Positions 1 to 64,000 of a stretch of 64,000 nt of DNA are shown here, piece by piece; the stretch's first letter is position 1, and each line of letters begins with the position of its first letter. Both the position numbers and the translations under genes were made by a program. The stretch spans positions 6,256 through 70,255 of the forward strand of contig ADNK01003312.1 in the NCBI GenBank assembly GCA_000320545.1, in the 5' to 3' direction. Source of the DNA: Bigelowiella natans CCMP2755. Lineage: Eukaryota > Protista > Cercozoa. The notes beneath the pieces are model-generated. The model was not told the DNA's origin and made no database searches. It worked only from the letters and a program-made list of their open reading frames with translations.

Positions 1-1867
1 ATAAAGCAAACAACACGCATAATGTCTATTCAGAAACTAAAAACACTGTCGTACCCCCCCCCACACACACATATATTGATTAATTCGCGAATTCTTGAAG
101 ATAAAGGGGTAGGGGGGGGAAGCTGAAACACCTCTCTCAAGTGCGAAGGAGGACCTATACCGCTCAGAAGAAGAATCTACAACAACATACATGATGAGGA
201 AATATCTCCAACATTAGCAGCCAACAAGGCATAGCACTAGCGCACCTGTGGAGACCCGATGACGCCAGCAGAGAGAATTATCTTTGTAGAGTAATAGAGA
301 AGGCAATGTATATTTGATATGGAATGTGTCTCATGGTGCTGAGCCGCCTCTAGCTATCACGGCTGTACCTCGTTACGTGCTAAAACAAGATGCTTCTTGT
401 CGGTTCTGTCCGTATAGGTCACCTGGCATTCGCGACATATGTGAATGAGCAATATCAAACCCCACGAAGAGAACGCATTGCGCTTGCCAGAATGTAGAGA
501 GAAGGAAGAATATGAGAGCGGGAGATTGCGTCTTTGCTGAAGTGCGAGAGAAGCTAATGGCGCGTGTCATCATCCTCTGCCATGCATCTAACCCTCAAAC
601 ATAATCGCCGCCATCCAACACCACCAACATGTGAGTCATCATTTGCATGAAAGAGTTCTGAATACCCCAATAGCCTTTTGGACGCCCCCTCCATGATTTC
701 CAGTGAGAAATATTCCTAAATTGAGTGGGTTTGTGCGCGTGTATGGTAGGCGAGAGAATAGTACCACAGGATGTAAAAATGCGTGCATATACTCAACGGT
801 AGACTCCCTCATTGCTAATGCCCCATGCCCTGAGAGCAATTTTACGTATATATCGCCACACCTGTAACAAGGCTGTTTGGCCTCACGTGCAGCTTGGGAG
901 ATTCCAACTGCTCAAGTTATCATTCAGTCACTTACAAAAAACCACAGAGTGTAAATATATAAATATATTACGATTTTCGATAAGAATGCTCTTGAGGCCG
1001 TGACCTGAAGACAAAATAGACTTTCACGTTGAGCTATTAAAGGAGAATTGCCTCTCGCAATACGACATGTTTCGAGTCCTTGATGGTTTTGTATGCTATG
1101 TGAGGTGTATGCTCTAGTACCCTGTGGCCAGTATCGTCGCGGATATACACCTGCATTTTTGCGTTTTGCAGCATTGTTAGCATTTTCTCTCTCAAACTAC
1201 AATCTCTACTGAACAACTAACAAATGAAGGGGGAGTGGGGGAGGAGGGGGGGGGGGGGGCTGTCCTTTCTTTTTTCCTTTATTTCTTTATGATTTCCTAT
1301 CTATCTCCGGCGGAGGTTCTCCGTGCCCATGTGCGGTTTTGTTTTCGCTGCTGGTAGATCGGCATACCTGGTATATCTGAACGCCGTCCTGAGGAGTGAT
1401 AAGGGAGTTCTGGTCTTCGTTATCTTCAAACCCTGCTTGCACACAGGCCTGGCAAGGAAACAACCCGTTATACATGGGCGCCTCCTCTCAGCGTCTGCAT
1501 AGAGTTGGCAGCAAAAGCAGAGGGATATCCCTCCGGTCTGTTCTGACCTTGTGAAACGCCGTCGCTATGGGAGAGAGCTGCGCCTTTGGGATATCTGATA
1601 CGCGAACGTCACCTAGGAACATGTACAGGAGGAGGATCTTACATCTTGCTTCAATCGATCGAGGAAATATTGACCGAATAAATCGGAGTGAGAGAGAAAG
1701 AGACAGGGAGGGAGAGAGGGGGGGAGGAGGGGAGGCGCGTCGTCTTCATGATGAAGCTAACAGGTGCTATGGAAGAGCTCTCTCACCGCCTTTCCCATGG
1801 GCTGTAGAGGACCCTGATGTTGTGAAGCAAAATCCATTCAAACACATGCACGAATGCACGTGCTACT

Positions 1868-1898
<31 letters not shown>

Positions 1899-2481
1899 AC
1901 ACGTGATATGCTACAGGATATGCTCTAAATGATCAGCAATCGAACCTCTTGAGTTGTCCTCGTAGCGCTTGAAATACGGCAGCGCCTCATCAGCACTCCA
2001 TCTGATAGAGCATACCCACCACCCATTCATCAACCCACCAGCAGAGTACAAGGAGGATCATCAGAAATCAACGGCGGCACTGCATGTTCTCCATCGCATG
2101 ACGATGTTCTCTCGTCATCTACATATCAAGGTCACTGCGGTGATAAACAGCTAAAATGAAGGGCCTTCGATCGTCTCTTGGCTTTGCATACCCGAAAGCG
2201 CCATTTGCAGCCCATTGGTCATAGATCTCTCTCGCGCCCCTGTAAGGACACAAGACGCGTTGCTCACCAAGGGAAATGTACGTGAAGGAGACGAAAGTCA
2301 ATATCAGCGTATTGTATATATGTGTTGTGCACGCCGTTTTTCTTTTTTATGATCATCTATATCAACAAAGGAGAGAAGAGGCAAGCTGTTAGAAAGATGC
2401 TGATTCTTCACCGGTTGAACAACATGCCATTCACGAGAGAGGTGCCTCCAACACCGCGTCCTATATGTTAGCACACACACG

Positions 2482-2536
<55 letters not shown>

Positions 2537-2885
2537 GAACATAAACACTATCAGAAGTAGATATCGAAGCAATAGAGGTGTGATTGATTGTTTCCCGTTG
2601 TCTTCATCATCGTTCTATCGTCCACGCACCTCGTGTGCAGCGAATGTGCCTTATTATGCGTTATTTACGAGTGAAAAGGGGCGGAGAGGGAGAGATCAGA
2701 GGGCGTTAAGAGAGAGATATTTGTGAGCAGAAAGACGGTCGTGTGGTAGGCAGTAGCAGTAGAAGTAGTAGTGCTAGTGGAAGTAATAGTCGTTGTCATA
2801 GTACTACTACTACTACTACTAGTAGTGAGATAAACGTAATGTACCTGTCCCCACAATGAGGCTGCTCAACTGTCGCATATCTGCA

Positions 2886-2921
<36 letters not shown>

Positions 2922-2973
2922 AATGCTGATATATCACCAATTGAAGATGAGTGATGGGGAAGGGAGGGGGGTG

Positions 2974-3030
<57 letters not shown>

Positions 3031-3523
3031 GGAAGAGGGGGGAGAGGCAGAGAGGTTGAGTAGTAGTAAATCCAACCCCCAATTGAGCGTTGTGGCGAAA
3101 GCAGCGCCATATTTCATCGGATCATGGACGGAATCGTTCAAATCCTCCTAAAATATACAAAATCAGCAGCAGCAGCACATATACCATAAGAAGGTACATG
3201 GATAGCAAGGACAAAAACAGAACATAACAACGGTAGGTGGTCACCGCAGAGAACTCACAGAAGAAACATGCACTAGATCTTCCTCCTCATGTCATTGTAT
3301 TGACTGATGAGCAACCACACCTTGAGCGAGTCTCCAGCCTCCAGGACCACCACATTATAACCTTTTACAAAGGGGTGATTGCAGATTAGCAGTGCCCTAT
3401 AGCACTAGATTCCATGCAGATGACCAAGATGTTGTATTCACTGCTACATACTACCGTTCTCAGAGAGCCGATTTGCTACTAAACATCCAGCGCTAAGATG
3501 AATCAAAAGTTGATGCTATGTAA

Positions 3524-3561
<38 letters not shown>

Positions 3562-5487
3562 TATAATTTGTTATTATTAACGTATTCCAATGACAAAGTT
3601 GTCAAGAGGCTTTACTATTTGCTCTGTGATTGATTCATACACAAAGTCCCAGCATGCATCGTCACCGCACAACCTTCCTGCGCCGATAACGACGTAATCG
3701 GCAATTGTTGTTTGAAACGAATCTGATTGATGGTGATCGTAAGTAATGACAACGAGACAAGCTCATACATAACAAGATGAAATATAGACAAATGCATATT
3801 AATATTAAAAACCATAGAGCTCACAGGCTCAGAAAACGCAACGCCGAATCAATCTGAGTACCAGCTTCGATGTCTTGTGTTGTCGCAGCTACGAGATCTG
3901 TGGCGTTTCTGGGGAGATTTTGCTTATCCGAAATCTCTCCTATTATTATTAGCACCAATAGAGACAGAGAGAATGTCATCCTGACCTGTCTTGTTAAACG
4001 AATCATTCACAAAACTTAGGAAATAGCAAGCATCCGCACATCGGTGTAGGGAGTTATGCATTTCTTTGAAGAAACGTTGTGGTGCTATTTGAAGACTACC
4101 GATGAGGTAAGGAGCTCCAAACTTCTCCAATATTTCCTGCGTGCAGTATCATGGTAATGTATTTAAAGTGTGTGTATGTGTTTTCAGAGAAAGAGAGAAG
4201 GGGGGGGGGGGAGAAGGGGGTCCAGAATATGATGCATATCAATTTTAAATGGTGTTAATTCTTCCGAACCGAGTGATGAAGATGATGAAAGATATTCGTT
4301 GCATCCTTTTGATAACAATAAACTTCAGGTGATAATAGGCATCAGAGTAGCAAAATTGCATAGGCATACTGTCGCGTATCTTATTTCTCTGCTTCCTTGA
4401 GAGAAGCAAGCACCCAGAGGGATGAATAGAGCCACAGTACGTACCCGTGCTGCATACTGTGTTAGTTGCATGGTGTTATTACAACCTTTCCTGCGTTGTC
4501 CAAGATCGGCTGCTTGTTACCTGTTTAGATACCCATCAATATGGCTGCTCAGCATTGTGTTAAAGTCCATTCCGACTTTATAATTACGAACGTACATGTA
4601 ACTTTGTGCGTGCGTGCGTGCGTGCGCGCGCGTGTGTTCAAATACGCTTCCAAATGAGCATGATTAATGGTGGATGTGTTTCATTGCGGCAGACCCGGAT
4701 GCAGGGCAAGCCATTCAGTCACATCGTAGACATTTCCTAAGTAGAGCATAGAAGTCCCGGGTTCAAATCAAGCAAGCTGTAGCCACGCCATATATGCGTA
4801 TATTAGGAGAAATGCCATAGCATCACCAATGACCATAATTTCGAAACAATATCGTCTGCAATGTGTGACATTACAGTATACCGTCAATTATTATCCAGCA
4901 ATCTGTTTCCTTGCTATGCCTCCGAACCTCAGCCACCGTGAACCTTAAATGCAAAGGAGGGGGTGGATTATGCTTTAAAGATACATACGGTACTCTCCAC
5001 GTACTTCTCACGATCGATTTCATTGAAGGTTATTCGAACGCATAGACAGGTCAGTACCTCTTTGTCTCTGTTTCTGCGTGCGAATACTGATTGCGGTGGT
5101 ACAAGCTTCCGACTAAGGCCAAAGCGGATCCTGTCGCTAAAGCCTGATGGGAGATCACACTCGATTCATTTTGTGTGATAAAGAGAGCGAGAACGGAAGA
5201 GGAAGAAAGAGGGGGAGTAGTGGGATTCGTGTAGCTGGGGGAAGGACAGGGAAATGACACCTTCAGTCCCCTCCTGCGTGACCAGTACGTACTAGATCAA
5301 ATAAACAAGGGAGTTAATCGAAAGCGTCATCGAGCTTTCTATTAACCCACCGCTTCCCTTCATTCGCAGAGAACAGGGGAAAATCTACCAAACATGAATT
5401 TCAACTCGACGAACGAAAAGAGCGCCTCCTTGGAAACATGGGGGGAGGGGCGCGAGGTAGATACCCAAGTCGACGTAACCCTGACAT
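1..5487 (-). CDS. Cytochrome b5 / GMC (glucose-methanol-choline) oxidoreductase fusion, choline-dehydrogenase-like flavodomain; multi-exon, 3' part lies beyond the window start
   Basis: Phase-consistent manual splice. Leader MSGLRRLG|RGLK|ALATGSALALVGSLYHRNQYSHAETETKR (exons 5465-5487, 5261-5273, 5058-5143). b5 domain FTVAEVRRHSKETDCWIIIDG|NVYDVTEWLALHPG|NKQPILDNAGK|DATNIFHHLHHS|EILEKFGAPYLIG. FAD motif DYVVIGAGS|AGCLVANRLSEN (3674-3722, 3455-3492). GMC motifs VVVLEAG, GRGVGGTSLVNGMLFNRG (2412-2460), WSADEALPYFKRYE, ARNEIILSAGVIGSPQ|ILLLSGIGPPSHL (132-176). Start codon tentative. Confidence 0.92.
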
Positions 5488-6107
5488 CCATCCACGTGCT
5501 GTCACCTTCAGTCCCCTTCCAAAGACAGATTCTCGCAATAATATATATATTCCTGATGATTAAAACGGCATGCGTTTTTGCATCGTCGCATCCAACCGGA
5601 TTGACGTAATACAGAAATCAGCGACTTTTCTCGTCGGTGGGTATTGCATTTTATTCTGAAATTTTCTTCGTGGTCAAAGCAATCAACATAGGAGAAAATG
5701 CACTGGCAAGCTGGCAAGCGAAGATGACAGAAATCGCTCATTTTCTCGAACAAGCCATATGATGTTTTCTCGAATAAAAAACGTTCCAAAATGAGTAATT
5801 CGGGGAGAGAGATTTGTTCTGGATTTTTCGAAATCAACAAGCATTTTTCCTTGTCTCAGTGTAATTTTCAACAACGCGTTTCAGAAATTCGCCAGCAGCG
5901 GCTGCAAGAAAACGTCTGAATATACGCCTTTTTCCAGCTACGACATGTGGAATATTTTGTCGCAATATCTCACCCATATTTGCTTCCGGGAATGGCGTTC
6001 TGCAATGGGCAGCATCGGTTGCGCGTTTACTTTTCTCCTTGAACTCTGGACCCCCACCCTTCCCCCCCCCCTCTCCCTTCCGCCCGTAATGCCGTAATGT
6101 GATTCAT
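5488..6107. promoter_or_regulatory. Putative bidirectional promoter (b5-GMC / J-protein)
   Basis: Short head-to-head spacer free of dinucleotide microsatellites and rich in TTTTCG/CGAAAA-type tracts; inferred from gene geometry only. Confidence 0.45.
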
Positions 6108-6563
6108 ATGAAATGCTTACGGCTGCGCAGGGGGATACTTCTCTGGATATTTATCGTAAGCCTGGTTGGGAAAGTTTGCGTCCACACAGGCAGAAAGGCA
6201 GCAACTACTTCGCGGCTATCTTTGCCGCGGCTACGCGGGGTCAGAGGGGGGAGACCTGTACTGAATGAAGAGCAGCTTACTCGACCAGATTGGTGGCATG
6301 GTGGACAGAGAATATCAAGCTCAACGGTTCTCCCCTCCGCGTTTTGTTCCTTGACATGCTATTTTTGAATATTTATTGCTTTTGCAGATCTTCTCTCGTC
6401 TGCGAGGGGGTGGGGTGGGACACCCAATCGAGGATGGTCCGAAGCGAGACTATTACGAAGTCCTTGGGTTGAAGAAGGTATCCAACGAAAGGCGCCCCGT
6501 ACATAGTACACATAGATTGGGAAAGAACGAAAATGAACATATTAAAAAATAAATAAATAAAAA

Positions 6564-6608
<45 letters not shown>

Positions 6609-7340
6609 GTGTGTGTGTGTGTTAGGGTGCCACGGAGGACGAAATCAAAAAGGCCTACAGAAAGCTTTCGATCAAAGTATACCCACCCCATTCCAAATAT
6701 TACTATTTGTGCGTGTGTTTGTCTGTCCAGCCATGTGTTTGTGTGCTTGCACCGTATTGGGTTAGATGCCATTTTTTAATGGAACAGAGTCTTCTTCGTC
6801 ATCATCGTCGCTGACCATAACATAGGAGCACCCTGATAAAAAAAAGACAAAGCCAGAGAAGGAGAAGGCTCATCGCATATTCAAAGAAATTGGAGAGGTA
6901 TTCCTTCGCAATCACCTCTATCGTATTCCGGCGAGGAAGCGCCTAAGCTTTTGGAATGATCTTTGCAACTTTCGTAAATGTGCTTGTGGTAATTCTCTCA
7001 TATTGGGCCCTAATAAGGAGAAACTTAATGAGAGCCCGCGATTTCGCAGAAATATTGGACTTTAGATTCCACGACTAGCTTACAATGCATATTCTAAAAA
7101 ATTAAAAAGGGCTCATGAGCGTGCAAATATGCGTTTTGCTGCAGGCCTACTACGTTCTAAGCGACCCTAAGAAGCGCAAGTTGTACGACGACGGCGGGCA
7201 TGAAGCCGTCATGTATGCAGGTAGTTATCTTGCGGTTATCATCATTGGTAAAGCGTAGAGCACACGGAGGCACATTTCTTTGAGTCTCGAGTCTTTCATA
7301 TGAATAGAACTAGTTTTTGGAATGCAGAGCTAGAACACGT

Positions 7341-7382
<42 letters not shown>

Positions 7383-9261
7383 GCAACACACACGTAAACA
7401 GACGAAGGCGGAGGAGGCCACCACGGCGAGATGATGGGGGGATTTGACTTTGAAGATGCCGAGTCTTTATTCAAGTAATCATTGCTACATGCTTTATGGC
7501 AGCAATATATGATACCAACATCGGTGACAATAAACCAGTGGTGAGGAGGATGATCATGTGTTTACGTGAAGCTGGTGTGTGCTCGTACTGTCAAGGGTTA
7601 TGTTTCATTGGAAATTCGATCTTTGACTGTTTTTCCTCAAGGCAATTCTTCGGGGGAAAAGACCCTTTTTCTTCCTTTTTCTCTGGATTTGGAGGTAGAC
7701 GTCACATTGAATTTGCTATGTTCTCGCGCGCGCGTGCACACGCTAATACTGCATCGGAACTCATGCATACAAACACACTTCAGGGGACGACAACGATGAT
7801 GCCTTCGGCGGGTATCTGATGGGAAAATACAATATATCATTGGAGATAAAGATGATGATGATGATGATGATGATGATGGTGATGCTGATATATGTGAAGT
7901 CCAAGTAGTACTGCGATTTACCTTTCGATTCTTCGCATTTCTCCAAATAGCACGTCAAGTTCTTTTTCATGAAAATTAACGTCCGGATCATACTTCCTTA
8001 GCTTCGGTGGAGGGAACGTATTCTCATCCTCAGTCACCTTTGGGGGGGGGTAAGGATGTAGATTACTGCTAAAACAAGAGTAGAGTGAGACGGCGACGCT
8101 CATGATGGTTACGATGAACACGTTGTTATTGCATGCCATTCTGTTGAAGAGTCGTTCCCATTCCTTTCGTTTGCTTTTATTGCTTGGCCTTCTAGCGGGG
8201 GTTTCACATCATCGTCGACATCTCGGAGAATGACCAGAGATTCCCAAGGCCGCCAAGTCGTAGAGGAAATCACCAAGGTCCTCATTATGCGGCCATTCGA
8301 TTACACGTGCATGCTTTCATGTGCGTGTGCGTGTGCTGGGACAACCGTTTCTGGAAATGTTCAGTGTGCTCAGTTGCATGTGTTGCATGTGTTGCTCAGA
8401 CGACAAAACCTGATGGAAATGTCGAGGAAGTTGTACGGAGAAAGGTATTGCACATATGCACAACACACACACGCACACACACTCACACACTCACGTGTGC
8501 GCGCGCGCATGCATTTAACATAGACTTTTCTCGCATAATATTCGATATACCTGTTATAAATACGTGCAACAGCTAGGAGATGGCAAAGTAGAGGAGACCC
8601 GTCGGCAGCTTCCACGTCTTTCCGATGGAAAAACGGGCAGAGGTGGAGGAGGAGGAGGAGGGAGCGGGAAACAGCATGGAATTCAACGGTAGCACAACAG
8701 TGCTTATTATTCACCATATGCTAGGATAGATAGCTGCTACTATACGCTTTGCACACACAAACACACACACCTAGAGAGAGGGCACTAATCACGTTCCTGT
8801 TGTGGAGAAGAGGATCCCAATCCATACAACGAACACTCGCCTTATAGTATCATTCTCACCATCGTCATAATCATCATAATCACCTTCATCATCATCATCA
8901 TGAATCCCTTCTCCCTGCACTTATCAGTCAGGAGTTTGGAGGTGAGGATGACTTTTTCGGGGGGCTAGGAGACATGCTCTCCTTTGGCAGAGAGGCGGGA
9001 GGCCACGGCGCCGGCAGTAGTATGTTTGGATTTAACGATGATGATGACGACGAAGACGATTTAAGCGACGATCAAGACGATGATGATGAAGATGAGGACG
9101 ATGATGATAACCCGAACAGCAGCAAGAGGCACAGAAATGGCAATGGTAGTAGTAGTAGTAAGAGAGAGCCGTCGATGAAGCACAGCAATAGAAACGATGC
9201 CTACCGAAGTAGCAGCAATAAGGGCGGGGGTTCCAAACCAAAAATTGAGACTCTGGAGTAG
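6108..9261 (+). CDS. Class II J-domain protein (DNAJB6/B8-like) with N-terminal signal/leader and acidic C-terminal tail
   Basis: Spliced: ...IFSRLRGGGVGHPIEDGPKRDYYEVLGLKK|GATEDEIKKAYRKLSIK|EHPDKKKTKPEKEKAHRIFKEIGE|AYYVLSDPKKRKLYDDGG. Intact HPD. G/F-rich region QFFGGKDPFSSFFSGFG, S/T-rich FTSSSTSRR, beta-sheet-type VVEEITK|TTKPDGNVEEVVRRK, D/E-rich last exon ending KIETLE* at 9261. Confidence 0.93.
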
Positions 9262-10670
9262 CAACAGTGCTATAAAAATGACGGCGCTCATACACACACA
9301 CACGCACACTCTAACACCACGACATCGACATGGATCGATTGGTCTATTTGTTACAATGTCAATGCTCTAGTGTTAGAGGCAGTCTACCTAGCTACTAGTG
9401 TTGTCTACTATTCCAGTTAGCGTTTCTGCAATCAACGACAAAGTGTACTATTGAAAAGATATGTATCTCAAATATGTTACTGCATACCAACATGTCAGCA
9501 ACTACTGCAGGCATGCACTTCTAGACTTCCGCATTATCTAGTACTATATTGTGACAGTGTGACAGTCGTACATAGTATGATTGCACACGTATATGTTCTT
9601 CCGTATACATAGCTCTACTCATCGCATCGCTATCATAAACTTGCCGAGATAAACGTTGAATTCGTGAGCAACAATAGACTCGACGAAATTTGTAAATGAT
9701 AGCAAGCAAGCAGGCACACACATAGACATATATCTTTTTGCACACTCTTTAGAGTTGCATTGTGCATGCGCGCGCGGCACGCGCAGCTGTAATATGCACA
9801 CCATTTGATGTATACATGCATGCACTCTATCCTCCTACATAACATTCGTCCGCATAGCAGCAGCAGAATAAAATCACTTTACGAATAATTTGCTATGCTA
9901 GCATGGCTCTGCAATTTAAATTTGTACATTACAATCATCATTTTTCTTCCTGGCCGGTACCATCGTCAGAATTGTTATTCGTGCTTTTACTATGCACAAT
10001 CCTATGACAAAATGAGTGGAAGTTGACATAAGATTGATGCATTTGGATACGATAAATGAATTCTATAATTCAACAGCAAGATAAAAATATACGCATATGT
10101 ATCTACCGTAGTGGTGTATATCTTGCAAATGATAATATTTCAACGCAAAAATCATGTAATAACCACCACTACTATCACTGCGACCATAACAATAGTATCA
10201 GCGATTTTGATACAGCGACATGACAGTCATTGTCTATCATAGAGAAATAAAATACGATAGGTTTCCTCCTCCAAAGCATTGGATAAATTGAAATACTTAG
10301 CGGCTAGTTTATTTTTTAAGTTGCAACCTCAAAGCATATTCGAGGACGTCTCGACTGATTTTATCCAAAGATCCACCCTTCGCATTGCCGTCATCTGACG
10401 TATTCCAAAAGGGTGTTGTAAGAGTGGCAGACGCAGTGACGAGCATGCATGTTCCCCTCGCTGCTATCTTTCAAAAGATCTATATCTTCCAAGGTCTATT
10501 TTGCTGATGGCATTATGCTTCAAATTGTGTCTTTAGTGTGAGGCAGGGCATGAGATTCAAGAGTGCTGTTATTCATGCAGAATCCCTCCGACATCGACGT
10601 AGCTACACACGGATGCGGCGTCAATGCTGCAAATCGTAGCGCCTCTCTTCGGATCTTGTCGATGACACCA

Positions 10671-11861
10671 TTATGGAGGCGGAGAAGACATGAAAAACAA
10701 ATCATCCAAAATATCCATACCGCTCTTCTCGATGAAGTCTCCGGCACATTCCTCCCAAACCGCATGCCGAAGAACACTTGCGCTTGTAGAGGAGAAAGAA
10801 GAGGCAGCTTCATCCCTCAAATCTCGCAAAACCTCAAACGTCTAAGATGTCCAAGCATGACACAATAAAGACGTGTCCTCGATCGAGCATCTCAAACGAT
10901 CACACCGAAAGCGAGCGCCTCAGCTCTCAACAAGAACGAACAAAACAAAAACGAAAACCCTTCCGTGTTTTTGCCATTAAAAAAAGTTCCAATTTGCTAT
11001 TTTGGAAGAATTGCGTGTGGCATCACTCGGACCGCTCATTTTATTCTATTGCTTTCCTCTACAAAGTCCTCAATCACTAATCACCTTTGTGTCAATGTCG
11101 CACAACACGTCTCGCAGCTCAATTAGCGAGGTTGTTGACAGGATTGCAGAATCGCCCAAAGCTGCAGTTGTTGTCGTATCTGACGATAAATCACGTCTGC
11201 TTGAGCGTGCACCCACCTCCCCATTATATGTTTCTTTTTCTTCGCGGCTGATCTCCTTCTTACTCTTCAACTCTTTGCCATTTCCTATATTCATGGAATG
11301 CCTTTCGTCGGCAGCGTGAGGCGATGACAACCAAGAGTCGAAGCATATCCTAAGGGCAGATCGTGTTGTTGTTAGGCTGATGAATGCCTCAAGCAGATAA
11401 AGCGAGCATTGGAAGCTACGCGACAGTGAAAGAACTTTTAGAGCGAAAGAAAGAAAGAAAAATTTATAACGCAAGCTAATCGGGCTGTTTTCGTTAGTAT
11501 ATCACTCCAGCCAAAGCACCAACTCGAGTTACGACTAGAATGGATTCATTTTCATTCAATGTCTCCATTTGATAATCTTGGGGAAGTCAAAATTCGTCGG
11601 TCAACACCCCAGCGTACATTGAGGCTGAACCCTACCGTTGCATCTGCTTGGCAAGGCGCATTTGTGCGCGCTGGAACATTATCGCGTCTTCTTCATTTAT
11701 ATCAAGTTTCTGTCGGTGAGAACAAAGGTATTCTGTAAGCGCAATCATTCAGAGCAAACCCCAATTGATACTCAACTCTCAAATGCAGGTGAAACAACCA
11801 TATTACGACTCTAAGCACATCGCCTGAAATATTTAACATCTCTCCCCTACTTATATTCGTT

Positions 11862-11903
<42 letters not shown>

Positions 11904-11976
11904 GTGTAGAGCCTACTTTCGCAAGCCTCCGCACGCGCATTAACACCTATCGATCGATATTTGGAACACGCACATG

Positions 11977-12012
<36 letters not shown>

Positions 12013-12434
12013 GACAGAGCGAGAGAGAGGGAGAGAGAGGGAGAGAAAGAGGGAGAGAGAGTGAGCCGGGGGGCGAGGTATAAGGATAAGTATAAACATA
12101 ATACATGTATGCACGTGCGGGCGCGTGCGTGTGTGTATCTATGTGTGATTTAAGGGTGGTTGCTTTAGTTTCCATGCCCCCCTCTTTCTCACCACTTGTT
12201 CCTGTTGACTGTCTTCAGGATTGAGATGGAGAGCAGGAGAGTCGTCGATACCGTCATCCCAACCATGCTCATTATATGAAGAGATGGTACTATTTGTATG
12301 AACGACAGCATCGGCAGTAGCAATAACGCTTTCATTGAAATTTTTGGAAGCCCCCTCGAATTTCACCCGAGCAATATTCGCCTGCACTTCTTTCCTACAG
12401 ATGTGTGAATACACGTATGTATGTATCTATACAT

Positions 12435-12480
<46 letters not shown>

Positions 12481-13072
12481 CAATTTAGAGTGGCGCTCCT
12501 ATTGCTCGTCATTACCGCTGCTGAAGTAGTTTGACAAGAATTTTCACTCTAGTCGCGGGGGAGGGGGAGGGATGTGCTGTGGCTTCAACGGTCAATTTAG
12601 ACGTGATCAGCATGGAAGGTGAGGAGAAGATGAGGGACGGGTGGTGTCGCAACGAATGCCCCGTCATTCTGGCTGAAATTGGCCTTTTCTTGGTCGAGCC
12701 CGACGTTCCAGCGGCCATTGTGAATGCTATGAGAGTCACTGTCGATGCAATAATGCGGAAATCTTGAAAAAACATATCTGCTTTGTAGTAATTCCAGCTT
12801 CCCTCCCCACTGTGTTAATCCATCACGAGTGAACGGTAGACCCTCACGATGCTGGGCAGGGGAGGCGAGGAAGGAGGAGGAGGAGGAGGAGGAAGGGGAT
12901 GGGCATTGACAAATGGAGACTGATGCTCATTGTTCTCCTGGTAAAGGACTCTGCGTGTGCGACAAGAAAACGAGGCGATTTTGACCCGTTTTTGATACAA
13001 AATCATGTCGCAGCTTTGGTTTATGAGCGATGTCGAGAGTCGCGGCACAGCCTCTCTCATCGCATTCATCAT
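10671..13072 (-). CDS. Hypothetical multi-exon protein
   Basis: Long open exon-like blocks bounded by AG/GT at ~11083-11474, ~12192-12396, ~12512-12775 and ~12840-13072. The last join reads ELRDVLCDIDTK|TFEVLRDLRDEAASS...DDLFFMSSPPP* (stop 10671). No recognisable domain; 5' structure unresolved. Confidence 0.5.
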
Positions 13073-13139
13073 CGTCGTGTCATTGAATGCGAACCTGCTG
13101 CGTTCGATTCCTGCGAAAATCCTCAACACTGACAAAAAT

Positions 13140-13920
13140 CAGGCTCCATTGGGATGAAAGAATGTCAGGTTGACGAGCGCAAGTCCAGATCGAAATTTTG
13201 TGTGCACTTGCGTGCTTGCGTGAACGTTTGGAAATCATCAGACTGAACAAGATGCAACGCCAGAACGAGTGCAGTGCAATTGGGACTCGTGCGCCCATGC
13301 CAGCATGCGCATGCATGGGCATCTAGCTAGCTAGACCACGCGCATGCCAGCATGCTAGCATGCCCCCTTGCCAGCTTGCTGGCTTGGCGCACAATGCAAA
13401 TTGCTCGCTAGCTCGCGGAGTGCAACTGCTACGCTGAGCCAATGGCGTTGTGCAAACGCAAAACTTCAAATCGTGTGCATGATTGCAAGACGATCAGTGC
13501 ACTTAGCAAGTGCTTGTGTTCCAAGCTAGCAAGATTCATGCATCGATTGCTGTCGTCGCGTCTCACTTGTCAATTTCGTCCGATCTAGTCGCACAAGCTT
13601 TGTGCAGCTGACACATGTGCATGAAGAAGCTAGCATTGATCACATTGGCTTGCCTGCCAATCGCACCGGCACGAATTGAGGTTGGATGATTGCGGGCGCC
13701 ACTGCACATGCGCAAGGCGAACGATGAAATGCTCACCAGTCTACACGCATCTAGTGCTACGAATGTGTTGAGTCTGCATCATGCTAGCATGTTTGCTCAC
13801 GACGAGGTGGTGTCGGAAGTCTGGAATCGTGTTGATATCTGGCTGACAAATTTAGGGGCTAGCAACATGGATCATGTCTCAAGTCGTAGTGCCACACTAC
13901 ACATCCAATAGAACATGTGA
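13140..13920. repeat. CTAG/CATG-rich intergenic island (decayed repeat or hypermutated domain)
   Basis: Dense CTAG, CATG and TGCA, no microsatellites or long homopolymers. Shares TCTAGCTAGCTAGACC (13322-13337) with 47911-47926. Confidence 0.55.
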
Positions 13921-14013
13921 AGTACGTACCTTCATCCCGTGATTAGATTCTATTCATCTAGTCATGGCAGAACCGATGACAAAATTTGGAAAGCGAATTT
14001 CGTTGTCACTGCA

Positions 14014-14362
14014 TCAGCTGTGTTTCGTGTCTGCAGCATTCCTCTTCACGTTCATTTCTCTGCGACCATCCTACATGAAATCAAAAGCATATCTGAGCAC
14101 CGTCTAGATTATATGCATATATAAATATAAATAAATAAATATATATTATATTTCCACCACCAACGCATGACGTTCTACTGGTGAAATTGTGTAGCGCGTG
14201 TTTGTATATGTTTGACCACACCGTATTATCCACTCCTCCTGAGTTATTTTCTTTCGCATCAGCATGATTGTCATCGTCATCCGCATCTAATGCTTGCACC
14301 AAGCGGACAGTTCCATCTGTTGGGAAAAGAGATATCGTTTGTATTTCTATAGCAGATCGTTT

Positions 14363-14400
<38 letters not shown>

Positions 14401-14895
14401 GCACACGCACACATTTCAAGGCTTCTCCTGGCACGATTTATGTGTTGTAGTATTTCATATTTTCATGCAATCTGATTCCAGCTATTTGCGTTTGCTGGCA
14501 AGATATTAACGCAGAGACTTAGCATTTTAAAGAAACATCGACGGCTTTTTTCTTACATCAGAAAAAAGTCGTCATCATTGACAAGCAAAGACCATCATCG
14601 GTGTTGCAGGAATCTTGTGATTTCGTTGTTTCAAAACAAAACAAAAAGTCGCTTAACCCTTTTCTCTTTTCTCGAGAGAAACTTCAAGGTAATCCTCATC
14701 CTACCGTCAAGATCACTCAATCTCACATAAAAAATAACAACATGAACATTGCTCTCGATTTTATCCATTGATTCATATCATTAAAAATGCTGCAAACAAA
14801 TATCTTAAAACCATCATCACCAACGATTATGATCTCTTCGCACTCACCTCGTTTTCTAACGGATTATCGCTCAGTGGCAAGCTGGATCCCCTACA

Positions 14896-14931
<36 letters not shown>

Positions 14932-16434
14932 TTTATCAGCAAGTGACACCGAGCCAGGCTTTACACAACGATGAAGCCGACATTTGAATGGCGAGTGGAC
15001 TTACCAGGTGTACTCTCGTACGGCTTCTAGCTTGTGCCCCTTGTTGCTGACGCAGTTGGCATGTGCTGCCGCGATGATCTTTGCAAAAGAGAAAACCGGG
15101 GAAAAAACAGTTAAAGAAAACGCTCTCTTTCAAGTAAGAACGTTCATCAGAATATGTTATCGATGCTCCGCTATCTTCAGTAAACAAGTGGTGGTAGTGG
15201 CTGAGAACAGTGAATCGTCTCTAAATCATACCTTTCCTTCCCGGTGGATCACCATCAGAAACGGCTTGTTGGCAATGAAATGGCGCCTCATTGTCTGCAC
15301 AAGCCCGGAGATAGATTGGAACGAGAAGGGGGGGTGGAAAGGTAAGGTTTATTGTACTATTGACCACCCTCTCTCAATATAACTGCGAATAAGATAATGC
15401 TGATGTGAAGGAAAATGCCTTAGCTGTTCTTACTTACCACGGTCTTTTGCTCTGTAGTCATCCCAGACCCGTGAGCATCAGCTATATCCATTGCGAGTTG
15501 AGCACGCTGAACGACCACAGCACAAGGTAGGATGGACGGGGGAAAGCATAATTATGTAGGCGAAGAACAGAATACGAACGACTCGCGTCTCGCGGTGCAT
15601 AGCCGCGCTAGAAAAGTGAATATGAAAGGAGTGGCAGTGCTGTTACTACTTCGCCTTTGGGGGCCAGCGTAATAATAGTTTTCTGAGTAATTCCAGACAG
15701 TCTATGGCACAAAAGAAATACAAACTGATGAATAATCCATCTCAACGAGAGAGAGAGAGAGAGAGGGGGGGGGGGGAAGAGGAGTCTTCTTGTGGATGCG
15801 AATCTGTTTTGCACATATAAAATACACTATTTGATTCAAACGAAATGGTAGTCAACTTTGCAGGCATTTCCTTCTCGCTCTTGAAGGCTGGCCCCCAGTC
15901 TCTATCAAACACCATGATATATCATCAACAACAGCAGCAGCAGCAACAACAACGACAGTAACGAGCGTTCTGGCTGGTCTCACCACCACATCTAACACAC
16001 ACGCTCTATGTACGACCTAGTCTCCTCCAAGATTCTCTTGCAGCCCCAGGCCGCCATTTTCGGTGCCATGTTGACTAAGAATGACGTTCACGGTGTTATC
16101 GAGCTTCCGCAGTAGTTCAGGGGAGAGAATGCGCGCAATTTTGGCAAACGAAGAAATATGCTAAGACAACGCCTAGACAGCATTGCCCCATCCCCTCGTT
16201 TTTGATGACAGAAAGAAAGGACAAAGTATGGAAGGCTGCAAGCTGGAAATGATGGATTCTACAATCTTCTCCGCTTATTTGATCGCCGAGGGTCGTGCTC
16301 GAAGAGAGGAAGTTAACACGGTAGTAACCGGATACAACGAAAAATCATGGGGCAGAGGAGATGGTACAATAAACAAATCTTCAACGCATCTACCACTCCC
16401 CTACCATTCCCTTCTTTCAATGTTTTCGTTCGTT

Positions 16435-16468
<34 letters not shown>

Positions 16469-16958
16469 GCCGTGCTGCTTGTTTGTCATCTCGTCGCACA
16501 CACCCGTATGTTCAATTTCCCCCATAGGCAAGCTCATGTGCGTAATACACCTGAAAGCAGAATATTTATTGAGGGGAAGAGAGGGGGGGAGGGGGGAGAG
16601 ATAAACGTGATGCCGTGTCGCCGTTTCGCCACCCAAAACTTCTTCCCGCAGCTACTCTCAGGTTTGATATGATTTTGCTCACAAATAGTGCAAGCTACAC
16701 GTCACCTTCGCCCGATTCTCTTCTCATCGTACATCGTGCTGACCAGAGACTTTAGGGTATTGTACTCGGTGCTGACTCGTCCTCTGCGGTCTCTCTGCGT
16801 AATTGGACAACAATCATCAAAATGCAAGCAAGCACGAGGGCACACAATCTGAGAGACAACCCAACGATACAAAAGCGATATTCACCAGAACAGGAGGTAA
16901 ATAGTAGGAAATTAATTGATTGGAAAACATGTAAATTAAGATCGCTTTTTCAAGCGAA

Positions 16959-17039
<81 letters not shown>

Positions 17040-17714
17040 TATTTAACCTTTGGGCGTTTGAGGAGCTTTTCTAAGCTGGGGGGCTCAAAGTTGTCGTTGT
17101 CCCTGTTACAAAGAGGAAGGAGGGCATCTTCAAACACGCGCTCTCTCCCAATACCCCCCAACGAATAAAATACTATGCACACTTGACTCTGATCAAGCTG
17201 ATTCTTTCTCGATTGCGCCTTTTCATGCTATTTCATCACCGTCGTCGTCATCACTATCATCATCATCATCATCATTATCATTATCACTATCACGCTGGGT
17301 GACAACAACAACAACAACAGCAGCAGCAGCACATTGATTCTGTCTTAGGTTCATCTCTAAATGGAGATAACCGTGCAATTGCTATGAGAACGCCCTCTTT
17401 TTGATTCTTGAGCTTCAAATGCGTCACATAGGCATCCTTGGTAACCTAACGAAGGTGGGGCGCGTGGGTGGGGGGGGGGGGGGGATGGATCTCAGTTTGA
17501 TGATATATTCTCGATACACAGCACACTGCTGTAGCTCAATCGTCGTCGTTGTTGCTGTTTTCTTCATTCTTCCAACGATTTTCAGGGGTATATTCAGCAG
17601 TTTGGATCAAGCACTCCTCTGCGCCACTACTACTTCTGCTTATTCAATTGAATTGAATTGAATTGAACATGGCATTGATGCAGAATCTACATGCTTCTTC
17701 TTCTTCTTCTTCTT

Positions 17715-17748
<34 letters not shown>

Positions 17749-17830
17749 CAGATAAGGGCATTTGACCCACCGAAGATGCATAAATCTATGTCGCAACACG
17801 AAAAAGGAAAATTGTGATGATGGAATAAAA

Positions 17831-17866
<36 letters not shown>

Positions 17867-18147
17867 CACACCCATACACATTAAGAAAAAGACATTTGCG
17901 ATTAAAAAAAAAAAAGAAAGTGCATTCGTATATTCGTTGCATCATTGGTTGTTCATGAAAACTAGACGACTCTCGTCGGTGCATCAAACAAGCCACGCAT
18001 CGCATCGTCTGAGGGGGGGGCGGGAAAAGGAGGTGATGAGTGTGGGTTGGCGCCTTACTGCGTCCGAACTTTGTGCGTTCTCGAAACGCGGAAGAATTGG
18101 AGATCAGGCCTAAGTCAAACCCCAAAGTTCATGAACACATGGTTTTT

Positions 18148-18197
<50 letters not shown>

Positions 18198-18439
18198 TCC
18201 ACATGAGAACCAATCGATCTTATTCTGCGACAGCAGAGGTGGTACATTTGCGTGTTTGCTGTGTGAAAAGCGCGAAAGGGTTCGCTACCTAAATTGGCAA
18301 TCGTCGCACCATTCAGGGTCAAGCCTAGCAACAGCATTTTGCATGCGACAACCAATGAGATGATTATGATGCGTATCTGAGTAGAGATTGTTAGCTCTGA
18401 CACCCATACACCAAGTATCTATCACGGCTATGCCCAGGG

Positions 18440-18478
<39 letters not shown>

Positions 18479-18712
18479 TATACGTTATACAAATCTCCCA
18501 TTCTGGCAAAAATAAGGCCCTACACGGTTTTAGTACCCAAGCTCAAACTTCACGTGCCAAGTAGGTGAACAGTGGATAACGGATGTCGTGACTGCTGAAA
18601 CGCCTACGAATTGTCCAAAATGAAACGATTTATTTGATAAGAATATGGGAATCAAAAGAAGATAAATTTAAGGAAAAAGCAGGATAATCCTCACAATATT
18701 CTGCTATGGTTA

Positions 18713-18747
<35 letters not shown>

Positions 18748-19235
18748 GAGTGCTTGCTATGTTATCAGATCAGTCACCTCTGAGCTTCGTTCCGTAGATC
18801 TTTTCAACCTCTTCATGCGTCTTTTTCTGTTTAAGAGGCAACGCTTGAGTAAAGCAACCAGCAATTCAATTGTACACACGCACGTATGTTTGTACTCTCA
18901 TAAAACGCATTTACTTAGTTGGAGACTGGCATCCAATCTCACCAAAATCAATGCCGGGGTGACCCCACGCGCGTTGTTGTTTTTACGGTCATTTGTTGTT
19001 ACCTTTACCCACCAATCGATCGGCTCGGAATTCTTAGCATTTGGCTGTTAGCATGAGCAAGCAAAGGACAATTAGTTGTCATTTACTTGTGTTTTTCAGC
19101 CTCTCGTCTGATGCCTCATAAATTTCGGATTTGATGTGGTGTTGTTCTGCTACGAGAGAATTAAAGCTGTACCCTTCCAAGTTGCTCGATGAACTCTTCC
19201 TTTGACAAATAGCCAGAGCTAATATTGACCCCGCC

Positions 19236-19275
<40 letters not shown>

Positions 19276-19919
19276 CGCACAAGCGAGCGCACACATGCAT
19301 ATTTTCAGATATCCATACTCTCTCTTTGCGTATCGTGTTATAAATCATGATTTCCTTACTACAACTACTAAGACTACTACCACCACCACCACCACCACCA
19401 CCACCACTCACTACTGATGATACAGCAATAACTACTATTACTACCCCAATGTAACTACTACTAGTACGACTACTATAATAGTACTAAGACTACTATATAA
19501 TTACTTGTCATCATCAAGGGCGGTGAATACAAGTTCAAGCATTTCCTCTCGAGACTCGCAATCCTGCATCGCCACCTGTATGATAACCATCGCCATAGTA
19601 GCGCCACACACCACACACCACACAGTGCAGGAAGAGATAATCAGCACCCATTGGCTGCGGCACTCACACGGAAGGGGGGGGTGGTAAGCTTTCTAATCAG
19701 CAGCCCTCTGTTTGTCTAGTGGTAACATCGTCCTTGTCCCCCACCAGCCACCCCCCCCTCTCTCTCTTCCTCTTTTCAGTCGCTGAGTACATATTTGTCA
19801 TCATCCCCTGTACCGCACGTGTGACATATGTGGTACCGGGCTAGATGCATGGGCAAGCGATCGCGCGGCGAACTGACCGTCAATTAAGGGGGGGGGGGGG
19901 GGGGGAGAGATGGTCGTCA

Positions 19920-19960
<41 letters not shown>

Positions 19961-20266
19961 AACACACACACACATACAAGCATATTATATATATTGATAT
20001 GCGAATGGTCTAATCTGGCTGCTCCGTGGTTTTGATTGAGTGTAACAACAAATCAAACAGATTATCTGCTAGTAAATCCTCATCAAGCATGCAGAGGTAG
20101 GCTCTCACTACTACTACAACTGCTACAACTAATATTATTATTACTATTGCTACTACTACCAGGAGATCAGTGGCCAGGAGAGTAAAGTCCTCTCCACTGC
20201 AGTAATTCTTATCACCAACTGAAAATCACAACATTTAGAGGGAGGCGCGTCTCAAAATGGAACATA

Positions 20267-20330
<64 letters not shown>

Positions 20331-21752
20331 TCATATGTGTGTTTATGTGCGTGTGTGTGTGTGTGTGTGTTTGTGTGAATAGGCTTGGTATGGGTTGATG
20401 AAGGATGAAGGAGAAACTAAGAGTGGTAAGATTCTCCTCTCCCTCCTCCCTCCTTTCCCCCCCTTCTTCTTCCTGCTTCCCCCCCCCTCCTCCTCTTCCT
20501 TTTCTCACTCTCTGACATACCTTTTGCACGGCAGTTGATGGTGATGAAATCAATGAAATCTTCCTTGTTGATGAATTTGATATCCTCCCTCTGACAAATT
20601 CAGGATTATTGAACAAGGCAGCTGTCACCACACAGCAAGGGCAACATTCATCCTCATCATCATCCTGCAAACCATCATCATCAGTATCCTCTCGAATCCC
20701 CATTGCTGCCAGCCACCAATTGCTACTCTAACACGTCTTAAAGCAGCAGCAGCATGCGCCGGCACCTTCATCTCCTTGAGAATCAATTTGTAAGGAACGA
20801 GGTTGAATTGTTTCTGGAAAAGTCACGAGAGGAGAATGCATGAGTCACTAGAAGGAAGGGCCGAAGAGGCAACCAATCGGCAATGAAGGAAAAACGACCA
20901 TCACCATCGTCGTCATCACCATCACCGCCACCACCACCACCAACAACAACAACAATAAGAAGAGAAGAAGCGCTAAAAGCCTTCATAGCAATGGTAATAG
21001 CGAAGCGTAATGAGAAGGGAATAGTGAAAAGATGCTGCTGCAACCAAGTTTCACTCATTTTCATCGATGAGGGGAACACACGTCTGTAAATTGCGAGGAA
21101 TATAACGCACGCTAGAGCTACTTGGCATCATTGCCATTATTATACGACTAATGCCCTTCTTCGCACCGCAGCAAACCATTATTTTCATCATCACTGTCCA
21201 ATATATCGATGAATACCTACCAGCGTCTCTGCTTTCCTTTCAAGGAAGTAGATGTTTAGCTTATCCGCTAATCTGTGGAGGAGGAGAGGGGGGGGGGGGG
21301 GAGGGGGGGGGGGGCTGTGAATGATGACGACGATGGTGATGATGATGATGCTGATGACGATGATGATGGTAATGATCATAGCACGTCGTTGAAAAATCAT
21401 CCTTTGCGGGGTTGGAACTGAGGTATTGCCAATTCTCGACGCTACCACTACTACTACTACCACTACTACTACTACTTCTCCTTCATTATCTTCTCCTTCT
21501 TGTACCACTACTGGTACTGCTGCTACTACCCCTGTCATTCCTATTACGGCTGTTACTACTATCTATGCTGCAGACCCCAATTTTGCTACTACAAAACTTC
21601 CTTTTTTCGTTTTTATCAAGGGCACATTCAGTGTCAGTTCATCTTACTTTATCAAGCTCGTCAAATAGGGCAGTAAGTCGCGTGGAACCACCCTGATTAT
21701 GAGCGTTGGTTGTGTGTGTATGTCAGCCCCCCCCACGGCCAGGAAGGGGGAG

Positions 21753-21787
<35 letters not shown>

Positions 21788-22003
21788 GAGGAGGAGGCGT
21801 CAATTAAATCACTTCGCCACAAAATTTCCAACAGAATTACAGAAGCTTGAAGCTACTTACACAGATGATTCTCTCTCTCTCCCCCCCCCTCTCTCTCTGC
21901 GAGTGTATGTGTGGATTACATTTGCCACTCTTCCCTCAAAGTAGGAGCCCTGATACAGACGTATTCGTGTGAGCAAGCGTTTTTTGGTAATTTCGTGTGT
22001 ATG

Positions 22004-22039
<36 letters not shown>

Positions 22040-22596
22040 TGTGTGTGTGTCGTTAGAGTGAGAGTTAAAGTGTTTGTATCGCCGCCTCCACGAATTTTCT
22101 ATTCCCTCCATCCTCCCCCCCCCCCCCCCCCGTTGGGTATTTGTAGTGCGTGCTTGCGTCTTATTGACCGTTGTTCGATTCCCAGCATCACCTCCAATAA
22201 CTTTGTAGAGCTGAATGAAGAAGATAGTACTCATTGCACGCACGAGAAGGAGCAGCAGCAGCAGGACAGCCACCACCACCACCACCACCACTACTACTAC
22301 TTGTCTGATACTAGTAGTACTTTTATATTGAAATCTTCCTTCGTATCACCAGGGATCCATATTGAATGGCAAAACCTATTTTTTGTGCATGTAGTAGTTT
22401 CGCATCAATGCCTTGTTCTTTGTTCATTGTTCATTGCGCAACGACAACGAAGACAAGGAGGGACTACTATTATAAATGTATTATTACGCTGATGATTTCT
22501 CAGCATGTATCTCGTGCCAATCAGCGTCCTTGTGGGTATTATCTGGCCAACAACAAACATCAAATTCCAAGCCAATGCCGGCTGATTGTACTTGAG

Positions 22597-22632
<36 letters not shown>

Positions 22633-23124
22633 TGTCTGCCGTTCGTTTGAAAACTGACTTTCCATATCATCACGTTTTTTCTGTTCTTTGTGCAGCTTTG
22701 GGATGATTTTCTCAAAGTCGCCAAAGGCCTGGAGAAGAAGAAGAAGAAGAAGAAGAAGAAGAAGAAGAAGAAGAAGGAGGAAATCGCCAATATCATCAAC
22801 CGCTATTATTATCATTCCTCAGAATAGCGATGAACGCTTCCCACCTCGCGCATGGCTAAGCTTTAAAAGCTGTGGAAACAGCTTTAGGGAAAAACTATTC
22901 GAACACTACTCAGCTTCTTCCGTGCAGGCATGCAATCAAAGACCTCCAGTTTACACACGACGCATCATGCATGGGGGTTCCTTCTAAATTAGACAATCAT
23001 TACCCGAACAAGCTCTCGCTTGGTGCTGCCGTAGGTTGCCGATTGAAGCTAGTAATCATAATAAGGTGGTAGTGCAAGCATATGTTTCGTTATGGAGAGT
23101 ATTCGCGCGGGCACACATAGTTGC

Positions 23125-23176
<52 letters not shown>

Positions 23177-23432
23177 AATATGTATTATAATTATAACGAA
23201 CTTACCATGAGGAGGACAATTGTGACAGCGATCGGTGAAACTACAACATTCTGAAAGCAAGTAGCAAGGTATAAATGTATGATATTATAGTATGTTACAT
23301 TATCTAAGCTACATCAACAGCATTTATAATTCATTATACTGGAGGAGAATATGTGCTTTTGGAGGGAAACAACAAGAAGCGTGCACGTGCTCAATATTTG
23401 TAGAGTAGAGATCCACGTTTTAATATTAATAC

Positions 23433-23502
<70 letters not shown>

Positions 23503-23696
23503 GCGCTCTCTAGTCCTCGTCATCATCAATAAACATGTTTTTCCAGATAATAACTCTTCAACGTCTATATTCTTTTAACTCGTAGCAAAAATTCAAGCCT
23601 ACTCAAAAGAACCTGCAACGGCCCATCGTTCCGCTTGAGCTCTTCCAGCTGCAATGTAACAATAGCCCATCATCGCCATCAACATACCGTCATCAC

Positions 23697-23729
<33 letters not shown>

Positions 23730-23791
23730 TTCGAAAAATCTATACGAATAGAGGCTTTTATGTGATTTACACATTGAATCTCATCACTGTG

Positions 23792-23834
<43 letters not shown>

Positions 23835-24135
23835 CATATACATATACATATACACACAATATGCATTGTTAGTTGCAATACTACCGCGAAATTTAGAGCG
23901 TCAAAACCCAGAAGATTCAACTGCTCCTCTCTCAAAACTCTGAGCAGCATGTACGCCTACAGCATTCCAACAGAGTTATTAAACTTCACGCAGAATCTTG
24001 AACTCAGTGAGATTTAGATCACATAATTACGATCCTTACTCTCTCTGTGGCGTCCACGTCTTCCGCATTTAAACCCATTTTGGCTTTCATTTCCTGTACA
24101 CACACACGCGCGCGCGCGCGTATACAGACATGAAG

Positions 24136-24186
<51 letters not shown>

Positions 24187-24728
24187 GTTGAAAATATGTG
24201 TGTGTGTAGTGTATGTATGTGTGTATGTGTGAGTATGTGTATGTGTGGGGGTGTGCGTGTGTGGAGACTACTGTAGATTCTGAGTCATCAAAAAATCAAC
24301 GCTCACATATCCTTGCAGAGCCAGGCTATTTTTCATGCGAATAAATTCGACAAAGCAGTTATTTCCTTCTTACCTCTTCTGTGGGAGGGCCATCGACCCT
24401 CTGCTGAAAGCTGCAATTTCCCATTTTATCTCTCGAAAAATCCTGATGCAACATAGCATGAGGGTTAATGTAGCTTAAGCTTAAGGAGTAGCTGTTAATG
24501 TCCTTGTCTGGATAAACATAGCGATTTTCCAATGTCGTATCGATCAGATTCGCTCGATCAGCAACAATACGTGCGTTCTACTCCCTAATATTACTGCTGT
24601 GCGTAAAGGCAGCTTCCGCTATGACTAGGAAAGTCACCAGATCAAGGAGGGGAGGCGAAGGGTCGTTCCGTGCAAGCTACTTGCTCCTGATTCGTAACTG
24701 GCTCAAGTAGCTCAGCTTTAATGGACAT
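14014..24728 (-). CDS. Divergent intracellular serpin with an internal EF-hand module (~41 exons)
   Basis: Phase-consistent chain with serpin motifs in correct order: LNLLGFDAL (hA); NVVVSPIAVTIVLLM|LQSATYGSTKREL (23206-23250, 23004-23048); FCHSIWI (s2A); PIDWWVK|KKT (hF, 19003-19044); VTTSVIHCSPTWHVKLDPE (s3A); FRVSRTHKVRTQFM; SLPMGEIEHTVNMAPKMAAWG; LSGITQKTIITLAPKGE (s5A/hinge, 15650-15701); HFIANKPFLMVIH (serpin signature, 15232-15294). Canonical EF-hand FTALDDDN|SGYLSKEEF at 19505-19575/19173-19218. Start and terminal exons are less certain. Confidence 0.85.
19173..21692 (-). other. EF-hand (calmodulin-like) domain inserted within the serpin coding sequence
   Basis: Eight exons translate to GGSTRLTALFDELDK|DDFSTT|LADKLNIYFLERKAETL|KQFNLVPYKLILKEMK|REDIKFINKEDFIDFITINCRAK|VGDKNYCSGEDFTLLATDLL|VAMQDCESREEMLELVFTALDDDN|SGYLSKEEFIEQLGR. 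One canonical loop (DDDNSGYLSKEE) and up to three degenerate ones. Confidence 0.75.
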
Positions 24729-25179
24729 ATGTCATGATGGTAATGCCGTGGATTCTTTGCTATATATCAGTGAAATTTACTTTTTTTTTTAAAATATAAT
24801 AAGATTTTTGAACTTCTTGGAAAAATGAAACCACTCCTAGTATCTGAAAATTTTCGTCGCCTTCTGGAGCGAATCTCTTTAAGACGATCGGGGGGATTCG
24901 AAAGATGAAGAAGATACGAAATAGCCTATAAATGAAACAACAAATAGATTTTTTGCTGAAAGCAATCACATAATCGGAAGGATATGGACTCAGTATTGAA
25001 AATAATTGGTTCTTGTATGTCAATGAAGCGATCAGTCCCTGCGGATTGAAATTAGTAGGTATTTTTTTGACAGCGACAATGTTTTGCGCTGGTTTATGAT
25101 TATAGCTTTAAAATATAGGCGGATTTCTTTCTGCGTCATGCCGATTTGAAGGTTGTTACTGCAACACCGCTGGGCACAT
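24729..25179. promoter_or_regulatory. Putative bidirectional promoter (serpin / methyltransferase)
   Basis: ~450 bp AT-tract-rich head-to-head spacer; inferred from gene geometry only. Confidence 0.45.
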
Positions 25180-25925
25180 ATGTTCTGCTATGAGTGCTCG
25201 CAGCCTTCCCTCCCCCTCGCTAAATTGTCTTCCTCAGATCTAATGTGTTCTATCGTAGGCATACAAATAAGCGTGAACTGAGGCTTCGAGAACTTAATTG
25301 CGGTGGTGTATGCATTCGATGCTACACTGACGGGGTATGTGGCAAAAATGTTTGCTGCTCACCTGGCGTGCTGTTGAAGCTCAAACATCTCGATTGTATT
25401 CTGGTTTTGGATAGGAGCAAGAAAAGTACTTTCCTATCCCCTTTCGCAGCAAGGCATCGCAATCGTCAACCCCATCGTCTGCGGGATCTGTAGAAGCAGT
25501 ATTAACAAAAAGAAGGCGTTGTGATGACGACGAGGGCAACGACGACGAGGACACCAGCATCAAGGAAGGGAGAAGGGAGGAAAAGGGGGTTGAAGATTGC
25601 GATAAAAATGAAAATGGCAATGATAAGAATGATAAACAGGAAATGCTCCCGGTAAGCCATTCGTGAATCAATTATCATGTGTTCACGTCGTTGTGTCCAA
25701 ATACAAGCTTGCATGTGTCTGCCTTCTAGTTTGAAGATTTTAACTAAATCCTCCTCTGTCGTATTTCTTGATGCTGCCTCTCTCCTCGCCATGAAGGTCG
25801 ATCGTATTCTACAGAACAGAGCAATTACGCTGTATTTAGAGAAATATCCTGAGGAGAGTAGCGATGAGATAGTGCGTGCGCTGTGGCTATGGCTTCCATC
25901 TAAGGTATGCATTTGCACATGTATT

Positions 25926-25981
<56 letters not shown>

Positions 25982-26028
25982 GTGGCAGAGACAGAGATAG
26001 AGACACACAGAGAGAAAAGAATACTCAT

Positions 26029-26068
<40 letters not shown>

Positions 26069-27335
26069 AGTGTATCTGTTTATGCACGCGCATGTTTAAG
26101 ATTGTGAGTGTTTGCTCAGATTCTGACCGATGAGGTTATGAGGCTACTAAAGGATAATGAAGCGTACAATAAGCCAACAGCCAATATCCTTGAGCTGGGA
26201 GCAGGCGCAGGGGTTGTAGTAAACATAGAAACCGAACAGCGAGAACAGCAAAAATCGATTATACCAATACACAGCGTATAAATAGTGATGATGGTGTGAA
26301 TGAGGGTAGTCGTAGTCAGGTTTTCCTAGCATTAAAAGCTACACGATCGCCTCCATAGCCGTGTTGCTATCGTTTATAGGTTGTCGGTATATTCATCTCG
26401 AAAGTGTTCAAAGGAGCATGCGTCTACATAACGGATAGAAGCAAAGCGGCCTTGCAGGTAGTACAGATGGAGGGGGGGGGGAGAGAGAGAGAGAGCATGA
26501 GAGTGATAGTTGCAGGATATAGTTATGGTACTTGGAATCATACATTGATCTCCCCCATTCTAAGGTCGCTACATTAAATGCTGCTCTCAATTGTGACGGT
26601 GTCGGATTAAGGAGGCAAAATGCTAGTAGATCCCAACGGCATACCCCCCCCCCCCCTCCCTCCTCCTCCTCTGGGGACAACGAAGATCCAACCAATTGCA
26701 GGGGACAGAACACGGCAACCGTTGTAATGCAATCCCTTGTGTGGGGGGAGGAGAAGACTCAGCTCACGCACGTTGCTCGATATGATGATAATGATAATGA
26801 TGATGAGGAGGAGGAGGATGATGATGATGATAATAACACTTATGCTGGACGGCAAAGCTATCCAGATATCAAAGGTTTGTTCAGGCTCATAGGAAGTAAA
26901 GGAATCCCCCGTAGAAGTAGAGCGGCATGAGCATGCATTTTCTCTGTGCTCTGTCTCCGGAGATGATGGATACCTTGGGAGAGTGGAAAAGCCTATTTGG
27001 GACCCACACGTAAACGTTATGCTTTTCGCGCGTGTGTGTGTGTGTGTGTGTGTGTGCGTGCGTGTGCTTTTAGGGAGCAGTGCACAGCCCTCCGCTACCC
27101 CCCCTGCCCCCTGTGCCGGGTTCAAACTGATAATGGCGTCTGATGTGTGCTATGACGACGACTGCGTCGTTCCCTTGTGGAATACGATAAACAGGTGAAT
27201 GCCATGTAGAGCATGTGCCAAAAAATCAACTAGCAAATTTGTGAGGGCTGCTGATTTGTCAATGACTGTGTATGTGCGTGTGTGCGGCTAGGTATTTATC
27301 TCAAGAGAAGGAATCGCTGTTCATAATGTTGTAAA

Positions 27336-27380
<45 letters not shown>

Positions 27381-27421
27381 TTATATATTATATAAATACA
27401 AAAACGATTTCGTATATTGTA

Positions 27422-27459
<38 letters not shown>

Positions 27460-28592
27460 TGTATTGTATCTAAGCTCATGGGATGATACAAGGAAGGTTT
27501 TTTTTCGCTTGTATGTGTGTCGTATGCGCGTAACACAGTAGGGTTAGCCTTTTTCCTTTTGCCGTCGTTGCTCATGCTCTGTATATGTCCTCCTACTGAT
27601 CGTTATATGTTGGAATCTGCTTCCCCGTTTCAACGACTACTTATTCTTTGATTCTTAGGGCACATGAGCTCAGGTTCACTCAAACCATAGAAAACGGGAA
27701 GGTAATGAGAATGTTGAAGGAGGGGGGGGGGGGTAACACGAAATGTAACACGAGGCCGATTAGTCACGATCACGTCTAAACATTGGCTATTTAGGTCATC
27801 CGAGAAGAGGAGGACTCAACGCTGAAACTTTTCATTCAGGTAAGCTTACAGCAACATCGACGCTCGCTGACATGAAATGCATCAAATATTAGGCTTGCTT
27901 TGACACGTGCAATTGTTCGGCTTTCGTCAAGTTCTTCCCGCATCATATCCTTTGTATCACGCAGAAAGGAACGGAGCTCGGTTTCTTCCTCCGGAGTGCC
28001 AGGGCGCATCGATTTCGGGGTTGTGGTTACGATGACCGCGACAACTTCCAATACGGTGATGAACACGACGCACGGAGTCAACTTATGAATGAAGAACCGT
28101 CGTATAACAGCATTTTCAAGATAAAGGCAGAGGTAATAGCATTGGCGTCTAGAATCTGCTTCATCAGGGACAGTGTAATGAGATAAGCACATATGTGAGG
28201 ATGTGAGAGCTAATACGTGGTTTTCATCGGCAAAGTCCCCCCAACTCTTACCCTCCTGAACGTATCTGCTGTGCTAGGCACCAAATTCAGCTGGGAATCA
28301 TCATGATGACAGTAAAGGCCACATAGTGACACTTGTCTTCAAGCGGTCCTGTCGTACGACAGCTACGAGGGCAAATAGCGAGAATAAAAAGACAGTTTCA
28401 AAGCAAAACAACGGAGCTGCTAAAGCTACTGCCGGGACTGCTGCTCCTGCTTCTGCTGCTGCTGGGAAATGCATTGATAGCGCCGATTATAATGGTGATG
28501 GTGGTGATGGTGGTAATGGTGATTCATCTCCTGCAGAGCTGTTGGCGACAAAGCCTACATCAAGGAAGAGGAAAAATCGGGTTCAGAGTTGA
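25180..28592 (+). CDS. Family-16 (METTL21/EEF1AKMT-like) seven-beta-strand protein methyltransferase
   Basis: Spliced motifs: ALWLWLPSK|ILTDEV; motif I NILELGAGAG|VVGIFISK; post-I VYITDR; LVWG; the family hallmark DxxY in FKLIMASDVCYDDDCVVPLWNTI; AHELRF. Ends RKRKNRVQS* at 28592. Substrate not assignable from the sequence. Confidence 0.88.
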
Positions 28593-29223
28593 ACGAAGCT
28601 GGCTATTCTTAGCTGCGTGCCATTCAATAAACCCAAACGACACATCGATCGATATGAAGCTAGCGCCGCCCAAAAGCGGTTCTAACACAATACGTACGGA
28701 TTATTTAAATGAGAAGAGTGTTGCTAGGTTGTTCTTGCATGCACGCCATAGGCGTATGTATGCTTACAAATCGAAAATGAGTTTTGACGTCGAAAACGTC
28801 GCTGACTGCTATCTAGCTATGTACAGCAACATGCAGTAGAATAAAGCGATGCTACTACTGAACATGTGCTGCTAACTCGTGGTTTTAAGACGTACATTAA
28901 ATGCAAATCATGCTTTCGTCATCACCTAATCCAACCCTGCTCGCGCAGGCCTGCTACTGACATGGAAATGCAAGCGTCAACGCTTTCTATAATAAGGAGG
29001 AGCTCCCAAAGAGCATGCACAAGTAAAATACGCCATTCTGAGCACGGTGTTGAATTTGTAGTGCCGCACAAGATTCTCGCTGCTCTATCAAGCGGCTGGC
29101 TGCATGAATGGAAAGTATTATGCTGGCAACTGAAGCAATACGAGACGTCAATTTAAATATATCTTGGTTGTGAAATGGCTTCATAGATTACTCTGTTTTA
29201 TCCGCTTCATTGTAAAACCCTCG

Positions 29224-30662
29224 TCAGCATAGTAGTAGAGTTCTACTTCGGTCGGGCAGCCCGTCAATCGAGTACTTCGTGGTCTGCGGAGGGATTAAGG
29301 AGGTGGATTTATGTGTCCAGCAATACCATCGTATATCGCATCAGTATTTATTTACTTTTGATATTTCGAAATTATTAGAGTGCCGTGTTCGGCATGTTAT
29401 TTTTATATGCCCATATATTGCTGGAGGGCATTAGGGATAGGCCAAAGTTAAAAAAGTAGGAAACGAATGTTATTCCGATTTTGTCAATTTTTCCGCTGAC
29501 CTTGGGCTGGATGTTTAACACATAGACAATGCCATGACTGTATAATTAAAAGGTTGATATGAAGAGTATCAGTTAAAAAGGTGTAATCAAACGTGTATAG
29601 CACAAAATAGCCTACGCCTATGAATTCCCCCCCCCCCTCCCCCCCCTCCGCTCTTTCACTTCGTTGAGCTAAAGCTTAAAAAAGACACAAAACTGATGCT
29701 TCTTTTCCTTCAAAGTGAGTACCGCACAAGCACACAGCGTCACCAAGATTCCAGCAAATACCGCACACAGCACCATTTTAAGCGTGGTTCCCTTCTGAAG
29801 GGGACAAACAATAATATTATTGGCGTTTTTAGGCTTGCCATTATTGTGCGTGCTGGTGGAGAACAGCATAACTTCTGCCAAAATTACTTGAGAAATCTGT
29901 CATTGTTTCCAATAGCAAAACACGTTGCAGAGCGTTTGCGTACAATAAGATCTACCTTGTCGTTGTTGGATCCTTGATGGTTGAGTGCTAGTTGCACGTT
30001 TGCCTGTAGAAAATACGACAAAATTAGTGATGTTTCATACTAATGCAGTTCAAAGAGCTCGTCACGCTTTCGATAATGAGAAAGCCAATCAAAGAAATTT
30101 TCGTCTTCTGTTGCCTTCCATACTCTCGTTGTCGATCGGTGTGAGAGTGTGAGTGTACACGGACCCAAGTTTCTAAGTGCTCCTCAATCAATGCCATTGA
30201 ATCCAAGACTGACGATGGTATTATTGAGGACAATGGCGATGGCAGCGACCCCGACGATGGTGGCGATGACGAATTCGACGACGATTCCAGGATTTCTTGC
30301 TCATTGGACTGCTGCAGTGTTTGTTTAGCTACAATGTGACTACTATCCGGCTTTAGAACCCCATTCTTTTCCTCGCGAATTAATTGCCGTCCGAAATCAA
30401 ATTCCTTTTGTGTCTCCACAGATTTTTCCGGTGATGAAGTGGGGGGGGGGGAAGACAAAGGAGTTTCCGAAAATGATGTTAAAGTCCCGTTAGCAATGTC
30501 GCTTCTCGGTGGCACCAAACTATTTGCATAAGCTTTGTTCCCTGTCCATGACCCCATCAACATCACGGTAGGTGAAAGGTCAGGGAGGAGGCAAAGTACT
30601 AGTAACCATGATGAAGGACGGAGGGAAAAGGTGCTGTCCCCCCACCCCATCTCCATCTCCAT
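29224..30662 (-). CDS. Hypothetical type I single-pass membrane protein with Ser/Pro-rich ectodomain
   Basis: Signal-like SWLLVLCLLP in a long first exon, S/P-rich region, TM MVLCAVFAGILVTLCACA. Phase-consistent tail SWHCLCVKHPAQ|AIYGHIK...ISK|TTKYSIDGLPDRSRTLLLC* (stop 29224). Confidence 0.65.
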
Positions 30663-31033
30663 CCGAGGTTTTCTTTCTTTAGAGCCAAAAACAGGGATAA
30701 TCTTCCATACGACAACAAAATCTCTTTGTCGTACGTGTAAAATACAACATGCCTATTGCGTCTTGCTAACAGTTATGTTTGACCTGGACCTGGACCTATC
30801 CTACGACGTATGGACAGTTGATCAGTTTCGGTCTCAGGAGATCAGTTTCGAGTGGAAGATGAAGGGCGTTTTTAATAGTTTTTTTTCCGCGCAAAAGCGA
30901 TCGTTTTTTTCGATGCGACAACGATTATTTCGATTCATTATTGAGCGCTCCGAGGCTGGAATGGATTCTCGACCTCGGTGACGCTCCGCCCTGTGTAGCT
31001 CGTCTGCCTCGAGAGCGGATCTTGCTAGGCGCA

Positions 31034-31819
31034 ATGGGAGGCATGTGCTGCTCCCAAAGATCCCCCAAACCGAAATGTACGCGAACTATTGAGCGCCACG
31101 CTGAAACGCGAAACCCCCCCCCCTCAGACATGTTCTCGTCCCACAGATGAATTTGGCTCGAAGAGGAGGACCGAGGACGAAAAGACTCCCTTTGAGAATG
31201 AACAGTTCAGATCTTTACACTGCACAACTCACCCTCCTCCCCCAACTGATGTTGCTGTGTACAGTAGGGGAGGTGGGGGCCTGAAGAGGCGAATCTCCTA
31301 CATTACAGGTTGTTCGGTGGTGTGTGTAGCATTGCTTTTTAATGATTTGTAGAAAAAGTGCTTCATCTTAATCCATATTGCTTTTCTAAGAGAATATATT
31401 TGTTACCCACCCCATGCCCCCCTCCTTGTCATTGATTCCAACCCAATGGAAGGCGATATTGCTGAGCACATCGTCCAGAACAGGTATTGATTAGTCTTTA
31501 ATATATGGTCTCAGCTCTCTCCCTTCCCACCTCCCTCTCGATCTCCCCCTCGCCGCTCTCTAAACCATGAAGCGACACGCCAGTGCAGCGCAACAACACA
31601 GACGAATCAATCAATCAAACAACTCGAATTCGATTTTCCTTATGTACTTCTTAAGATGGATGTTGGTGCGGCAACTCGATCTGGGATTGTCGTTATCTTC
31701 ATCGTTTTCATCATAATTCCATGTTCTCACTCGAATCGACGGTTGCAAACCATATTAGCTATGATACGCAAAGCCTATTGAAAGCAACAGAGGTACTTCT
31801 TGCGAAGTATATTTGGGTT

Positions 31820-31856
<37 letters not shown>

Positions 31857-31972
31857 CATAAGACCTGCCTTTCAAGAACAAATATTTTTTGTTTACACCG
31901 CTAGCCTTTGTGTTCTGATATTCTCTTTCCGCAACCCCCCCCCCACCCCACCCCACCTCTCGCTGAATCCAG

Positions 31973-32007
<35 letters not shown>

Positions 32008-32194
32008 TATCATCATAAAATCAGCATGATGTTTGAACACGTGAAACTAATGTAACAGGAGGGATGGCAGTTGGTTGTCCAGGCGCTTATGGTGGTTCTC
32101 CTCGACGAAGAGAGCAACAACACAATCACAAAGTAAAACCTAATACTAATCCACTGCTGCAATGCCTATTCACATACGTTTTATGATTTTTGCC

Positions 32195-32233
<39 letters not shown>

Positions 32234-32452
32234 TCTCTTTCTCTTTCGCTCTCTCTCCATTGCTCGGTGCTACGATATAGACCAATGATCACGTGGGTAC
32301 GGAATCATATAATTCTTCATGGAGCTCCCCAGTAATCATCAAATCCTCCAAACAACATAACGCATTGTTTCACACAGTAAATACTGTACTGACGAAAAGC
32401 GCATAGAAGTCCGGATTGGGGCACCCTTATCATCTTAACCATATCAATTGCA

Positions 32453-32492
<40 letters not shown>

Positions 32493-32725
32493 TCCTTTTC
32501 TCTTTCTCTTCCTTGTTGTTTTTGGAATGTTCAGGTCATGTTTGGGGTGCATTGACAACTTCGAGGCCAAAGAATGGGGGAAGGAAAGTCAGCCCTCCAC
32601 TCGCACATTAGCCATAGGAATAGCCGATCGATCACCCAAATTGCAGCAGGGCACATCAGCCTAATTATGAATGATATAACGACGATATATCAACGTATAA
32701 AGGCATTACCTTTTTTTTTTGGTAC

Positions 32726-32776
<51 letters not shown>

Positions 32777-33145
32777 TCTCGTTCACTGTGTGTGTGTGTG
32801 TGTGTGTGTGTAGACAGCCAGCTGATGTATACTTGCTAGTAACTAAGCTAATGATGGCTATGTGATTCACTTGGAAGTATTTTTATATCAGGGATACGAA
32901 AGCTGTTCAGCCAAAAAGTCGTCGTAAAGATGCGATACGTAAGAAGGAGGAGTGCCATTGTATTCTATATCATTGTGCATAACACCACCGTGCCAATCGA
33001 GCCGCATTTTATTCTGAGTCTCCAATATTTTCATGTCTTTTGGGCGCTATTTCAATGGTGTTTGGCCGCTACTTGCTTGTTTCCTATCAAAAAAGGTCAT
33101 CGTTTATATCTTCTTGAAGATGTACCAGGTTGCAGTTGGAAGTAG
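31034..33145 (+). CDS. Hypothetical protein with N-myristoylation/palmitoylation-type start
   Basis: [14 protein letters not shown]|[20 protein letters not shown] at the 5' end and [16 protein letters not shown]|[15 protein letters not shown] at the 3' end. Middle exons only partly resolved. Confidence 0.5.
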
Positions 33146-34068
33146 CAATGAGAAAGAATGGCATGCCATGTCGTGTACTCGTCGTCGTTGTCGCCCTTTT
33201 CGCCGGTTCAAGCAGAATAATGGAGGGCTGCAAACGTGAAGTGAAAGTGGGAAATCGTTCGTGCCTTTTGGCTCTGATGCCTAGCATATTCGTTCCCCGC
33301 CACTTAGGCGATGAACATTGATGGAAGTCGACTTCTACCGGTGCTAGTGTTTGAGGTGCTGGTGGTTCATGAGCTTGTTCCGATGAGAATGATGATGATG
33401 ACGATGACGATGATGATGCAATTTGATGTTTGATTTCATTCTGTAAAGTAAATGATGCGAGCGATGATGATCATGTCGTGAAGAGGCTATTGGTTATGAT
33501 GAGGCTGCTACTAGCCGTCTTTGTTATATAAAAATGCGTGTGAGATAACTATTATAGTGACCTCTACCATCAGCATATATTATCATCGTCATCATCGTCG
33601 TGAGTGGCCGCAATTCGTTTTTTCTAGCAATAATTTTTTTAAAGAACCCCCCCCTTTGACATTTACCATCATCATCATTATCATCATCATCATCATCATC
33701 ATCATTACCGTCACCACCTCCACCGCTCATTGCGACTCCCCCCCCCCCCCTCCCTCTACACGCCTACCATCGGTGTGCCCTGTCAGGAATTATCGGTAAA
33801 ACCGGAAACAGTAAGCCGTATTCGGGATCTGATCGACCACGAAACGTGAGCTTTTAGTCCATTTTTTTAAATTGTGTCTACTAAATATGAACCAACTGCA
33901 AACGTGCACGTTGAAAGGACGACGGTCGTTGCATTGGCTCACGCACCCTTCCCTCCTTCACCCCCACCCCCTCCCTCTCTTTTCCTTTTCCTTTTGCAGA
34001 TTCAACAAAAAGGAGAGAGTGGCTCTCCTATTTCCAGACGGCCGACATGTACGTTTGTTGTGGTTGTT

Positions 34069-34101
<33 letters not shown>

Positions 34102-34185
34102 GCGTGATCGGAATCAGTCATATCGCGTAGTCGTGGATGAATAGCCACGCTCATACATACTCAGTATTCTATGAGTATACACGTG

Positions 34186-34225
<40 letters not shown>

Positions 34226-34332
34226 AGGCCTAATTACTTTTCAATGGGTATTTGTTCGTGTGCGTGTTTGTCTTTTATGCGAGCAGATCAAGACAAGAAT
34301 TGGTGGAAATTCTTCTCATGGTGTTAATACTA

Positions 34333-34375
<43 letters not shown>

Positions 34376-35636
34376 CTTTCTCTTTCTCTTTCTCTATCCC
34401 CCGCCCCCTCCCTTCCCTATCGTGTGTGGCATGTATTTGGAAGTGATACGTATTCCTTTATCATATGTGTGCGTAGGTGGAGGTTTACCGCAGCAATCAT
34501 CGTCTCATTCGTCAGCTACGGAGCAATTCCATATGATCTAGTGACATGAGTATTGGCAGTATTGACAAAAGTAGTATTGACAAATAGCTGCTAGAGACTA
34601 TGTGGAAAACGGCTTTTGGCATTACTTGACATTTGATGCATCGAAAGTACATGCACTCGGCGAAATGCCCACAACTTTACACATAGCATCTGCTAGACGT
34701 GCTATCGCGGGTGTGCGTGTATGCGTACTAGCGTATCCCTCAGCAGCTGCGCATGCAATCAAAGCTAGAAAGCTGCGTACAGGCATTTTTTTGTTGCTTT
34801 GGAAAATGAGAAATAAAAGATTTTTGCTTACTACAGCAAAACGCAAATGCAATTATTGAGCAATATAGTAACATTTATTAAAATTCATAAAAGATGTGCT
34901 ATTCCTGGCTGCTAGATCGAGTTATAGAGTGGTTACAACTTCATTTAGTCATGCTCGCCAGGTGCTTGTTATTATGTAAACATTAACTAGACATTGCAGC
35001 AAACGCTGATACTGTAATGGCGCAGCGCTTTACTCCGCAAACTATCTAGGTATAGCTCCAGATCTGGTCTGGTGGTATGCGTGTTGTTGCGATGATCTAC
35101 ACCTAGGTATCATCTGCATGCGCGAACTGTTAATGTGATAATCTTGACCTACGAATGCTTCGGCCGCGGTCGTCAGTGTATCTTATTCGTAACTATTATT
35201 GTGCTGCTGGTATGCTAGGTGCAGCATATTAAACTTAACAGATGACGAAGATGTGCTTGTGAGTCTATGAGCACTCTCATCGCCAGAGATAATAAGTGGG
35301 CTGGATAATGCAGATAAACTAGTAAAACGGCGTCTCGGAATCATGCAAAATACTGAAACAAACTCGTTCAGCTTGATAGCAGAAAGCACAACAATGAAGC
35401 AACTGTTGCTACTACCCCTATCTCCCCCCACCCCATCCCGTTTCTTCTCCTCCTCCTCCTCCTCCTCGTCGTCGTCGTCGTCGTGTATCATTGCCACTCC
35501 GAAACCCTACTCATCGTTCTCAATATGATTGACTTTACTCAGCTCTTGGGCGATGTAACTTGACTTGGGGAGGGGGTTCCACCGGTCACAACCTTAATAA
35601 CAACCCCGCAGTATCAGAATTATATGTGCGCAAACT

Positions 35637-35700
<64 letters not shown>

Positions 35701-35880
35701 ATATTTGTCACTTCATCCATCATGATTATCATCGTTATCACCAACCTTATCAGATTTAGTTCTATCCCACGATTCGGTCTGCCTTTCATGCCAAAGCTCA
35801 AAATTCCACAGGTACTGTGTACTTCCTGATGGTGGAGGGGGCGGAAATCAGGGTGTAGCACACACATACCCCCCCCCCCC

Positions 35881-35930
<50 letters not shown>

Positions 35931-37064
35931 CACGGTATTAATAGCTCTTCACAGTATTCTGTAGATCTATGCACAGTAACGGCATGGGTGAGAGAGAGGG
36001 AGAGGGAGAGAGCTATATTCACAGGAAACATTAACGACGATAACATCAAAGCCAGTGCTTCTTACAAGGAGTTGTTCAAAAAGGACAAGGGCTACTACTA
36101 CTACTACTACTGCTACTACAACCTCTAACTTTCGCCATTATCCGCAATGGCTGCCCTGCTAAGTACGAGGTCAAATCGAACCTCTTTCCGAGAATCTTAA
36201 TAGTGTACGCATGGAGCAGCAGCATGGGTTAGAGGTGCTCATATCTAGTTGTTGTTGTTGCTGCTGCTGCTGGATACGTCAAATTCGAAACGTTCATAGC
36301 TGCTGTGTGGAAATCACCGTCATCGTCATCATCATCATCATCTGAAACCGTGATGATAAATGAATAAATAAATAAATATGTACATACTACCGCAAGTCTC
36401 AGGTCCTCAAGAATCAGCTTGTCATTGTAGAAATCAAACGTATAGATCTGTAGGAGGGGGGAGAGCATGAAGAGGAGGGTTATAGCATATCTATTATATT
36501 GTATAATAAATGAATAAATTTAATTTTTTTCTCACAGGCAGTGATATTTTCTCGAAATTTTGATTTTGAGGTGAGAGATGTTGCTGCTGGTGCTAGTGGA
36601 TGTTTTCCCTTCACTTACTTACCACGTCGGTGTCAAAAGAAAACTTCTCCAGATTTGTAATTTTGTTGAAATATTTCCTGGTTTCGCCCAGGATAAGAAA
36701 AGAGCAAGAGCATAGTGGGGGTAGGGGATAGGGAAAGGAGATTGTGGAAATATACACAAAGATATTTATGAGTAAAATATGAAAATGAGGAGAGACAATG
36801 CCCTGGTAATGATAGCAGCAGCAAGTTGTAATATCTACTAGCCATCAATCGTATGCATGAATTGCATGCATATTCGCTTGTTACGCGATCATCATCATTA
36901 TCATCATCATTAGAATCGTCATCATCGGCATTATCACCATCACCGTTATTACGAATCAATTTGGCCAACATCATCGCATTACTTCCTCCAAATAATTCTT
37001 CTTTCCATATCGGGATACTTCGTAAACGAATCTGCGAGCTCTCCTCCCAACGCACGCATATCCT

Positions 37065-37107
<43 letters not shown>

Positions 37108-39529
37108 ACAGTGTCAGAAATGAACGGCGAGTTCAAGATTAACGATAAACTCGACGGATGGGTGCAAAAGGGCAGAAAACATCTATGGTTTTTGATCTTG
37201 ACCACACGGATCTTCATGTTAAATCGGGATGTTTGTACTGCTTGATCTCTCATCATGAAATCGAGCAGTGATACTATCTTCTCCTTTCCTCAAAACATAC
37301 GCTTACACCTCTTGAATTCGTGCTGTAGTTGACAGAGTCGGAGCTGATTTTTCGTCTTTACTTATATTGATTATCTGTGAGGTATTTATATAGCTGCAGT
37401 TAAATTGTCAGGACGCTTATACAAGGCGATCTCTCATCATGCTAGTTTTGGCCTTCCCGCAAAACAGAAAATCTCTTGAATGACAATGAGCTACTGAGAA
37501 TGCATGATGGTGTCAAGGTGATGAGGGGGGGAGGGATTCATTGTCGCTGCCGTGTGATATGAAAGTTATTATCATTATTATTATTATCATTATTATTATA
37601 ATTATCGATTTTTTCGGTGATAAAGGAGATAGATGTTCCTCTATATTCTGTGCTTATGCACCGACAGAGGCTGTGGCGGCCATTGGACTCATGAAATGCG
37701 TTGCGTTCGGTATCATCTCTTTCTCGTTCTCAGCGACAATATTGGCCTCCATACTGTGTGACATTATGCAATGCCAATCAACGAGATGTGATGATGATGG
37801 TGACGACGATATAGATGTACATCTGATGCTATCCCTAAGTTTGAGATGCAACATTGACAGTAGGCTTGATGATGATAAATGGAATCTTTCTCTATTTTTG
37901 ATATAATCATCCGTGTGTGCGTCTGCGCGTGCATGTGTAGTTTTCCTTGATTTTTCCGATTCGACAATGACCTTGGGGATAGGGTTTTGAAAAGGGCGAA
38001 GGCAGCCTTGGTGATAAAGTACCCAGGGCTTTTAACCTTGATAATAGAACAACACACTTTCTATCTGCCCGCCGTCGTCGTCGTCGTTGTCGTCGTTGTT
38101 CATTGATGATGTTAACCACTCGGATGGTGAACGACGACGACACAAAATTTCATCGACTGCTCGAAATCTACATCACCATTCTCAGCATCATCAGCATCAT
38201 CAGCATCATCATCATCAGCATCATCATCTTAGCAATCTGTCTATATTTTAGATCAAATAAAGCTGGGAGCAACCGCGTACCGGATGACAGAACTCCTGCC
38301 CAGTGAGCACGTCTCTGAAGCTAATCTTCTTCTTGAATTTTCCTAATTGGACACCGGTTTGAGGAGGGTCATAAGAGATCATAACGGTAGCAATGGTAAC
38401 AGCGAGTCGATGAGAGACGCAAAAGATTTATGTGGAGAGTCGCCAACGAGCAATGCTGCCATTGTATGCAACTATCAATATCTGGCGACGATGAAGAATG
38501 GGTACAGTTGAGAAATTGACTCCGTTGCAATTTATCATCATCCCATTCCGCTTTATCTGTGTTGGACCCCACGTTGTATGTAGTACCTTGAACTAATACG
38601 GAAGATAATCGTCGCTTGCCCTTACCACAACAGGCACTCGAATAAGTGATGGTATTTCACATGATATAAGTCTAATTGACATTGGAAATGGTCGACACGA
38701 GGCATAAAAGGTCTCCTGAGAACAACCTTGTAAACTACGAAGAACCCATCGTATATCGGCATCATCATCATCATCATCACCATCATCATCATCAGAATGA
38801 GCAGGGTCTACACCATGCTACTACCTTGAAGTATTCTTTTGTCTCTTCAGATGGAATCCGTAATATCCCCTTTCCAGAAAACGTCGATGTCTCTGATGAA
38901 TGCAATTTAAAGAAGGCGTTGGAGCAGCCTCACTTTCTCACCTTCCGAACATAAGCTAGGAGCGATTGCTTACCAAATGTAAAGGCTTCTGTATTCACGG
39001 GAAGGCCTCCCTGAGCAACCTCCTTCTCCCCAGTCCTCTTCAAAGCTTTTTTGTTAGGTAGGTCAATGTGCAGGCGTTATCGATTTACTACTGGGTTGTA
39101 TGTAGTTTTAGTGTTTCTATCTAGAGTTCTTTGCGAGGTAAATGTTTACATTGAATATGGCAGTGTATAGATGCATTTTCCATGGCAAAGGTGAAACAAC
39201 CAATGAGTCGAAAAAGGAGTTATTTTTCGGAGGATCGATCTACCTAGGTATTTGCTTTCTACATTTTCTTCGAATCGTCCCCTAATCAAAGATACGTATT
39301 TACAATAATCATCGAGACTGTATTTTCATGAACGGAATGCACACTCGAGGTTGCTGCTGCTGCGTATTTTTGTGATTTTACGCTTGATGTGGTGACTACT
39401 TCACATCGGAAGCACTAGAACCACTAAAGGAAGAGAGTAACCCCCAAGGGCGCATTCAAATCGGTGTATTTCCATCATAAACGGCACGTATACACCATCG
39501 ACAAAGGTCAGACAGAGATATAGTTTGTA

Positions 39530-39612
<83 letters not shown>

Positions 39613-40187
39613 CGCACACGTAAAAATGAATGATGACGAAAACACGCAAATTAATGCCTTGTGTACAAAGAATATGAATCCCTCTTTTTATCTACACGCC
39701 CCCCCTCCCCGCATCCTCTCATATCTCTCGTGTCAATGGTGTTACAAGAGGAAAGTCTCCTCTTTCACGCCCACAGAGTACAAACACAGCTTATAATAAC
39801 TCCCTATTTATTTTTTAAAAGACAGAGGGAAAAGCGCATTGATAATGTTTTTGACCACGCCGGCTGCAGGTTCCCTGTAACGTTATGGCAGCTTCCACTG
39901 AGACGGAAGAGTAGAGGTCTGAGAGAGCAACAACTCATCGCATATAACAAACACCGGATAGGAAATGAAAGTTTCACACCTAGTTTTCCATGTTGAAGGA
40001 TGCGGCAAGGCGTTGGGACAGAACCCTCCCACTGTTGCGTACTTCTGAGAACAGACATGCTCTTTTTCTAAGCTTCCATTCGCCCACAATTGAACGGGAA
40101 AGGGAGCACCTCAAATTTGGGGTCCGTCTTAACGTGGACGGTGTTCTCCTTTGTGACCTCCCCTCTCTTGTTGCACTTTTGACTCAT
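33087..40187 (-). CDS. Large hypothetical multi-exon gene (possibly two tandem genes)
   Basis: First exons MSQKCNKRGEVTKENTVHVKTDPKFE|KYATVGGFCPNALPHPSTWKTR|PLLFRLSG. Many AG/GT-bounded open blocks, e.g. GSTQYLWNFELWHERQ at ~35750-35825. Terminal 118-codon exon 33087-33440 ends [23 protein letters not shown]. No family recognised. Confidence 0.42.
39531..39608. repeat. (CA)39 microsatellite, the longest in the window
   Basis: 78 bp perfect CA run. Representative of dozens of intronic (CA)n, (TA)n, (GA)n, (CAT)n, (CTA)n and poly-G/C tracts. Confidence 0.97.
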
Positions 40188-40650
40188 AGCAGTTTGAGCT
40201 TTGAAGGAAGTAGGGTGTACGACTTTCGTAGTATCGACTAATAAGAGGTGGGGTTTGAGGCTGTCGCATTCGATGAAATCGCCTTTATTTCCGCCTTTTC
40301 GTACGCATCACACGCGAATAAAAAGGTCTAGTCTGGCTCGAGCCACTGGGAAATGACCTGCGAAAATGAAAATATCGAGGAAACCTGGGTGATTTTGCCG
40401 ACAATAGGAAAAAGTTCATATAGGCAAAAAATAACCAGTCTAAGCACTATTAAATGACGTGCTTAAATTGGGATTCAGCATCAAAAATATTCCCAGTAAA
40501 AGAAAAAAAGTATGTCAGTATTTTACGGTTTTACAAGTATATTTTATTTCTTAAGTGAAGTTACTGCTACAACATCTTTCGCAATAACTCTCGACAGACA
40601 CGTGGAGGAATGGGGCTCGCCAACTAACAGAATACTAATTCCTGTCACCA

Positions 40651-42151
40651 ATGCCGTTGATGTCAAAGAGAGGGGTTGGGGTGGTTTTCACGGTGTTATG
40701 CATATGCTATTTTTCGTTTCATCCGAAGAATATGCTAGAGATGACAAGCACTCCGAGGGTATTAAGGTAGCTCGCATCCCCTTAACCGAACCAGAATGAG
40801 AGACTGGGACTAAGAATCTCATTGTCCACAGGGATAGGCTATCTTCGTCCAGACTATTGATTACCAAATCTCCAAGCTTTTCTGGAAAACGAATGCTCAT
40901 CGCTGCGAAAGCAAAATATGCACCCGTCCTGGAGGTAAGGCGCAAAGCGACGAGGATACAGTGCTGTCGTGATGACATACTACCGTTTATTATTCCAGAT
41001 CGAAGGGGAGTGGGACTTCTGGAAACTCGACTCGGCGGTGAAAGCAATAAAGGAAGGGGGCATTGTGGTCCTCCCAACAGACTCATGCTACACTTTCGTG
41101 GCGGGTATTTCGATAAATGTTTTTTTAATAATCATTTTCCTCGGTCCGCAGTTATCATGATTTTTTATGCTATTAGATGTAAACTCTCGTGACGCGGTCC
41201 AGCGCATTTACACTATAAAAGGTCGGTAGTTTTTTCCAATTTTCAGTTCTTTTTGTTGCAAGAGGTAATATTCAGTAAGTATAAAATGTGTGATGCACAT
41301 CCATACATGCACACATAATGTATATTATTTCCCTCTGTTTATATTTGAACTCTAAGATATCGCTTTACGACAGATATGAAGGATCCAATAACTGCAAAGC
41401 CACTGTCCCTACTATGCCACTCTATCTCGCAAGTAGAACCAATTCAATCGCATAGAAACAACGAGTTTGATGGGTGCGAGGTAAGCTCTGAAATTGCTTT
41501 TGTGCCCTATTATAGATCTCAGAATACACTTCGGGGCTATCATCGCGCTCGGCCTTCAAGATCATCAAACAGTCGCTACCAGGACCCTACACCTTTATTC
41601 TCCCGGCGTCTAATAAACTGCCGAAGATCATCATTGAGCACAAAGAGCATAAACGGGTAGAAATGATGATTTTCAAGCGATTCAATGTCCTCCGATGCGA
41701 CACCACAAGACGGGTTTCATTTTAGTTTTCAGTAATGCTTTAGTGAATACCGCTTATCTCTGATTTTATACATGGATGTGCCTACAATTTACATCGAAAA
41801 TGCGAATACAGGGCTGGAGACGGAAAGAGATAGGCGTGAGGATGCCAAAAGAACCTATCGTCCTTGAATTTCTCAAAGTGGGTTAAAATTTAGAGAGCAA
41901 GGATTTTTCTGAAACTGATGAAAAACATTTCGGCTTTGCGACGGCTAGTTTCACTCACTATTTCCTCTAAACAGCTTCTTGATAATCCAGTACTGTGCTC
42001 CAGTGTTCCCGTAAGCAATCACATCCCATAACACATCTGCTGAACAAATGACCGAAAAAAGAGATGATGAACAACACCGCTCATTTGTGTAGGTATCACG
42101 AGACAGCAAGATTCTAGCTACGGTGATACAGGAACCTCTCCCCCCTCCCCC

Positions 42152-42189
<38 letters not shown>

Positions 42190-42369
42190 TTCTCTCAACC
42201 TCTATCAATATCTACACTCCTGTTTCTCCTTACAGCATGCTGGTTTGAATAAATGTAGGAGGGGGCACAAGTGGCAGATGTTTGGGCTCATTGCGTTGAC
42301 TTCGTTATCGATGCTGGCGAGCGTGAGTCTCATTTAAATATTTATTAATATATACAAATACATACATAA

Positions 42370-42402
<33 letters not shown>

Positions 42403-42407
42403 CTTGC

Positions 42408-42441
<34 letters not shown>

Positions 42442-42597
42442 CTCACTTTACAGCGAAAACCACTCACTCTGGTGTTACCACTCTCAGGAGATTCGAATCC
42501 ATCTACTGTTGTTGACATGACGGATGATTCTGGAAAGATTCGTCTCCTACGAGAAGGTGCTGGCGATACAGAAATCTTCCGACCTTATTTAGAATGA
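40651..42597 (+). CDS. YrdC/Sua5-domain protein (YciO/TsaC-like) with S/R-rich organellar transit-like leader
   Basis: AVKAIKEGGIVVLPTDSCYTF, DAVQRIYTIK, KPLSLLC, LPGPYTFILPA, RKEIGVRMP, PVLCSSV, VDFVIDAG, PSTVVDMT...LLREGAG, ending RPYLE* at 42597. Start uncertain. Confidence 0.92.
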
Positions 42598-43854
42598 TAG
42601 GATTTTTCTACTGTGTGCGTGGGTCTACACATGTGCAAGCTTTATTTGATGACGTATAGCATTGGCGTTGCTGCATTTACAGTCATTAGAAAGATATCAT
42701 CAAAGGTATACCTGCTTTGCGCAGAACAGCTAGACAGATGTAACGTTCGAACAACACGTTGAAATTGAACGCTGTACTACCTGCTGTCGCAATGAGTCTG
42801 TAAGTTTTAAAGCTGACTATGGATGTAACAACTAGCATCATTATTAGCACTAGAGCAAGGTGACATGCGCGATCATCGATCGCGCTCGTCAACACCTATC
42901 ACGCAACGCTACACCACGTTAGCATGCACATGTACGCACAATGATGCACAATTATATTGCATAGCTAGCTAGCTGCATTAGCTAGTAGTAAAGATAAATA
43001 ATATTGGATATATTATTACGTGTAAAATACAATTTCATTACGCCAAATATGAACCACTTCATCTAGCCTGCTATCGCTTGTCCCATGTGACGTGATCAAC
43101 TCTAGTATTAACGCATACATAATCCATGTGGATTTTACATATGCGCGCATGCTAATAAAACACTATTATGCCTGTGCGATCTGGAGCGAATGATGGCTAA
43201 TTCGATTCGCTAGTTGCAATGTGCCATATGTGGACATGGCAGTACACATGCCCAATGATTCAGCGTTTGTATGTGTCAACTATTTGTCTGAATTTGTATT
43301 ACATGTGTTGAGGAGTACACTAAAAGAAGAGACTTAGCTCACTATGATCATTCTATGGTGAAGCTCGATATGAGTTGCACGCGTATAAGATTGAAGCATA
43401 GGATATGATCGACTGCAATTATGACGAGTAACTGTTTTAACCTTTCACTGTGACTACTTACCACGAACCGGTGCTACGCACGAATATCGGCGTGAAGAAA
43501 ACTACTACAGGCAGCCCATAGCTGCCGTATAGTCGACGATGGCTTTCGTGCTAATTTCACGATCGAAAGCAACTAAGATCTTTATTTGTAGGAAGCATTT
43601 ATAATTGTGGATCTGTTGGTAGAGGAGCAGCAGTGGTAGTAGTAGTAGTAGTAGTAGTATTTATAGTATTTTGTAGTAACATGATAGCATTGCCTGAAAT
43701 TAATTAGCAACGGCTACATCTTTTATTATCTATTTTTTGTCTGTTTTGGATCTGTTAAATGGAAGCGGGTTCTATGCGTGTGCATCATTTGCCCATCCGC
43801 CCATCGTTTCTAGCTCGATAACAGTTATCACTCCACCCTCTCCTAGAGATATTT

Positions 43855-44880
43855 TTAATAGTGGGATGAAGCGACAGCAGCAGTGCTTGTCGGGGGCGGA
43901 GGCGTGGAGGACAGAATAGCCCGGTCGCCTATGTCCTGCACAGGCCTAGCATTGAACCCGTTTTTATCCGACGCTGGCAGAAGCTTGGTCACGCTTGCGA
44001 ACACGTCAAGCTGTTCCTTCGACATCTCGATTGGATCCGTGTAGAGGTAGTATTTCACGTTTTCCGAGCAAGGCGGAGTGGTGAGCGACCCGGTGTAGAA
44101 GAGATATCTGGAGTCCGCAGAGTCGTGGTCGGCGGGAAGAAGGTTCAGCAGATCAAACCGTCCCTGTATCGTGTGCTCCACTCCCGTGACGGTTGGAAGG
44201 AATTGCGAGAACTTGTACTTGGTCGACGGAAAGGCGTCGTTTGCCTCGCCTTCCTTCACGAACACGGACAGAACGCCGTATTTATTATCTGCGGGCGGGA
44301 CGGCCTTTTGGTTCTTATGGAAGAATTGAATCTCCATAGCGTAACGGGCTCCATTAAACGTGTGCTCGGAAGGATAGTGAAAACGTACATCCATTAGGGA
44401 GTAGTTGCCTCCTGGGGTTAGTAGCCAATTCCCAGTTTTCTTAAAATCAAAAAAGATTCTTTTGCCATTGTTGGTGATTTTCAGAGGCGATGGCTTGTAA
44501 CCAGCCTTCAACGGCACAAGATTGTTTGCAATTCCCCACGCGGAGTCGTCCTGCAGGTCGATAGGAGACTGCATGCCACTTCCTCTACAAGCTAGATTCT
44601 CCCACCTGCTCTCTTCATACGAGAAATCGTCATCAGGGTTAAAAGACATGCCGTAGAAAGAGATGTTTCCCTCTTTCCACACCTTAGCAGCTGCAAAGTG
44701 TCTACCCATGCAGGTGGCATCGGCATTTGGAGACTCTGGTGTCACGAAGAACGCAATCGTGAAAGTCAGCAGCACTCCGGCGAGGAGAGATCCCACGCAG
44801 GCTCCTATGATAACTGTCGTCCCAAACTTTTTCTCCCCTCCAAAAATGGGTGTGCTTTCGTCACTGGATGAGTTAGCCAT
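43855..44880 (-). CDS. Alpha-carbonic anhydrase-like protein, membrane-anchored, probably catalytically inactive (CA-related protein)
   Basis: Uninterrupted ORF with N-terminal TM (VIIGACVGSLLAGVLLTFTIAFFV), QSPIDL, NNGK, PSEHTFNG, YTGSLTTPPCSENV and NARPVQ. Zn-ligand motifs read VRFHY and EIQFFH. First ATG at 44880. Confidence 0.93.
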   Translation of the reverse strand: MANSSSDESTPIFGGEKKFGTTVIIGACVGSLLAGVLLTFTIAFFVTPESPNADATCMGRHFAAAKVWKEGNISFYGMSFNPDDDFSYEESRWENLACRGSGMQSPIDLQDDSAWGIANNLVPLKAGYKPSPLKITNNGKRIFFDFKKTGNWLLTPGGNYSLMDVRFHYPSEHTFNGARYAMEIQFFHKNQKAVPPADNKYGVLSVFVKEGEANDAFPSTKYKFSQFLPTVTGVEHTIQGRFDLLNLLPADHDSADSRYLFYTGSLTTPPCSENVKYYLYTDPIEMSKEQLDVFASVTKLLPASDKNGFNARPVQDIGDRAILSSTPPPPTSTAAVASSHY

Positions 44881-46097
44881 TTTTATTCGAAGATGTCCTT
44901 GCTTCCTGAAAACAGCATACAACGGTCACAATATGCTCTCTTTTTACTGGGCATTCCGTTGCGCCACCCCTATCCCCCTCCTCGTCACCCAACTACATCT
45001 TAGGGGTCGAATGGGCTAGAAAGAATTTGTGGAATGTATACAGTAGTTATTTATGACAATGACTTCGTGCCTAGGTTGGGGGCTTCACGAGAATCAGGTC
45101 TGGAGGAAGGGCACCTCTTCTTCTTCTTCAACCACTACCTTTTCTTTTGGATGATGAGGAGAATTCTGGTGATTCAGATTAGCGTGCTCCTTTTCAGGCA
45201 GGTGAAAGGAGATTTTCGGCTGCGTCACGATAATTGGCAAGTCGTAGAAATTGAGCCATCGGTGTTTCATATTACCGTTAAATATTTCAAAGCGTAAATG
45301 CCCTGGTGCTTCGGAGTGTGACAAATGAGACGCAGTGTTTGCCGTGTACGAAGCACCAAATATCCATATTGCCTGTAATCTTTGAAGTACGACATCGAAG
45401 GGAACAGTTGAATGAAGGGAAATAAAATAATTAATAAACTAATTCTTGAAAACAAACGCAAGAAAACTCATAAACGGCACCCGGGAGAAGAAGGTACAAA
45501 TGTACATTCTGATATCAACGGTTGGATAGTACGAATTGCGACACGTTAATCCCTGGACCTTTGCGCATAAAAACGCCCGCGTCACATTGGAGAAAAGTGT
45601 GATTTGGGGTACCTTCAACAGCGAGACTGGTTTGTATGAACAATCTTTTTTCGAACGGAACAATAAGTATGTCGCTTGGTAAAAACGACACCGAAAAATA
45701 TCCAAAAACAACGGACAACTGCGCCAAAAGGTGCCACCTCAACTTGGCCAATTTGGCGAAAGGTCCGTCCCGATTTTTGGAGATACGGAGAAACAGCTCC
45801 GCGATTTGTCGTCTTCTACATTTATCCTCAATTTCCTCCTGTTCGCAACAAGCCAAAAGAACCACGAGAAGCAGTGCAGAACGTTCAAAGAAAGGAGGCG
45901 GTTGCAAAGGGAAACACAAGGAACTTGTGGCAAAAACTGGTTTTCCACTGAATAAGTAGCAGAGGCTTGTCGCAGGACAAAAAACATAGGTATTAGATCT
46001 ATCTAGATCTACTTTTTCCTACACACCAAGACGACCTCTATAGAGCATTTCTTGCTTGCGCCTCTTCCCCTTCCAGCCATGATGCAGGGATGAGCGT

Positions 46098-47550
46098 ATG
46101 GCTCTGCAGAACAGAACTGGCAGAATAGCACAGAGTTCTTGCTTGATGTCGGAAGCCAAAAGGGAGGTGTTGAGCCTGGATGGTGACTCAAAATCAGGTT
46201 GCTGATTCATTCTTCTGTCCTGAACAGTTTAATAATTGCCACGCATCTCTTAGGAGCAAACCCTGCGGGTAATGGCCTTCAAAGCCGATTTTTCGGATGC
46301 CTTGTTGGCGCAGCAATTGGCGACGCTCTCGGAGCACCTGTTGAAGGTCGTAGTAATGGGATTCTTTCCATCATTCAAATGAATAAATACAAATATCAAG
46401 TGATCGAATGCATGGTACCCATTTGGTAGGCTTGAGTCAAGCTGCAATTCGTGAAGATCCCCTCTTTGCTGAGGAAGGGGTAAGGGTGATGATCAGCCAG
46501 AAAGATATGAAAAGCTGGAAAGACATCGCAAAATCAATGGCCTGCACCGTAGATGAGTTGGGAGCGACTAGGCCATCAGGGAGCTACACCGACGACACGT
46601 GCTTAATGATAGCAACCGCGAGGGCGCTCATCAGTTCTGGGAAAAGGGACCAAAATGGAAAATCAGGAGCGGCCTCTCCAAGCTGCGAGACGTTTGGGAG
46701 GGCTCTTGCAGAAACCTATGCAGAGATTGAAAAGAGCTCAATGAAAGGCTTGAGAGGATTTGGGAGTGGGACGGAGAAGATCTTGAAAGCGCTACTCGAG
46801 GGACGTGTGACACCTTCAAAGTCTGGAACCTTTCTTCGTAAGGACGGTTCTAATCGAAATGGAGGCGCGATGAGGATTGCTCCTATTGGCCTTGTTTACC
46901 GCAATGCGAAGCTTGCATCACTGAGGCACATCGTCAAGGAAGCATGCTGGCCAACACATGTCCATGCGGAAGGAATAGACGGCGCCCTAGCTGTTGCTTA
47001 TGTTGTGTCGCGTTGTATATCAGCGAAAAGCCCTGCCGATTTTCTCCAAACACAGTCTGAAGAAGGTCTTCTGAGGGAGCTAAACTCAAAAGTTTGTGTG
47101 ACGGATGCACTGCGAAGGCGTTTCAAGGCACTAGAAGAAAGCTGGAAATCTGTCAGCAAGCACCAGTGTTTCAGATGGAAGGACTCGGAGGCAGAATATG
47201 ATATCAAAATTACTACAAAAATTCGGGATGACCCAAAGGACTGGGTGCAAATAAAAGCAAGCGACGCTGCTGCGGTAGCCATATGGATGTTTCTCCGACA
47301 TGGCATTATGCTTGATGACAAATACGGGGCTGTTATTAATGAGCAGAGTCTGAATCCTACGGAAGCTCTCGTTCGAACGATTAGCCTTGGAGGTGATACT
47401 GATACGCTTGCCTGCATAGTCGGCTCGATGATAGGTGCTCTGCATGGCCCATCAATTTTCCCAAAGAAATGGCTGAATGACCTTGAACGCGGTACAGAAT
47501 TGGGATCGAACTTGTTTGAGGAAATAGCAAAGAAACTTGTTGAATTGTAG
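46098..47550 (+). CDS. ADP-ribosylglycohydrolase (ARH3/DraG family)
   Basis: Three exons. GCLVGAAIGDALGAPVEG, YTDDT, NGGAMRIAPIGL, PTHVH, GGDTDTLACIVGSMIGALHG; the Mg-binding acidic motifs are intact. Confidence 0.95.
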
Positions 47551-47559
47551 ATGCTAGGC

Positions 47560-48520
47560 ATTCATATGCATGTGCACGTCTTGATTCGATTTCTGATACA
47601 TCTGAATCGACGGGAAAACTTCGATCAAGTTACTGCCTGTCTGGTCATGTGCAACTGAAACATGTGCAATGATTCACGCTTCGATGCATTCCTTGGTCAA
47701 TGAGCTAACGAATGTTGCTCACAAGTCTAGAAGTGGTGATCAAGCTAACCTAACTACACTGAGCAATGCTGAACCTGCTAGCTTCATCATCTTTAGGTCG
47801 TGAAGATTGCCATGCCTACTTCTAGACTGCATGATGACTGACCATGCTGACATGCCAGCATGTGTGCGTGCATGCATGTCTACTAGTCTAGCTAGCTAGA
47901 TGAGCACACCTCTAGCTAGCTAGACCTGTTTGGACGCCATGCGCGCTAGCATGTGAAAGCATGCTAGTATGGCTAGATGGCGTCACGAGCTAGCGAGCAC
48001 GCTAACTAACACGGGCTAGCGGGCCTCTGTCACTTCGCGTGCACAAAGACATCATCTAGCATGCTAGATATAATAGATCATGTCCACACACGTTGCACAT
48101 GCATGCGTGCATGCAATGAACATCTGCATCAATCCAAACAATGTGTGCTCTAGCTAATGCGTTCATGTTTGTCTTTTGTCATGCCACATGTGCATCTTCA
48201 TCTAGAAGTATGAGTTAGTGTCCACAACACGTGTCACGTGTGAACCTGCATTTCAGCGAACTAGCGAAATGCCAAGATGTGCTACTCCAGCACTGGTGAT
48301 TTTTCAAGGTTGCACGTAGCAGAAACATCATGTCCACTGGCTAGCTAGTCCGCCATTTACAGTACGTGCAGGCATGTTTAGCACGGGTTGCGGACTAGTG
48401 TACGACTACTAGAGTAGGCGGTGTGAGCATAGCACTAGCGTAGTTGAGGCTTCATGACAGCAGGGTCCTATCGCGTGCCATGGCATACTACATGCAGTTG
48501 AACTAGTTGCATGAAATTAT
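47560..48520. repeat. CTAG/CATG-rich intergenic island between convergent genes
   Basis: Same composition. CATGCCAGCATG...CATGCATG...TCTAGCTAGCTAGA at 47851-47900 resembles 13306-13335. Confidence 0.55.
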
Positions 48521-48554
48521 GTGATTAAATTGACAAGTGATATGATTCTTTACT

Positions 48555-49378
48555 TCATGAAATCATATACAGAAGCCTGATATTTATAACTAAGTGCATT
48601 ACATTGTCGCAAAATGAGATTGACAATTTACTTGATGCACTCACATATAGCAAACCCAACTTTAACGCACTCATGTCGACACCACACTCATTCGAACAAT
48701 CATAGACCCGCCTGATTGTAATGACTGGGCTTATCACGTAGAAACATTTCGAAATAACGTTTCCATACCTGTCCTAGCTATCTTCTTCGGGTCTCTTGTG
48801 AAAGATACTGGCTTCTTATGCCTAGATACGTAACAAATATTCCACATTAGAATCTAAATATATATTTACCAAAAAGTGAGCTTCTTACAAGGGCAACCTA
48901 CAGATACTTTCTGTTTCAACATCGAGATTATCTAAATCAAGAAACCTAACGAATAATAATTTAATTATTTATCTTATGACGAAATAAAGTAAAGAAGTAA
49001 AAATTTTGTGATAATATATCCTTACGTAAACTCAATCTCGCTTGAATAACAGCTGCCATCCTAATATCATGATATTAGTTATAATCATGTATTTGTATGC
49101 TGGGACAAGATAACTGATAGACTGATGAGAGAGTGCAAATTATAATGGTCTCCTATAATTACCTTTCTTCTCTTCAATTGCTTCAGCTGAATGAAAATAA
49201 AGCGCTGCTCGTTTTCACTGGTAGGTGCGATGTTAAAAGCCAAAATCATTTCAATTAGAGATAAATTCAGACATAAAATTTCACACCTTCCCTTTAGAAT
49301 ATAGATGGTGCTTGTCAAATCACCCGGCAATGTTTGTGCTGGCTTACCGACAATGTTACCCTAATACAAGTTAGTACA

Positions 49379-49415
<37 letters not shown>

Positions 49416-51697
49416 TATATATAATATACAATCATATAGTAATTCAGAGGAAATACCGTCCCATCAGCAATAGTAACCGCAATAAATGGCCTGCCAATGT
49501 CTTCATCTAGCACTGATGACTCGCCCCCTGTCATATGAAATCCTGTGACTAACAAACTAATTAGGTGAACTTATTCACAACCTAAGTCAGATTTTGATTC
49601 TGTATCGTCAGAAGTAGCTCTTAGAAAGAAACTCTGATAATGGGTAAAATATTGATCAGTATTTTTACTGTACCAATGAGTATTATTGCTACCGAGCTTC
49701 TTTTTTTCAAGGATAATCCATCCTGGATATTAAATGTGACCTAAATTAATTTAGTAGAAATAAATCAGTTAAATCGTAAAATTGCCAATCATCGAAATGA
49801 CATTACCGATTTAGATGATATTGAGTCTACGGACACTTTCCAGATGTCAACCCCATGAAACTAGAGAACATAAAATTAAACCATTCGCCATTAAGTAATC
49901 ATAATATCAAACCAACAATATCAAACCAGCAACTGTCATAGGATAATCTATAGAACTTTGAATCTAATGCCAATGTTTCTTAAAGGACACCTGCTTTGTG
50001 ATGTCAGAGGTGAATGCAGACCAATTCGTCATCTTAATCCATTGATGCGGCAACACTTCTTCTTTTTTTGAGAGTATGGATTCTTCCGTAGTAGCCTTAA
50101 CAAAATTGAAAAATGAATGAAAGGCAAGATAAACTGTCAATAATGTAGAAAAATTATTCAGTACTTTAACTTTTTCTAGGAATTTTTCATCAGGCAGAAT
50201 TTCAGCAGGATCTGCCGAACGCATCAGTTGTAACTTTGCAGATTCCATCTCTGCTCTCTTCAATGATGCTTTCAGCTTCATGATCTAACAAATGTCATAA
50301 CAGTATTAGATAAAACATCCAAAAATTACAGTTAGTTGTTCGCATAGTACTTCCTGTTTGAGAGACTCTTTCTCTGCAGTCCAGCCTATCTTTTCTTTCT
50401 CAAGTTGTTGAATTTTTTCATCCCCTTCAGCAATTTCTTCTTTCATCTTCTTTGATTCAATTTCATGTTGCTGAATAGCAACTTCGTTATTTTTCTTCAA
50501 ATCTGCACATTCCTTACGCAGTTCCTGAAGGATGGATTCCTTTGCAGCGACCTCCTGGGCTGTTGCAATTTCGCTGGCGGAGACTGCATCCTTGACCACT
50601 GCTGCTGCTTTAGCAGCCTTGGCAGCCTCTGCTGCAGCAATGGCTTTTGCTGAAGTAACATCATCTTTCAACTTCTTTTCTTCAGCAAGGAATTTTGCAT
50701 GCTCCTCTCGTAGTTGCTTCAGGGCTTTCTCCTTTGCCTCGGCGTCCTTGGATGCTGCAATTGCTTTTGCCTCTGCATCTTTATTGCGACTTACAGCACT
50801 TTCTGCTGAAGCGTTTGCAGCATCCGCCACTTTTTGCAAAGAATTCTTTTCTTTCATTAACTTGTTGTGCTCATCACGCAACTTTTGTAGGGCGCGTTCC
50901 TTTTCCACCGCATCTTTGACAGCTTCGTCAGCAACCCTTTTTGCCTCTAGCAGCTTCTTATGCTCTTCACGTAAATTCTTAAGAGCCAGCTCCTTTTCTG
51001 CTGCATCTTTGGCCGCACCTTCAGCTTTCGCAGCAGCTGCAGCAGCATTTTGAACAGCTTTAGCAGCCGCTGATTTCGCTTCCTGAGAACATTTCGTTTT
51101 TGCCTGTATATCTGCGAGATATGCAGTTTGAAGCAGCTTTGAGTCGGTGGGTCCAACTTCTTCGGAGAGCTCCTTGACCTCTTCCATTTTGAGTTTGGAG
51201 GTACCGAAGTCGAGCTCCACAACACAGAATTCATCATTTTTCTCAATTAGAACACTGAAGAAAAAGTCAGCGTGAGATTTGACAAAAAGGCCACATACTG
51301 ATCATTCTTGCTAACCCCTTTCCGTAGGTAGTGGAGACTTGAGGTGGATTTTTGAGATGCTTTGAATGGATGAAGACATTTCCGAATGCGAGTTTCACTT
51401 GCTTGATATCAGTAGCGGAATCTGGATTCACTTCACGTCTGACAAGTAAAAACTAATTGAAGCGACTACCTTGAAACGAAAAAAATATTTGAATACCCTA
51501 TTCCATATGGGGTTACATAGTATTGTCCTACAGATTATTTCAACCATCCACGAAGCGTTAATGCAACAAGATTTGTCCTTCTAGATGATGTTCCAATTGA
51601 TTAATAGAACAAGAATTTTGTCCCGTCGTGTGTAGAGACAACCTAGTTTATCTTCGAGAGCTCCTGAGTTGCATTGGCAACTTGCATTTTGTCCCAT
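48555..51697 (-). CDS. N-acylated protein with TPYG-type repeats, long Ala/Lys/Glu coiled coil and beta-rich C-terminal domain
   Basis: MGQNASCQC start, then YVTPYGIG...VKLAFG and VSTTYGKG|VLIEK...VVELDFG. ~300-aa heptad-rich exon at 50350-51256 with repeated KExALxxLREEH. Several short 3' exons; the 3' end (VINIRLLYMIS*) is tentative. Confidence 0.7.
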
Positions 51698-52729
51698 GAC
51701 TGGTGTTCAATGATCACGTCTTAGTGGGGTAAAGGTTCGGGGGTTGAAATGTGAGAACTCTGCTTCAAAAAAAAAATGTGATTTTAACCTACTCTTCTCC
51801 AAAATTAGCTCGAATCATGCAAAAAGGCCACCCAATTAGGTCATACTTTTTCATTGCTTATCGCGTATCCCCAACCATGCACTGGTTACATTTTTTCGAA
51901 ATCCAAGCCAAAAACGTTGTAAATTCGTAATATACTCTGTCATTAAAGTGCAAGTGCCCTTTGGTCTGCCCAAAATGTTGTTCACTTCTGGGATTTAACA
52001 GAATTTTTGAATCAGCAAACGGCAGATTCTTTGTTGTACATAAAAAAGCCCCCGGAGATTGGCAACATGGGCTGATCTTGAAAACAAAGAACCGTTTTGG
52101 GCTTGTTTTTCCTGTTGTTTTTTTGACAATCCAACTGCGACATTTTACCAGGTGAAATAACATGCAATTTTCCACATGCGTCAAGCTAATAGTGAATTAT
52201 GTACAAATTACCGTATTTACCGTTAGTATCGGAAATTGGTACGTTGGTACTTGGAGCTATCTTTTGAAGTCTGCCTCATTGATCAGCAAGTTCAAATGAA
52301 CGACACAGGCACCAATGCCATTGCTTCTCTATTGTACTGTTTTTAGGCCATTTTGTCGATTTTTTTCTCTATAACAGTGTCTTCACATGATAAAGGAGGA
52401 AAGCAAAGCTCGTAATGAGTATTGTTCCTCGTGACGCCTGTGCGACATGAAAACTTATAAGTCGCAAATTGTTTGCAGTTGCTGAAGGTGAGCACTATTT
52501 CGCTTCCATCACCGTTTTTCTGCTTTCTTAATAAATTTTATGTGGCATTTTTATCAAAAATATCAATGAAGTTCTGCTGCGCAGGTAGATTGTAGGCTAT
52601 TTTTAGAAATTTTCTTAAAAGATTTCGGATTTTTTGCAACTTTTTTGTTGATGGATTGTGCCTCAAAACTCCGGTGCTATCGCAACGCAGGTGGGGGGCC
52701 GGTAACGTGGCCCCATTTGAACATTGTAG

Positions 52730-54897
52730 CATCTATTTCGTACGATGCCAAAATCTGCTTTGAAGAATGACAATGCTAGTAGCAGCCTGTGCAAGTCTCG
52801 TCGGACTTACTGCTATAACATTGCTCTGAGTGAGGACGACGCAGACATGGTGAAAACTGCAGGAAAGGAACACCACTATCTTACATTTGAGTGGGTCAAT
52901 GATGACGGACTCACAGAAATTTACCGGCTCCGATGTTCTTTGGGCCTTGCGTCGAATCCGCAAGCTCGAAGAAACGCGAGACCAAGCAAATTTAAACGCA
53001 AAAATACAAATACGCTTGATCTTGAGCCAGACAACACTAGGCTAAGTTTTTCTATCAGGTTGACACGCCATAATGTTGGATCTTTGGGAGGATTGTGGTG
53101 GAGAAATTCAGATGAATATTTCATTGAGCTTTTGCCTTCGAGAGAAGGCAGAAAACAACGGAGTTCACTTCCGTGGCCGTTGACTGTTTTTGAGTTAAAA
53201 ACAAACCATAGGATAAGGGTTCTCCGTTTTGAACGGGGAAACAAAGTGAGGGTTAATTTTCTAATCCAGAAGGAATATACAAAAGAAAATGGTAATGATC
53301 AAGTGGAGGACCTTAAGCAGAAAAGAAGTGGAACAGTACAAGATATGCAATGTGATGAGGTATATATTGGATTAGTAATGGCTCTGATATTATTAGGAAG
53401 TATCTTTAAATTATCAGGTGGATATCTCTATGGGGGACCTTGGAACCATGGAAGATGATGTGAATATGCAGCTTGAAGAATCTCCTCGAGGTTACAATAT
53501 GGCGGAGGTCTATCGGTAATAGTATTCAGAAATATGTGTAAACACTTAAGAATTTCCTTTTTAATCAATCAAATATTGAGAAGTATCCTATCAACAATCA
53601 GGACTGAAAACTCCCATGATGCAATGCTTAACCTTCGGCAGCATGATCTATATGTAAGAAGTTACATTAGTTGGACCAAAATTAAAACATTCATAATTGT
53701 GATAAATTTAAATTGTTCTGTTCACTTAACGAACTTTTTTGGTCTTTCTTCACAAGAACATATGGCGTCATAGTATGCTGTGGCACTGATTCTCTTCTAC
53801 TTTAGTACGATCAGGGAAGAATAAGTAATTCTGGTTCTACATCAATGTGCACTGAAATTCCAGTGTTCGACGAGACCAAATCTACAAATGATAACAGCAT
53901 TGACACAGCTTCCTCGATATTTTCTGATTACTCAAGAAACGACCACGACTTCTGTTCTCCTTTCCATGCCCATGAATTTGCTACACCAGAGAGTAGCTGC
54001 ATCTCTACAATACCTTCTGTTGATGGTGGGACTGGTCAGAAAGTAGATCTCGTTGTCATGAATATGAAGGTTCTCGTTTCTAAAGACCGAGGGTTAGGAT
54101 TGTTACAGAATATTAAGAAGACTTTAGCAGAAAAATTCAGTGCGCAAAATGTAAATTGCGTGAAAATTGATTCACCATATAGTCCTGGCAGGTCAAAATG
54201 TTGGAAATTGGTAATCCGATTCGGAGACTTAGATTTTTCGTCCCCTGATCACAGGAGGTTAGCGAAACAGAGGATGCAAACGGTATTCCGGGGGGCTAAA
54301 ATTCCTGATTCCAACGTGGTAGAAGAAAATGTCGAACCTGGCTCCATCATTGTAACTACTTGGATACGGAAATTGGACACTCAAAGACGGTTTTTAATCA
54401 AGAAACTTACCCAAAACTACCCTGATACTACATGTAGCCTTGGAGTTTCTCAGCATCCGCTTTCAGATGCAAAGGGTTCTTTGTATACAATCCGAGCGAG
54501 CTTACCAGCATCGGAATGCAAGCTAGCAAGATGGCGAAGTCACATCCAACAATCCCACTTCTGTTCGGAGCTTTCGTTCATGCTCAATGTAGCTGTGCAG
54601 AGTTGTGAATTCGAAGGCACAATGTCTAGCAGTAACTTTATTGAACAGCACAAAAAAAAATTCCATCACATGTCAAACTATGGGAAAAAACCATCGACTG
54701 CAAGTTTGATGGAGAATCAATCCCAGGTTGAATATAATTATCATAGATCACAATTAGCTGGCAGTGATAAATCATTCTTTGATCACTTGCACACAGCCAA
54801 ACAGCTTGGAATCTTCGTTCTAATGAGATGGAATCGATATTTTCACCGCAGGAGAGGTCCGTCAGATCTCCCCCCCCCACATTTGGGGGACAACTGA
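52730..54897 (+). CDS. Hypothetical protein, few introns
   Basis: Long ORFs 52745-53458 and 53845-54897 are joinable by short introns (ERGNK|EYTKEN, QCDE|VDISMG). Contains a SEA-like EPGSIIV strand. Extra 5' exons are likely at ~52.3-52.5 kb; alternative stop near 54823. Confidence 0.65.
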
Positions 54898-55034
54898 ATT
54901 GATCGGGCAGCAACAGTAAAGATGTCCTGCAATTGAAAGCTGTAAACAATTTTTCAGCTTTAGAAACAAGCCCGGTTGACTTTGCACAAAATCCATCGAT
55001 TTATGTAATGTGACATTCAATGCTAGAATGGGGC

Positions 55035-55717
55035 GCCCATGCTAGGCTAGCAGGTGCCATGATGTGACATGATCTTAGATCGCCAACACGGCTATCTCTA
55101 GTATCTAGCTATGTTGATTCAATACGCTCTTGCAATGCGTTCGCGTGGAGCACAGCGGGAAACATGTCTCAATGCGGCTCAATGCGGATGAAAAATGTAG
55201 AGCCGCATTGAATGCCAATGCGCAAGACGTCAGAACCCCAAAAATCCGTTTTTTAGGTTCCGACGTCTTGCAAATGGTTTCGCGCTCAAAACCGACCACC
55301 TCCAACACTCGGTCTAGCACACTAGCACTCCCTGTGCTAGTGTGCCTGATGTTGAAGAAGAGGAAGCACATCTAGACATGCTAGCATGCTAGCATGCATC
55401 TCTAGATCTCTAGATCTGATCGCACAGCAGGGCATCGGAAGAGGACATTCTGAGCTCTAGAGCTAGCAAATCTAGAAAAAAATCTAGATTTAGCTGTCGT
55501 TTGGACACTGCTAGCAGCTAGACTGTCTAAATTCTGAAGATTATTCGAACGCGCTTGCGAGTCCGCCAGACTAGCTAGCTAGCTAGCTAGCAGACTGGCA
55601 CATTTAGACACATGTGTGTAGCAACAATGCGTCACATCACACGATAGCATCATCGGCATTACATTCGCTATGACTATAGAAGCAGCAACGGAAACATGCT
55701 AGCATGCTAGCATGGGC
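55035..55717. mobile_element. Possible MITE-like element / CTAG-rich island with terminal and internal inverted repeats
   Basis: GCCCATGCTAG (55035-55045) and CTAGCATGGGC (55707-55717); internal hairpins at 55169-55211 and 55222-55271. No target-site duplication seen. Confidence 0.35.
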
Positions 55718-55738
55718 AACATCGCTTATCGCCGTTCG

Positions 55739-57968
55739 TTAATTTCCTCTTGAAGCGCAGCAGATGCCCGCCTTGAACACCCCGTTCGGGAAATGGAGCT
55801 CGTTGCCATATCGAGTGTAACGGTGATTCTTCGCCGAGAGCTCGACACCACAAAATCGGCACCAATGCACACGAACCTTGGTGCCATGCTCGTCTACGCA
55901 GTAATGACTCATGTGATTGCAACCCCCGTCGTGTCCTGTCGCAGCTACTTCTTTGTAGTCGGAATCATGGATGAAGAACTGCCGGCAGCAGGGGCAAGGC
56001 TTCGATTTTCCTAGGACGCCTGATGCTATGCGTTTGGTCTCGCCGTCCTGCCCGGCCTTTCGATTCTCGAATTGCTGGCAGCTCATGCCAGAGTGCCAGG
56101 GAGTTTTGCATCGACTGCAAAATCCCCTTCTGCAATGGGGGCAGACTAGATGATGGCGATGGTGAAGGCCTGTTTCACTGTTCCGACCCTTTGTGTCATC
56201 CTCGTCCCGGATTGATTCAAGATGGCAGAGAGGGCATTGCGTGATTAGCCCTCCAGTTGCGGCGTGCAGGCACCGTGTGTCGTAAGCCGCTAGGACGCCA
56301 CGAGCTAGTTTCTCCTGTCAAACACACCGCAGCAGCACAAGGTTTGAACCCCATATAACCTTGTTGATTTAAGACTGAATGTATTAGTGCTGCACGGGGA
56401 GGGGTAGACCATTTGAAGCTGGGATGTGAATCATCCAGAGGTCATACCTTTTCGAATTCGCTTACTGCCAGTCGGCACACTGGTTCTGAGCATTCCCACC
56501 ATCCAGATTTTCCACAGGTGATGTGACTGAAGTGCACCGCCTGGCACCTATCCTTAACCACCTATGGCATAATATACGTGGCGGCGACCGCAAAGAGGAC
56601 CGCAATTGTGGGGGTAGTGCGCTAGATACGTGTACATTATAGCAATCCTTACCCCCACGCAGGCTATAAGAATCACGATTCCCCTACGATGCTACATTTG
56701 TGAAAGACACGCATGACAAAGCCATTTGCAGACTCTCGTCGCGCAATTATTATTATACATAACTTCTCCTAATTCGAAAATTCACCGGGCTCACGTTACG
56801 TTTGCGAGTGAATTTTCTAGATACGATTATGTTTGACTCGGCAAACAGTACCTGTGTTGCACACGCTTGGCAAAAGTAATGCCCGCATTTGCCGCTTGTG
56901 AGCGTGACGGTGCCTTCTGCTTCACAGAAAGTAATAAAACTCGCAGCGCACGTGGCCCCTTCCCCCTTTACAGGCTCTCGAACAAATTTAAAAGAACTTT
57001 GGTAAGTATCCTTCTCCTCCTCCTCCTCCTCCTCCTCTTCTTCTATATCCTCCTCGGCCGGTTTCTTATTTTCAGACGGAGGAGCTGTCGACGACGCAGG
57101 AGAAGATGCTAATTCTATATTTTGAGGTCTCAGCCCCAAAAACTCGCCAGAGCACAAAATTCTGACAAAATATCTGCCATCACTGTTGATCGCCTTGCAT
57201 ATTATCCCGCTTTTGCCATTGTGCTCTGGTGCGTTGATAAGTCCTGTTATTCTTACCTTTTCACCAGGTGAGAACCATCCTGAAATTCTGGTGAGATTTT
57301 CAGGTTTCATGCGGAATTCCTTGTCCGAAATTCCCTCTATATATACTCGATAGCGCCCATCGTTGCCAAGACTACCCTAATTTAACAATACTTTCGAGAA
57401 TCAATGAATTCTGATGGCGAAATCTTCATTATTTGACTTTTATTTATAATTTAGTGACTACTCTATATGGAATGATTTCTCCTACCTGAACGACTGCTTT
57501 CTTGCCATTCAAATTCGTGGCAGTTTTTAAACCACAAATCTCCATTTTGCAACCATTCCGGAGTGCAACAGACGTTGAATCATTGTTATTATTCACTTGG
57601 TTCTTCTTCGTCTCAGAGCGTGAAATCAAGTTACCAGCCTTAATATAACATCTCCGGGAAAATTTATCTAAGTTTATAGGATAGCGTCCAGCAAATGCCC
57701 CCGATTGCAACAAAGGTCCGCATACGGTTCCAGACTCGCCATTGTAAAAGACATTCCGCCCTAGTCCGCACACGGTCACGGCCTCTCCAACCTGTAGTTG
57801 TGAAAGGCCTCTTTAGGAAGTGTTTTTTCACCATCTTCCAAAAAAACAAAACCTAAATTCTACATGCTCTATCCCCAGGGGGGGGGAAGAAGGCTAGTAT
57901 TAGTTATCCGGCGGAGGGGCACATGTGTTACGCCGTGAAACCTTCAAAGCCCGAGGCAGCGTCGCCAT
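55739..57968 (-). CDS. RBR (RING1-IBR-RING2) E3 ubiquitin ligase with three N-terminal SH3/KOW-like repeats
   Basis: MATLPRALK|VGEAVTVCGL start. Three repeats of V-x-I-x-GL...NG-x-x-G...GRY...KPxNL. RING1 CGHYFCQAC; IBR CPLC...VCPHCRRGFCSRCKTPWHSGMSC; RING2 KPCPCC...GGCNHM...WCRFC with the catalytic Cys motif. Confidence 0.88.
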
Positions 57969-58514
57969 GGGGGAAGGGTTTGGAGGCAAGGAAAGAAGAC
58001 GAAGTGGTCTCCTTCAAACTTCTTCTCAATTCAACCATGAAAATGCATTCCATTTCATCGGTACGACAACACGAATTATATCGAAAATGTCGCAAGATCG
58101 CCCACGAAAACGCCACAGTTGTAACAACCTGCGAGTATGCAGCTGAAACAGTACCATTGCGACAAGAGTCATTGGTTGTCGTAGAGGGGATATTGGATGA
58201 GACTATGCTTCTACGACTTGCCACATCGCCGGAAAATAATTCAGAGGATACTATTGCCTTCCCAGGAGAAAACAGCGCATTTTTGGTCTAATACGAAGAA
58301 GAGATTGTTGTCGTTTGAGGGTTTTATGCGGAGTTTTTTAAGTTGCTCCATTCTACGAGTGTGCCTGTTAAATCTTAATCGAAATCTCTAGGATTGAATC
58401 AACGCCTCCCTCCCCCACTGCAGAGAAACAGTGAAGTGTTACAACCTGATTCACTTTAATATAGCCCTTTGTGCAAGGGTTTTGAAAAGAGAAGAAGTGA
58501 GATAATCTTCCGCC

Positions 58515-59457
58515 ATGAGTAAAGACAGGTAGAATTATTGCTCTTTGAAAGGAATTGGCTTGGGTCACATTTTATTTTGGGGCATGCCTGTACACCATAC
58601 CGATGAGATTTTACGCTCTGCTCCCAAATTTATCCAATTGCATTTCTCCTTCCCTACAGGGATACTGTCTCCGTTAGTCAGACAGAGGTAATGTTTGCTA
58701 CATGCAACCTCTTTGAAAGGTCTTGCTTTTAATTGGAGGTAACCGTTCAGATTGAGCTGCGGAAGACATTACCGAAAAACGATGAATCAAACTCAATGGA
58801 GGGGACCAAAACACTGGAAGGTGCCCATTCAACTGATTTATGTTTCGACTGGGGAGAAATGACTTGCTCTTCTTCCCATATACCAACGACAGTGAAAGCA
58901 GCACATGATCGTGAGGCCATGCGGAAGATCCAGCGAGGAGATGAGGGTATTGCTTCGTTTTCCATTCAGCCACGCCAGATGCAGGGGGTTATCCCACGAT
59001 AAACTTGACCCACTAAAATAAAACCAATTCTGCCTCTATCGCACTACATAGCGCATCTAATATCAGCGTTGGAGTATTGCCTAGTGGCAGTTATTAGTTT
59101 TGTATCCAGCGTGATTATCAACGACGTGCGGCTAACAATGTATATCATAATACAAAAATAGACACAAATGACGAAAAGGATAAACCAGTGTTAGAACATC
59201 GGATCTCTACTGGAGCGTCGCCTCCAAGCTTTCTGCAGCAACGGAAGGGTAGCTGCATTGTTGTTATATGCTGTGCCTTCCACCGGCAGCGATCCCGACT
59301 ACTGTTGTGATGGTTGAGTCTTGTTCTGTGCAAGAAGACCAGCCATTGTTTTTTCCACAATTGTATTAATATTGAACTTGTCCGTGTTGCAGTGAATTCT
59401 CGCGGCTATGACTCTTCGCCAATACCTCATCGGAAGAATCGGACTGCACACTTGGTG

Positions 59458-59503
<46 letters not shown>

Positions 59504-60361
59504 TCATGTTGTATGTACTGCGTATATATTTTTTGAATAATATGTGAGGGAGGGAAGGAGCAAATAGATTGAGCAGCTGTCACTAAACCTTCCAAATGGT
59601 GTGTTTTTTTTTCAGCGGAGTCTCGTAGCAATTCAGCCGTTTTCAGAAAAGGGGGAAAACGTAAGCAGATCTGCTTTAATGTCATCTCTTCTGAAGTTCA
59701 TAGAATATTTCCTGGGCATACCCACATATTTTCCACAATTTCGCACAGTCTTTCAGCACCGTTCAAGCTTTTAACAACAACAACTGCAGCGTATAGTACC
59801 AAGCAGATTGTTAACCTCCGCCCCCGAATATGATTACACAGTCATGAATAAATAGCTTATTGTGGGTTTGTAACAGGGTGTGATTTTCTGCGCCAACCGC
59901 CAGTTATCAGGTACATTTGGTTGTCCATTTTCCACTACAAAAGCAGCACAATCGAGATAGATGAAACACAAAAACGACATATTGTTATTACCCAAACCCT
60001 GACGTTCTCGTGCCTTTGACCAATTGTTATGCTCCAAAGCTCCTGTCAAACCTGCGCCGAAAAGCTTCGCTGAGGCTTTTGGAAGGCTAGCAAAAGCTGG
60101 TACCTCTCCTTACCTCCATCCTTTTTCTCTCCCCCTCCCCCTCCCCCCCTTCTCTCTCTCTCTACTTTTCCTTGCCTGGATTCAACACTATTTATCTGGG
60201 ATATTAAACTACCGCGTGCGTTCTAAAAAGGTATGAGTACGGGGTTTTTACACAAGCGAGATCATCACCATCTTGAGGAGGTAAGACAGCGGTTTGAATT
60301 ACACAATTAGAAGATTTTAACAGAGTCAAAGCCCCTAGTTTTTCCAGTGACGCCGAAGTAA

Positions 60362-60422
<61 letters not shown>

Positions 60423-60504
60423 TGTGTGCATTGGTATTTAGGTTTCGGGACACAAACACGGTAGCCACAAACATAAATTAAAATATATACATCTTTATAT
60501 ACAT

Positions 60505-60543
<39 letters not shown>

Positions 60544-60568
60544 GGACATATAGGGAGAGGGAGGGGGA

Positions 60569-60609
<41 letters not shown>

Positions 60610-62815
60610 TGTTTATATTTAGTTAAAGTAATCTGAAGATACCAGGTAGTTACGTGAGCATGCTGCTTTCCTTGTAGACCACGCGGCGACTAATTTTCTC
60701 CATCAAAACTTCAAATGGGTTATCCCCTTCGTATGTAAGTGAAAGACACACAGCAATCACACGGCAGCAGCAGCCATGGATAGAACAGATGACTGTCTTA
60801 AAAAGCGTGTATGCACAATTCCTGAGAATTTAGCAAAGACAGCACGCACGCATGCTATTTTTAGCTGTGATACACGTTATAAGAAGACTCTTAATGACCG
60901 CTTACGAACAACAAACCAGGTGTATCGTTCTTTCTCACCAAAACATGGCAGCCCCTGCTGCTACAATGGAACCGAATTAACGGAAGATACCCTTTCGCTC
61001 CCACCAGCTCTATTTGGGTAGCAGATCTTCACGCCGTCGCAATGACAATGGCATTTTAAGCAGCGCGACAACTGAGAGCGGTGTTGTCGCAACTTGATCA
61101 GGTTTCGAGGATCATCTTAACGGGGTTCTTCTTGATCTGGATGTTAGTTGACAAAGACGCTTCAAAAAGCATCATGTTCTCCGCCAAGGAATGGCGGTAA
61201 GAAATCAATTTTTTTATGAATTGCTGAGGTGTGGAAAAGAGCATCGCTGCTCAGATGAGTACGCAAGCTGACAAGAAAACTGAACGTTACTAAACACAAG
61301 CACGTCGTTGGCCTGCTCCTAATTCATCTATGCTCTGCCATTTGTGTTCAGAATGAGCATTCCTTTCATTGGAGTGTCGGTATGCACCGTCGGCAACGTG
61401 CTCTCCATCTATCTCACCGTTGAGTATCTGGGCGCAGGTATATTACAAGACCGAGCACATGTCAGAAATAATGCCTCGAGGACGCGCAATAGAACTCACA
61501 TAAGGACACTCATCCCGCGACGGTTTTCGTCTATTTCCCTTCCCGTGCGGTGGGGCAAAAACCTGTCGGAGCTCCAATGCCTTTGGAAAACAATCCATCT
61601 ATAGCAGCACTCTCTGATCTTAATAGCTTCTCTTGAAAGCAGCACTTTAAGCCGTGGATTTCTAACAGCAAATGCCTGTTCATCTGCAGGGCAGTACGCG
61701 GTTTTGAAGAATCTTAACTTGGTGCTCACGGCTATACTGATCTACTTCTGGCTGGCAAAGACTGTCACGCCAACCCAGTATGTATGCGTTAGACGCGAGC
61801 GTGCACGATGATGATCTCACGAGGAAGAAAACATCACCAACGATAAATGCGACCCAAAAAAAAGAAGCATAACCAAAATCATAAGAACAAAACGACTGAA
61901 AACATCCTGCCCCCCCCCCCCCCCCTCGCGCTTTCAAACAGGTGGTCCTGCGTGCTGGTTATAACCCTGGCAACCTTCATTTTCCGCATACAAGTTTTCG
62001 ATGATGGAGGAATGAATGCAGGGTATATTTTCGTCTTATTGGGAGTAGTATTCTCAACTCTTGAAGGTACCGTAGTCGGAGTAAACGTCATATGAATAAA
62101 TGCGTATCAATCTTGCAATCTATAGAACCAGGCATCATATTACGTATCACCCCCCTCTTATCTATTTCCCCAGGGATTTTGCTCCAACTGGTCACGAAAA
62201 GGCTTACTGAGATGTCCTTTCAACGGCAGAGTAATGCTAACATTCTTATCGACGCCGTTGTTTTCCGAAAGAATGGCAAGTTAGAGATTGTGTTCCTGCG
62301 CAGGGAGAATAGCACCGGCCTCCCAATTACTGCTGAATTAGGGGGGTGCGAAGGCTGATAGCTTCGCGATAAAAGCAATGGATTTGAGAATAGCCTTCCA
62401 TCATCTACACCAGTATTTTCAGCGTGTTCAGCGTGCCAGAATACGGTTTTCGGGTTTGACTTATTCCTGATCGTTTTTGTTTCGAATTTGTACCACCCAA
62501 ACAGGTTTTTATTACCACTTCTACTCGATGATTCTGAGCTTTATCCTCATGATCACGTACGTGTGCGTGTGCGTGTGCGTGCGTGTGTGTGTGTGTGTGT
62601 GTGGGCAATGCGTCTCCTTGTTGCTTTTCTCATGTAGATGGAAGAATTTAGATGTTGGGTGGGGGGGGGCAATGATTTACTTTTAGCACTAAGAGACTGA
62701 CACATCCACGCACTTCGTAGATATGACTACGAAACGGTGTTCTATAAAACTCTGGGTCCTTTTCACGGCTGGAATTACAAGCTGGTTTGACCCCCACCCA
62801 CCCCCTTCTTTCAAG

Positions 62816-62849
<34 letters not shown>

Positions 62850-62945
62850 CGCACACGCACACGCTAGAATGACTTGGAGAGATCAGACAATAAAGGAGTG
62901 CGTGCAGCAATCGACTGTGTTGTCTCCTTTTCAGATGTTGTCGGT

Positions 62946-62977
<32 letters not shown>

Positions 62978-63132
62978 GGTGTGTCGGGTTTAGTGTAGCG
63001 TTGATTATGCTGTTTCCCTGTGGTCTTTCAGGTAGTGTACCTCGTCTGCATCGTGCCTTTGGTGTCCATGAAGCACGCAGTTGCTGGGATGGCGAGCGCC
63101 ATCATGGTATGCTCTAACATCCATTGCGTGCG

Positions 63133-63169
<37 letters not shown>

Positions 63170-63769
63170 CCACACACGCGCGCCATTATGAAGATGCGTA
63201 ATGCGTACGTGTACCGGAGTTAACCATTGGTGTGTTGTTGAAGGTGAAGCTCATCGTCGCCGCCACCACCGTGTCGACATTCATATTCTCCATATTATGG
63301 TAATGCTTCCTTCGGTGCTCGTGTGTTCATCGATGAACCCCTGTAAAAGGCGGTGTTGGTTCTTTGGCCAAATGCTTGCGTGCGTCGCTGTGCGTGGGTA
63401 TAACCTGTATGTGATTTCGGAAACCAACAAACCTTAGGTTTGGCACTGAAACTTCTCCAACGAAGTACCTCTCGGCGTTAATCATATGTGTTAGCCTTGT
63501 CTGCTATCAGCTTGAAGGTAGCGGGAGCAGCTTCATGCCCAACCATCATAAAAAAGCAGCATCGTTTACTGTTTACTTTCACGCAAAAGCACAAAGTCCT
63601 CGTGACTGTTCCAACTCGCAATTAGAATATGAAGCTATGCGTGCATGCTGGCGCGTGTGTGCGAAGCGTGTACGTGCGAATTCGGCTGTGTATTCATCAC
63701 CGTTTCTTGTTGTGACTGTGTGGGTGCTGGATTGCATTAGGAAATCGCGTGGCTGCGGACATTGGGTAA
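58515..63769 (+). CDS. Nucleotide-sugar transporter, SLC35A-like (DMT superfamily)
   Basis: Phase-consistent TM exons from ~61350: YLGAG|QYAVLKNLNLVLTAILIYFWLAKTVTPTQ|WSCVLVI, GYIFVLLGVVFSTLEG, PFHGWN, VKLIVAATTVSTFIFSILW|FG. The 5' half (58.5-61.2 kb) and the exact stop are uncertain and the gene may run past the window end. Confidence 0.78.
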
Positions 63770-64000
63770 AGATGCGCAACCTCTGCCTAGAATCTTTCGA
63801 ATAATAACTCAAGAAAAACCGTAAATATGCACCTGCGTCGGAATCGAATGTTTTGGGGCAGATGGTTATAGGTTGGAAGGCGTTTGCGTGTTTGAATAAA
63901 GAAGGTGAGATAATGCCGTTTTTCTAGATTCAAGCTTCACTTCGTGCACGGGCGTATCAAACCGGTTTGTACGATGAAACTTCCCCGCCAACCCCCCCCC

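Follow-up and report, generated by a model that had tools for sequence, protein, structure and literature searches.

The transcripts support a serpin-like fold that is broken, in the linker leading from strand s1A to helix F, by an EF-hand module carried on the same single mRNA. This mRNA comes from one real, expressed nuclear gene on the minus strand of the window, the 64,000-nucleotide stretch of Bigelowiella natans CCMP2755 DNA analysed here, where 22 tiny exons (30-71 nt) between 17,749 and 23,648 are spliced together in transcript contigs from three separate studies. The product would be a very divergent serpin-fold protein of ~730 residues or more. Judged from its sequence, it is best explained as a non-inhibitory scaffold with a calcium-dependent docking or regulatory module, which fits better than a calcium-switched inhibitor, and we give this joint reading a probability of roughly 0.6. 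Our literature search found no report of a serpin fold with an internal EF-hand insert.

One mRNA from many tiny exons

The contigs of the three studies, one per run, with lengths of 2446, 1952 and 1900 nt at a depth of 55-80, were mapped over 17600-23599. Fourteen introns are listed as skipped by the contigs and four more follow from loose ends and the arithmetic of the mapping records, giving 18 introns, all GT..AG after normalising on the minus strand. In this mRNA the EF-hand exons come after the serpin s1A exon (GSYFEGRVAN) and before the helix F exon (EPIDWWVK/KKTHEEVEKI), with RNA-verified junctions at VFTALDDD/NSGYLSKEEF (19505/19218), ..EQLGR/PNAKNSEPIDWWVK (19173/19044) and WWVK/KKTHEEVEKI (19003/18826). 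The first-pass annotation, which had proposed a serpin with an internal EF-hand domain, named exon skipping or a separate nested gene as the point to check; the contigs of all three studies join the EF-hand exons to the serpin mRNA. Its exons 23206-23250 and 19173-19218 are exact in the RNA, and the peptides it quoted occur where it had placed them on the minus strand, all but 'LFDELDKDD', whose continuation 'DD...' after 'LFDELDK' is not supported.

From 21272 to 17749 the RNA-joined exons, those of this part of the insert as well as those from helix F to s3A, are open in a single frame only. Our best-effort coding model, partly RNA-defined and partly predicted, begins at 23956, ends with a stop codon at 15001-15003 and comprises 33 exons, whose 728 codons contain no internal stop. 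Its RNA-backed part is 17,749-23,648, and its 3' half (hinge, reactive loop and FIANKPF) consists of predicted exons; the mRNA extends at least 445 nt further upstream of the modelled exons, and both ends of the gene are provisional, as are the limits first proposed for it, 24728 and 14014. The cytosolic location suggested at first for lack of a signal peptide depends on a putative start codon. As had been remarked at the outset, the gene is invisible in the ORF track, and a six-frame domain search misses it as well. Microsatellites are present in almost every intron and possibly within two exons, and in none of the RNA-verified exons.

Serpin homology of the flanking exons

The exons 5' of the insert, from helix A to s1A, are as follows.

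23885-23956, minus: predicted exon, helix A (AYMLLRVLREEQLNLLGFDALNFA); AG/GT sites, phase, serpin helix A pattern N.FA..L
23613-23648, minus: exon LEELKRNDGPLQ; contig loose end at 23616-23645, intron 23251-23612 GT..AG, upper edge from CAG acceptor
23206-23250, minus: helix B exon (NVVVSPIAVTIVLLM); both junctions in RNA contigs of three studies
23004-23048, minus: exon LQSATYGSTKRELVR, helix B to C; RNA junction 23049-23205, mapped piece 46 nt, donor GTAATG
22729-23003, minus: tentative predicted link; candidate 34-nt exon 22910-22943 (VFDCMPARKKL), contig pieces unmapped (repeat mask, short pieces)
22659-22728, minus: helix D region exon (AFGDFEKIIPKLHKEQKKRDDME); RNA piece 22659-22724, junction 22543-22658
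22488-22542, minus: exon NNTHKDADWHEIHAEKSS; both junctions in RNA
22321-22375, minus: s2A exon (AFCHSIWIPGDTKEDFNIK); both junctions in RNA, 37% identity to the s2A-like exon of a second serpin gene
22169-22210, minus: helix E exon (LYKVIGGDAGNRTT); RNA junctions
21920-21949, minus: s1A exon (GSYFEGRVAN), last serpin exon before the insert; 31 letters between the joint 21690 to 22168 in all three contigs

The exon after the tentative link would start at 22802, with a (CTT)n poly-Leu run, or at 22728, the frame being kept either way. On the 3' side, from helix F to the C-terminus, the exons are:

19003-19044, minus: exon PNAKNSEPIDWWVK, serpin resumes at start of helix F; both junctions in RNA, aligns to profile 157-170
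18778-18826, minus: exon KKTHEEVEKIYGTKLR, helix F; both junctions in RNA
18537-18603, minus: s3A exon (GVSAVTTSVIHCSPTWHVKFEL); both junctions in RNA, aligns to profile 186-204
18289-18324, minus: exon GLDPEWCDDCQF; both junctions in RNA
18059-18109, minus: exon RPDLQFFRVSRTHKVRT; both junctions in RNA
17749-17785, minus: exon QFMHLRWVKCPYL; 30-nt loose end of all contigs at 17756-17785, donor at 17748 predicted
17333-17445, minus: predicted exon, s2B-s3B (VTKDAYVTHLKLKNQKEGVLIAIARLSPFRDEPKTES); splice sites, phase, serpin pattern
17048-17102, minus: predicted exon, helix G (MDNDNFEPPSLEKLLKRPK); splice sites, phase
16812-16848, minus: predicted exon IVCPRACLHFDD, the least certain, then a 737-nt intron; ab initio chain, phase
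16017-16074, minus: predicted exon, s2C (FNMAPKMAAWGCKRILEETR); ab initio pick made without homology, matches serpin 'LPKF' region
15826-15901, minus: predicted exon, s6A/helix I (DWGPAFKSEKEMPAKLTTISFESNS); ab initio pick, matches 'LG...aF....aD.s.I' pattern
15650-15682, minus: predicted exon KTIITLAPKGE; donor agreed by ab initio and profile-guided chains
15438-15506, minus: predicted exon, s5A and hinge (RAQLAMDIADAHGSGMTTEQKTV); profile-guided chain, pyrimidine-rich CAG acceptor, GTAAGT donor
15232-15294, minus: predicted exon, s4B-s5B signature (TMRRHFIANKPFLMVIHREGK) with FIANKPF; strong splice sites, profile match
15001-15126, minus: predicted last exon (RAFSLTVFSPVFSFAKIIAAAHANCVSNKGHKLEAVREYTW, then stop); phase, open frame

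The stop in the last exon overlaps a GTAAGT donor, and the gene may continue beyond it. Exon 15232-15294 had been proposed before with the same coordinates, and its strong splice sites and FIANKPF motif agree with this, its placement being a prediction.

On sequence grounds, the flanks of the insert are homologous to serpins. With the insert excised, the RNA-defined protein aligned by hhalign to a bacterial serpin profile over 148 columns, from helix B to s3A (P 2.6e-5), unbroken across the excision point, with SYF paired with lDF and EPIDWWVKKKTHEEVEKI with ETINNWVAEKTHDKIRSI. The Viterbi score of the RNA-defined chain was 25.7 bits, against 14.1 +/- 1.8 in 60 shuffles (z 6.4), for a region that had been picked for its serpin motifs. 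With our local profile, built from Bacteroidota serpins, hmmsearch found correctly ordered blocks at profile positions 58-89, 157-184 and 364-390, with modest scores of 12-16 bits. Run exon by exon, Pfam gave no match of any kind at the locus, and the six-frame search gave no Serpin match. The Pfam result and the 12-16 bits would also suit an EF-hand protein whose unrelated flanks match serpin motifs by chance, a reading that we consider highly improbable. The blocks have the order and the profile positions of a serpin, the hhalign alignment and the z score speak against it, and the FIANKPF exon, which outscores every other single piece from either strand of 12000-27000 (7.2 bits at profile 371-389), sits at the correct end of the serpin profile.

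A further argument against chance is the likeness to a serpin paralog in the same genome that passes Pfam. This second gene (contig C2541; loci L001 and L044) has a helix B exon 41% and an s2A exon 37% identical to those of the EF-hand serpin gene, and one of its exons scores 29.6 bits against the Pfam Serpin cut-off of 27. Its exons are longer than those of the EF-hand serpin gene, and there is no room in it for a similar insert, because only ~730 nt of DNA separate its s2A exon from its helix F exon, compared with 3.3 kb.

The insert and its EF-hand

The insert comprises the following features.

21648-21692, minus: first insert exon (GGSTRLTALFDELDK); RNA piece 21648-21690, acceptor CAG, donor GTAAGA
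21273-21647, minus: microsatellite-rich stretch; by record arithmetic must hold most of 254 mRNA letters lacking a genomic place
21221-21272, minus: exon (.LADKLNIYFLERKAETL); RNA piece, junction 20814-21220
20766-20813, minus: exon KQFNLVPYKLILKEMK; both junctions in RNA
20521-20590, minus: exon REDIKFINKEDFIDFITINCRAK, degenerate EF-like loop; both junctions in RNA
20160-20218, minus: exon VGDKNYCSGEDFTLLATDLL; both junctions in RNA
19837-19872, minus: exon FAARSLAHASSP; both junctions in RNA
19505-19575, minus: exon VAMQDCESREEMLELVFTALDDD, E helix and first third of the canonical EF loop; both junctions in RNA
19173-19218, minus: exon (N)SGYLSKEEFIEQLGR, remaining EF loop and F helix; both junctions in RNA

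Re-measured, the insert is ~230-240 residues long rather than the ~135 first estimated, and ~85 of these residues fall in microsatellite DNA. The 'LQAS' exon (21841-21852) formerly placed after GSYFEGRVAN is absent from the mRNA, in which GGSTRLTALFDELDK (21692-21648) comes next. At position 21691 the genome has G and the transcripts C. Within 21273-21647, no chain of clean small exons totals 254 and no single intron of 119-123 nt leaves the frame open. Our best guess is an 85-nt intron (21563-21647) followed by an exon running from 21562 to 21221, with a frame open for 114 codons, which requires genome and transcripts to differ by 36 nt in length and puts three microsatellites inside the exon.

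The joined loop DDDNSGYLSKEEF matches the PS00018 EF-hand signature and is intact at all signature positions; this pattern occurs once in the model and nowhere in the 127,996 aa of the six-frame window translation. It is the only canonical one among the EF-like elements of the insert, and EF-hands normally function in pairs. Another gene of the same genome, an EF-hand gene in a tandem pair on contig C1317 (first exon MGATKSSEISGLSREEVANAIFRHLDDDNS), has EF-hand exons that share 52-61% identity with the canonical EF exon of the serpin gene, and its first exon, like that one, apparently ends inside the Ca2+ loop. No serpin-like exons were found in the 22 kb of this contig searched (3000-25180), and the gene looks like one for a stand-alone EF-hand protein, possibly N-myristoylated.

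Possible roles of the EF-hand module

The s1A-helix F linker, which in the profile's bacterial serpins measures ~8 residues, is replaced by an insert of two parts: ~100 residues largely from the microsatellite-rich stretch and probably of low complexity, then a helical module of ~125 residues, in which two or three degenerate helix-loop-helix elements accompany a canonical 12-residue Ca2+-binding EF loop (DDDNSGYLSKEE). In solved serpin structures this linker is found at the end of the molecule remote from the reactive loop, so the EF module probably forms a lobe of its own and leaves the core intact. The module most likely binds one Ca2+ ion, and in its bound form may permit calcium-dependent docking of the scaffold to a partner or membrane, or local tuning of helix F, rather than gating of the stressed-to-relaxed change.

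Helix F must shift for serpin loop insertion, and it is conceivable that Ca2+ binding by the module displaces or frees helix F, which would put loop insertion or the inhibition of proteases under calcium control. The insert runs straight into the N-terminus of helix F, and P15 Gly and P14 Ser are retained in the hinge (A-H-G-S-G-M-T-T-E-Q) of the predicted 3' exons. Against this, in the same predicted exons, P12-P8 are M-T-T-E-Q instead of small residues and only 16 residues separate P15 Gly from the s1C Phe, compared with 22-24 in alpha1-antitrypsin and the bacterial consensus, so that the reactive loop falls 6-8 residues short of the length seen in inhibitory serpins. Because of this non-canonical hinge and short loop, the protein probably does not act as a classical suicide inhibitor, and the same features argue against the loop-insertion inhibition that helix F would need to gate. 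The single canonical loop also counts against such gating, and the ~100-residue spacer, probably mostly of low complexity, makes rigid coupling between s1A and the EF module unlikely. We regard calcium gating as rather improbable. Of the interpretation originally offered, the serpin-like fold with an internal EF-hand is upheld by the one mRNA and the profile alignment, but the calcium-switched serpin fares poorly, given the hinge and the 16-residue spacing of the predicted exons.

It is unlikely that the insert is a tolerated passenger with no role of its own, left behind when microsatellites expanded and exon shuffling brought an EF-hand fragment into a permissive surface loop, in a serpin already losing function. 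Such an origin would agree with the microsatellites in nearly all introns and possibly two exons, the homopolymer runs that the best-guess frame would encode, the high divergence from other serpins, the short reactive loop and the paralog lacking the insert. However, no stop interrupts the 728 codons of the 33 modelled exons, every signature position of the canonical EF loop is preserved, and in the assemblies of three studies, at a depth of 55-80, this mRNA is the dominant form.

Comparison with known serpins

The non-inhibitory scaffold proposed here shares its order of elements with canonical single-domain serpins (Pfam PF00079; alpha1-antitrypsin, Bacteroidota serpins): helix A (N.FA..L), helix B (SP.a....L.M...G.T..EL), s2A, s1A (..F), helix F (I..WV..KT...v..i), s3A (..W...F), an LPKF-like s2C, the G-S hinge and F.AN.PF. 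It differs from them in its very low similarity, its gene of at least 33 tiny exons, a linker of ~230-240 rather than ~8 residues and, in predicted exons, a hinge that departs from the canonical one and a reactive loop shortened by 6-8 residues.

Dockerins are EF-hand-like modules. The cellulosomal dockerin-serpins, namely SIGN-Doc-SERPIN of Ruminococcus flavefaciens (PMC2930009) and the Clostridium thermocellum serpins (bioRxiv 10.1101/2020.04.21.053413), likewise combine a serpin and a small Ca2+-binding helix-loop-helix module on one polypeptide, the dockerin serving in docking. These proteins are bacterial and secreted, their dockerin is terminal whereas the EF-hand module lies within the fold, and there is no evidence of a common origin. 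Some clade B serpins, such as PAI-2, have an extended, flexible C-D interhelical loop of ~30 residues with a function of its own. There, too, the fold tolerates an internal insertion in a surface loop, but the module described here is several times larger, probably self-folding, and located between s1A and helix F.

RNA joins the EF-hand exons to serpin-like exons

Our analysis showed that the EF-hand exons of this Bigelowiella natans gene are spliced between serpin-like exons in a single mRNA, as the first-pass annotation had proposed for 14014-24728 on the minus strand, where an ORF search finds no long ORF. RNA from four runs on one organism was aligned over 17600-23599 and, in three of these, from three studies, one contig per run (2446, 1952 and 1900 nt; depth 55-80) spans this interval as short pieces with skips. 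The pieces abut in record coordinates, and the contigs are thus spliced mRNA. Fourteen listed skips, two more defined by the loose contig ends (exact matches at 17756-17785 and 23616-23645) and two around a 31-letter piece that maps to 21919-21948 make 18 introns, all of them GT..AG on the minus strand after normalising. The RNA fixes 22 exons of 30-71 nt each between 23648 and 17749, and the joined sequence from 21272 to 17749 has a single open frame, the other two being stop-rich. The exons that bear on the architecture are:

21949-21920, minus strand: exon GSYFEGRVAN, upstream of the EF-hand exons, same mRNA
20590-20521, minus strand: EF-hand exon, RNA contigs
20218-20160, minus strand: EF-hand exon, RNA contigs
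19575-19505, minus strand: EF-hand exon, RNA contigs
19218-19173, minus strand: EF-hand exon, RNA contigs
19044-19003, minus strand: exon PNAKNSEPIDWWVK, downstream of the EF-hand exons, same mRNA
18826-18778, minus strand: exon KKTHEEVEKI..., downstream of the EF-hand exons, same mRNA

The peptides quoted in the first-pass annotation were found on the minus strand where it had placed them, except 'LFDELDKDD', of which the DNA holds just LFDELDK. Its exon 'LQAS' (21841-21852) is absent from the mRNA, in which GSYFEGRVAN is spliced to GGSTRLTALFDELDK (21692-21648). At 21691, all three transcript contigs have C where the genome has G (minus strand), changing Gly to Ala; this is the sole exonic mismatch in about 1.1 kb. 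Low-depth contigs at 19677-19847 and 22818-22982 cover intron sequence at a depth of 7-8, compared with 55-80 for the main contigs, and look like unspliced precursor RNA. An Rfam scan of 13000-26000 gave no match at threshold.

The insert contains one canonical EF-hand loop

The peptide DDDNSGYLSKEEF, which crosses an RNA-verified junction, matches the PS00018 pattern at every position (12 residues between two helices, with ligands at 1, 3, 5 and 12, Gly at position 6 and a hydrophobic side chain at 8), and the six-frame translation of the window (127,996 aa) holds no other match. Its flanks, EEMLELVFTAL and FIEQL, are helical in character. The upstream EF candidates, KREDIKFINKED and KVGDKNYCSGED, are without ligands at positions 1, 3 and 5, and lie 41 residues from the canonical loop, compared with about 24 in a paired EF-hand lobe. 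Pfam EF-hand models found no match in the separate exon pieces, because an intron splits the loop.

The contig also contains 254 letters without genomic placement, located between the letters recorded for 20590 and for 22321, where the microsatellite-rich DNA is masked in mapping. Together with the exon on either side, they total 351 nt, which is divisible by three, so that the reading frame is preserved from one clearly coding exon to another. A chain of clean small exons adding up to 254 was not found in this stretch, nor any single intron of 119-123 nt preserving an open frame in 21221-21692. The odds are about even that an 85-nt intron comes first and that the letters then belong to an exon at 21562-21221; this candidate exon is open over 114 codons, contains three microsatellites and exceeds its transcript counterpart by 36 nt in the genome. 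If the hydrophobic Val/Ile runs of the stretch are really translated, one further, unlikely reading is a membrane-tethered protein. Whether or not the candidate exon holds, the insert between strand s1A and helix F comes to about 230-240 residues, rather than the roughly 135 first estimated. Elsewhere in the gene, two options for the link from 23004 to 22728 preserve the frame, one of them encoding a poly-Leu run. Tandem Repeats Finder returned 39 rows for 14000-24800; di- and trinucleotide microsatellites occur in nearly all introns of the gene and in none of the RNA-verified exons.

The flanking exons resemble serpins

The serpin fold comprises three sheets and eight to nine helices. Standard domain searches did not recover it here: a genome-wide search with PF00079 in six frames missed this gene and found only a second serpin gene on contig C2541, and exon-wise Pfam searches of the present gene gave chance matches only (Kazal_2, 14.8 bits; RSN1_TM, 16.6 bits; both below cut-offs), because the pieces are just 10-23 aa long. 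A search of protein representatives with the s3A exon returned just two unrelated repeat proteins. A local profile was built from 18 intact serpin genes of Bacteroidota genomes. In a sample of 401 genomes of this phylum, 68 have a serpin. Five or six serpin genes stand in tandem in a Prolixibacteraceae genome (G001), at C31:14011-20168 (loci L009-L014).

Only RNA-defined exons, with the insert excised, were compared with the local profile by hhalign, so that no exon had been selected by homology. The alignment covers 148 columns (P 2.6e-5) from helix B to s3A, profile positions 54-204, and runs continuously over the excision point, pairing SYF with lDF in s1A and EPIDWWVKKKTHEEVEKI with ETINNWVAEKTHDKIRSI in helix F; s3A is aligned up to profile position 204, in family order. 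A local Viterbi score of 25.7 bits compares with 14.1 +/- 1.8 in 60 shuffles (z 6.4). With hmmsearch the score against the same profile was 12-16 bits, in ordered blocks for helix B (58-89), helix F (157-184) and F.AN.PF (364-390), the last of these in inferred exons. The FIANKPF exon (15232-15294) was the top single piece against the serpin profile on both strands of 12000-27000. We put the probability that the flanks are homologous to serpins at about 85-90%.

Modelled ends and the reactive loop

At the 5' end and in the 3' half of the gene, exons were predicted on the basis of serpin patterns, codon usage, phase and splice sites:

23956-23885, minus strand: predicted upstream exon, helix A (splice sites, phase, serpin pattern)
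nine exons terminating at the stop 15003-15001, minus strand: predicted downstream exons (splice sites, phase, codon usage, serpin pattern)

Visual inspection of these exons picks out helix A, s2C and s6A as well as the hinge, and the best-effort CDS runs through 33 exons and 728 codons without an internal stop. In the 3' region, spliced alignment guided by the profile alone gave paths that shifted with the intron penalty and were for this reason not trusted by themselves. Ab initio chaining on codon usage and splice matrices alone recovered 8-9 of 13 known exons, strayed into frames running through microsatellites and put the FIANKPF exon in the wrong frame; it was accepted only where other evidence concurred. 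The stop at 15003-15001 overlaps a perfect GTAAGT donor, and the gene may therefore extend toward the 14014 end first proposed. Upstream, one transcript contig (X1) carries at least 445 nt of further mRNA beyond 23956. Start-codon scoring gave values near zero for every candidate, including the ATG at 24728 originally chosen and MGNCSF at 24424, which does not fit the myristoylation pattern. The open piece 24362-24424 on the minus strand, beginning MGNCSFQQRVDGPPTEE, is one candidate first exon.

In inhibitory serpins, positions P12-P9 carry small residues and the reactive loop spans 17 residues, P17 to P1; the hinge in the predicted exons, A-H-G(P15)-S-G-M-T-T-E-Q, falls outside this pattern. 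The P15 Gly and the s1C Phe of HFIANKPF lie 16 residues apart in the predicted exons, compared with 24 in the profile consensus and 22 over the corresponding distance in alpha1-antitrypsin; the intron between the hinge and FIANKPF exons, only 143 nt long, is too short to hide a further exon. A non-canonical hinge and so short a distance argue against a classical inhibitory mechanism, and hence against loop insertion being gated by calcium. Direct control of the serpin conformational machinery by calcium, with the EF lobe clamping or releasing helix F over beta-sheet A, which would make a natural Ca2+-switched serpin scaffold, is thus unlikely. In solved serpin structures, the linker from s1A to helix F forms a loop on the surface, at the pole remote from the reactive loop. 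An intact core is compatible with a lobe inserted at this point. That the insert is a neutral passenger is a serious rival; we favour a non-inhibitory serpin scaffold that would carry a calcium-dependent docking or regulatory lobe.

Related genes and known serpins

The second serpin gene of B. natans (G000, contig C2541, loci L001 and L044) has longer exons, of which one passes Pfam Serpin at 29.6 bits and a second reaches 15.2 bits. The helix F/s3A exon of this gene lies at L001:1468-1650 on the minus strand, and the bacterial profile yielded no model of its 3' half. The second gene is 41% identical to the present gene in the helix B exon and 37% in the s2A exon, but just about 730 nt separate its s2A and helix F exons, and an insert of such size can therefore not fit. 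With the EF exon as query, a paralogue search of the genome turned up nothing but a stand-alone EF-hand gene, present as tandem duplicates that are 85-92% identical (contig C1317, ~10583-11135 and ~20316-20871, loci L046-L049). Its exons are the closest genomic relatives of the EF exon (52-61% identity), and its first exon, which begins MGATKSSE and so looks like a putative N-myristoylation signal, appears to end inside the loop, as the EF exon does here. This identity and the similar loop-interrupting exon end hint that the module may have been derived from the C1317 family by exon shuffling.

Serpins are a classic metastable fold, and their extra modules are nearly always terminal. At the foot of helix F, an insert that is probably an independent folding unit would demonstrate that large insertions can be accommodated there and, if calcium affects the fold, would offer a naturally occurring template for serpins switched by a ligand. 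Because its exons measure only 30-70 nt, the gene goes unseen in ORF searches and in six-frame domain searches, which points to a blind spot of these methods. In a large serpin phylogeny (PMC8233489), insertions that are not conserved were dropped, as were sequences deviating by more than 25% from the median length, and variants like the present one would thus have been missed. The first-pass annotation knew of no described serpin with an internal EF-hand, and our full-text literature searches likewise found none. For the proposed calcium-dependent lobe, cellulosomal serpins offer the nearest analogy with their terminal dockerin (PMC2930009).
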